From Paraphysomonas bandaiensis (lineage: Eukaryota > Protista > Chrysophyceae), in NCBI GenBank assembly GCA_965644295.1, contig CBFFRP010000348.1, forward strand, positions 198,477 through 262,476: a DNA stretch of 64,000 bases. The letters are read 5' to 3'. Positions 1 through 64,000 of the stretch are shown piece by piece. The notes beneath the pieces are model-generated. The model ran no database searches. It was not told the DNA's origin and was given only the letters and a program-made list of their open reading frames with translations. A program made the position numbers and the translations under genes. Position 1 is the stretch's first letter; the number at the start of each line of letters is the position of its first letter.

Positions 1-3000
1 CACCCCGTATGATTTCAGGAGTGAATATAAACGTAGAAAATGTTGAAACAGATAGTGAGGTGCGAAGTGTGTGGTTTCTCGGCTCTGGGGTCTCCGACTG
101 CTTGCTACTTGAGGCATCTCTTCAGGAGTATTTGCACGTACCTTCCAGACTGTTCACCCAGTATTCACAACAGCTGTCAACTTCTTTGCTAGGGGAAGTT
201 GATTCATCCCCGTTTTGCGCTAACGGAACTCCGGCCACAAAGAGGCAGCGCCGAATGTCGCGCGGAAATATGGGAAGCGTATCAGTGGATACCCCTTCTG
301 GAACTCCACTTGCCACCCAAGATGCAGATGTGGCAACCTTGATGAAACAGGAGGAGGAGGCACTCTATGCGTCGTCTGCGCTCTCCATGGGTAGTGTCGC
401 TGCTTCGGACGACTCAGCAAGGAGACGAGGTGTGCGGTGTGTTTTACGTGTATCAGACACGATACCAGTTCTTGGCCCTGTTTTGTCCGCAAATTTTTTG
501 ACCAGTGATGAATCACTTTGTTCGAGCAGTGCAGTGTCGTGGAGCAGAAACAGTGAGTCTGTTGCGCCACCTGTTTTACATAGTGCTGCTGCATATATTG
601 CAGAGCGGGAACGCAAGACTGCACTTATGCTCTGCACAGGTGTAGGTGCGCAAGCCTCATTATCTAGAGTATCGAGAGGCTTGCGAATGGCTAAGATTGC
701 ATCCAGAAATTTTTCCGATATATGTGGCGTGTCATCATTGGTCTGTTCTTCTCAAGGCTGTACTTGTTTCTTTTTATCCCGTGATGGCGATGAACAGCAG
801 GGGGTCGGGAGAGGGCTTAGTACATCGACTAAGGAAACAACCCGTGTAATAATAGCTGGTCAAATTTCTGCTGTGTCAAAGAAAGGGTCTGAAGTATCAT
901 TTCGTGAACTTCCTCTAGAGAAAAACTATTTCGTGGTAGACCACCGTACTGTTGCTGTAGGGTTTGTTACAGCTGCACGTGATGTGTGCATCCAGGCATA
1001 TAGTAAGGGGTTACGTGTTGTTCGTCTTGGAGGTACTGTTGGAGAAGAGCTTACCATGGAAGCTCTCCAGGATGCCCTGTTGGGGGAAGATCTGGAAATG
1101 GGCGGAATGGGCGGATCTGTAGACGAAAAGATTGTGTTTGCTGATTTTGCAGCATATGATGGTTGGGTTCTTGCGTTGTCATCAGTTGGTACACTGTATA
1201 TCCTGAAGTATGATGAAGAAGAGGAATCTCTTGAGATGAAACACAAGATTCGATCTTCGATTATTGGTGAGGTCGAGGATGAACCGAGGGAGAGAATTCC
1301 CCAGGCCGATAAACTGGTGTCTGCAACATTCTTTATTGGAGAGCTTATGTTAGCTATAATGGAGAGTAGTTCTGTGCTTAGTAGCAACAAAATCAGTGTA
1401 GAAGATGAGGGTGAAATGTCGGTGGAAGATTCTGAGGAGAATATTAATAACAGCACGGACGCTACGTCTGAAGAGTACTTCTTCTATGGGAACTCTCTGC
1501 ACAGTGGAGATGCCTCGACGAGTTCGGAGAGCACTGTAAATGACCATGATGTGGGCTCTGATTCTTGTCAACAGAATGGCGATAATTGCAAAGCATCACG
1601 TGATATATACATTGTTCTTGTGGATAGAATGGGAAGAGTGTCATTCATAGAAATGACAATTGGAGGTAGCTCGAATATAGTTTTGAAAAAAGTATTCGAA
1701 AGCCCTGCACTTGGCGCTCTACCAGATGTGTTAATACCTGGAGATCTTAATCCGTCCCCTGTTGTGCAAACAGAAAATTCCTTGCCACCTCTTCCCCCGC
1801 CTAAGCGGTATGTCACGGAGGCACGACTTTGCCGTATCGGTAAAAATGTTCGACGCACTCATGCGAAGTTATGTTTGGTGGCGCTTCTCAGCACTGGAGA
1901 TGTTCTTGTGTATGATGCTGTGGAGGGTTACTATAATGCTGGTTCTAAGCATACTGCCATCCGCTCATTTTGCAAGGTTGAGCACACCTGTGCCACTAGA
2001 CGGGGAAAAACTGCCCGTCTAGCCATGCAGAAACTCCGACGAGCTGGACGAGTGGACGCTACTGATGGAAGCCACATCCCCTTTGCTTGTCAGCCAATGA
2101 TAGTGTGCTCGTCTGACACGGATAGTGATGCTACTGTCGTTGTCTCTGGTGGGCACCCTCTTGTGGTGAGTAGTTGCAAAGGGTTGACCTCAGTCCAGCC
2201 AGTAGGATTCCCTGAGTTGCCTTACGCAGGGACTGGGAGTCATATCACCTCATATTACTCAGCTGGTGCCACCAGAGGAATGGCTGTTCTTTGGAGAGAA
2301 GAAAAACTTGATGGCGATGTCTCGTCACATGGTGGTGGTCGACCTGCGGTTAGTACACTCTCTACCTTGGGCTTATACAAAGAGGTCCCACATCTCATCA
2401 GCTATCCTTCCAGCTCTGTTTCTGTTGTCAAGTCGAACGTTGGCACCACTACGCACAAAACAGTGGAACTTGTAGCGAAACGAACCAACGATAAAACTCA
2501 ACAAGAATTATTGCGAACAAAAACTTTTGTATTGTCATGCTCGGAGACAAAGGAGGTGCCATTTGTAAACGAAGTTTTAACTGCCAATGAAATTGAGGAG
2601 GAGAAAGGAACGTTTGAGAGATTTTTTCCTGATCTTGATAGCTTTTGTAACCCTGTGAATGATATTGGGGCCCCACCTAAGCTGGAGGAGACCCAGTACA
2701 AACTTGCTATTATGCAGGCAGGAGGGAAAATTGCAGATGAATATTCACTTCCTCCAGGGGAAAGGGTTCTAGATGTGTGTGCCCTGTACCTCACTGTCAC
2801 AGGAGAGAACGAGAGTACTGAGAATTCTGTGGAAGTGAATGGAGATACTTCCGAAAGAGGAGCACTACCTCCTGATCGTAAGAAGGCGTTCGTTGCGGCC
2901 TGTACTCAGATTGACGATAAGCATGGTGAAGACACTCGAGGAGAAGGAAGGTTGTTGTTTTTTTCTCTGGATTATGCTATGTATCAGGAGGACCAGCGAA

Positions 3001-4183
3001 GCGAAAACGATGTGAACGCACATGACTGGGCTGCTGAAGCGGAAAATGAAGTCAAGCAAGATGATTCTGCGAGAGAAAATGAGCAAGAACATCAATTGTC
3101 TGCACCGAGCGCAACGCAGTCAACGGCACAGGCTCAATTCTACGGGTCTATTAAACCTAAGTTACGGTTGTTATGGGTCGGCCCCGGACCTGGAACTATC
3201 GTGAGGCAATTCAAGGAGGAATATGTTATGTGTACAATTGGTTCAGAACTGTTCATATACAAGCTAGACCAGGCGAATATGGAACTAGACCAAATTGCGA
3301 AAATATTTGCCCAGGTATAGCTTTTTTGATTTTATATTCAGTGTAACGATGAATTGCAGTTTTACATATCCACCGTATCAGTCGTGAAAGATTATATTCT
3401 ACTGGGAGATGCTTGTCGTAGCGTACAGTTCATCGTTTGGAGGGAACGTGATAATTTGTTAAAGCCCCTTGGAAAAGATTATGACGATTTCGCCTGCGCG
3501 TCGGCTGAGTTTGTTGTAGATGGAGACATATTAGGAATCGCTGTAGGCGACGACGAAGGAAACATGAAGCTGTTACGTTATAATCCACGGTAAAGTATTG
3601 AACATACATCCACTGCTATTCTAATTATGATGATAGTGTTGTTGAAAGCAAGAAAGGGTTCCGCCTACTCAATGTTGCTGATTTTCATTTGGGCGATGTG
3701 GCGTCGGTGCTTTCTCCTCACAGGGTTTTGGACTACCCTGCTGGAATGCCTAATAGGGCTCGTGCGAAGTCAGAATCTTCGCAAAGTCCACGACCTCCAC
3801 CGCAGACGACTGCTCCGCTTGGCTCTCGCATGGAAAAGATGACTGGAAACAGAACATCGCTGTTGGTGGGTACGTGTGACGGCGGGCTAGGTGTGCTGGT
3901 TCCAGTGGAAGAGCGGATACATCGGCGTCTAGCGCTATTGCAAAGCATCATGGGGACCACTGTTCCCATGACGTGTTCCCTTAACCCGAGTGAGTTCCGA
4001 TTATTAAAGACTTCTAAATTACGAATGGAAAAAAAACGAGGCATATTAGATGGGGTTTTGTTGTGGAAATACATTAATTTGGAAGCTTCGTTGCAAGACG
4101 AATTAGCTGGTGCCATGGGGACGACAGCGGATGCAATTATTGAAAATATTCAAGAGCTAGATTCTGTATCATCTTACTTTTAG
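1..4183 (+). CDS. CPSF1: Cleavage and polyadenylation specificity factor subunit 1 (CPSF160), 5'-truncated by the window edge
   Basis: Long ORF 9..3320 is open upstream. Introns 3315-3359 and 3590-3636 join it to a CPSF_A-type C-terminus: GEDTRGEGRLLFF, KDYILLGDACRSVQF, GFRLLNVADFHLG, HRRLALLQ, LNPSEFR, GILDGVLL. Confidence 0.88.
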
Positions 4184-4385
4184 CATTATAACTTCATTCA
4201 AGTAATAAAACACACTGCACATCTTCAATTTTCTACGAATACATTCTAATGAAATGCCACTAGTATGACAGAAATAAAGGTGATCTTAGGGGCGACGTCG
4301 TTACCATTGGAATTGTTACTTCACTATACATGAAAGCTGGCTAGTTTTCTATGCATTATATATATAGTGTCATTCAATTTAAAAC

Positions 4386-4715
4386 TAGGACCTGGTAACC
4401 ATTAATGGGTGCCCAATTCCCGGCAATTAGTAGATATGTCCCGGTAATTATAGTGGCCATTACACCTAACTAGATGATAATATCGCTCATAATAGATAGT
4501 GTGGTCCCCGGAATTACTAATTATGTGTTAAATAACAGACTATACGAATCGTAACATCGTAACAACATATCATTATTATTCTTGCTCTCACTGGCAAATA
4601 TATAAGGATCTTCTTGCAACGCTTCATGGAGGGTATAGTAGCATTCCACTGCATGTTATTGGCTCGTAGAAATATAGCAACGATTCTAGACGATATGTAT
4701 TCCTATTTCGACTTT
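4386..4715 (-). mobile_element. Degenerate hAT transposon end with remnant of the transposase C-terminus
   Basis: TIR-like TAGGACCTGGTAACCATTAATGG at 4386. Minus strand reads FLRANNMQW...HEALQEDP. It is a diverged direct repeat of 5226-5345. Confidence 0.5.
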
Positions 4716-5205
4716 CCTTCAACAACGTCGGACTCGCACCTTATTGTGGGCTTCTGGGGCATAACTATCGGGGATATTTCTCTGGGAAGCTAACGTGAGC
4801 CGCATATATAGTCAGCAGATATTGTTTTGCCCACTTATATAGCCAAATATCTGTGTTGTACAAGGGACACTTATTAGTGTCACTTGTGTAGACATCTTTT
4901 TTGGCCTTGAATAAACAGGCATCCGGAAATGGGCCCACCTTAAGGGCACACGGGGTATTGAGCTGTCTGTTGAAGTCAAGCATCCGGGCTGTTCACCTTA
5001 AGGACTCAAAAATCCTGAAGTCAGTAGATGTCAGGTATATCATGCTCACTGTGTTAAATTTTGCTTTGAGTGATAGAGCGAAAGTGGTTGCACCTTGGTG
5101 CTTACGGTGACGCGCAAGCAGCTTTCGTAGCGTTAAATAGTAGAATATCAGAGATAAGCATTGACTCTTAATAAATGGCTATTGCTAATAATAAGGAATT
5201 TACTA
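4716..5205 (+). mobile_element. SINE-like structured dispersed repeat, copy A
   Basis: Alignable by eye to 33907-34375, to the reverse complement of 32920-33360, and to 43120-43275. The 3' part (5080-5150) matches the LINE tail at 42803-42870. Confidence 0.75.
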
Positions 5206-5225
5206 CTAATCAACTTTGCACGATC

Positions 5226-5858
5226 CTACGAATCGTAACTACACATCACCATTTCTCCGCACTCCACCGGCACATCAGGATCTTCTTGCAGGGCTTCATG
5301 GATGGTGTTAGTTTCCCACAACATGTCATTGGGACGTAGGAATAAGAATATAATTCGCTTCATGTTTCTACGTTCAGGCGTCATAATCGACTTTTTATGA
5401 CTACATAAAGGCCTCTCAACAACATTAGATTGTAATTCGATAATACGAAGCAAGCTGCGGTAGTTGGACACATAGGTACTAAATCTAGCTCTTTTGGTGA
5501 CCTCAGCGCTGTGCGAAATCAGTTACTTCACTTTCGTCGTCGTGATTGCTGTCGGATGTTGGATGCACTAACATCAATGAATGAATGCAGTTGCTAATTT
5601 CTAACCGCTCTTCTCTCATTACCTGTTAACCCACTTTCATCGTTCCTCTGAATTTTAGCTAGGTGATCATTGCACAACGAATAAAAATGATACAGAGGAT
5701 TTTACGAATCCACTCTGAAGAAGACTCTGTAAACTACACTGCCAATATTATTGTTTGCCATTATCATCGTACTTTACTTTTGTCTGGTTAAGTAAGTAAT
5801 GTTCCAATTCCAATAATTGCCAGTTAATGACACTACCATTCATGGCTATCAGGCCCTG
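5226..5858 (-). mobile_element. Degenerate hAT remnant (dimerisation-domain pseudogene plus TIR-like end)
   Basis: Minus ORF 5226..5471 contains SNVVER..KSIMTPERRNM..FLRPNDMLW..IHEAL, a hAT C-terminal pattern. Ends in CCATTCATGGCTATCAGGCCCTG at 5858, an 18/23 inverted match to 4386. No TSD found. Confidence 0.55.
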
Positions 5859-6113
5859 CAACTAATTATCGTAGAACTAATTTAAAAGTTTCTGGATAAA
5901 TACAGTACGCAGAATGAATATAATATAACACGTATGTATTATTACCAAATTTGAAACACTAACATAGCCCCCTCTGCGTGGCATCAAACTCGAGGTAAAC
6001 ACCAAAATATCGACATTTTCGTTTCTTGAGCGCAACCGCTGAATTAAAAGCCATAAACTACAATACTCTGTACACGTCAGCCGGTTTCATTCACACAACT
6101 TCTTCGATACCAA

Positions 6114-8986
6114 TCAAATCCGTCTGATGCATGGAATCTGTAAGCTGATAAGAATGTGAGACATATAGTAGTTACCTTGGGCATACACCGTGAAACTTCA
6201 AGCAATATATCATCACCGATTGCAGTGTCAATATTTGCAAACTTATTGACTTCCAAAGTATCGTGTCTACCCGGCCAAACGAGGCTGTAAAGATCTCCCC
6301 TACACAACGTTGACTCCACCCCCTCAGCATCATTTCCATGTGCACACTGCATTTTCTGCTGATCCTTCAATACACTGTGCAAATTTTCCTTTTCTCGTTG
6401 TCGCTGAGGCAAACAGCAAATTCACGACAATTAATCGAATACATGAGCACCTACCCGCACAACCTCCTGCTCAATTCTATTCACAGTTACGAGGCGGTAA
6501 ACGTACACCGGACGAGTCTGTCCCTGTCGCCACACACGTGCCATAGCTATGGCGGCTCCAAATTATATAAAATTGTGAAAAGCGCCAGGAACGCACCTTG
6601 CTTGTCGACAGCTGGATTCCAGTCGCAATCCAACATAATAATTCGGTTCGCACCAATTCTACAATGTGTAACATAAGATGGTGTCGCAAGAATGGATATG
6701 CACTGACAAGTTGAGTCCCACTCCACCCGCCTTTGCGGAGAGGAGGAAAATACTAGCCGAGCCACTTGGAGAATTAAATCGGTCAACCAGTGCCTGTCTC
6801 CTATCGGGTGGAACCCCGCCGTCCAAACGGAGAAATTTCCATCCCCGCTCCACCGCGAGGTCCTCAGCGTGCTGAAGCATCGCTCCAAAGTTTGACACAA
6901 CCACCTATGGTGGACTATGAGTTCATAAGGGTAAAATAACACGCTGTTACAATACCACTTTGCCTCCGCCTTTCCTTTCACGATCCCTGGTAATGCAACT
7001 TAGCATAGCATCCAGGATCTGTTCAAAATAAAATTCAATATATAGCAGAAAATTATACACAAGCATTGCCTCGTACCCGTAGTTTCACAGACTTATTTAG
7101 CAGCGCTTCCACTTCTTGCGCATGCTGCCATTTATTCGAATTACAATCGTCACTGCTATTGTTCTCAACCTCATCTCCCGCCGCATTACATATTTGTCGC
7201 AGTCTCTGAAGTCCAGGTAGAACTATATCCGCCCTGCTTGAAGTTTCTTCTGAGGAATACGCTTCCTCGCACTCCCTGTACCAGTAGGACTCGATGGCAT
7301 CCGAACCTCTGCCCGATTCATCCTCCCTGCAGACAGCATCACATCAGGAATTCCTGAACAATACCAGCACCATATACCCTATAACATCACGGGCAGTGAT
7401 CCGGTAAGCATTCTCTTGTGCGTTTGATAGACCGGTAAACAGAAAGAACTCCCGCCTGGGTGGAAGTATGTTAGTGAGAACTTCCTGTTGAGTGCGTCTG
7501 ATCATAAGACTGTCCAGCACACTCTTGAGGAAGGTGTGGGCATCTTCCGCAGCAGCCTGGAAATATTCAGACGAGGGGTCACGAGAGCGCTGCTCAATCG
7601 GGTCGACCACGCGGGCCCTGAACGCCGCTAGAGATCCTGTCTGCAAAGTTAGCATCACATGAGAGGCTGTGAATGCACCCACCAAGATCATTCTCGGGTG
7701 CTACAAATTGAAGCACTGCGTATAGTTCCTCAAGGTCATTCTGTACAGGCGTACCAGTGAGAACCAGTCGACGCCTGGCTCGACATGTGCTGCGTCACAT
7801 ACAAGTCAATTACAGATTATATCCTTCTACCGGAGCAGCGTCTCACCTCAAAGCAGTAATTGTCTTCGTGCCACTCACGTTTTTGAGTCTGTGTCCTTCA
7901 TCACATACAATAATGTCGAGCTGTGAAACTTCATTTAGCGCATCAGCATGCCTACGAAACATCTACACAAGGAGTTTCAGGCGCAAGATAAACACATGTT
8001 GCACCACCTCATAGCTTATCACCAAAACCTGGAAAACACACAAATGCATCAACTATGGTAACTACCGCATTACTTGGCAGCATTACCGGGGTCATTGCAG
8101 GATGACCTACGCGAAACGTACGAATAGCACGATCTGCAAGGGGGCCGCTTCTGACGCAGAGTGGCTTCAATTTGACACCCATCCACTTTCTCATCTGTGG
8201 ATAAATTATTCGCAAGGTCCGAATCAATGTGGCACCCACCGACCTCCTTCTCCCAGTTATCGACGAGAGAAGATGGGCAAACCACTACGCCCTTTCCCCT
8301 TCCACCCTTAACATACGCCCACAGTACTGCTATGGCTGTCAGTGTCTTTCCAAGTCCTACACACTGTTATATCACAGCATAATTTCCACATACGTACCCA
8401 TTTCGTCGGCCAAGATCGCCCCATACACTGGAAAAGGACAGGATGTGTTCGAGTCCAAAACTTCAGCAGCTGACTCATCAAAGTCTCGACCCTCCTCTAG
8501 TATTTTGCTATTTGGCTCCAGACAATTTAGAATAAACTGAGCGCCCTCAATCTGGTGGGGCTTCATCACCCTCTGAAGCGACTGGTCTATTGCACCACAG
8601 TTCACAACTGGAAACGTGCCAGCTTTCACATTAGTAGTGTTCTTATGTACTGAACTATAACGACTCTTCACAGCAGGTGCTGATATTCTCTGAGGAGGGC
8701 ATGTGGCTTGCGACTGCACAGAAGGTGCCGGCTCCTCCACCTGAATGTGGAACTGGCCGATAGAAAACTCCTCTTGCTGACAACAACTCTTCGCCTGATC
8801 ATCATTGATAACCTTTCGGACACATTCTTTACTAGATTCATCCAGCAGAGTGGCGATATAGCCGTGTGTCCTCTTGTTCAGCACGAATGTTCCATCATGA
8901 TAGATTTTCCTCTTCTTGTGCATGTCCTTAGTATACAGCACTGATATAGACCGCCCACAGTCACTCACACTATCAGAGTCTGACAT
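6114..8986 (-). CDS. RAD54B: RAD54/RAD54B-like SNF2 helicase with N-terminal DUF2439-like motif; multi-exon, 3' end approximate
   Basis: Motifs GAILADEMG|LGKT, VCPSSLVDNWEKE, IIVCDEGHRLKN, LTGTPVQNDLEE, RLDG, IFLLSAKAGGVGLNL, WNPAVDKQ|AMARVWRQGQ. N-terminal VLYTKDMHKKRKIYHDG. Confidence 0.8.
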
Positions 8987-9094
8987 GAGAAGAGGAGACT
9001 ATGAGCTACGAGCTATTCATGGCTTCCTGGTGTGGTTAGATGCTCTTGTGACACAAACATAATTCGAAATACGAATACCCGCCAACAGACACCA

Positions 9095-9444
9095 CATACA
9101 TACATACATACATACATACATACATACATACATACATACATACATACATACATACATACATACATACATACATACATACATACATACATACATACATACA
9201 TACATACATACATACATACATACATACATACATACATACATACATACATACATACATACATACATACATACATACATACATACATACATACATACATACA
9301 TACATACATACATACATACATACATACATACATACATACATACATACATACATACATACATACATACATACATACATACATACATACATACATACATACA
9401 TACATACATACATACATACATACATACATACATACATACATACA

Positions 9445-9474
<30 letters not shown>
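9095..9474. repeat. (CATA)n microsatellite, about 95 perfect units
   Basis: Directly visible; lies in the divergent spacer between the RAD54B-like and TMEM242-like genes. Confidence 0.98.
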
Positions 9475-9478
<4 letters not shown>

Positions 9479-9652
9479 CATATACAGCAGAGTACCTGCC
9501 ACTCATCGCATGAAGGTTGGTGTGTACTTATGTCCAATCCATTGTATAGCTCTGGGGTTCCTAGGAGTCCCTCTCATATACCAGTTGGATCATATAATAA
9601 CATCATTTAATATCCGAACAGCATTTAGGTGCTCAGTACTGGTTGTGTATAT

Positions 9653-10210
9653 ATGTCGTCAACGGAAGACAAGACTGACGAGAATCAAACATCGCTCTTC
9701 ACAGCATCAGTGATATCATTCGGTGCTTTGTCGGGTGGATTCGTCGCTGGCACTTTATGGCAGTTCAGAAAGTCTAATTTCAAGTTGAATTTTAGGAAGC
9801 ATCATAGTGATATTGCTTTTGCGAGTAGGGCACTGCTTGCTGGATCCGCATTATGTTTCGGGACATTTGGAGTCCTGGCATCTGTGTTCATGTTCACAAC
9901 TGGCGTATCGTCTTTCGTAGATCTAAAATATTTCATGAAATCGATCGCAACGGGTACTAAAGTTAATGGCCCATCTGAAGATCTGGTGAGGTATAAAAAA
10001 GTGACAGCGAATATGACTTTTTCTGAAGAGTGCGACTATTTATACAAGCTCCACATTGCTCCACATTTAAATTCTACCTCTACCGAAGAAAGCAACACAG
10101 ATGATAGTAAAAGCTCTATGGAAATTGAAAATTTTAGTGCGGAAGAGTTCCATTCAAAAGAAACGCCGAACCTTCAGAGCGAATCAGAGTTCAGCTCGTC
10201 TCAAAATTAG
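9653..10210 (+). CDS. Small two-TM membrane protein, TMEM242/DUF1358-like
   Basis: First ATG at 9653, two hydrophobic segments. FASRALLAGSALCFGTFGVLASVFMFTTGVSSFVDL resembles the ALRALGWGS...GVHSMNDF block of TMEM242. Confidence 0.55.
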   Translation: MSSTEDKTDENQTSLFTASVISFGALSGGFVAGTLWQFRKSNFKLNFRKHHSDIAFASRALLAGSALCFGTFGVLASVFMFTTGVSSFVDLKYFMKSIATGTKVNGPSEDLVRYKKVTANMTFSEECDYLYKLHIAPHLNSTSTEESNTDDSKSSMEIENFSAEEFHSKETPNLQSESEFSSSQN

Positions 10211-10419
10211 TTGTTGATGACTGTTTTTTGTTAGTATGATGTAGTTCACGTATATTTCTTTCAGACGATAATATAAAATTTTAGCTACTAAGTTAATGGA
10301 GTTGCTGTGAAATGATATTTCGAAGTGAATTGGTGACTTTGAATGCGTTCAACATGAAATGTCAAAGCGTGCACCTAGTCTATATTCTATATATATATAT
10401 ATATGAGATATGAGGTATT

Positions 10420-10490
10420 GGGAAATATAATTCAACCTGGTCAAATTGGTGTGAAAATCTAGTCAGGTGATTGGAAAACCTAGTCACTGA
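10420..10490. repeat. Orphan degenerate terminus of the same MULE-like family
   Basis: GGGAAATATAATTCAACCTGGTCAAATTGGTG...AACCTAGTCA resembles the TIR at 10576. Confidence 0.6.
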
Positions 10491-10575
10491 TCAATTACGA
10501 ATTCGAGTATAACTAACAACGAGTAAGTGTTTAAGGCTTTCACTTTGTATTCAAGCATGTCAACATACAACATAC

Positions 10576-11424
10576 GGGATATATTATTCAACCTAGTCAA
10601 TTTGGTGGAATTTCCTAGTCATTCCATTTTCGGTGTAAAAACCTAGTCAAAGCCATAAATGACTCAACCTAGCCAATTATAGTATTAAACCTAGTCGTTC
10701 TTACATCCATTGATTACACATTGCGACTGTCTAAGATACGCGCACACACCACACAACATATTGATGGCTCGTAGAGCATCACAACAAACATAACAATTCA
10801 TTCATATCTACATAAATATCTACTTAACAGTGTATGTGTATGTATATGCAGCATATCTGTATAGCTTATTAGTGTACGATGGGTCTCTTATCAGTGTTAT
10901 GAGGAAGAGGAGTGGTCAGTGTAGCTGTGCTGTGGACATACCCCCATGAATATACGTCGACAGAAACCTGGAGATCTTCATACGCTATGAGTGAGATCGC
11001 TTACCTTCCTTCAGCGACTTGCTTGTTGAGCGACTGTTTTGACTTCCAGGAGGGCATGAATACCCCATGTTTCTAGACCGATTAAGAAAAAAGAGGGGTT
11101 TTCATGTCAAAGTCTGTGTATACAAGAGCGAGAAAGGTTTTCGATGGCAGCGTCGGTTCTCTGATGCCCCTGATGAGATATTTGTCCATCCTAAGATACG
11201 ATGCTGAAATATATGATGCACATTGAATATTGCATGCATGCAATATTTGCTAGAGTATGCTCCCACGTTTGACTAGGTGAATACCCTATTCCACCTAGTC
11301 ATTGTAAAGTTAAAAATCTAATTATTTAATGACTAGGTTTTTCAACCTTTTGACTAGGTTTTTCAACCAATTTTGGTGTGACTAGGAAATTCCACCAAAT
11401 TGACTAGGTCGAAAAATAGATCCC
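10576..11424. mobile_element. Non-autonomous Mutator-like (MULE) DNA transposon, 849 bp
   Basis: 46-bp TIRs (10576-10621 and 11379-11424, 3 mismatches) starting GGG. Perfect 10-bp TSD TACAACATAC (10566-10575 and 11425-11434). Subterminal ACCTAGTCA repeats are inverted between the two ends. Confidence 0.88.
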
Positions 11425-11612
11425 TACAACATACTCTTCCAACTTCCAATCATGTATTGCTATACATGCAATACATCATATTACCGGTAGCAAATCGGAA
11501 TTTGGGCAAGACGCCAATCACTGAAGGCAACATTACAGAGTACACATGTATTATATTTATATACAAAAATATAAAAACTAGCAGCGATAACAAGGGCCTC
11601 CAATGACAAATT

Positions 11613-13581
11613 TTAAAGCGTCGATTTGCAAGATATAGAATCCAATGAACTCAATATTCGATCAATATCATCAACCGACATCGTCATTAGCTTTGTAATA
11701 AGATCCTTGGCAGGCGCAGTCCCAACTGTATTACTTGAAGTCATTTTGCAGGTGGTGTCCTCACTGTCCAATGTAGGTGACGGCAATGCATGAAGCACCT
11801 TTTCTGCCCAAGTAGCGGCAACACCTTCCGCAATAGCCACAGAAGTGCTACTGAAGCGTGTGTGTGGAATGGAGGGAGGTCCAACAGATGCAAGATGGCT
11901 CTGCAACCCACTCACTATATGTACGGCACCCGACGCCGTGAGATACACTAAGCAGCCTTCCTCCAGGCAAGGTGCGCACGTTGGGGTTTCGGTTGGGATG
12001 TCACATTGGTGTTGTTGTTGGTCTTGAACTACGTCCGATGACACATCGTCCCCGACTGTACTCTCAGCTGATGAAGAGCGCTGAGGATGCATCATATCAC
12101 CGCTCACCTCGGAAGAATCCGAGCGCGAGTGCATCGCTATCCCTGTAGCCTTCGGCTTCCTTACCAAGTGGGACAAGTTCCCTATAGAAAACAGAACACA
12201 TTCACAAACAGTCAATTAAATCAATGTAGTGCACTTCGATATACACAGAAAAGAGTGGTAAACAGACATACCTACGCCAAAATCTGTCATTATGGTGCTC
12301 TGAAATGAATGTCTACTATCGAAGAGGAAAACACGACTGCTGTTACTGGACCCGTGTTCATCAAGAGAAATTATCAGCGTGTGACCAGAGTGAGATGCGG
12401 CTACTAAAAAAGAACCTGTAGGGTAGTATTTCTTTTCGAATAACTCCTCTTCCTGAATCTCCACCTCACCTTTTTCCATCCCTTCCTCTTGACTCACACC
12501 ACCTTCAGCAGCTGTAGAAAAGCTCACAGAGGGTATTAAGAATCCCAGTCGAAACAGTGCAAAGCGGGTGTGAAAGCACTGCACAACCTCCCACTCAGAA
12601 CCACCACGCCCACTCTCAGACCCAGCAAGTACTGCTGTCACTATGCGGCAAATACAGATACGCCCATCCAACCAGGCTACAGCAAATCCATGTGGACCAA
12701 GCGCCCGCCCCGTTCGTACCACTGCAGCCCCTGTGAATGATGCACACTCCGCCGATGGGAAAGGAGGGGCCCGACCAGGGCGTACTTCTACAAGTCGAAA
12801 ACTCAAATTTGGCACAGACTCAGCTGATGAGTCAACAGAGTCTGAGGCAGGAGGCAAAGAAAGACAAGCCACGACTGATACACCTCCCGAAGTGGAACCC
12901 ACAATGAGATGTCCTCCCTCCAACACATCCATTGACTTCACAGCACCAGGTACTTGAAACTTCTCTTCTGGTGAGAGGGTCTTGGTCCCCGATATGTACC
13001 TGACACGATTACCCTGTTAGTTAGAGATATACCTTGAACATCAGCAACCTGTGGGTTGATATCGTGTGACCGCTCGCCGTAACAACATAAGGCACACCAT
13101 CTAAACTACAATAAACTGTAATAGACAAATAAATTAAAACCTAGATACTCACGAAAGCATTCGCCAGCAGACGCTATTGGGGTTGCTACAGTTCACAGAC
13201 ACAGAGATCTTAAGTACAGAGGTCTTGCTGTCCCTATCTAATTCAACGAGTTCAAAAACAGTTATGTGTCCATCTAAACCTAGCAGTGCAATCATGTCAT
13301 TCGGAACCACTCCAAATTTACAAATATGAGCATCAGATATTGGATATCGGGACAGCGTGTCAGCAGGAACATAACCGTCAGAGTCCTATTTAACATATAA
13401 AGCCAATTACTCACACACCATGCATCACTTGTACCTTATGGATTAATATCTCCCCAAAGCTACTGATAGTGGCGAGCTCATCGACGCCGTCGCCGTCAAA
13501 GTCCCCCACAAGAAGAAACTTCGGCTTGAATCTTATGCCGCTTAGCTTATCTTGGCGATTGAAACAAATGTCCCGCAGCAT
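11613..13581 (-). CDS. ITFG2: ITFG2 (KICSTOR subunit)-like FG-GAP protein, multi-exon
   Basis: Exon 1 (absent from the ORF track) reads MLRDICFNRQDKLSGIRFKPKFLLVGDFDGDGVDELATISSFGEILIHK, which parallels ITFG2 [25 protein letters not shown]. Exon 2 has MIALLGLDGHITVFE; later CLVYLTASGAVHI. Confidence 0.65.
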
Positions 13582-14153
13582 GAATGTTCAGTGATAGGAT
13601 GGAGAGCTTCAGTTCTAGTCCTCCTCGAAGGTAGATGGGCCTGTGTGAGGGATATGGAGCTGGGTGTGTCTATCTATCACGTGATCTCTGCACACACTGC
13701 TGCCTGCTGTGTACACAGACAGACAGACGCATTCTACACTACTGTACACTGATCCTCTAGATTACCGTACCCCTGTAGCCCGTTCACGGATATGATGTAG
13801 AGCAGCAGTTTCATATATATGACTGACGGTCAGCTGTATATGTATGTATGTATGTATGTATGACAGGCCCGTATATAAGAGCCGGTATGAGCTGCATACT
13901 TTCTCATACGGACTCATCCGTGCAGGTGTGTATATATGCATGCTGTCGAGAGACCTTAACCGTGATATAGAGGGATAGGGTGGTGGTGCACGGGTCTCTT
14001 CGAGCTTATCACCTGTAGAGTGAAGTGGTGTGACTGTTGTTTCTCTCATGTCGCTCTGTCTCTGCTATTCTCTATGAGCTGAGATCAGCATTAACATCGC
14101 AGTCAGTTATTTGTGTTGGAACTTCAAGCCATTATTGAGACTGCTGTTTCGAT

Positions 14154-17100
14154 ATGGACGATCAGAAGTTACTATCTCTGACAAGAATACGCTTACCCAA
14201 ACACCACAAGAAGCTGCTGTCTTCTTCCATTGATAACAGTCAGATAACAGTCTTCAGTGGAGGCAATGATGTTTTGCGTGCTCAGCACCCTGCTGATGAC
14301 GATGTTCCCATTACATCTAGTCTAATACCTTCAAAGGGTATTCCTAAACATATATTTGATCACAGGAAGCCACACTTGCCGAGGAAAAAGAGAGCTAAAC
14401 GACTCAAACCCAGCAAAGAAATACAGTCAATTAGGTCTCAATATATGTATGGAGAAGAAATTTTATCCATGGGACCGTCAAAGTTATCACAGTATTCGCT
14501 GAGTAAGTCTCTTGACGGTCGCAATAGACTTCAGCAAGATACTTTTGCAAGTCTACCAAAGACTAATCCCAAGCGGGCTGCCGATAGACTGAGGGCTGTA
14601 GAGGGAGCGATACAGGGTGAACACGACTATTTGATGACTGGGGAGAAGCTTGAGCGTTTGCGAGCTATCAATGTAGCCGAGCAATATATAAACCGGATGC
14701 CGCTGCATTACCTTTATTCCAAAGTAGAGTTGAGACATTATGCAGTGGAGCGAGCTTGCAACAGTCTCTTCAAACTTGCTCATAAGAAGGCCAACCGTTT
14801 AATGGAGCTGAGTATGAAGCGATGGAAATCTGTAGAGCCTGAACCTCTTTTTGATTTGTCGAAACTAAACGAGAAGCAAATCGGATTTCTGTCAATAGCG
14901 AAGAGGCTCGACAAGATGCTGAAGAAACAGTTAAAAAAATATTTCAGGATCTGGTCTTTCAACTATGGCACCCGCTTCGCAGCCATACGCAACAAGCAAT
15001 ACAATAATGCTGCTTACCTTATTCAGGACTGGTATTCTAAAATGAAGGTGATAAGGAAGCAACCATTCAGGGATTTTATCAGCGTTATTCAGATGTGTCT
15101 ACACAGACGCAGAGCCATATACTATGCAATAAAGTTCGAACAAACTCGCCGACAAGCTTTGAATAAGATGCGCAAGGGTATTGCAACCCGGCGGAGGTAT
15201 CACTTTGCCGCCCGTGTCATTCAACGGATTATGCGGTGGCTTATGGCTTATCGTGAAACTAAGTGGCGGCTCGTGCGGATTATTAACGCCCGACGAATGC
15301 AGCGGTGGCGGCGACGCATGATGAAACGCCCAGAGAAAGACCTAATGTTGATACGCGTAGGTTTGCTAACATGTGGGGGACATACGAAGGTTGTGAGTAA
15401 GATGCCTGATATGCATCGGAACCCGGATTCACTGCTCCTTAGCATAGACGGTTGCATATCTGCCATACAGCGCTGGTACATGGCATGCATGGGAAAAATG
15501 GACTTATTTATTCGATTAGCCGCACGTCGTCGAGCCCTAGAGTTAGAAGCCAAAAGAAACAAGAATGCTGCCATTATACAAGGATGTTATCGTGCACGAC
15601 TGTGGCGAGAACTTCTACGGGCGGCTGTTATTAATAATAGGGCACGTAGAATCCAGCGTGGGTATAGAGCGCACCAGTACCGTGTGTGGGTTTACCGTGC
15701 AGTGCAACGGCTTAAGGCTCGGAGAGCGAGGAAGATACAGCGCTTTTTACGAAGACACATGGCAATGCGGAAGCTCAGAGATCGTTTTGAGGCCCGACGA
15801 ATTAAGATGGCATGTGACCGAATATTATATGTTGTTTTGGTTAAGAGGGTGCAACGAAACTACCGTGCCCACGTGATATACATGGCCATAAAGAAAGAAG
15901 AAATGCGCCAATTCTTCGCTGCCCAGAGATTAAAGTCTGACGTTGTACTTAGCTCTGTGCGAAGGATACAGCTTAACTTCAGAGACTCACGACGACCACA
16001 GAGCAAACTCTGTCGCCATGTGCGTCTATATGCACTTAATGCGCGCAATAGAGAGCGACATTGTATTTGGAAAGCTGCCTATGTGATTCAGAAGCTTGCG
16101 AAGAGTTACATTGCTGCCCAAAGACTTCGTGATTTGCAAATGAGAATAGATGCAGCCAATAAAATATGGAGATTAGCAAAGGCATACCTTCTGAAGAAAT
16201 ATGTTGCGTACCTTGTTGCTGAGACCAGAAAGCGTCGCAATGCTGCTGCTAGCAGAATCCAGCACAATTACCGCCAATTCACATGGCTCAAGATATTGTA
16301 CGGGCGATTTGCTGTTATGAAGGCACGCATTGAATTAGAGCGCTTGCGCAACAGGTCAGCCGCAACGATCCAGGCAATGGTAAGAAAAGTGTCTGAGGAA
16401 TACAATATGCCACTTCGTATAGCAGCTAGGTGAGTAAGGAGGTGCGAGATAATTTCTTTGTAATCTCTTGTGTACAGAGGCCAAGTAAGAAAGAAGAGGA
16501 GACAACGAAGAGAAGATCGCATTGCAGCTCTCAGAAACGCCTCAGCTGCTATCGTTCAGAAATTTTTTAGAGGAGTAGTGAAATGGTCTCAATTCTGTAA
16601 AACAGCGCGCTCCATCAGAATGGATATAAGGCGAAACAAGTACGTATGATTGTCTGGCTTCATAATGTATAAATAATATCGAGTGCAGTGCTGCGAGGCG
16701 CATCCAGAGACTCATTAGGGCGTTCCTGGCAACGTCACGTGTTAACCGCTGTGTGCGTGAACGTATGAGACGGAATAGAGAGGCTGAGATTCGACTTGAG
16801 AAGCAAAATGCTGCGAATACAATTGGCCGGTGGTGGAAAAGAAGTAACGAGATGTTCACTCTAAGATCTTTATTTAAGTTAAGAAAGAAGGTAAGCTATA
16901 TGCTCGTTTGTAGCGGGCTGACGTTTGTTGCAGATGCTTGATGAGTACAAGAGAATGGAAGCTGAAAGACTGAAAGCAGAAGAAGAACGCTTGGAAGCTC
17001 TAGATGAAGTCAAAGCTTCTGAAGAGAATATGGCAGCAACAATTCTTGCTTCCTGGAAACAAGGGAGTGATACCAATGGAAGAAACTACTATTACAACTA

Positions 17101-18004
17101 TGTAACTGGGGAGTCGCAGTGGGACCCGCCGGATAACTGGACCTTGAAAGTAACTGACGCGTGGATTCGAAATATTAATGAACGAGGTCAGGTGTACTAC
17201 TACAATCAGCAGACAGGAGAGTCAAGGTGGCTTCCCCCATGTTGCGTATGCGGTAAGGAGGCTGATCGATGGTGCACCGACTGCTGCGCTGCGTATTGTG
17301 TGGAAGATTACACGTCGGTCCATGATGAAAGCAAGGATGAAGATATGGCCGCTCATACTTGGGCAGTTGCTGACTTGGCGAAAGAAGTACTAAAGCCTGG
17401 ACAAGTTTATTGCATTGAATGCAAGAAACGTGTATGCACAAAGGTCTGTCTGGTTTGCTGGGACAACTATTGTGACCAGTGTTTCAAATTTGTTCACCAT
17501 GTTGGCGACTTAAAGACACATGAAACGATATCATTCAGGCGAGCGAAACAAGGTTGGAACGCCATTAAACCAAAGAACAAAGGAGATCGTGTATACTATG
17601 TAAACGGCCTGACTGGAGAAACAACTTACGAGAAACCAAAGCAATTGATGTCACCTATTGAGTTAGAGTACTATGAAAACTTCATTAACCATCGTGAAGC
17701 TGCTGAATCGTATGTCTCAAAAATAGATCAATTGCAAAACGAAGTTGAGGCGCTGAAATATGAACGGGACATCCGGCTATCAAATGATATTATGTCTGCG
17801 AAAAAGAATGATAAAAAAGATAGCAAGAAAGGAGGCACAGGTGATGTCATGGCCTCAGTAAAGGGTACCTCGGGCGTCCTTTCTCTCCTCACTGGCATGT
17901 CTCAAGCTTACCGTGCCCGATTAATGCAGAGTGACAGCAGAAAAAGAGGACATCAGCGATCTGAGTATATTAAAAATTTGTTAGAAAGTAAGGAAGATGG
18001 GTAG
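14154..18004 (+). CDS. Large IQ-motif repeat protein with C-terminal WW domains and B-box zinc fingers
   Basis: Many IQxxxR motifs (IQRGYRAH, IQRFLRRH, IQHNYRQF). WW motifs WKQGSD..YYYNYVTGESQWDPP and YYYNQQTGESRWLPP. Cys/His B-box patterns. Short introns near 16430-16477, 16640-16688 and 16891-16933. Confidence 0.8.
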
Positions 18005-18429
18005 CCTATATCGGCGGTGATGTTGTATTTGTATAATCGTATATGTATCATGTTATAGCCAGTGTCTTAACTAAAGAATGTGTAGTGTCTTTCATTAGTA
18101 TTGTCTATACTCTGTACGAACATGCTCAAGTTGCATAGTATACACATATATGCTACATTCTAAAACTATAAAACCGAACACATTCTGCGGGAGTGACATG
18201 TCATCGCATAGCAGGTATAGAAACCGTGTTGCTTATTTCTTCTCTTTATTGCGCTCATCGTTGGAATTGAAAAAACATTTCACTAAAAAAACTTTGTCTA
18301 TCGGGCATTTGACAAAATTTTGACCAATAATAACTGCTATTATTATTTTCTTGCAGTCCCAATTTCAATTACTGCCCTGTCATTTATTGGTTGCTACTAT
18401 GAACTGCTAGAATCGGCCATCATGTAAAT

Positions 18430-18465
18430 ATAATATGGGCCATTATTAATGGTGTCCAGGCCCTG
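18430..18465. repeat. Isolated hAT TIR-like relic
   Basis: CCATTATTAATGGTGTCCAGGCCCTG resembles the ends at 5836-5858 and, inverted, 4386. Confidence 0.4.
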
Positions 18466-19041
18466 GTATGAAGTATGAAGACAACGGAAATCAGAGTATT
18501 GTCTCTCTTTCCAAGTCTTTAGCTTTCATCTTTGTAAGTTTACTGTGTCAAAGCAAGACAGCAGGACGATTAAACTTAAATAACTGAACAAAGAACTCTC
18601 TCAATAACTAATTTATTAAATTTTCGATCAGCATCACTTATCGATACTGCCATTTACTAAATTTATATCGTCACTACTACCAATAAAAATTATCAGATCT
18701 GAGATAGTCACGATCTTATACAGCTAATATATTTCAGTTTCATTAACATAATTCATATCGTATAATTAGATCATGTAATACTGTTTACAGCTACTGCATT
18801 CTCCAACAACGGTCATAATTCAAATACTTTAAAGTACAGCTTTTAATTGCTTACAAATAGCAAAACTCAACAGAGTCCTTTTGGGATCTCAAGATATTTT
18901 ATTCGGGCCCTAATGGCATTGGCAATTACCTAAATGATTAGCGAAACGTGAAAAATATACACCAATAAGAGCGTAAATCAGTAAAACCACTAAGAGGTAT
19001 CAACAATTTCAAATACATGCGAAAATAGGTCCTGTGACCAG

Positions 19042-21312
19042 CTACTTCCTCATATACGACATATCAAGACGATTCCATGGAAAAAATGTGGCCAAGAACA
19101 GTTGCATCAACGGTAGATTAGGGTCAAGATTTCCACGACTTGAGCTGGATCCAGAAATAGCCAGTATTCGATCAAGTGTGTCGTCTACATCGTCCCCAAT
19201 AACTCCTTGTCGTCGCATCTGTGTAAGCTCCGCTCGCAATGCTAATTCGTTCACTTCACCACCGCTCAGAGCGTGTGCTATGGCCCCTCCTGGTGCAGCA
19301 ACTTCTTCCAGTCTGGCTACCCCCCTTCGTTGATTATCACCCACTAATCCAAGCCGTACACCCCTCCAATCTCCAAGCAGGGCTGCAAGTTCTCTCCTGT
19401 CAGCTAAGCCAGCAAGCACTCGCGGGTTTGCCAGCCGTGGGTCCAGCGGATCGGCATCGGGAGGAAGACGAGGAAATTCCTCAAGGAAGTCATCTGACTG
19501 CGCATGAATACATCGTGTAACTATATCGACTTGAACTAGTCGCCTCAGGTCGTGTGTTGCGAGAGAAACCGCCTTAATCAAAGCTTAAAACATCTATTAT
19601 ACGCGCATCAGTACAGACAACCTGTTCAGTAGTGCATTCACCCTCCTGTAACCCTTTCAGAAATGAGTCGGCGGCATCGTAGAGCCAGTCCAGCACATCA
19701 CTCCGCTGCCAAATTGAGACAGATTGTCCATCTAATACAGTGTCACGTCCAGTTAGTAGAGTTGAGCTGCGAATGCGGTAAAGGTTTCCAATATGACACA
19801 GTAACTCTGCACCACTCTTTCCAACAGTATGTTCCAACCTGATAGACCACAAATAAGTATCGATGAAAGCAGTTGTCAGCGAACATACTGAGATTGCGAA
19901 GAAAATCGAGAGAAAAAGGTACTGCTAAAAATTCTTTTCCATCGGTCAGACTCCATGGTACTGGTTTCCAATAGATATCGTAACATGAAGGGGAACCGAC
20001 GGAGCGCATCTACAAGTGTGTCATGAGATTCCGTAAACCTCACACCTTTGTTTTCATTCAACTTTGTCGCCAGCGAGCAAGAGAATGCCCAGAATGGAAG
20101 GACCTCATGCAGATGAACTCCATCCGGGAGGCCAAGCTCGGCGGCAGCAGCCTCAGAGCAGAAGCTCGCGATCTCGTCTTCACGTCTCGCCTGCAACAGT
20201 AAGTGGTCAATGAACAAAAGCGCGCCCATGGGGTCAGTAGCAGGGCTCAATGACAACAAACATTTTCCAACATCAGCCGCAACGGATGGACATCCCAGCA
20301 TAGCAACAATCTGCATGTGTCTGAACAGAGCAGTGAAAAAGGCGTTATTTTCCACAGCCTTTGCATCCATTAGGTATCTATTTCCCGCACAGCCCACTAA
20401 GCGAAAGGGGCGGAAACCGTCCAAACCAGCACATTCACAATAGTACAGACATCTTCGGATGAGGTCACCAGCCCTGTCCATCTGTCCGGTACGGGCGAAG
20501 ACCATTCCCAGTTGAACAAGAGCATCAAGGTGATGCGGATATCTTCCAATAAATGCAGCCAACATGTTCACATCTCCACTGCTCTGCACAACTGCAAAGG
20601 ACTCATGCGCACGACGATAGTCTTCTGACCACTTAAATTTGATCCATTTTTCTCCATTCACTGGATAATAGACAGGGGGTGATGTTTCTTCCACTCCAAT
20701 TCCTCCACATACAAGAGATAGAGGTCGAGGCCAGTCTTCTTTAGGGGTGCCAAACACTAAGTGCCTTCGTTTCGGATAAGCCCTCCGGCCCCGACCATGA
20801 TTCATGTTATTTACTTGCACTAGTTCACCGCGACCACGCCTTCGTTTTGGTTTACACCTTCCAGTACTCTTTTCTTCCAACGAGGACAAGGCTCGTCCTC
20901 CAAACCGCATGCGCATAACTGCATCAACATCCAAACTGTCTTGAGCAACATATAGAAAAGAGTCATTAGACGAGTTCACAGGTGTTTTCCATTCGTCGAG
21001 CTGTGTGTTCCCCTCCACATCTTCCTCCTCATAAGAGTCATCTGTCTTCTGGGGGTCATGAGGGGGACTCTCATCACATGCAGTCACATTAGCCAATACA
21101 GACACCCCGTCACTGCCACTGTCCCTGTCCGAGGACGGGTCTGTCTCTGTGTCCGATGAGCTCTCGTCCAGCACTGTGAAATTGTGTGTCTGTGTCTGTA
21201 TCTCCCCCTCCGCCTCCCCCTCCATCCCCTCTATATCTATATTCATATCTATGTCTACTGCTCTGCCATCGAGCCGTCCACGAGAAAGAATATTGCGGTG
21301 CTTTGCGCTCAT
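19042..21312 (-). CDS. TCF25: TCF25/Rqc1 ribosome quality control factor
   Basis: TPKEDWPR, FKWSEDY, RYPHHLDALVQL, AGDLIRRCLY, LLSLSPATDPMGALLFIDHL; C-terminal LFLATFFPW. Three ORF segments joined by short introns. Confidence 0.85.
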
Positions 21313-21633
21313 CTTTCAGCCCCGTATGGATCTGTTTTACTATGAATGAGTCTCAGTTCCTTGTGCTCATGTCCAGCTACAGTGCTGTACAGGAGTATGA
21401 TGATGTTCTCACTGGGTCCCGCTCTCTCCTCCTGCTGTACCTATGCACTGTACAGATGTACTTCTACATTGAGCAGATCGTATGCCGTACAGTACAGCAC
21501 TCCGGGGCTGTGAATACTCTGTATACTGCTGTATATCGGGGCGATCTCATTAACAGGCAGCATGGACTGCACAGATATGGTGATCGGATCGATATTACAT
21601 TGACACGTCACTCACATATACTCCCATTGTGCT

Positions 21634-22349
21634 ATGTTATCCCGCATGAAATTCATGCCCCGTAGCCTTCCTCGTGCGTGTAAGAGTAGCTCCCGTGAGC
21701 TGTGCACGCTCTATGGAGGAATGAAGGAGAAGTACTTTAGGGTAACTATAGCACGTAGAATTTGTTTATAGTGAGTTATGGATCTTGTTCGTAGTATCTA
21801 TTCGAGGAGAGACCGCCATTTATAAAGCTTTTTGGACCAAAAGTTGACAGTCTCAGCAAGAATAAAGTATCGATGTCTTTAGAATTTAAAGAAGAGTTTG
21901 TCGGCAATCTCCGAATGCCATGTCTTCATGGGGGTGTTGCAGCCACACTTATAGACCATTGTAGTGGCATGTGTGCTTGGTCTACACTTTCTGACCCTCA
22001 CTCGACAGTAAGCACTGTAGACTTAAGGATCGATTACCTATTGCCTGCGTAAGTTTTGTCAATTTATAGTTAGACTTTAATGACAATGTGCACAGGCCAT
22101 GTGAGAAACTTATTTGTGATGCAGAAATAGTTCAGAAAGGAAATAAGGTACTTTCTGGTATGCAAGCGTATTTGTTTTATTAATATCGCTCTGTAGTTAA
22201 TTAGGGTAGATGCTGTTTTGTGGAACTCCTCTAGAGAGTCCAAAATTGCAATCGGTCGATCTTTATTTAATGTTTATACTGTGGAGGTTGATATGGGTGC
22301 GCAAATGGAAAAGATTCTGACTGAAGAAGAGTTGAAATGGGAAGTTTAA
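21634..22349 (+). CDS. PaaI/hot-dog fold acyl-CoA thioesterase with probable mitochondrial presequence (missed by ORF track)
   Basis: Four exons splice to MLSRMKFMPRSLPRACKSSSR...EFVGNLRMPCLHGGVAATLIDHC...VSTVDLRIDYLLPA...LIRVDAVLW...KWEV*. Confidence 0.85.
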
Positions 22350-23233
22350 CTCGATGTTTTATATTTAGTTATAACAGATTAAAACAAAATACATGCATTA
22401 TATTGTGACATAATGCGGATATAATTTTAGTGGTCAAAACCTTGGCCGCGCTGTGACTGTGTACATATATAATATTAGTCAACATTAGCTCTGATGCTCT
22501 GATACTAGCTCGAGCTACTCACACAATACTCTGGGTGACTACAAAACTGACACAAACACAAAAATAAGTACTTTGCGACCTATTCGCAACACAATGCAAA
22601 GTTATTTTCACAAACAAATTATCTCAACAATTTGTGCCATGTAGAAATTTACGTCAAGATTGAGTTCTGAATGTCATACTTGTTTTTATGCTCTGCATGC
22701 CATTAATTATTAATAGATGTGAGCAAGTAGCTTGTTAGACAGTCACAATCGGAACGATTAAATTGATTAGATTGAATCACTATTACTTTGACTAGGTATT
22801 TACACATAAATTATATTTACCATTACACTAGATTGAAACATATTTTGCTTTCATGTATTATCCATTGTATACCTAGATCAAATGTACAATATCTTGTAAT
22901 TTGAATCTTTGAATACTCTCCTGCTGTTTTAACGCCTTCACATTTTGAATATATCAAGTGTGGACACTTCGCTGTTACCAACCCGCACTATTCCTTCTAC
23001 CAAACTTCGGTTTAACACGAATACACAATTTATTCTGATATTATGCCAGTATCGTCAGTACACTACATGACTAAATTCGTAGCTCGCTACTGCGTCTATA
23101 GTGGTGATGACGTGAACAAAGGTAATATAACTCGACTTAAGACTCAAACAAATGTGACATATTAATTTTATCGCATAAGAGAAGACATTGCGATACAGTG
23201 ACAAGTGATATGTACTGCTCAGAATTTAAGGGT

Positions 23234-24234
23234 CTACACGCCGCCCAACGTTTCCTGGCTGGCCTTGCTCCTGGACTCCTCCTGCTCCCTCTCGATGTCA
23301 GCAATTATCTGCTCCAAAGTCTCCTCAGGAACCATCTGTGAGCATTAAACATATTATTAAATTGCAATATATATTAGTTAACTAGCTTACGTGAACAGGT
23401 TCTCCTTTTCTTCTGACTGCAAGTTCGATATTTTTACTTCCAGAATCCACAACCTACTAATCTATCAGCGCATTAAAAATATGTACCAGTTAGCTTACCT
23501 CCATAAGGGCACGAACAGCGAGTCGAACCGCATCTTCTTCGGATTGTCCTTCCGTCCAGTTCTTCTCCAAGAATTCCTTTACAGCTTTTTCATTTCGCCC
23601 GCCGATACAATTTGCCTGGTCATGGTGGTAAGAGCAGTAGGAAGGCGGGAAACAATATTCCATCAACTTACCTTCCACGAGGAATATGTGCCAGCCGGAT
23701 CGGTCAAATACAGCTGGGGTAGACCGTCCGTTGAGAATCCTGCCAGCATGCTGCTGACACCAAACGGTCTAACTCCACCACGCTGTGTGTAGCTCTGTTG
23801 TGTCCTCGCAATGTACCTCGCCATATACTCAATGGATGGAAAGTCTTCGCATGTCAACTGAAAGCTCTGGGCTTCAACACGCGCCTGTGCAATAAATTAT
23901 AAAAAATAATTAATCTATAAACAAAAAATAACCTTTTCAATGAGAACACGGGCATCGGCAGTAAATCCAGCAAATGCGATGGTAATGTTGTCGTCTAATT
24001 TTGCGATTTTGCGAATTGTCCGAGAATCTTGCAGTTGCGCAACAGCTTTTCTTTCCACGCCCAAAATAACACAATCTTTTCCGCGCACACCCACAACAGC
24101 AGAGCCCCTCTTCACTGCCTCCATCGCGTACTCGACTTGAAACAAGTGCCCATCAGGGGAGAATACTGTAATTGCACGATCGTAGCTACAAAATTTGTCA
24201 GACAGTTCAATTAACAACAAAGCACACACCTCAT
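23234..24234 (-). CDS. PSMA7: 20S proteasome subunit alpha-4
   Basis: [57 protein letters not shown]. First coding exon is ATGAG. Confidence 0.95.
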
Positions 24235-24372
24235 ATTAAAAATCTAATTTATATTGTAAGTGGGACCGGTCTCTGGCTTTGTAGACGCAAATGATTGTTA
24301 AATGACAGCAACCCGCTCAAAGGTGTTGCTAGCAATATAATACTGATATGCTGATAGGAGCAAAAATGCACA

Positions 24373-24560
24373 CATACATACATACATACATACATACATA
24401 CATACATACATACATACATACATACATACATACATACATACATACATACATACATACATACATACATACATACATACATACATACATACATACCTACATA
24501 CATACATACATACATACATACATACATACATACATACATACATACATACATACATACATA
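24373..24560. repeat. (CATA)n microsatellite, about 47 units with one CCTA variant
   Basis: Directly visible, about 140 bp upstream of the PSMA7 ATG. Confidence 0.98.
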
Positions 24561-24628
24561 CAACTGAGTACACACATATACAGCAGTGTATCATACGCCA
24601 ATCTGAAGATATGGTACATTGACATACT

Positions 24629-25115
24629 ATGCTTATAAGATTTCAAGAACTGCTCTCGCCCGCTGTCACATACACAGGTGTGGTTGGAGAAGGTGACTGC
24701 TATGGTTCACAGGAGATGCGATGATCAGTGAGTTGTGCGGAGCACTGTTGGACATTATTCCACGTTTGAGTGACGCGCTTGAGCGGGTCTCTCGGAAAAG
24801 TGATCTATCAGGATGCACTGATGTATCCTACTATAGTGTTAGCTTGGTGTATTGGGTGTATCATCCTCCATATTTACACTTGTCTATGACCAGCGCTTCG
24901 AATACGGAAGAGTAAAATTTTTAGCCGTCAAGGAGGAGAATTTGTTCGAGCACTGGTATATCATAGTCATTACGACTGTAGTTAGATTGCAATTATATTA
25001 CCACTGTTATTGTATCTACAGAATTTAAGATATAAGGGACCTATTCTTCAACCAAGTCTAATTGGTGTCATAATTTAGTCTTTACTAATTCGTATATTCA
25101 GTTTCCAATGACTAA
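24629..25115 (+). CDS. Possible small multi-exon hypothetical gene; structure unresolved
   Basis: Splice-like signals join MLIRFQELLSPAVTYTG to DAMISELCGALLDIIPRLSDALERVSRKSDLSGCTD. It occupies the expected divergent position opposite PSMA7, but downstream exon phases are ambiguous. Confidence 0.3.
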
Positions 25116-25287
25116 GTTGACGAGATCATTGCGTGTTGTTGACATATGTGTGTACTGTAATTGATATAAACATGAGTGTATTTATGCTACTATATATCTC
25201 TTTTTCTGTTCTCTAATTTCGCTTTGACCTGATCTACGCTGAGTTGGTTTCGCTTCACTTGTTGTGCGACTTCATTGTACTGAAATG

Positions 25288-26103
25288 CAGGGCTGCGTAA
25301 CAATTAATTGAATTGCAATTAAATTGCATAGGTAGGATATACGTAATAATTGCAATTATAATTGCTCGCTGGAAGGTTGCAATTAAATTGCAATTAATTG
25401 GCAATTATTAACTATATAGTGTAAGCACATAATATTAGAAATAGAAGTTGGAAAACATTAAGGGCGATAGTCATTTATTGCCCTTAATGGCTATTACATT
25501 GGTGGGAAGGTTGGCCTCTCATTATAACGTTTAATTTACATTAAGAGAGGTACTGTTTCTTTGAACGGTCGATTATGACCTACAAAACTTAGTTCAGCTC
25601 GATCCATAGTATATATGTAATGCTCAATACCCTTCTAGTTTTAGATATATATAATATATAAGTAGTGTGGCAATCATGTTCTTCCGATCCTGTCTCACAG
25701 GACACTGCAGGATTGTAGTTCACCACGAACTGGATGTGCAGCAGTATGGACATGGATTATCAGGGCTTCTTACTGTTTTTTGAAGTCGAAAGCCTGGATA
25801 TTTTCTCCACTACTAATTGTGTAGAAAGGCTTTTCAGTAGAGCAAAAATCAAAATGAGTGATCTGCGCATATCTAGTATGACACCACATCGATTAGAGGC
25901 CCTTATGTTCTTGCGCTTTAATAGATTCTGTGGAATGCAAGTACGGTTGAAGATGATATACGTGCTAGTAATGAGTAACTACGTTAATGAAAAATAAAAT
26001 TGCAATTAATTGCAATTATATTGCGCAAGCTATAACTAATAATTTCAATTTAAGTGCAAAACACACTTGCAATTAAATTGCAATTAATTGTTACGCAGCC
26101 CTG
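25288..26103 (+). mobile_element. Non-autonomous hAT transposon (internal deletion derivative), 816 bp
   Basis: Perfect 23-bp TIR CAGGGCTGCGTAACAATTAATTG. Perfect 8-bp TSD CTGAAATG (25280-25287 and 26104-26111). Subterminal AATTGCAATT repeats. Internal remnant TTNCVERLFSRAKIKMSDLR..MTPHRLEALMFLRFN is the hAT dimerisation domain. Confidence 0.93.
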
Positions 26104-26363
26104 CTGAAATGCGTAGTTTTATACGATATACGATTACAATTTATGACTAAAGATATAAGCAGAAGTGGCCATCATATTTAGTTCTTCACAGCCATGATTC
26201 AATTATTGTAGTATCCAGTACAATTAGAAATATCAAAAGCAAAATCACGAATTACTGGAAGGCATAGTAATATACCGTATAGTAAATCAGGAGAACGTCT
26301 ATTAAAAGCTAAGTGAAATTATTATCGAGATGCTATGTACTACCACTTAAGCGAAGAACACAT

Positions 26364-27943
26364 TCAAACATCTAACACAGACCCATAACCGGTATCAGCT
26401 CTCCTCCTAGGATAGCTTTGCTCTTCAAAAGACACAGTACGTGTGGAGGGCAGGATAGCTATGTACCATGGATACGGGCCAAATACCTGCACCGCAAGTA
26501 TAAGATTTCAAGAATACTACGACATTGTAACAGACCTCTTCAAAGTTCTTTCTGTATCCTTTATCGTAAGGATGGGCTCTAGAAGACTGATCACTGTTCA
26601 CCACATATGCATCGATATTAGCATCATTTACTGTCTAATGTGGATATACCTAGTATTGCTCTGGGACCTTGGCCTGTTCATATTTGCATAAAATTCTAAT
26701 GTAGTTTGACCTGACATTACTATAGCAAAGTTTGTTATAACATCAGTACGTAGCAGTGAATAATACCTAAATATATGTGGAAAAACATAAGACTCGAAAC
26801 CGCAACGTGAACTCCCACAGAAACGAAGAAAGTCAATAGGTGAGATATTTTATCATCGGGGAAGTTCCTTAACAATTCGCCGAATAGCCGAGGCCTTGCA
26901 AAAACCCACAGTATAGACACTGGCTCACTTGTGGGACGCGGTTTCTGATTTTCTTGCGCAAGTGGAGAAAGTGAAGAGCCGTTTGCTGTTCCCGCTCGTG
27001 CTTGTCTGCGTGGGTGTTCGTGCGAATCCGTTCCAACCACTTGTAAAAATTGATAGAACTCACTCCATCCTCGCAATCCACCCTTGGATACTTTCGCCGC
27101 ACTATTCTCACCCACTAGTTCTTCAGAAGTCGCAGCTCGAAAACCGACAGGCACTAGAGGGCTTGGAGTTGACAACTCCGTGCGCGCTACGTGCATCACC
27201 TCAGGCACGACAAGAAGTGTCAGATACAGGGTGCCAATGGACGTCCAAATTAAAAATGTTACAAAGTATCTATAGTTGTGAAGCCCGACGCAATTATTAA
27301 TCTGCGCCAAACGTCATGCCACATATATATGGTAAAAGTGTCAATTACCCATGGGCAGTGATGATCCATGCGCAACGTGCACCTCTCGCACATACTGCAG
27401 TGGTGAGCCCTTGGAGGCTTTATTACGTTGCACTTCTTGCACTCTCTGTATTGCCAATTTGTACTTGCCAGGTTTTCGTTTTGAACACCGTCCTCATCCT
27501 TGACGGGTGATCCAGGATCAGTAAAAATAGCATAAAAATAGTTGAAAAATATATTAAAAATCACAAATATGCCTGTCATAGGAGATATATATTATCACAC
27601 GGAGGCATGACAAGAGCACATGACATACCAGCTGCTGCATTTACTAAATGGAGTAAACTCCAGGGCTCAGTCACAGTTGGCAGCACTACAAAGAGACCTA
27701 AATATCCGAGTCCAGATATTACTAAAACAGCAACTCCTACAAGACAGAATCCAAAATACTTCATTACTTGTGCGCACAGCAGCTGTATGAGAACCTATTA
27801 CTGTTACATAAGAAAACATAGTATATTTATTTCTCGCAGCTCACATCCATCCAAAACCCATAATCAAATTGCTGTCGGTTGCGGGCTGCGTGAAGTACGT
27901 CTTCAAAAGTATATCTCGGGTTTGAATTACTACTCTCGCCCAT
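26364..27943 (-). CDS. DHHC palmitoyltransferase (ZDHHC16-like)
   Basis: [31 protein letters not shown]|[36 protein letters not shown]. Start [10 protein letters not shown] at 27943. Confidence 0.9.
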
Positions 27944-28503
27944 GTGATCAGGATAAGCTACTGACTAACTTCTAAATAAATGATCCTATGACTGGTTTAC
28001 AATCACAGTCGTTTGCTGAAGAGATATGATGTCGTTTAAAGCATTCTTGAACTGCTCTGAGTGAGACAGTGTGACGGCTCAGTGGTTTTATATACACAGC
28101 AAACTATACAGAGAGAAGACCAATACGATATGTTCGACTGGGAATACACATCCAATACATACTGTATACCGGATATTCAGTTTGTTCATATGGTGGTGCT
28201 GTATGTCCCTTTATAGCTGGACGCGCCTACAGAGCTGCTGTATTCTAACCTGGACATTGGCGCACATACATGTCCAATATACAATATACAGAAGCACTGA
28301 GATATACACCATATAAACATACTACAGCACTGTACATCCAGCAGCAGTACTGTATATCGTACTGCAGGTACGAGTATATACTGTATATGATACCATCACA
28401 CTACATACATACACACATATATATATATATAATCATCCATTGATGGCTGCATAGTTGATTCGTTAACAAGATTTCGAAGTAGATCTTGCGGTGCGTCATC
28501 AAG

Positions 28504-31500
28504 ATGGACGACAGTGATAGGTCAGAGTCTGTTAACTTAACACTTAACGACGACGCGCCCGCCACTACGAAACTACCCAGATACAACTCAGAGCCTGTTC
28601 AACGGGTTAAAGTATCTCAAGATTCAGACCCTCTGGCACAGCGAGTGGATGATGATATTGATTCGCTGCCCAAGTCTGTTAATGCAACTCTACGGAGCTC
28701 AGATGAAGCAAGAGTTGCCTCTGCGATGTATGAAGCGTCCAAGAAGAGGAAAACTGGCTCGATATATAGTGTTAAAGTACAAATGTCCGAGACAGGAACT
28801 ATAGGGATTGGTGTAAAGGTTTTAAAAAACAATATTATGGCTGTCTCGTTGCTGAAAAGGGAGGGTGGGTTACCAGGCACAGGGGAGGCAGCTGGGATTC
28901 GATTGGGTATGGACGAAATTCCGATTAATGATATCAATTAACATCATGTGCAGGTGATATCGTTGTAGGGGTAAACTTTCGCCCATGTCGGGATGGTGTA
29001 CGTACGCTACTGGCTGTCGTGAGAGAAGAATCGTCAAAAGGGGCACGGACTGTACAGCTACAATGCTGGCGATGCCATCAGCTCTGTACTGATGCTGTCC
29101 CCGGATCACTTTTCCCCCGTGCAGATGATGTATTTGTACAGGGTTATACTCTATTCAGGTCGAAAGTCTTCAATGACTGGGAAAGATGGAACTTTGTAGA
29201 GATCATGCTGAGGTAAGTACGAATGTGGTGTCTGCGCATCACGATTATATGTTGCTGTAGACATATGAGTGATGAGTTAGACTATCGTATTGCGTCTGCT
29301 TCCAGCGCACTGTCCACTGGAAATTCATATCCCCGAATACGTGCTATTCACAACCAGGTCCTTGACCTAGAGCGGAATATTTTGCAGGTACAACACGATA
29401 TATATATAGCCAACATGTGCCGCTGATGATCGCATTGCATTGTCAGGCTAAAGGACTACGAACTGCTCTTTGCGTACGCATAGTACACACCAGTTTTGTA
29501 GAGGATGCTGTGGTATATGTATTGCGTGTGGAGGATGTGGAGAGCGGCTTGCAGTGGATTGTTCGCAAGCGGTATGTCACTGGTTGACATGTGTTTGCTA
29601 ATATTGTGTGTGCTGCAGCTATCGTGACTTCTTCTCCCTGCATGGAGACCTTGTTAAAATGAGCCAGTATACTAGAGTAAGAGAATATTTAAGTTATATA
29701 GGGTTTCACTATTTGCACAGGATATCCCCTTTCCGAAGAAACGGCTGGTCTCACTGCGAACATCCACCCGTGTCATAGAAGAGCGTATTGTGGCCCTGGA
29801 GCAGTTTGTGAGGATGGCTGTGCATAGACTTACGCACTACTCTGCCATGGATGCACATGCCAGTCAGTCTCTTAGGCGGCTACAGCAGTTTCTAGGTTGG
29901 TGCTGAGTTCATGCTAGCTAGTGGCATTTAACAATACCGTGCGCTAAATTTTAACCAGATGTGGAAGAGTTCGTTAATTGCCTTCATCCCCCACCTTTGG
30001 ATGATCAGCGTTACTTGGAGCTGATGGTGTACCGGTGAGAGTATTAGCAAGCACATCGTATTGTACAATCCACTCATGTATCTATAGACACCTCAACGAC
30101 TTCAACTCTCTGTCCTGTCAGCAATGTATCCGATTCGTGGACTCGGTGGATCTAGACTCGCTAGCAACAGAAGGTCCTTTGGGATACCAGCCAGTATTGG
30201 ACTTGTTGAGCCAGGCGCTTAGTGAGGTGGAAGAGTACACGTTACAGCAGTTCGGTCAGCAAATGACCCACGTGCTTAGTGACCGACGGCCGGGGTCTAG
30301 TCAAGACAAAATAAGAGTCTTTGTCAGACGATGTGTGCGCAGACAAGTAGAGGCCGCTGTGTATCTCCCTCTGAGACGCACAGTATTCAGGATAGTATAT
30401 TCGTACATAGCAGCAAAGGTATGAATATGCGAGGAATTTGTACTACATCACGAACAATGCTACAGGCACAAAAGCTACAGCATGCTATGAAGACATTGCG
30501 AGGAGTACCCCCTTCTGTTTTCTTCGTAAACAGCGCTGTTGAGACAGCGGCAAGACTGAATGACACAATGCAGGCATTTAGGTAGGTGATAGTTAGATGG
30601 TGTTTTCAATAGGCTCTTATCTGCCCCATTCAGAGATCTTGTTGGGGCATTTTTACCTGCGGATCAGGGGCATGCGCTCATGAAGGCCGCTGCTGCTGTA
30701 ATGGAACTACATAGCGAGTGCTCTCTGAAGAAATCGAAAACCAGTGATTCTAGTATGCAGAGCGGAAGTAATTCAGATCATAATAATCAACCTGCTGCGA
30801 CAAACACAGCAAATTCCGGGGTCGAGGGCGTTGAGCTTAAGACTTCCTCAGCTACACAGAATGAATCTTCCGATTCGAAATCTGAAACTAGTAAACAAGT
30901 GCAACAGCCGACTCGCTCAAGATCGCTGAGTGACATATCGTCGATGGCCGATATGATGAACAAAGCCGTTCTCGCTGATCCAGCCGGCACCATATTTTCT
31001 GCTGCTGAACACGCACTGACCGACAAGCGTGACTTTGACGATGAGCCTGGGATTGCTCAGCGGGAATCAGCGGTGAGGCTACCGGAAAGACGCTTTTTCG
31101 GTGAGAAGAGCGCCGCGCGGTACTCTGGGAAAGACTTGAGGCGGGGAAACCAGACTTCTTCTGCAGATGCGCCTGCGGTGGAGCCACCTAGCCCGGCATT
31201 TTCAGGTGAACGTCATAGTACTCATCACTCTTAGCGCTGACGTTATGCAAAGTTCAACAAGAGAGTGAGGGAGCCTCTAAGCCCTCACGTGAGGTCCTGC
31301 TCGAAGGATTGCTACGCGCATCTGTCGATATTCGTCCAACTTCGTCTGATGAAGGAGATAAAGTTGTTGCTATTCGTGGTAGCAGCAAGCACGAGCCCAA
31401 CAGTTGCGAAAGCATAACGCCAGCAGAGAGCGAGGGTAGCAGTATTAAGTCATCAGGAACTCGTGATAATAGTGGACTGACTTCCTCTGGAGGGAGAAGG

Positions 31501-32167
31501 CGAGGCCTAAGCTTGAGTAGTGCTGTTCTCGTCAACATAGATGAGACCCCGCTTGGTGACGACCGTCCGGAGGATGAAATCCCAGACGATTACTGTGTAG
31601 ATGGAGTGGAAGAGGATGAGCATGGAGGTGGAAGTTTGGGAAGAGACACCATACATAGTAGCGTTATTTCCGAGGAGATAAACGACGGTGCTGCCAGTGC
31701 TGGGGCGTTTTACGAGGTGAAATTGCTGTCAGCCCTTGGTATTATGCCACACCATCTAATATATTGTTCGTTATTGTAGGGCACGAAGAACTACACCGTT
31801 GTCAGTGCGGATGATTTTCTTCCGATGTTCACCTACGTCCTTGTATGTTGTGCAATAATCATTTCTTCTCTTAATTATTATTGTTCTATTTGTATAGGTT
31901 CAGTCAGATTTGCCACAGCTGCTGCTTGTGAAAGAAGTAATGTCTTCACTTGTTGATAATGAGGAAATGTATGGAGAATGCGGTTAGTTTTGCGACTTCT
32001 GTGGTGTGTGTATCTTATATTGCCCAGGTTACTATATGGCTACGCTGGAGGCGTCTGTTCAGCATGTATTAAATTTAGCCGATGATTATAATGCCACGTT
32101 AGCGAATGCTGCATTGTTGAAACAGAATAGTGCTGTGACTTCTCCTCCAAAATGGAATGAGGTTTAG
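28504..32167 (+). CDS. PDZ + PX + VPS9 (Rab5-family GEF) multidomain protein
   Basis: PDZ-like IGIGVK..GEAAGIRLGDIVVGVN. PX-like VYVLRVED..WIVRKRYRDFFSLH..FPKKR..IEER..LEQF. VPS9 VSADDFLPMFTYVLVQS..GECGYYMATLEASVQH. Many short introns. Confidence 0.82.
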
Positions 32168-32444
32168 AAGTATGACGGGCAATACATTTTTTGTGAATTG
32201 TTTTAGAACGTGTTAAAGTGTTTTTGTCGGAGTATGCGCTTATCAGGTTTCAATTCCGAGAGCTGTAAAAGCGATTAAGCTAGTGTGAGTGAGTTCTGTG
32301 GGGGTGGCTATAGTTAATAATTCAGGTTAACACAATTGCTCTTGTATATCATGGAGAAAATAAAATTTAGTACTATGTTGATTTGTACGCATATCGCCAA
32401 GACTCCATACTTGTGAATGTCTGATTATTACCATTAGTGTTGCG

Positions 32445-32625
32445 TTTTGCTATTTGAGCAATTAAAAGCTGTAATTCTATCCGTCAGTTATCTCTCGTGA
32501 TGTAAAGATTTAATCTACAGCGTATCCGTCAGTTAGGTCTCGTGATATGAAGAGTCTATCTACAGCTTTGAATTGAGAGGGAGTGTAGAGTTTTGCTATT
32601 GAGGCAATTTAAAGTTGTAATTCTA
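32445..32625. repeat. Nested direct repeats (A-B-B-A pattern)
   Basis: An approximately 35-bp unit TTTTGCTATT..GCAATT.AAAG.TGTAATTCTA occurs at 32445 and 32591. Between them are two tandem approximately 44-bp units TATCCGTCAGTTA..TCTCGTGAT...ATCTACAGC. Confidence 0.75.
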
Positions 32626-32919
32626 AGGTATTGGAATTATGACAGTTAGTCGAAGAATACAGTAGTGGTTACCTGTATTATGAGAACTAACAACATGATG
32701 GCTACTGTAGTAATGAAACTGAATATAATACATTGACGATGTAAGATCGTTCGAGAAATAATTGGTTGTAGAGATAACATGAAATTGATGAATGCGAAGA
32801 GATATTGATTATAATTTTATAACAAGATAATTGAGTGAATACACGTCCAGTTAACTCATAGTAAATTATTCAATTGTGTCAAAACTTGACATATAGGACA
32901 CACGCAAACCAACTATATA

Positions 32920-33360
32920 ATTTTAAAGCCCTGTTTACTGAGGGCGTCAATATGAAGCGATAGCGGAATGTTAGATGAAAACAAAGGAAAATTAAAAAAT
33001 TGTGTTGTGTGCGTATAGGCATGCTAGTCAAAACTAACTGGCTGTGCGTCACCGCATGCACCATTTGGGCAAACACTTTCGCTCTATGTCCTTAAGATGA
33101 ACAGGCCGGATGCTTGACTCAGCAGTTCTGCAGGCAGCCCGCTGCCTTTTTGTCAGGGCCTAAGACGTCTGCACAACTACACAAGTGACATTAATTAGAG
33201 TGTCCCTTGTACCACACACGCATTTTTTGGCTATGAGTGGGCAGAGCAGTATCTGCTGACTATATATGCGGCTCCCGTTACGAAGTTTCCCAAAGAAATC
33301 TCTCCGGCACTCATTCCCCAGAAGATTACGACAAGGAGCGAGTCCGGTTTTGTTGAGGGT
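32920..33360 (-). mobile_element. SINE-like structured dispersed repeat, copy C
   Basis: The reverse complement of 33220-33360 is 140/141 identical to 33907-34047. The tail hairpin TGCG-GTGA-CGCA is at 33045-33056. Confidence 0.75.
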
Positions 33361-33906
33361 GTAACACAACACTCTCTAAAATAATTAAAATTGTTTGATT
33401 GCTATATCTATATCGTTACAAATAACAATCAATAGTATCTTAGATATAGTCACAATCTTATACACAGTCAATATGGTTTTCCAGTTTGGCTGCTATGCTA
33501 TTTCATAGCACATCGTTAACGTTCTTATAATAGTGTATTGAAAAACGTATGCAGAGTAGAGAAGGTGCAAAGACCTGATGTGCCATGGTTAAATGAATCC
33601 AATGTTGAAAACCTCTAAAAGATTAACGGATAGTACAGAACTTCAATATGTTCCTTATGCAGAAAGACCAAAGCGAGATATTGCGATGACGGAGGGTCCA
33701 CGTGCAAACCCGCCATTAAATAAATGCTATCGCTTCTTCGTGCCGTCACAGGAGTAGATACCCAGCTTCAAACTTTTAGAGTGCCGAGATTTAAATATAT
33801 GTGTGGGCAAAGATCGCAGAGCGATAATTGGATCTTTGAAAATTAACAAATGAAGTCTACATCACCATCAAGTTTAATGTCTTGAAACTATTAGCTACAG
33901 AACTGA

Positions 33907-34375
33907 ACCCTCAACAAAACCGGACTCGCTCCTTGTCGTAATCTTTTGGGGAATGAGTGCCGGAGAGATTTCTTTGGGAAACTTCGTAACGGGAGCCGCA
34001 TATATAGTCAGCAGATACTGCTCTGCCCACTCATAGCCAAAAAATGCTTGTGTCACTTGTGTAGTTGTGTAGACGTCTTTGAACCTTGACGAATAAACAG
34101 ACATCCGGGGTATTTTGGGCTGCCTGCTGAAGTCAAGCATCAGGGGTGTTCACCTTAAGTTAGCAGATTTCAGTCTTTTATCAACATTCTGCTTGCTCAC
34201 TGCGTTTTTGCTTTGAGTGATAGAGCAAAAGTGGTGGCACCAATGGTGCTTGCGGTGATGCACAAGCGCAAAATAGTAGGATATCAGAGTTAAGCGCTCT
34301 AGTTATAGTGAAATTGCTTTGCTACATTAGTTATGACTCTTTCTTACGCGCCTATAGCTAATAATCCGACATTTA
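33907..34375 (+). mobile_element. SINE-like structured dispersed repeat, copy B
   Basis: Colinear with copy A. Tail GTGGTGGCACCAATGGTGCTTGCGGTGATGCACAAGC..AAATAGTAGGATAT..CGCCTATAGCTAATAAT matches the LINE 3' tail. Confidence 0.75.
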
Positions 34376-34850
34376 CCACATAACGGGAATTTGCATCAGA
34401 ACAGAAGCAGTCAGTATAAACATTTCCATAGAAATATCACGTCAACAGGACTTTTTAGGAGTATTTAAAGGTTGTATATTAGAAGTTAGAAGTATATATT
34501 TAATATTGGCAGAAGAGTTTGAGTGAGTATGTCATTTGCGTAGTAGTTTTCTGCATTTTTTTGTCAAACCGTATCTAGGAATATCAAAATCAACACAGTA
34601 AAATTAATTGACATTCATTCTATATTTTTTGATATTTCTCAATTAGATGGAGGCTACTTAGCGGTTATTTACCTGCAACTAATTGGAAGTTTTCCTGTTT
34701 TCTTCCAATTCGATCATTGCATATAGTTGGGAAGTTCATCGTCTCACACAGCCTCGTGCACATTGTGATTAAAAATAATGAAGAAAAAATGAATTCTCTT
34801 CGAAAATAGAGTAAAGTTGAAATGTTAATCCTTAATACATGTTCTACGTT

Positions 34851-36886
34851 TTAGGGATTTTTTAAATTACAATACATCGCCATCATGGTAAATTCTATAG
34901 ACATAACTGTATCAAAATGTGTAAAGGATCTATTGAAATACACTGCTTTCTGACACAAACGCAAATGTCCAGTCAACAATGAAAAACAGGAGAAACAATT
35001 TACCCAATTACAGTTCCATCACCATTCATTTTTTTCATTGCAACTAACAAGAAAAATAACAGTGTGAGGAATAGAAGAAATCGTATCACGTAAGCCAAAC
35101 AACCCGGCGAGCCTATAAAAAATAAGAAATAGCGAGAAACAGTGTTCAACTGCTACCTTTTCTCATAATTGTGGCGAGTTTGTAATCAGCAGAGCAAGAT
35201 ACCACTATGTCCGATACGTTTGATGCTTTTGTATCCCCTACATTCACCAAAATGAGTGCATGTCATCATATGCACTACGAGTAAAACATGTCTAACCCGT
35301 TTCTGAGATCACTATCCTTGGGGCGATTCCAAGCCCAGTCACAGGGAAATCATGGCAGCGATCCATGGAGACCTGATATAGAAGTGTTTAAACAATGCAA
35401 AATACTATAACTACAGACATATAGCACCTTTGTCAAAGTGGGAAGATCAAAAACAGCGACACATCCCTCACAATCACCGAGAACCAGAATGGACTTTTCA
35501 GCTTCATCCGAAATAACCAAACGGCAACCCGGAACATTACTCGCCTTAATAGCTCTGTACACACCATCAAACCCATGTTCATAATTACATCATACGAAAC
35601 ACTGACTTCATAGGAGCCACGCTCACAGACAGTTTGTCTTTTGTTTTATCTTTCTCGACTCTCCAACTGCAATCAACATTATCTTTAATACTACTGCGTA
35701 CAGGGAACACTACGTTACTATGTGGGCAGGCCCAGTGCCGCAACTCTGAAGTGTGTAGAGTGATTCGCCGTCAGGAGAAAACCTAAAGTAAGAGTCAGAG
35801 AGCATAGTAATATGGTCACCCACTTACACTGCCCCCCGGCACTTTACTTGCTGACTTTTCGCAGGAGATTTCGCCTTCGTTGTGGCCTGCTGAGTAGTGC
35901 CGTCCGTACTGCAGACAGCCTGAGCAAAAAAGGAGAATGAATAAAGGACTCAGTCGTAAGGTCTACAATATACTCACTACGGCGATTTCACAGCGCCTCT
36001 CAAGGTCCCACACTCTGCATGTGCCGTCATCAGAACCAGAAACTACCCATTCCTCAACCGGGTGTACTGACAGAGATTTCACAGGACCCTGATGCCCACT
36101 AAGCTCACAAACTTTGGATACATTCCAAGACCCCTTTACTCTCTGTATATTCCATAAATAGCACACTCCATTCTCCCCTGTGAACCATCTCTCCATAACA
36201 TATCGAAGCGCCCAAATTTTACTGTAGCTTACCTCCAGTGACAATTCTATTCTTTGAAAAAATACTTGCATTCTGCACGAAGATTTTATTTTTGTGTTAC
36301 AAAACCAAAGGAATGTACCATCGACATATCAGCTTCTACCAGCTCAGCCGATGCAAAATCAGCAAGCGTTTTGGAGCTAGAAAATAGGTAGACTAAATAA
36401 GGATTTAATCATTTGATGTGGACAAACCTTATTTTACCATCCGCTGTGACTGACAGCTCCATCAAGGAGCATTTCGATGAAAACGACGCACAAATCATCG
36501 TCACTCCCTACATATTCGACATAAGAGCGACAAGAGTGAACTCCTGTAAGAGTGGAATGCGACAACACACCTCACAGTCTCCTCCACTGACACACTCGCA
36601 GAGCTCCTCTGTCTGTATGCTCGATAGCAGCTCACATCCCGCCGCACCGACAAACCTCATCACATGCTGCGCATAAACACTTCAGTGAGCGGAGAGGATA
36701 AGAGAGGTGAGGACAGGGCAGGGAAGGACAGGGGCTTACGATGTAGTTCTTGACTCCGCTCTTGAAAGTGGTTCCTCCTCCGCCTGGAAGAAGAGCGACT
36801 GTATTCACACACCCGTCCTCTCCAGGGGACACTCGCAGCCATGTTAATCCAAAGCACGGACCGTTTAAGCGATTCAATATCGGCAT
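34851..36886 (-). CDS. SEC12: SEC12/PREB-like Sar1 GEF (WD40, C-terminal TM)
   Basis: N-terminal GGGGTTFKSGVKN K-loop motif. WD40 GHQGPVKSLSVHP..VVSGSDDGTCRVWD, HDFPVTGLG, SCSADYKL, then TM FLLFLTLLFFLLVAM. Confidence 0.82.
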
Positions 36887-37273
36887 CTCTCTTAGTGGGC
36901 TCTCTCGGCTGTGTTGTGACGGCAGCTGCTGCAGGATTTAATAGCGATACGACGCAGCACCCTACAGAGTGTAGTGCTCTGTATACTCGTATAGAGGAAT
37001 AGACCATACAGGATCCTTATGTCTAGATGTATGTACATCAGTGCAACAGTACAAGTGTATAGCTTCTAATGCGTGTTCAGGTACAATATGCAGGTACGCT
37101 ATCACCAGGTACAAAAATATCTGCTCATCCAACTACGACACGGTTGATGATTGTACATCCCGAGTATACATACATACACGTACAGAGCGAGCAGTATACA
37201 GACGTCTCTGTATCATGCATATCTCATCACAGCACATATAAACAATCAGAGTAGTAGACCTGCAGGTTTATAG

Positions 37274-40071
37274 ATGACAGATCAGAGTAAGCAATCATCA
37301 GGCTCCAACACTCTGAAGGTGTCTGAGAGTAGCGATGAGTTCAGTCAAGTGTATCACTATCTGTCCATGTAAGTGACAGTCCGTCACGTACATACATACA
37401 CATCACCTCATGTCTCATACTCACACAGGTGCATTGATAAGTACGGAAGTGTTTCCGGTCTCGAGGTGTGGAAAGTAGTCAATCCAGAGACAGCGAGCAT
37501 GTTCGATAAGAAGGCGGGTGGTATGCTTCGGTTGCCGTGTTGGGTGGATACCAGCACCCTGCCTGAGGGGGATGATGTCGAGAGTGTCTGTCGACACGGG
37601 TTCAGATTCGGGAAGACATCTGGAATGTCGTTTCGGAGTGGTAATGCTAGTTTTCCTGAAGATTGTATCTCCGGACAGTCTTTTCAAGCAATGTATTGTG
37701 AGGTTGCTGTTGGAAGGGCGTATATCAATGACGGGGCTGTGTCGGCAAAGAAACTTCCAACCGGGTTTAATTCGTTTTACATGTCGAATGAGAAATTAGA
37801 TCGGAATGATGATGGACACTTCAGTATTGCCGAGTATCAGTCTGCTGTCAATTTCGATTATCGCGATCCCAAGTACGTCCGTTATGCTCATCACTTGCTA
37901 TTGCCTATATAATGTCTTTCTTATTGTAGGGAGTACTCTCATGAATACTTTATCAGTGACCCTTCTCAAGTGTGCCCCAAGTATATTGTTCACTTCGTTT
38001 TGAACCACCATAATCCTGCCGCGCAGAGCAAGTTAGGAAGCGCCTCCAATTCTTCACTTTCAAATGAAGAAAACTATGAGTATTTTGATCCCGTTCAGTA
38101 TAGGGCAGTGTCCTCGAAGGAAAAGCTGTCTAATGCACAACTCTCCAGACGGCTGATTACAATACAACAGGCCTATCAATTCGCCCAGGACGAGGCTCGT
38201 AAGGAGGACCCAGTGCTTCAGTCGAAGATAGATTGGATAGACTCTCAGCTTACTGAGATAGACGATGTTTTGAGGGCTGTGAACCTTAATTACGCAGAGA
38301 TGCACGATGTTATTGTGAGTGCTTCTGAATCTGCTTTGCGTCGTTTGGAAATGCTAACAAGGGAGAAGCTAGAACTTCTTCTAAGTGTGGAGCTGGAGTT
38401 GCGTAGAGAGAAAGAAGAAATTTTGTGGGTTGAAGAATTCGTGGCACAGAAACTCAAGGCCCCAAAAAACAAACAGTTGAGCCAGGCGGAGTTGTTATCG
38501 TTTTTGCAGGCCTGGAAAAACCACGCTATCCTGCGTAATGGTCTCAGTCGCCTCAAACCCAAGGAGACGGAGACCCTTGCTACTGTTAAGCCGGATCTAA
38601 ATGTCGTTGCTAACATTGCAGTGACAACTGGAGAAAGAAATAAACACGTCGAAAGGGGTGAAGAACAGGATGAAACGTCTGGAACACCCCAGAGAGAGTC
38701 AGCCACTCCAACTTCCAACAATGGGCAGCAGTCATTCCAGCTATACCAATTCCTCTCTGGCGTCAAGGAAAGCGGTCTGTATGGCGGAACCCCGGCTAGA
38801 CCTTCCGAAATCTTGATATCTCCCGGAACACAAGCACTGGTTGATGTGAACATGTCGAAGATAGAGCACGCGCTGAGTGAAGCTCTGGATGAGGTAGGGT
38901 CGGGAAAGCGAGCAATACCGCTGCCGCAGTCGGTTACGTGGTCCGCAGTCAGCGGAGCGCCATATCCTCTTCCAGGTCCCGCTGCGACCGCACCATCTGG
39001 ATATACCAGTCGGGAACTAGGTGAGGATCAGATCCAGAGACAGTTAGAAGGCCATATGAAGAACGTAATAGGACAAGGGACTTCAGAGCATAGAGGAATC
39101 GGGAGACAGACTAGCGTTGGGCAGCCCAGGGTGCAAAGCTCTACTTCGCCAATCACAAAACAATTGTCGGCCCCAGTACTTCGTACCCAGAGAACTCATG
39201 AAATCTCCCCTGCACGGAACACAGAGTTCATTGGAGTGTCGATTCCCGAGGAGGATACCTGTGATACAAACGACTTTAGCGCAAATGAAGGTGATGTCAC
39301 GGCCCACTTAATGTCAGCCACAGCCCAATATCGCCCCGCTTTCTCTATTCAGGAGGGTGCAGCAAAGAGACGGAAACAACTGTCATCAACCAATTTCAAT
39401 TTGACTGAAAAACATGTATTTCATGGTAGCTCGGTTCTGACTCCGCAAGAAGCCCAGGTAGGAGCGAGATGTAATACCCTTGCTTTGTAATTGCGCTTTT
39501 ATGCAGCATTTATATTTCAACATGCCTTTTTTTGCCCGTCCCCCAGAGTGCAAGCTTATATATTCAACTAGAAAGAACAATAGAGGTATAGCCCATCTAT
39601 TGAAGGCAGCCGAAATGGTGGTACGTAATGTGTTTTGCACTGGAGTTATACTTACGAATGGCGCAGTCTGCTGGCCCCGTTGTCCTTGTCTTGCAGTCTG
39701 GGCATTTTAAGTTTGGGGCATATTTGAATCAAAGTATAACTGCGACTGGCTCTTGGTCAGGAAGCCCAGCATGCTTTATATATTCCGTCACCCTTGACTT
39801 GAAGTTCCCTTATCATGGCCGCTGTCCTCCAGGGCGTGGACAATCTGACTTTCCGTGCGCATTTTTTGTAGACTACGATCATATTGAAATTGGAAATGGT
39901 GATCTGCATATTGACGAGAGCTTTATCACTGGGTACAGTGAGCTGGAAGGGTGCTACGGCCTTGGTCTACCCAGGGGTAGTGCTGAAGCGAGTGCAATTC
40001 TGGCTGGTAGTGGTAGCTTTGAAATTGATGATCTCGAACTCTGGTATATTGCGTCTACGTCGACTGCGTAA
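37274..40071 (+). CDS. PARP catalytic-like domain with EF-hand loop + coiled coil + C-terminal TLDc domain
   Basis: Introns 37369-37428 and 37873-37929 give SDEFSQVYHY..VWKVVNP..MFDKK..CRHGF..MYCEVAVGR..HEYFISDPSQVCPKYIVHF. TLDc motifs: CKLIYSTR, GPVVLVL..FKFGAY, WSGSPACFIYS, IGNGDLHIDE, FEIDDLELW. Confidence 0.75.
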
Positions 40072-41055
40072 TTTTATACTTCGAAGTGGAGAATGTACTG
40101 CGAAACAGTGTTGTATATGTTATTTCTGCTGGATCCCATGCGTCAGTAGTTAAGAATGTGGTATATAGAATGTAGTGTATCTGGTAACCAATTTTAAAAT
40201 GAAACTGTGAAGGGGAAGTGAAGCATAGTTTCCATTAAAGTCATACCCAAGCATAGAACAGCCTGATAGAAGCTTTAATAGGTTACTGATAGTATATTGC
40301 TTTCGTATACTATTGCTACAAAGCGCTGACAGTTTCAGGCTGACAGAGAGAGACGCGATTCACGCCAAATTTAGAGGCAAGGTATAATCAATAGTCTATA
40401 ACGCAGTTGTGCCATATCGTACATCGTACAGATCTTATAAAATACGTTAGTATACAGCTATATATTAGCTGCCAACCTAGCTTGCTCAACTATCTTTCAT
40501 TCCTGAGGCAACGATTCATGCGTAAAAGTAGCTCTAAATGCCAAGGAGTTTTACTCTTCTGAAATCAAATATAATTGCTATTATTGTTATTTGCTGTCCT
40601 AATTTCAAGAATGGACGAATCATCGCAACAAGTTGAAAGTAAATTAAGTGATATTCATCTCTGGTTGTGTGATATGCAACAGGGGACAATATATTCTATT
40701 GCAATTAATTGTAGAAATATAAATGTTACTATAATATAATACTATTGCATTCACCAAAAGCATCTAAATTAATATATATTGATTATGGATAATCAGTTTC
40801 ATCATTGTAGTGATCTACTTTTGCACATGACAATAATAATCCACTACTCGCTGTTGATGAGTCTGGCAGTTGAATATATTGCACCCGTCCCCTACGCCTT
40901 GACGCTATATCTAACATCTAACGATCACCCACACATTTAATTCATCATACCAAAACATGAAATTAGAATACATGAAGCAGAGAATAGTGTATAGTGTATA
41001 TGGATTATGGATGTATGACGTTACTACTTTCAACTTGAAACAATAATACAATTTT

Positions 41056-42985
41056 GATACCTACCAAGCAATCTTTACAGACGGATCATACACGCCTGCA
41101 GCCCTCTCCCCGCGCCGCATCACACATGTGCCCTCACGTCTAAGATGGACACATCATGGAGGAGCGGCGGTTGTCTGGCTACCCCCTGAGGACGAATGGC
41201 AGACCGGCACTACAAAAATCCTGCGCTTAGAGACACCCTTCAGCGATGTACCTGGACTTGGACCGTATGCGTACGAGCTTATGGGCGCTGCAATGGCACT
41301 AATACTATCGGCGCGGATCCATGCACATGTGCCGATTAACACAGACTGTCGTCTGCATCCGCGCGGAAGAGGCACTTTCCACCAGACGACGAGCCCTAGG
41401 CCATCGTGCCAAGGGAGTCCTGCTCGAAAGCATTGCAGCAACCACAGATTGCACTAGGAAAGTAGCATGGGTTCGATCACACCCGGAAAGACGCGACCAC
41501 CACCGACGAATCTGAATGGACATATGAAGACAAAGGTATATACCTTGCAGACGCAATAGCTGGAGAAGACTGGCTTGAGGTTGATCGTCTACTGGGCAGA
41601 CAAAACTACACTGTTTGTAACATAGAAGTAGACCAAGCCATCGAGCGAATACTCACCGCGGGCTTATGGCACTGGCGCATTTCGGGGGAACGACGGCTAT
41701 TTCGTACGAGCCCCCTGCTAACAGACTTCCAGTCCCTCCGCAGACAACGGACGCTGGAGTTCTACACTGCATACAGAGATCAACACTACGGTCACAATCC
41801 CGACAGGGCACCCAGATACTGGACAGACAGTGGGGCAAGCAGGTGGTGGTCCAACAAAGGAAAAAGATAGCTCCCACCTACGCCAACGAGTGCTCAATGC
41901 AGCAGTGACATGGGACAAATTCTTCAGCATAGGTCGAAACCGGGCTAAAACTAAACACGGACTAGACCTGACCAAAGCCGTCTGTTTTGACTGTGGATTT
42001 AGATTGGACTCCCTCAAGCACATGTGCCTAGACTGCACATATGACGCCATCACTCAAATAAGGGAATCGGCATTTCACAACCACAAAAACGCGCTTCAAG
42101 AGGTACTGAGAAATTCGGTCTTCAAGAGACTCTCCAACCGGGCCTGGAACCCTTCCGTGCCACAGGTGGAAAGATTATGGACAGGTACCATCACCACTGC
42201 ACAACTAGAGACGATTTTTGGAGATCACATCCATCAGCCCTTGACAACCCAAGGTCTGCGCAATCTCGAAACAGCGGTCATCAGCTTGCTTCAACCGCTT
42301 TACGACGCCGCTAAATTAATGATTCAGGACCGAAGTCGACGATACATTACCTCACACAAAGGACCCCCTAGGTTACTCCCGCGACCGCGCCCGCAACACA
42401 AACGGAAATGGAAACGCCCAAGGGTGCTACGATTACTAGGAGTCCAAAGACGACCAGAGACGGGACTACCATCCACTGCAACCACATGCACCACCTCTCA
42501 TGCACGCAGGAATAAAGCACCGGACTGCTTGAAAACATCTGGTCCTCGACAAAGACGCCGTCTCCGGCAACTACACCTATGCCTGATGCCCAAGCGATGC
42601 AAGGAAACAACGACACCCTCCACCACTCCACTCCCCTCACAGAACACACATCTAGTGCTCGGTACACTCAGGACCTTAATACAGAACCCGGTACCTCAGA
42701 GCCAGGCGGAACCGTATCCCAAGGGGAGACCCCCGGACAACACGCGCCAGTGAGTCCTCAGACACACGAGCAGGGCGAACTCACACACAACATCAAGAAC
42801 GGAAGTGGTTGCACCTTGGTGCTTGCGGCGACGCACAAGCAGCTTCTGTAGCGTTAAATAGTAGGATAATAGAATTTGTGCTGATTAGTTATGGGTAGAG
42901 GCTTACTAGTAGACTAGTATTCAACTAGCCGCTATATCGGAACGAGTTTTTAACGCCTATTGCTAAGTAAAAAGACATTCAATAT
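41056..42985 (+). mobile_element. 5'-truncated, frameshifted non-LTR retrotransposon (RNase H + C-terminal Zn knuckle + 3' tail)
   Basis: RNase H motifs across frames: IFTDGSY, GGAAVV, AYELMG, INTDC, WVRSHPERR, WTYEDKGIYLADAIA. Zn knuckle CFDCGFRLDSLKHMCLDC. GC-richer than flanks and intronless; no RT in the retained part. Confidence 0.75.
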
Positions 42986-43119
42986 AATATAGAGGGAAAA
43001 TATAAAATATATATATTAGAGTCTGGTAAAGGTATAAGAATAGCTTAAGTGTGAACTAGATTTTGATTAAAAATTACATCTTCATGAAAATTTTAATTGC
43101 GAATAGTAAGACATTTCTT

Positions 43120-43275
43120 TTATCTAACGTGAGCCACTTTTGTAGGCAGCAGGTATTTTTCTGCCCATTCACAGCCTTATGCTTGTGTGATGCAAAGGGC
43201 ACAACACTCTAAAGTAAGCAGATGTCAAGTCTATATATTAACATTCTGCTTGCTGCGTGATTACTTGGAGTGATT
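43120..43275 (+). repeat. Degenerate internal fragment of the SINE-like repeat, copy D
   Basis: CTAACGTGAGCCAC..GCAGCAGGTATTTTTCTGCCCATTCACAGCC..ATGCTTGTGT..AAGCAGATGTC..AACATTCTGCTTGC..GAGTGAT aligns with copies A and B. Confidence 0.65.
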
Positions 43276-43819
43276 AATGATAAATTAAATTCACACCATT
43301 CGGCATCTGTGTGGCCAACAAAAAGGCAATGCGTGAAGTGAACCTCACATGCATCACAATGACAATGCAATCATATCTGCAATGTATTGCTACGCGAGTT
43401 CTGCCTAGTCTTGTTTTTCCTCAATATAAGGTCATTGAGATCACTATGACAACGCTCTGACACTGTTTTCCAAGTAGTAGTGTCTGGTACATTTTAGCTT
43501 TGGTGTTTTCTATTGCTTTGTGGCCTGAACCGGCTCTTGATCTCGATATCCTCAGACCAAACAATTAATGTTGATATAAAGAAATAGTAAATATAATCCA
43601 ATATAAATATACCAAAAGCCTATGACTTCGTAATGATCATCCCAATTAGTTTGTCAATTAATTCACAAACTTTAGAAGATAGCGCAGTTGTATTAGATTG
43701 TGATACAGATAGTGTCAATTTAGAAGGCGATGACGTGAGTTAGCAGCATTTGAGGACGATCTGACGCTCTGTACACCAGGCGCCAATCTTAGAAATCTTG
43801 AAATTTTGTCGCGTCTTGG

Positions 43820-43900
43820 AGAAAGAAGAAATCCAGTTTGGAAGTATTTTGGGTTCTATCCAGCTGTTGTAAGTGCAAAGAAGTATCGTACTTGCTATGA
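43820..43900 (+). pseudogene. Possible BED zinc-finger (hAT N-terminus) relic
   Basis: Reads ERRNPVWKYFGFY...KKYRTC; only the VWKYF motif supports the call. Confidence 0.3.
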
Positions 43901-44469
43901 TAGCGCGTGCCCTTGATGCAGAACTACATCACTAGTTGGAATACTCTGTGATTGCATGGATCATGAGCGGGCCGGGATGCTGTAATTACTTGAAATGAAG
44001 CAAATGTTAGTAACGTGATTGATGAAGAATATATGCATGATATGATGTCCATGTGTGTATATCTGCACAGCACTGCAGCACTGTGGAGCAGGATATCCAC
44101 AGCACACTGCTGCTGTATCCGTGCACAGGCCGGATGTTTAACGGGAGAACGGCCGGCTCGTCCCGGCCTCCATCAAGTTGTATAACTGTTGTCCACCTGC
44201 ATGCGTACCTGTCCACCTGTACCTCTATTGCTGTAGTTCCGTGTGCATCAATACATACACAACTCTAATATACTAGTACAGCAGTACAGCAGTACAGCCG
44301 TACCTGTACCTATAGCAGTACACCTGGCCGTACATGCTCGATTGCAGTCAGAAGACAGAAGAGCTCAACTCTGTTCGATCACTCTGAAGCAGAGGAGTGG
44401 ACAGGAGAGGACCGTGTCTGAACTTTGCGTAGAACTTGCACGAGGTGTTAGTTGATATTGATTTAGAGG

Positions 44470-46314
44470 ATGTCAAAGCAAGGTGGTGTTTGTTAGTGTA
44501 CTTTGAGATCACCACACTGCTCACGTTACATGCACAGGCGAGAGACAGAAGGGCAATGCCAAAGAGAAGGACGTTCGCATGTCCAATATTGTGGCAGCGA
44601 AAGGTAATGATGTATTGTGGTTATCGCTATAGAGTGCTCATATATAAAACAGCTGTTGCTGAGACTGTGCGGACAAGCCTTGGCCCGCGTGGTATGGATA
44701 AGATGATTCAGAAAGGTGATGGTGAAGTTCTCATTACCAACGATGGTGCAACAATATTATCTCAGCTACAAGTGTTCCACCCTACTGCCCAGATGTTAGT
44801 GCAACTGTCGAAATCCCAGGATATAGAAGCTGGAGATGGCACGACTGGTATATGTGTTATCGCTGGATCATTGCTCTCTGCATGCTCAGAATTACTGTCC
44901 AAGGGAATCCATCCCACGATGATTGCAGAAGCATTTAAAGATGCTGCAGCTAAAGCTGCTGAAATATTGGTCGGTATTGCACGTCCCATTGATCTTCTCG
45001 ATCGAGAAAAGGTCTTGGACACTGTCAATACCTGCCTTTCCTCGAAGGTTGTGCACCATCACGCAGACGTGTTGTCTCCAATTGCAGTAGATGCTGTGCT
45101 TAGTGTTATTGACCCTCATACCGCTACCAATGTTGATCTTGATGATGTTAAAATTGTTAAACAAGTCGGTGGTACGATGGATGACTCCGAGTTAGTCCGC
45201 GGATTGGTGCTACAACGTGGAGCTAAACATACGGCGAATGGGCCTACTAGGATGGAGAACGCGAAAATTGCACTAATTCAATTCTGCCTCTCTGCTCCAA
45301 AGACAGATATGGAGAACAACGTGGTAGTATCCGATTACGCTGCCATGGATCGCATCCTACGTGAAGAGAGAAAATATATTCTTGGACTCTGTAAGAAGAT
45401 AAAGAAGACAGGATGTAATGTCTTGCTAATTCAAAAATCTATCTTGCGGGATGCATACAATGACCTCGCCCTACATTTTCTTGCTAAGCTGGATATTATG
45501 GTTGTCACTGACATAGAACGTAGCGACATTGATTTCATCTCGCGTACTCTTAAAGTACTCCCTGTTGCGCACGTCGACCACTTTTCCCCCAACAAGCTCG
45601 GGTCTGCAGGCCTGGTACAAGAGATCTCTATAGGCGGTAGCTCCTCCAGAGTCGTCAAATTTAGCGACATAGTAAACATGGGTCGCACAGTAACTGTTCT
45701 TATGCGCGGGAGCAATAAGTTGGTTCTGGACGGTAATAGGATATGAAAATGTCATACACTTTTTATTTTACTCGCCCTGTACTTATATTTAGAGGCGGAT
45801 CGCTCACTTCACGATGCTCTTTGTGTGGTTCGGTCCCTTGTCAAAAAGAGGTGTGCTAAGCCTGTGTGTATCTGTCTTGTGTTTACGATAGTGGTGCATC
45901 AGGTACATGATTGCTGGTGGTGGAGCCGGAGAGGCAGAGTGCGCCCTGCGACTTACACAGTGGAGTAAGACACTGACCGGAGTGCGCGCATACTGTGCCC
46001 GTGCCTTTGCAGAGGTTGTGAATTTTCTTCTTGTTCTACTTTCCTTCACACACGTTACACAGGCTCTTGAAATCATACCCTACACCCTGGCGGAGAATGC
46101 CGGTATCAACCCTATCGCACTTGTCACTGAACTCCGCAACCGTCATAACCAGGGCGAGACATCTGCAGGTATTGACGTACGTCGCGGAGCCATATCTGAC
46201 ATGTGGGAAGAGCATGTGGTGCAACCACTCCTCGTCAACCTGTCAGAAATCGGACTCTCTACTGAATGTGTTGGAATGATATTGAAAATTGATGATTTAA
46301 TTCCAGTCAGATAG
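44470..46314 (+). CDS. CCT4: T-complex protein 1 subunit delta
   Basis: Spliced start [46 protein letters not shown]. Also [43 protein letters not shown]. Confidence 0.95.
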
Positions 46315-47078
46315 ACACGTGCTTTCTGCGGTTGCCGATCGATATAGTGTAGCACTACAACTCACGTAGTGACGTTAAAATCCAAGTTAAGCAATAATTT
46401 GTTTGTTACAGTACTTGTTGGTATTTTAAATTGTCTTTGTTGTAATGTTATAATCTGAGGGCAGATCACCAATCGAAAAGCATAAATAATATGTATAGAG
46501 ACTTACATACGTCTAACAGGGCTACGTATCACTTTGTTATCATGTTGGAATACGTATGTTCTCTAAGGCAGGCTATAGTCAATAGCAATTATTAGTAGGC
46601 AAAGAACTTCCATTTTTCTTTGAGGTTCCTAGCTAGAGTGAATTTGGTAGAGATTTCGAGATTCTTAGCATAAAATTAATGGGTTGTTATTTATTAGCGT
46701 TGCAATAATTCAATTGAAACTTGAAACAGCAAATAACATTTATATTAGACTACAGTTTGCACCAACTAATTATTACGACTTATGACATTATTACGGCGAA
46801 GGCAACTTTTACTTAACTAAATGTTCCTCTAAAACTTAGACTTGTGTAGTACGTAAGCAGAAGACTCGAAGCTAGGCAATATATTATTTGCCCATATCAT
46901 AGCTTTTGGACCCTCGTCGAGCTCGTAATATAAGATGCACGTAGTTTACTAAATCTATTCAAGACACCCATCAACAAATTCTTGCTCTGATGGTCTAGAA
47001 ATAGTCACAACATCGTTTGCGCTAAAACAGAAAAGAAAAATGCATATAACAATGATATCCCCTTATTTAGTGAGTACA

Positions 47079-47626
47079 TTATGCGGAAATTTCAGTCAAC
47101 TTCTTCGTAACAATTTCTGTCTTCTGCTTCTTGGCTATCATGACCTTGAAGCGGTCAAAGTCGGACAGAGAAGCACGGCGCTTCTTGGTCGCCAATTTCT
47201 TCGCCCAAGAAGTTGACTCCCAAGCAGCAAGAATGCCCTGATCCTGGGAAAAAATAATTAGAGAGACGTAACAACAACATCACCATCATACCTCCCATGC
47301 AGCCACAATCTTCTTCTCTTTGGCGTTGCGAGGGATTTTGGCAACAAAATCAGTTAGAGAGAGTCTCTTAGTAGTCATCACTTGACGATGAATGCCAGTT
47401 TTCTCACGAGGACCATCAACAAGCACCTAATATATATTAAAAATATAGAATGACATGCGCCAGCAACATACTCTGTTGTTATCGATCATGTCAATAATGG
47501 TGCACAACTTTCCGGCATCAGGACCGTAGTTGATTAAAGCCACGCGGCCAACTTCCACAAATCTAGTGAATCCCTATGAATCCATTAATCTCATAGAGAC
47601 GACAACGTGTGATATATACTCACCAT
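47079..47626 (-). CDS. RPL14: 60S ribosomal protein eL14 (missed by ORF track)
   Basis: Four exons: M|[34 protein letters not shown]|VLVDGP...|...[30 protein letters not shown]. Confidence 0.95.
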
Positions 47627-47978
47627 TCTATACCAAATAAGAGAATACCAAACTTTGATTAATTGCCAGCGTTGCAGTCTCTTGCTTCAGTTCTCAAGAG
47701 GGTTTTTCTCTCTCAAGCGGTGCAGGGTGTGATATGATAATAACCACTGATCAACCAATACGATCAGGGGGCAGTATCTTGAATCGTAAGAACTGAAAAT
47801 ATGGGACTACTATTTTTTTACTGAATAAAACTCTAAACTGAAAAAATAGTATCTTTGACAGTCACGGAGGTATGGTGTGTGGTGGTGATAGTTATGTTGT
47901 GTGACTTATAGTGGAAGACATATTGAGATAAGTCCATAAAGTTGGTTTAGTTATATTGCTGGATAGTTACTAGGAAAT

Positions 47979-49017
47979 ATGGTGAGTATATCAGTATCTT
48001 CAGCTTCTGAGTGAATTGTCTTATCATTTTATCCTTTAGCCGTTTGTTAAGGTCATCAAGACTAAGCAGTACTTCAAGAGGTACCAGGTCAAGTTTCGCA
48101 GAAGGCGAGGTGTGTTTGCCTCTCTCATACTTATCATCTTTGTCCTTATAATTTGATTTAATTTAGAGGGAAAGACCGACTACCGTCAGCGTCATAAGCT
48201 CATCACTCAGGACAAGAACAAGTACAAGTCTCCTAAGTACCGCCTTGTCGTGAGAATCACCAACAGATACGTCATCTGCCAGATTGTCTACGCCGAGATT
48301 GATGGAGACAAGGTGCTCTGTGCTGCTCACTCTAAGGAGCTCGAGAGATACGGATTGACCGTTGGTCTGAAGAACTACTCTGCCGCATACTGCACTGGTC
48401 TTCTTCTTGCCAGACGTCTTCTGAAGAAGATTGGCCTTGACGAGACCTACGAGGGTGTGGAGGAGGTTGCCGGCGAGGCTATCTCTACCAAGCACGGAGG
48501 AAAGACCTACTACGTGGAGGAGGTTGATGACGAGAAGAGACCCTTCCGTGCTCTTCTCGACGTCGGAACCAAGAACACCACTACTGGTGCTCGTATTTTC
48601 GGCGCAATGAAGGGCGCCAGCGATGGTGGTCTTGACATTCCCCACAGTGAGAAGCGTTTCCCTGGTTACGCTCGTGATACCAAGGAGTTCGACGCTGAGA
48701 CTCACAAGTCTCGCATTATGGGTGAGCATATTGCTGATTACATGCGTGAGATGGAGGAGGACGACGAGGAGATGTACCAGAAGCACTTCGCTAAGTACAT
48801 TGCCGCTGGTATCGACGCTGATGAAATCGAGTCCCTTTACGAGAAGGTCCACGAGGCTATCCGCGCCAATCCTGAGCATGTTCCTGCCCCCAAGTTCACT
48901 GCTATTGACAAGAGCTTCAAGAAGGCCGGCAAGAAGTCCCATGCCCAGAGAAAGGCTGATGCCGCTGCAAAGAAGGCTGCCCTCAAGGCCGCTGACGAAG
49001 ATGAGGAGGAGGATTAA
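47979..49017 (+). CDS. RPL5: 60S ribosomal protein uL18
   Basis: M|PFVKVIKTKQYFKRYQVKFRRRR|EGKTDYRQR..QDKNKYKSPKYRLVVRITN..NYSAAYCTGLLLARR..GASDGGLDIPHSEKRFPG. Strong codon bias. Confidence 0.97.
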
Positions 49018-49792
49018 TTTCTCTATTCATTACAGTAACTAAACCAGCATTTCGTTTAATCTGTTTTCTCTGTTCTCTGTGTTTTTACCGTTGTACGTTG
49101 TACACAACTAGCGTGGTCTGTAGTTTTAATAGCAAACGGTGTAGCTTGCCGCAGTTTGACAAGTCCATTTTACCCCTGCTCAATATTTTGTATAAGTACA
49201 GTTGAAAGTATCAGGGCTAGTTGCCGTAAACGAAATTTGCAATAAAGTTATTAAGCATGTAGCTTTATATATATGAGCTGCCAACATGTCTAGTTTTAGG
49301 TTTTAGCTGTTGCTTCACTATCATTTCGTTCCAGAGGCGACGATTTATGCGTAAAAACACAAGCAGCTCTTGCGTAATTTAGTCATAACAATCGAATAGT
49401 TTGTTCTACTGAATAATCTTTCAACCTTATTGGTTGTGGCTTGTGGCATACAAGTGCTTCGTGCTGCTTTTAACTTTTAAGGCTTGCTTGCTTTTTCATG
49501 CTGTCCCAACTTCAATTATTGCAAAGCCAATAGTTGACAAGTAATTGCATATAATTGTTGCGCATCCCCGGAAAGTATACTGCACACTGTTCTATAGAAG
49601 TTAATCTATAGATTAAAATTTCAAATTAGAAGTTAAAATAGAACTAACTCTTATATATCTACTTGGTGTTTTCTTGAACTCGTAGTTGCTTGTACTTCTT
49701 TAACAAAGCCATATTCTACAGAAGTGTATACACTAGGCACTTGATTACATGCTCCTTGAAATGATTAAACGAGCACAATTATATATATTAAA

Positions 49793-49860
49793 TTCAACTA
49801 GCCACTACATTGGTGCCGATGTTTAACGCCTATTGCTAAATAATAAGACTTTCAATTCAT
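49793..49860 (+). repeat. Isolated extreme 3' tail of the LINE/SINE family
   Basis: TTCAACTAGCCACTACATTGG..TTTAACGCCTATTGCTAAATAATAAGACTTTCAAT matches 42920-42983 TTCAACTAGCCGCTATATCGG..TTTAACGCCTATTGCTAAGTAAAAAGACATTCAAT. Confidence 0.75.
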
Positions 49861-50606
49861 ATAGTACATGATACTGAAATTGCAACTTTCTATTATAGGA
49901 AGTACAAGTGCATTTCACAGAGTAATTTCACTAGATGAAGCAAACTTATATTGCATTCGAAACGTAACGTTGATCTCCTCTATTTATCTATCTGCGTTGC
50001 TATGTTACCATAGAATTTCATCTACTCAAACTAAGGCATTTCCATTTACTACAAAGAACAATAACGCTGTGGATGTGCAACTCACATAATATTAGATTCT
50101 ATGTTTTGGCTTTCAGAAATAGAACCATATTTTTTTACTGATGATTTCCCCTGTCACAAGAGAGTTATTATTCACCGATTCCTCATGCTTATAAGCAGTT
50201 GCACGATCGTCTAACACGCCACCCACCGTCTATCTGGTATAGCAGACTAGAGTGGGAAGAAATGCAGTGTGCAGGTGACGCCATGACGTATCCTGTACTG
50301 GGAAACTAGGAATCCACTAATGCGGAGGACATGATCTGATGATGCCTGCTGATCATCAAGATACAGGCCAAGGAGCGGATCTGTGGTATACATTGCGTAT
50401 ATAGACTGTATACCTGGAGTTGGTATCCGATATACGGTAGAGTATTCATCGTATACCAGTATGTGCTGTATACCAGTGGTATAGAACTATACCGTATACG
50501 GGTCAGAAGAGACCACTGAAAGGGGCCGGAACAGGTGCGTCCATGACAGCACTTCCATGAGGCACTGTGGGTCATACACAGCAGACTATCGGCTCCACGA
50601 AGTGCG

Positions 50607-51713
50607 ATGAACCATCGCGCCACCGCCTTTTCGTTATTAATGCAGAAAGGTAACGCGAGAGGGTCAGCTATGGATTCTATGGATGCCTCCAGTGCTGCGG
50701 GCCTGCACTACCCCTGCTCCAATGTTAGTATATATAATTCCCAGCAACCAAGCCAAATATATTCATCCTCTCATCAGCATAGCTTTCTTTACCCTCCTTC
50801 GTACCCTGTGCAACCGAGTTATGTGTCTTATATACCACATTATCAAGCACCGTCTACCACACCTGTTAGTGCTCCTGATCGTGATTCGACGCCCATGTGG
50901 TACTGTGACCCTTGTGAGAAGGAGTTCCTCAACGAGCGAGCATACGAATCGCACGTGTCCAGTCACGACCAATGTACTCATCCCGGTTGTAAGTTTTCTG
51001 CCACAAAGCGGGTCGTGGCAGTTCATTATCAAACCTGCCATGGCGCTTATAGTGGCAGTGGATACAAAGACATAGAGGTCGAGGGACAGCGATTTCGTGT
51101 TCTAATGGGTACAAACCCAAATGAAGTTGAGGAATGGCGTAATATGCGAAGAAAAAAATTTCCAACGGCCGCGAATGCCAATGCAAAGGCTGGGGCACTA
51201 GACAACCTGATAGCTGCCGGCGGACTACCACCAAGTGACTGTGGTAGAAAGGAGTCCAGGAAGCGGGGTAGGGAGAACGAGAGTTCTTCCATGCCAGCCC
51301 GGCCCCCTCCTCCTTGTAGTCTACTTGCCATGGTGCAGGAATACGGGAGTGATGATGACGAGCTAGCGGATACAACTGTACAATCTCCCCAAACCGCTAC
51401 TAACGAGACCAAGAGTGGCACAAAGATATGCTCTTTTTATGCTCGCGGAAAGTGCCGTAAGGGATCAAATTGCAAGTTTCGACACGTATCTCCCGAGGGG
51501 TCATGTTCGAATTCAACTGCGGAATCGAAGCAAGCCCAGAAGTCGAAAAATAAAGAAAAGAAAGGTCTTAAAATCCCACCGCTTCTTGACGGATCCGGAC
51601 CTCAAGGAACTTTGTACAAAAAACTCTTAGAGAAAGAAATTCATAGAGAAGAGAGCATACTACTTCAGTGTATTAGATACATGATTACTCAGGATTATTT
51701 TCAAGAAAGTTAA
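50607..51713 (+). CDS. NUFIP1: NUFIP1/Rsa1-like snoRNP assembly factor with C2H2 and CCCH zinc fingers
   Basis: CDPCEKEF..H..HDQCTHPGCKFSA..H, PEP motif PNEVEEWRNMRRKKFPT, CCCH finger CSFYARGKCRKGSNCKFRH, and LYKKLLEKEIHREESILLQCIRY. Confidence 0.85.
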   Translation: MNHRATAFSLLMQKGNARGSAMDSMDASSAAGLHYPCSNVSIYNSQQPSQIYSSSHQHSFLYPPSYPVQPSYVSYIPHYQAPSTTPVSAPDRDSTPMWYCDPCEKEFLNERAYESHVSSHDQCTHPGCKFSATKRVVAVHYQTCHGAYSGSGYKDIEVEGQRFRVLMGTNPNEVEEWRNMRRKKFPTAANANAKAGALDNLIAAGGLPPSDCGRKESRKRGRENESSSMPARPPPPCSLLAMVQEYGSDDDELADTTVQSPQTATNETKSGTKICSFYARGKCRKGSNCKFRHVSPEGSCSNSTAESKQAQKSKNKEKKGLKIPPLLDGSGPQGTLYKKLLEKEIHREESILLQCIRYMITQDYFQES

Positions 51714-52957
51714 TTGCTTAATAAGTCATGATATGTTTAAAGTAATTTGAGAAATTTAATCTGTGAGAATCATTCATTTCCATATCAGATATTTAAACTG
51801 ATTATAATTTATACGTGGACTAGATAATTATACACTAATACGTATCCATGTAGAGTATAGAGTGCTTGTCTAACACAGAGAAAGTAAGGGAGAACGGAGT
51901 AAGCAGTAAGCAACAGCAATCAATGGTATAAGTTCGTAGCTAGGAACGAATACATGCATGCTGCAAATATTAATTTTGTCTCTGGGCTTGCTTGAAAAAT
52001 TATATAAAGCCCACAAGTAGCAAGCAGGTTCTAAAATGGGGCTCAGATTCAAGAGAAATGCCTTACAATTTTCATTTTGCAAAGGATGGAGAAAATACTT
52101 CAACGAAGATTAGATTCGAGTACACAAATAACCCATAGGCCTCTGAATTGCTGTAGTAATCATAAACCAGTGCATAAACTCTCTAATCTCAGTCTACATA
52201 GTAGTCACAAGAAATTTCGTATGGATTAAAATGAAATGTGAGCTTTAATTCAGTCATAACTACATTGGCGACTACGGCCATCATACACAGCGTTTACTAT
52301 TGATTAATAAACAAACTACAAATCTCACTAGCCACAAGCTTCTAACATGATATAACTATATAAGCGAGCGGTACAGCGAAATGCCCAATCCAATTTACAC
52401 CATTTTGTGGACGGGGCTCGTATCTCCACTACCAATAACTTAATTTTCGGACGAAAGTTCTCTCTCTGGGTGCATGAGAGTAACACAGTGTAGTGACGGT
52501 ATTATATGTCGTTATCTTGCTCTCAAATATGGTGTATAACTTGCCACTCACTTTCTCTGTGGTGTATACGATAACGAATTGTATAGGCTTCAATGGTAAA
52601 ACCCCATATGTGATTCACTATTATGCAGTATCTTCACTGGATGCACAAGTTTATAATACTCGCTTTAAGTAATAACGTGTCATAAAGTTACTATTTTTAC
52701 TCATAAAGTTACTATTTAAGTTATAACGAGTATCAAATGGCTGGATATCAATCTATGCATAGCTAGAAGATATGTCCTTGTTACTCACCAGCAGCAGACC
52801 GCTGATAGTGTTGTGTGCTGTACAGCCGCCCTGTTTTTGTGAGGTGTGGGCACCGAAGTGTAACCCCCGGTGTGTCTTCTACAGCACTTAACTCCAGTAT
52901 AAGATACACGAAACACTCTCATGAGCAGGTGAGTGTATGACGTGAAGTGGAGGACAG

Positions 52958-53923
52958 ATGCCTGCTTCGTCCAAGATAAGCACAAGTGTAAGTTGCGAAC
53001 CTGAAGAGGTTCAGACCGAGAAAACTCCGAATACAAATACCGTCAGATGGCGTATGTTTCTGGAACCGCTGAATCTGATTGCGTATTTGGATGATATTGT
53101 AGATGCTGATGTTAACTTCGCTGCGATGGTTGATGTGGGACGTCAGAATGCTTATTTGCTAGATAAATGGTTACAGGAATTGAATTTTCCAGTAGAGAAG
53201 CGGATATTATTGACTCAGAAGTTTCTCTCTGATGATATCGAGGATATTTTATCATATGACGAAGATTCATCTAAAAAATCTCGTAAATCTATTTGGTGGT
53301 ATGGGGTGCCATTGGTAAACATAGTATATGATGTTCTCTTTGATGAGGCACCCACCATAGACACCATAAAAGATTTCCTCAATATGTTCGGCTTGATGGG
53401 TGCATTAGTATTCACAGTGGCGGTTACACTGCCATTATCTTTTGACTATGAGGTGTTTGAAGGCGTGATCGAAAGGTGGGGACCAGGAGGGGTGTATGAT
53501 GGTTGTTGGACAGATGGATATGCCCAGATTGAATATTTTATCTACCATTGCACTCTGGCAACAACATTTTGTTTCTTGGCAGTAATTCTAGTTCTATTGT
53601 ATTACTTGGTATTGGTAAATTTGAAAATGAAATCAGCAAAGGCATTGGAGGTGTGGTGGCTCTACACGAAATGGGTGGTCGTGATAATATTTATATTGTT
53701 GGTGGTTGGAGTATGGGCCACATTCATGGCTCTCCAGAATGTGACAGAATGGAACGTTCCTAACCGAAAAGCTATCGACCAAGACTGTACGCATATACTG
53801 CAGGAAAACGATAATGTATGGGGAACATCTGTCCACACGGTGGTTATCAGTTGTTGTACTATCCTGACCCTATGCATAGCCATATTGTCACTTGCCATTC
53901 GTATGAAGTCCAAACAAGATTAA
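52958..53923 (+). CDS. Intronless multi-pass (about 4 TM) membrane protein of unknown function, weakly PGG-domain-like
   Basis: 321-aa ORF with four hydrophobic helices starting at MFGLMGALVFTVAVTLP. Confidence 0.65.
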   Translation: MPASSKISTSVSCEPEEVQTEKTPNTNTVRWRMFLEPLNLIAYLDDIVDADVNFAAMVDVGRQNAYLLDKWLQELNFPVEKRILLTQKFLSDDIEDILSYDEDSSKKSRKSIWWYGVPLVNIVYDVLFDEAPTIDTIKDFLNMFGLMGALVFTVAVTLPLSFDYEVFEGVIERWGPGGVYDGCWTDGYAQIEYFIYHCTLATTFCFLAVILVLLYYLVLVNLKMKSAKALEVWWLYTKWVVVIIFILLVVGVWATFMALQNVTEWNVPNRKAIDQDCTHILQENDNVWGTSVHTVVISCCTILTLCIAILSLAIRMKSKQD

Positions 53924-55482
53924 CTTTTTAAATTTTGTGCATATTATTTATTTATAAATTATACAATTGAACAGTTGTTATTTACGTAAAGGACAATTGC
54001 TTTAATGGAGCTTTTCCGAAACGATTGACTTGATTGAAATGGAGTAATATTCAGTTTTAATTAACCAATTGTTTTGTATTGATATTTTTCTGTAACTTAT
54101 TGATTTTTTCACTACATTCAATAAATATGTATTTCAATGATACCTGGAGGTAATGTATGCTAGCACGTATTGATAGAGATAGTTAACCCATGAGTAATAG
54201 GTATGATTTTATCGTGCCTACAGGTGAAAGATATAGGGAATTATATATTGATTGGTAGACCGACAAGAAATTCCATCAATATTGTTTCTGTTGAAGTAGC
54301 TGACATTGTAGTCCATATACACCGCAAGCTTCTTAATATAAGCTCCTGTGTGTAAATATGAGTCCATGTTCTGACAGTGATAACAACAACAGAGGATGAT
54401 GAGGCTGATGTTGACTATGCGGAAAAAACTCTTCATTCAGCATAAATAATAAAGAAACAAAAGTTGATATATGAGTACAGGTGCACGAGTCATGTCGTAG
54501 CTATGTACTTGCCATACATGTGAACCCCTGTTCAGCGCAGCAAAACTGATTATATCAGTGTTGCGCAAACATATGCATCCTACTATCTACTAAATTTAAT
54601 ATGCAGTTATTTCAGAAAGCTAATCGAAAATTGTGGCCGGATGCAAGAATAATTTTGAATGAATATGGTGGTGATGACTCAGAGGATAAGATTGAGAAAA
54701 ATAGTTAATAGCTGAGCAGTAGTGGGTGTGATTATCATGTGATCTTAATGACTAGTACTTATTATGGAATCTACAGAGGGGTTTACATATTACGGAACGC
54801 CGTCCAACAATACTATTGCAATATGTTGTCCCCTACCCCAGATAGGCACCCATTGTAGGTGGTGTCCCGTGGAGTACATATAGGTAGGTACCTTATAGGT
54901 ATCGAAGTCGCAGGATCTATGGGTACCTGGGTACCTAATATGGCACGCGGATGTACAACAACAAAAACGTGGACAATAATTGATTTCATCGAAATATACG
55001 GCGAACACTATCAATTAGATTAGATTTGAAGTGGAAACCATCAGAGATATATATGACAAAGAGCCCATGTCCATCATAGAAAGGTGTGTATCAGTGTCAG
55101 GGTTGTCCATGCAGCAGGAAGGGACAGCACATGTCCACCAGACAGCCCAGGGGTATTAAATGACGGTATACCGCCGTATATGGTACACCACAGAGCAGTG
55201 CTGTACTGCTGTATGCCACTCCAACTGCTACATAACTGGGTTGAAAATACAGTACATACAGCAGACTACAGCGGTGGGTGTGTTGCTAATCTCAACGTTC
55301 ACTACGAGCTCTGCTCACTGCTCTGCTCTCACATGCATATCTATCCATCTCACTATACCACACTGCACACACTCAACACTCTCGTCTGGCTGCTCATTAT
55401 TATTTACTAGAGCTCTGCAGCGAAACCTTTCATCAGATAAAACTTCAATACTCGGAACAAGACGATAATTTAGCGTGTTCTA

Positions 55483-56262
55483 ATGGATGATTTATTGTCA
55501 ATGGAAGACAGGTGCTGTGCTGCTAACTGACGCACTTGTGTCGCCTTATCGTTTCATTGACAGATGTCACGCGTTGTATGAGATCGCTCGTGCCAGAGAA
55601 GCTGAAATCGATGAGCTGAGAAAGTTTTCTGTAGTCGAAAGAGATGTGCTGCAGTCTGAAATTCTTGCTGCTCGTGAGGCTGATATGGTGAACCAGAGCA
55701 GAGTTGAGACGCTCGAGAGACACGTTATGCTTTTGGAAGATGAAAAGGTGACTGTTGAATTATTTTATGGTCGTGTTTTACATTTTGTTAGTCCAAAATG
55801 TTGGAAATAAGAATGAGTATGTCTGCTATATCAGCATCAGACAAAGCCTGCAGCCCCATCAAAATGCCTGGAACAGTTCATTCACACGCATCCACTCAAT
55901 CAGTTGAGTATGATGATGTCTCATCCACTGAACCGCAAAAGGAAGGTGTTACTGAGAAAGATATAAGTTTAGACCATCAGGACATGGTTGCAGAAGTTGC
56001 CATGTTACGCCGTCAACTGGCAGTAGCTCGTGTGCAGCTGAATCAGGCTTCGACTGAACGGTCCTTTTTAAGAAAACTAGAAGTCGAAGATGCAAATATT
56101 ATTGTATCTGACTTAAATACAGGGGAAATATCTGCAGCTACGAAGAGTGATTCTAAACTTTCCAGAGGAAAGAAAAGTCTCAAAGAGAATTGCGATGTGA
56201 TTAGAATAGTTGATAGTGATGAGTATGCATCACTACATCGTATATTCCCCCTTTGTTTATAG
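55483..56262 (+). CDS. Hypothetical coiled-coil protein, three exons
   Basis: Splices to MDDLLSMEDRCHALYEIARAREAEIDELRK...LLEDEK|SKMLEIRMS...EVAMLRRQLAVARVQLNQ with canonical GT-AG introns. Confidence 0.6.
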
Positions 56263-57460
56263 AAGTGTTGCTTGTGTTGTCGTTTAGTTGTATGATACGG
56301 AAATTGGAACGGATACTTCTCATATGTTTACCCCTATGGTAGAATCCGTGTTGGAAAACGTAATATATTGTAACACAGTTATGCACTCAAGTGATATTCA
56401 CTTCATAAAGATAATACGCTGGTATAGAAAGTACGTATTCATTTGTTGACAAAATAGATATTGAACTAGGAGGTGTGGGGTAGGGACTCTTCCCCAAGGT
56501 TACTGGTTTGCTCCTAACTGGTCAAACTTCGGAAGGTGTTTACATTCCGAACTACTTGCGGAACAACTATCTGCTACGCTGTAATTTGACATCATATGAG
56601 AAGTATTAACTTAACAACGGAAGGTAAACTTATACCCAATGCTAAGAATTATAATTGTAATCAATATCTCTTATCATTTATCAATTCATGTTGTCTCTCC
56701 TCTCTATTCACTCCTCTCTACTACCACATACTACATACCACACATTTCTTGTACGATCTTACTTCGTCACTACAATCCTCATCGTCATTATATTCCACTT
56801 TACTAGATATACATATCGTCATTAATTCTCACAGTACGATTAATAAGAGTACAACTGTATATTACTGTAATTTAAATACCTTACAATTACAATTGCTCTC
56901 ATCTCTCATATATAGCAGATAGTAGAACTCAACAAATTCACGACTCAGGTTTGCATGTAGAGCAAGGCTATTAACTTCAGTGTTCAGTGTAATATCAATG
57001 CAAATTTAAGCTTAGTGATAGTAAGAAGAATTTTGCGATTCTTAGAGCGTAAAGTGATGAACACAGTAATGTTGAAAAGTGAATAATAATGTAGAACATC
57101 ACACACAACGAAATAGTTAGAAGTATAACTGACAATGACGATCGTTATGATGGCGATCAAGTATCTTCAACAGATAGAATCATTAATTCAGTTCATGATA
57201 TATTTCATTGAACATTACATTTCACATATTCTATCATATATTAAGATGAATCCTAATAATATCCAAATCTAACGTAGTATATGTAGTATAAGACATAAAA
57301 CTATAATTAATTTTGATTTCATTGCGGTAATGAAATACATTAGATCCGATAATGCAAGATACAACATGCGCACCAGTACGAAGTATGACGACGAACAATT
57401 TAATTAAACTAATTCAATATAGCACTCTATACACTGAACATGAAAAATAAGTTGTGTAAA

Positions 57461-60400
57461 CTACGTTGATACTGTGCGATCCTCATCCTTGGACTCGCCC
57501 CAGTAGCCTTCAAAAGGAGGTAACGATGATTCTTCAACGATACTTTTATCAACACAATCTTGAGATAATTTTCTCCCACCAAAATAGGTTAATAACGATA
57601 CTTGTTGTTCTTTATCATTTCGAAGTGGAGTAACTTGATCCACACTGTTGGTTCGATGGGGAGATACGGATTCAGCTGGCACTACAGTGTCACATTTAAG
57701 CATACTGCGTTTACCCTTCTTCGCTTTCTGAGGTGTGTACGATATAGCAGGTACCTGAGCCCACATAAAAAATGGCACGGAGCATATATAATTCAACTGA
57801 CCTCTATTCCTAATTGTGATACAATGCTTTTATGAACAACCCATCGATATGACCCAACAGGATGTACATTCCCTGTAGCATCACCCTCGCCAGAGACACT
57901 TTCTCCCCGTCTACGTTCTGCGATCTCAAATATCTTCCTTCTAATCTGAACCTTTTGGGGGATAGTAGTTACAGTGGTATCTTGTTGCAGTAAGTCAACG
58001 AAGCCTTCCACTAACTTCGCGATACCATCTTTCTTGCCGTGAATGAAATTCACCAACATGGGAAGCTGTGAGAGGAAAATCAAAATAGCCGTTAGCAATT
58101 AGCAACACGTACCATGCTATCTTGAAAGCTCTTTGATTCCTTTGAGACTTCCACGGTACCACGTGAGGTGATGGCGTCACGCGCAGCAGTGTTACTTGGT
58201 GATAGTGCAAAAGGAGCATGGGAAGCATACTTTGACTCTAATACTACGGGCGTGCCTACGAACAGTGGGATAAACCCCTTGGGGTCGTGCTCAGGGGAGG
58301 GCGGGCAGTATCGCCCATTTACAACTGCAGTATAATTTCTCAGCTGGTTGCAATCAGAATCACCCGACATAGCGCTATTCGACGCAGTCTGTGAACTTGC
58401 GCTTGTCTTGCAGCTTAATCCACCTGTAACTGGAGATTGAATGAAGCGAACCCCAGCGATGCTGCACTTGAAGCTTTTAGTTCGGCTGTTTTGAGATTTC
58501 ATAGCCGTGGCTGCAACTGTCACCAGCGTTAAAGAGTTGAAATGCAATATGAAATATACACACCACAGTCAGGGTCATTATTGTCGCCCCCAGAAAACTC
58601 GATTTCGTCGTCACGACAAAAGAAATCATCGTAAACGATATCGTTCCCCTCTTCGTCATCTTCATTGTCTGACATGGCAATATCTTCCCCTACATGCAAA
58701 CATAAATCATATAAAGATGCGCCCGAAAACTACGAATTAAGGACGCACCGTCAGGGTCTTCCTCTTCCCACTCTGCCTCACTGTCATAGTCGTAATTCAT
58801 AATGGAGCAATCTTTTGCAAATGGCCGCCGGCCATTAACAACACGACTTCTCTTACTGTATGTACCACTGGGAAAAGTTAGGCACGAAAAACTGCATTTG
58901 GCGGACTTACTAGTAGGGCGGGCGATAGTCTTCGGCGAAGCTAAATAACCTCTTACGGCTGTCGACAACTACATCCTTTAATTCCGAGTAATAGTTTCCT
59001 GCGAGGTCGAAAGCAGTCGCGGCGTTGGACGGGGATACAGATACCGTAACAGAAAGTACTCGTGGTTTTCGCAATGTCTTGCGATTACTTTTCGAACAAC
59101 TCCGTGAAGACGTAACAGCATATCTAAGACACAACTGAGAAAATTACAACTAGTGAAAGGTAACTAACCGAGATCTATAAGAATTGCTGACATCGGCCAT
59201 TGACATACCGCTGGCCAAGGACTTCTCAAACTGAACAGAATCAAAACCACAAGAAGGGTTAGAATGACAGCTAACAGATCCCGGGCATGATGCACCAGGC
59301 TGACGAGGGGCAGAAGCTTCGCTCTGCTGCTGGTGCGTTGTAGGCTGAGAGTTGGCATCAGCACCTTTGTCCCGAGACTTGTGTGCTGGCCCCGAGCTCA
59401 AAAAATTCATTAAAAGATTTTTCTGCTTGAGAAGCGCTGTTTGCTGCTTGACCTGTTTCTCACTGCATACTTTAGCCTTCTTTTTCATTGATGATAAATC
59501 TGTAGTATCTTGCTCCCCAGAACCACGTGTTTCACACTTTTCAATATTCACAGGGCACGCGTTCTGTGCAGACATACAACTTTCAGACTGCTCCATCTGA
59601 GAAGCGGCTCTCTTTTGTGCAAGCTCCTTTTTTCTTTTTTCCTTTCTCTCTTGCTCTGCCACAATGGCTTCCCTTCTCCTTTCCATAGCCAGTTTCTTAT
59701 CAACCGCCCGTTGTATCTCCATGAGAGCCTTGCTAACTTTATCTTCAAGTTCCGAAATCTTAACCTCGTCTTTGCTGCTTATGCTCTGGGAGGTGGCGCT
59801 ATCTGCCATCGAGTTTTCATTTCGAAAAGCGCACTTCTTTAGCTCCTCAATGACCCGATGGATAGACTTCAGTGCTTTTCCACACCTAGTAAAATCTGCC
59901 TTAATGTTCTTCATCGTCTCCTGCGCCGCAGAATCCATGGTAACTCTATTTTCCGAGGGCATGGATACCACCTGAATCACATTTTCAGAACGTATGGTAA
60001 TGCTACTTTTAAATACACACCTCCCATCTCCAGAGTGCAACCAATGACGAATCTTCGAACACACTGCTCGATTTCGTTTCTTGTGGGCTGCGATATCCAT
60101 AGGACTTACGCGCTGCTGAAGTTTTAATACTTTCCCCTAGTGCAAGAGGGTTCAGCCAGTGTGCTGACACGGGTGTGAGGTCGAGGCTATCGACAGACGG
60201 ACCAGCAAGTAACTCTGAGAGCTCATCGATGAGCTCAGATACTACTTGTGACAATGTATCCGAAGAATCTTGTAGAGCGAAGGCGATATACCGACGGACA
60301 GAGGAGTCAAGCTCATCAGCGGGGGACCCTACATCAAGTCCGCCATCGCTGTCACGAGTCAAAGGCAAAGATCTCTCGCCCCGCCACAGAGCCCGTATGG

Positions 60401-61336
60401 CTTCACCCTCCCTCCTTCTGTCCTCTGCCAGTAAACTCCTGACAGCGCTGAAGAGAGCGTTAGAGGGAAATATATATAAGGTAATACCCACCGTTGATTA
60501 GCTTTCAGTCCATCCATAACCTCTTGCTCGCGTTTGAGTAGTATATCTACTCTTAATGAAACATCAGGAGGCAGTGGTTTAGACACTTCCATTGGTACAG
60601 TCGCAGGGTCCACATCTGAATTGTTAGAGTCATTGTCAGAAGTCTTCAATTGAGACTCAGAAGGGGCCTTCCTGCGCACCCTCTTTTTCCTGTGGTCAGA
60701 TGACAGCTTTGGGTCCTTTACTTGCTCAGGTTGAGGTTTAGAATTAGATACATCAGCATCAACGGTTCCTTCACCCACCGACTCACAAGTAACAGCGGAG
60801 GGCATTGCTGAGCTTTCATTTGCATCGGGGGTAGACGCTACGACACCCGAGGTTGACAGCACAGCAGCTTCCGTAGTAACGAGTTCAGCACCACTTTCGT
60901 CCAGCTGCCGAGCATTAGAATCGTTATCATGTTTATCCTTTGCTGCAACATCGTTTTCATTGGCATCGACTTCTATTGGTTTACTCTGTACTTGAGATTT
61001 TGAAGCACGCGGTGGCCGGGCCGATTTACGCTTTGGTTTAGCTGAACTAGCTTTCACTGTAGCTTTTTTTGTAGATGTCTCGCGAAAGAGAACTTTATTT
61101 ACAGGCGTCATTTTGTTGTGGTCTGACTTCTCTCCCGACACATGAGCTCCTGTCACATCCACTACAGTGGGAGGGGTACTGGCGAGGGATGGGGGAATAG
61201 ATGAGAGAGGTTGGCCTAATGGCTTTGCTTTCTTCATGAAGAAAGAGGATATGCCAGGCTGCTGTACCTGTATATAAGTCACACCACCGCAACAACAACA
61301 ACACGCTCGTACCTTAGATGCAGAGGACTGTGACAT
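57461..61336 (-). CDS. CHAF1A: Chromatin assembly factor 1 large subunit (p150/Cac1/FAS1)
   Basis: SFAEDYRPPY|YGTYSKRSRVVNGRRPFAKDCSIMNYDYDSEAEWEEEDPDG, KER-like charged helix, C-terminal WHD-like LVNFIHG..KIFEIAER..RWVV, and PIP boxes. Confidence 0.9.
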
Positions 61337-61674
61337 GTCAACACAGTGATACCAACGACAGGATATACAATCAACAATGTTTCTATCTGCGTCTGTCTGT
61401 GTCTGTCTGCGTGTGTTTGAGTTAATGTGCGACCCAGCAGCAGTGTGTATGTGTGTCTGCATGTAGTGTACAGTGCGTGTGGACTCATATGTCCCCATCG
61501 CTCTCAAAAACACACATATCAAAATATTGAATTTCAAAAGATGAGAGCGAGTGGTATCTTGAGGGGGCGGCTCTATACAGCAGACTACGGATCTGTAGTA
61601 TAATCCAAACAAGTATGAATACACCCGTATACACAGTGTATTCTACGCAGAGAAAAATACGGTACTCGGTCGAA

Positions 61675-61934
61675 TGTTACGGATGTTACAAATCAATAAA
61701 CGGACGGAATACCCCCGTTGCTTTCACACAGTCTACACTACAGGTAGTCAAAGCAAGGTTCTCTTTATAGTTACTACAGAACTTCTCAGTAAGAGGAAAT
61801 TATGCCTCTATTCTACAGCCGTACACTACACACTGCATAATATAACACCATACACCTCTATGTGCCCTATGCATATCTTATACAGTCACTTCAAGTACTA
61901 AACTGAAAAGAACATCCTCTCATTCCTCTACGCA
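61675..61934 (-). repeat. Probable 3' LTR of the copia element (outer boundary tentative)
   Basis: On the minus strand it follows the PPT-like CACAGGGG just after the pol stop, begins TG(CGTAGAGG) and plausibly ends CCGTAACA. The partner LTR is outside the window. Confidence 0.45.
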
Positions 61935-61948
61935 CCCCTGTGATGTGT

Positions 61949-64000
61949 CTACTCGTTCCCAACGATCAGACATATCAAATGACGAAACAATTTTCCTTGT
62001 AGGGGTTTAGTCAGCACATCAGCCAACATCTCTCCTGTAGGTAAGTACTGAAGCTTCACGTCTCCCCTATCATGGTGTTCTTCGACTAAAGCCTGCCTTA
62101 CTCGTAGATATTTCGATCGGTATTTGCCTCCTCCTTTCGTTACGAGACTGAGATTCGACAAGTTGTCCTGATAAATAACAGGTGGGTCAAGCGCATAGCC
62201 CTGCCCACACACAAACTCATGTAATCTCATTGCATTAGACATCATATCAGATAGGCCGACCAGCTCGGATTCGGTCGAGTCTTTCGTCACGATTCGTTGC
62301 TTAGTTGATCGGCATAGTACTGTGGCCCCTCCAAGCTGTACAACTACGCCTGTATGCCCTTTTCCGTCTTCGTGGGTGGCGAACGAAGCGTCGATGAAGC
62401 TTCTTACCCGCAGCTGCTCTCCAATCTTCAGCTGCAGATCTTGATCCCTTGTGTGCGCAAGGTATTTCAGCACTCGATTCAACTTCTGCTGATCTCCGAT
62501 TGTCGGACCCTTCACTCTTGTTGTGAGGTACGCTATACTGAGCAGGATGTCTGGTCTAACTCTTATTGACAGATATAGCAATTTGGCCACCACTGAATGG
62601 AAATTGGCAGCCTCCTTCCTCCCCAATTTCTGTCCTGCGCCCTCTGCGAACAGTGATGATGTCGCTGGAGATGCTGCTCTGCCAGTGACCGCTGCCTCCT
62701 CCAGCACTCCGTCTAGGTAAGCCCTCATTGACACCACTGCCCTGTCATCTATCATGCTCACATGCATACCTAAATACGACATGTCTTTGTCATCACAGTA
62801 TTTTACCTCACCATATTGTTTCTTTAGTTGTTCCACCAACCACTCGGTGTCACGCTTGTCTTGTGATAGCACTAGCAGATCGTCCACGTGTAGTGTTATA
62901 GTGCACTGCTTGCCGTTGACAGTCCTATTGAGAACACACTGATCCACCGGGTTAGCCACGAAACCAATGCTTTCTAGGTAAGCTCTTATCGTGTTGTACC
63001 AGAGCTTGGCGCTCTGCACGCATCCATATAACGCTTTGTCTAGGCGCACCAATATTTTGCCTCTTTCATCAACATACGGCTGGATTGTGGGGTCTAGTTT
63101 TCTGAGTATTGTGGCCAACATCGGCTCCAATTCCATTATTACCTCTTCGCCTGACATCTCCGCATTGAGGTATGCACCACCTATATCAATTGTCGATACA
63201 TGTCTCCCCTCTCTCGCTGCTATTGCTAGGCATGCAAATACTGACTGTATGTCCACAGTGGGTGACGACGTGTCTGGGTACAGTTTCCGGTCCTGCTGCG
63301 CCCCGTTCGCAACCAGCCTCGCCTTGATTTTCTCGAACCTTCCGAGTCCGTCGTATTTCGTCTTCAAGAACATCAGCGATCGAATTGTTCGTTTGAGTTG
63401 AGTCTTTGACAGGTCACTCCGGTGTACTGGAACTATCGCCTTTTTTTCATGCAGCAGCTGCTTCAGCTCCCGTACTATCGCCAGGTAGGCTTCTTTGCCG
63501 TGTTCCTTTAAACCTTTGGTTACGCTTGTGTGATAGGCTCGATACATTACGGGCTTTCTTCTTGTGCCTGCCGCTATCCTTGCTCCGGCTGATGGTGATG
63601 ATAGTACTTCGCTTGTATTGTGTGTCATCCCTGCAGTTTCCACCCCTGTAATTTCCGGATTGTCGATGTCGTTGGGTGTTGCAGCGCCCGGTTCCTGTTC
63701 GCTCGGCCCATCAGCCCTGTCGCCATCATCGTCGACTAGTTCCGTGATTTTTGTTCTCTCTCTCTTCTGTGTGGGCGTGCACTTCGTCTGTGTCAACTGC
63801 TGTCATCTGCCCCTCCTCGTGAGGCTCCTTCGGCTTATCGATCTTGTCATTCTCAGCTGGTGGCGTGGTATCCTCGATCTCTCGACTCTCATTCTCACTG
63901 GTCGTGACAGGTGAGTGTGACTTGTTGTGCAATGACGATATTCTATGTCCACGGCGTCGATTACTATTTGCGTGGTCACCATCTTCACCCAGTTGGTCCT
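61949..64000 (-). mobile_element. Ty1/copia LTR retrotransposon pol (RT + RNase H), runs off the window; ORF interrupted upstream
   Basis: KIKARLVANG, DIGGAYLNA, LDKALYGCVQSAKLWY, LHVDDLL, YLGM; RNase H FIDASFA, STESELVG, YQDN, LADVLTKPL. In-frame TGA at 63803-63805. Confidence 0.95.

Follow-up and report, generated by a model that had tools for sequence, protein, structure and literature searches.

A dispersed non-coding retroposon family that shares its 3' tail with a SET-domain LINE and carries a candidate HDV-like ribozyme at its head

The window, by which is meant the whole 64,000-nt stretch of DNA that was analysed, contains one complete copy of a non-coding retroposon, two older copies of a divergent subfamily, a fragment of a longer sibling and sequence from the LINE whose 3' end the retroposon shares (Table 1). 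The initial annotation had described a repeat of ~450–490 nt with three long copies and one common start, and this holds, as all three begin CCyTCAACAA..CGGACTCGC at the same nucleotide. It had also listed a partial copy at 43120–43275. This stretch is indeed homologous, but it belongs to the 1.19-kb sibling, here called type C, and extends to ~43494. The two older copies lie head-to-head, 546 nt apart, and their first 147 nt (33214–33360 and 33907–34053) are 99% complementary while the remainder is far more diverged, which suggests local gene conversion or a partial inverted duplication. Elsewhere in the window, an ORF on the minus strand (61949–63796) encodes a Ty1/copia-type reverse transcriptase (RVT_2, 1.8e-27), and positions 8991–9600 are occupied by a long, near-perfect tandem array of an 8-nt unit (~80 registers of a 202-nt block), which yields spurious ORFs on both strands. 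A TCP-1 gene lies in the neighbourhood.

Table 1. Retroposon and LINE features in the window
Feature	Position	Strand	Identity or basis
Complete type-A retroposon, 491 nt (copy 1)	4716..5206	+	86% to consensus, aligned over positions 1–497
Copy 1, head module: candidate HDV-like (Pr77-type) ribozyme, with decay mutations	4716..4801	+	consensus fold
Copy 1, tail block 1: stem with two hairpins, one with a GNRA loop; homologue of the LINE 3' UTR	5075..5155	+	87–89% to 42796–42876
Copy 1, tail block 2: terminal motif (..GCTATTGCTAATAATAAG.A.TT.ACTAC), the 3' end of the element	5171..5206	+	alignment
Old fragmented copy of a divergent subfamily, 3' part decayed	about 33043..33359	-	first 147 nt 99% to the neighbouring inverted copy
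Old complete copy of the same divergent subfamily, ending ..GCCTATAGCTAATAATCCGACATTTACCAC	33908..34379	+	74% to consensus
5'-truncated partner LINE: RNase H motif, CCHC region, 3' UTR	41056..42986	+	81% to the young subfamily, 92% to another
LINE 3' UTR stem-loop block in common with the retroposons	42796..42876	+	alignment, fold
LINE terminal motif (..GCCTATTGCTAAGTAAAAAGACATTCAAT) in common with the retroposons	42948..42986	+	alignment
Old type-C (1.19-kb sibling) fragment, just downstream of the LINE end and in the same orientation	43124..43494	+	71–81% identity
Solo 72-nt LINE tail, a LINE copy with extreme 5' truncation	49792..49863	+	83% identity

The copies in the window are members of a large family. 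A 21-nt word from the head was matched 1311 times (685 + 626) at up to two mismatches in the 62.6-Mb genome of 669 contigs, and the reversed control of this word had no match in the same genome. Within the window, a 25-mer from the head has three matches versus none in 100 shuffles. Both ends of the retroposon are sharp in an alignment of 32 copies: the 5' end reads CCCTCAAC... (also given as CCCTCAACAAAGTCGGACTCGCACC) and the 3' end reads ...GACATTCACTAC (also given as ..GCCTATTGCTAATAATAAGACATTCACTAC), and poly(A) is absent. The consensus measures 497 nt, and individual copies are 84–92% identical to it. Target site duplications (TSDs) of 9–14 nt abut both ends in six of 20 complete copies, compared with 0% for flank pairs that were shuffled between loci. 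TSDs were also recognised by eye at loci L030, L061 and L062, those at L008, L061 and L062 are 12–14 bp long, and the duplicated sequences are AT-rich and non-specific. This is a real family of dispersed, non-coding retroposons with common termini and TSDs. With 1311 heads of 0.5–1.2 kb each, it would account for ~1% of the genome, and it is an abundant retroposon to be included in the transposable element annotation of this uncharacterised marine eukaryote. In the public sequencing runs, which bear coded names, the element is present in both organism A and organism C.

The last ~135 nt of the retroposon comprise two blocks, of 81 nt and 36 nt, each of which is ~90% identical to the 3' UTR of the LINE. 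These are consensus positions 363–443 and 461–496, and the match holds for the 3' UTR at each LINE locus. The homology between the tail and the end of the non-LTR element, which had been noticed at the outset, is borne out by copy 1: block 1 aligns as listed in Table 1 and the terminal 36 nt are 89% identical to LINE positions 42948–42984. The LINE has ~70 extra nt between the two blocks relative to the retroposon. Upstream of the tail, the body has no similarity to the 7.07 kb assembled LINE reference, in agreement with the earlier remark that the bodies are unrelated to the LINE.

The 81-nt block folds into a stem bearing two hairpins, one of which has a GCGA/GUGA loop. In the basal stem, LINE and retroposon subfamilies differ by compensatory changes, with pair 7/53 being GC in 11 cases, AU in 11 and GU in 5, and pair 9/51 being AU in 24 and GC in 3. 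This covariation involves two basal-stem pairs (14 cells) and a value as high was reached in none of 500 shuffles. The inner hairpins are invariant and so are uninformative for covariation.

The retroposon occurs in three structural types: type A of ~0.5 kb, type B of ~0.49 kb and type C of 1.19 kb. Type B consists of body positions 1–293 joined to the final 197 nt of the LINE, its whole 3' UTR, and one type-B copy has a perfect 14-bp TSD. Type C, for which L061:501-1690 serves as the reference, was found by a search with a consensus-like copy: nt 1–370 are 98% alike and the sequence beyond is different. At least 40 copies of type C are 98–100% identical, two young copies are flanked by TSDs of 12–13 bp, and the type looks currently active; two young loci run to contig ends. 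Within the type-C element sequence there is no significant similarity to LINE proteins (best E 0.42). The tail of type C is reduced to two pieces, a 21-nt core of the GNRA hairpin and the terminal motif, with ~10 nt between them, which suggests that these two are the pieces needed by the reverse transcriptase (RT). The tails of types A, B and C form a natural deletion series for mapping recognition by a stringent LINE RT.

The partner LINE encodes an AP endonuclease (APE) and an RT, together with a SET domain (Pfam PF00856, 1.2e-9). This SET methyltransferase-like domain is in frame and directly upstream of the AP endonuclease (L052:829-1500; G000:C146), and in L052 the LINE sequence extends further 5' of it. 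Downstream, an RNase H-like motif (TDGS..E..TDC..SH..AD) and a CCHC region were recognised by inspection only, with no match to RNase H in Pfam or PDB sequence searches. The copy in the window begins exactly at the RNase H motif (AIFTDGSYTP). Copies of the LINE are 99–100% identical and their 5' truncation is variable. A word-level search gave seven relatives, and those with names are APE/RT/RNase H elements. A literature search found no paper on SET/OTU LINEs. A related LINE that is 39% identical, found in a metagenome contig from JGI, has the same ..AGATATTCAAC motif at its end, so the motif is conserved across species; a SET-bearing gene also lies upstream of the RT gene in the related LINE of JGI contig L064. 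As a separate observation, the related metagenomic LINE (L064:12130-12177 and L065) ends ..CCAGATATTCAAC and is then followed by A9, a short A run that is lacking in the elements of this genome. At another locus, direct repeats of 1188 bp, 100% identical to each other, flank a 5'-truncated LINE (L047, G000:C394, 5657-6844; L050, C394:78759-79946), the first immediately upstream of it and the second beginning at its 3' end. These repeats could be an unusually long target duplication or an assembly artefact, or the LINE could have inserted into a tandem repeat.

In stringent LINE–SINE pairs, such as UnaSINE1/UnaL2 and the SINEs with CR1-, L2- or RTE-type tails, the SINE tail is copied from the 3' UTR of the partner LINE and includes a conserved stem-loop that is recognised by the RT, independently of poly(A). 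The SINEs in these pairs have Pol III heads derived from tRNA, 5S or 7SL. The family described here has the same kind of LINE-copied 3' tail, but no recognisable head of that kind. Types A, B and C make up one non-autonomous family, which is probably copied in trans by the RT of the SET/APE/RT/RNase H LINE via a specific 3' module. Mobilisation by this LINE family had been proposed in the initial annotation, and the sharp ends, TSDs, copy number, tail blocks, type B and tail covariation all support it, the trans step itself being deduced from shared sequence only. Here, the LINE RT would recognise a 3' module made up of the covarying stem with its GNRA hairpin and the terminal ..AGAYNTTCAMY motif, in a manner resembling that of the stringent pairs. 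Insertion would take place by endonuclease nicking and target-primed reverse transcription, a route proposed to account for the 9–14-bp TSDs and the lack of poly(A). The strategy itself, that of the non-autonomous, LINE-tailed retroposon, is known, and the family adds a new example.

The repeat might have been no retroposon partner of this LINE at all and instead the 3' UTR of some other LINE, a DNA transposon or MITE, or a sequence whose tail is a host target. These possibilities, which the initial annotation had raised against its own proposal, were considered and rejected, and the chance that any of them is correct is minimal. The TSDs directly flank the head and the terminus of the tail. 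LINE coding sequence is found within 1.5 kb at only one of 30 loci, where it is part of a separate neighbouring LINE fragment, and the body is therefore not another LINE's 3' UTR. There are no terminal inverted repeats: when the head is compared with the reverse-complemented tail, 8 of 40 positions are identical and the best local score is 4. Since the TSDs enclose the tail, it is not a host target sequence, and it covaries with the LINE tail. A different objection accepts the LINE-derived tail and concerns transcription: the element could be a classical SINE, with a new kind of internal Pol III promoter in its head and a Pol III transcript that is reverse-transcribed by the LINE. The length of ~0.5 kb, high copy number, non-coding nature and LINE-derived tail agree with this, and the repeat had at first been called a SINE. 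However, the first 200 nt have no B box within two mismatches, the A-box matches are only loose and lie beyond nt 120, and the Rfam search found no tRNA, 5S, 7SL or snRNA similarity, in line with the earlier statement that no tRNA A/B boxes or 5S/7SL similarity are seen at the head. A TTTT run is present inside the head at nt 26–29 in all types, and the active type-C sibling has six such runs in its 1.19 kb. In addition, long contigs of the element are present in poly(A)-selected marine metatranscriptomes; being assembled contigs, they show presence in RNA libraries and not RNA ends, and the high depth over the element with zero depth over the flanks in poly(A) libraries is expected of any repeat. 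The absence of a B box, the TTTT runs, the 1.19-kb size and the poly(A)-selected contigs argue against Pol III, and a Pol III promoter in the head is improbable; in that sense the term SINE was not upheld.

The remaining alternative concerns the origin of the head and body. In L1Tc/NARTc, ingi/RIME and the R2 SIDEs, the non-autonomous element and the LINE have a common head (PMC3383444, PMC3414825), and types A, B and C could likewise be internal-deletion derivatives of their LINE. If so, nt 1–370 would be the LINE's own 5' UTR and the LINE would start CCCTCAACAAAGTCGG; the elements would still be non-autonomous and mobilised by the LINE, without an independent 'SINE' head. This is compatible with the known LINE sequence, which stops short of the 5' terminus (L052 and L053 remain identical all the way to their edges), with the fact that all LINE matches in the genome begin at query position 1, and with the complete LINE 3' UTR contained in type B. 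Against it, the 7.07 kb LINE reference lacks any similarity to the body, and a LINE variant in ENA contig L063 has, ahead of the LINE sequence in common, a 5' leader of at least 374 nt (called ATG at 319) that is unrelated to the body. Furthermore, among the head-word matches listed, none lies upstream of copies of a related LINE family on contigs C20, C80 and C89, which is weak evidence. From the sequences compared, the evidence leans weakly against a 5' end shared by LINE and retroposon, and derivation by internal deletion is somewhat unlikely.

The initial annotation thought that the head may be of a new type. Instead, nt 1–86 are predicted to fit a known architecture, that of an HDV-like self-cleaving ribozyme of the L1Tc/Pr77 type starting at nt 1, and this candidate assignment is held with moderate confidence. 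A descriptor of the nested double pseudoknot (P1-P2-P3-P1'-P4-P2') has a single solution, which is anchored at nt 1 of the element. The helices in the consensus would be P1 at 1–6/40–45, P2 at 15–22/80–86, P3 at 23–25/33–35 and P4 at 53–59/64–70. The J4/2 motif is GAAACUAA and includes C75-U-A-A (C-N-R-A type), which is almost invariant between copies; no part of the head is better conserved than the J4/2 stretch. Only 5 of 20,000 dinucleotide shuffles meet the descriptor, which is loose, was shaped on this sequence and passes 429 of 624,432 genomic positions (~7 per 10,000).

The minimum free energy structure contains P1 and P4, the centroid contains a helix that overlaps P3 (21–25/33–37), and the thermodynamic z-score of the head is unremarkable at −0.76. 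The fold is irregular: P1 needs a 4-nt J3/1 or a bulge, P2 is bulged, the P1.1 pairing is weak and J4/2 exceeds that of HDV in length. Rfam returned nothing for head or tail, both at gathering thresholds on the whole window and at permissive E-values (E up to 1–10) on the copies. Covariation in the head fold was equal to that of shuffled data in 28 copies, a test of low power because the copies all descend, with decay, from what is essentially a single head sequence. Many copies have CCGG changed to CCAG or CTGG at the same CpG sites of the P4 hairpin (CCGG..CCGG). This looks like CpG decay, which mimics compensatory change, and hints that the repeats are cytosine-methylated.

The NARTc/L1Tc, RIME/ingi and SIDER elements of trypanosomatids bear the Pr77 hallmark with its HDV-like ribozyme (PMC3185411, PMC4035085). 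Active Pr77 ribozymes have P3 ACC/GGT, L3 TCATTGT or TCATCGT, and J4/2 GAAGCTAA or GAGGCTAA (PMC4035085 supplement); the Pr77 sequences used here were taken from that supplement and primers from PMC3185411 and PMC4748587. The corresponding motifs of the head, namely P3 ACC/GGT, a 7-nt L3 of TTTTCGT and J4/2 GAAACTAA, match those of the active ribozymes. A collinear global alignment of the head to T. brucei Pr77 was bettered by 16 of 3000 shuffles, and the alignment to T. vivax Pr77 was not significant. The head's near-invariant 18-mer had 0 matches in metagenome contigs, a set that may lack records close to this genome, and a literature search for HDV-like ribozymes in diatoms found no paper. 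If active, the head would cut exactly at nt 1 and so free the RNA of the element from Pol II read-through or from its own transcripts. Such cleavage is proposed to account for a 5' end that does not vary, with no need of a Pol III promoter.

The trypanosomatid elements are also the closest parallel in overall design. NARTc, RIME and SIDER are likewise short, non-coding retroposons that depend on an APE/RT/RNase H LINE, and their first ~77–94 nt form an HDV-like ribozyme that cuts at nt +1. In these ribozymes P1 starts CCC/CCU, P3 is ACC/GGU, L3 has 7 nt and ends in GU (UCGU or UUGU), and J4/2 is GARRCUAA, all features to which the head can be likened. However, the trypanosomatid elements have a 5' end in common with their LINE and a poly(A) at the 3' end, whereas the elements here finish in a specific stem-loop and terminal motif and lack poly(A). 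The present family also differs in having a SET-domain partner LINE, a marine, non-kinetoplastid host, and a head that is a candidate ribozyme by fold and motifs. The R2 SIDEs of Drosophila (PMC3414825) are similar in being non-autonomous, in combining a 5' HDV-like ribozyme with a LINE 3' UTR bound specifically by the RT, as is proposed for the present family, and in having no Pol III promoter. In contrast to the present family, which is dispersed in more than 1300 copies with AT-rich, non-specific TSDs, they are internal R2 deletions inserted site-specifically in 28S rDNA and co-transcribed with rRNA. In ribozyme-bearing retroposons of Schistosoma (PMC8501958), self-cleaving RNA sets the ends of non-LTR/SINE-like transcripts, but the ribozymes are of the twister-variant and hammerhead classes.

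If the head does cleave, ribozyme-headed, promoter-less retroposons would extend beyond trypanosomatids, insects and flatworms, here in a family linked to an unusual SET-domain LINE. A bolder proposal is that the head works as an HDV-like ribozyme and shares true homology with the trypanosomatid Pr77 hallmark, rather than resembling it by convergence, and that it is carried by a retroposon, and perhaps by the SET-domain LINE, of an unrelated marine protist. This is a speculative idea, to which a fairly low probability is given. Were it true, Pr77-type heads would be a module of RNase H-bearing LINEs that is either ancient or spread horizontally, and comparison of types A, B and C would show the minimal 3' signal of the RT to be the GNRA hairpin core plus the terminal motif.

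Two further repeats were noted that are separate from this family. One is a dispersed repeat of 78–85% identity, unrelated to the retroposon, which occurs at window positions 57018–57260, at L061:1806-2059 and at L054:703-905, and in L054 it sits just upstream of the start of LINE similarity. The other is a 76-nt inverted repeat pair in the window (10576–10651 and 11349–11424), whose members are 86% complementary and 697 nt apart and are possibly the ends of a small DNA transposon.
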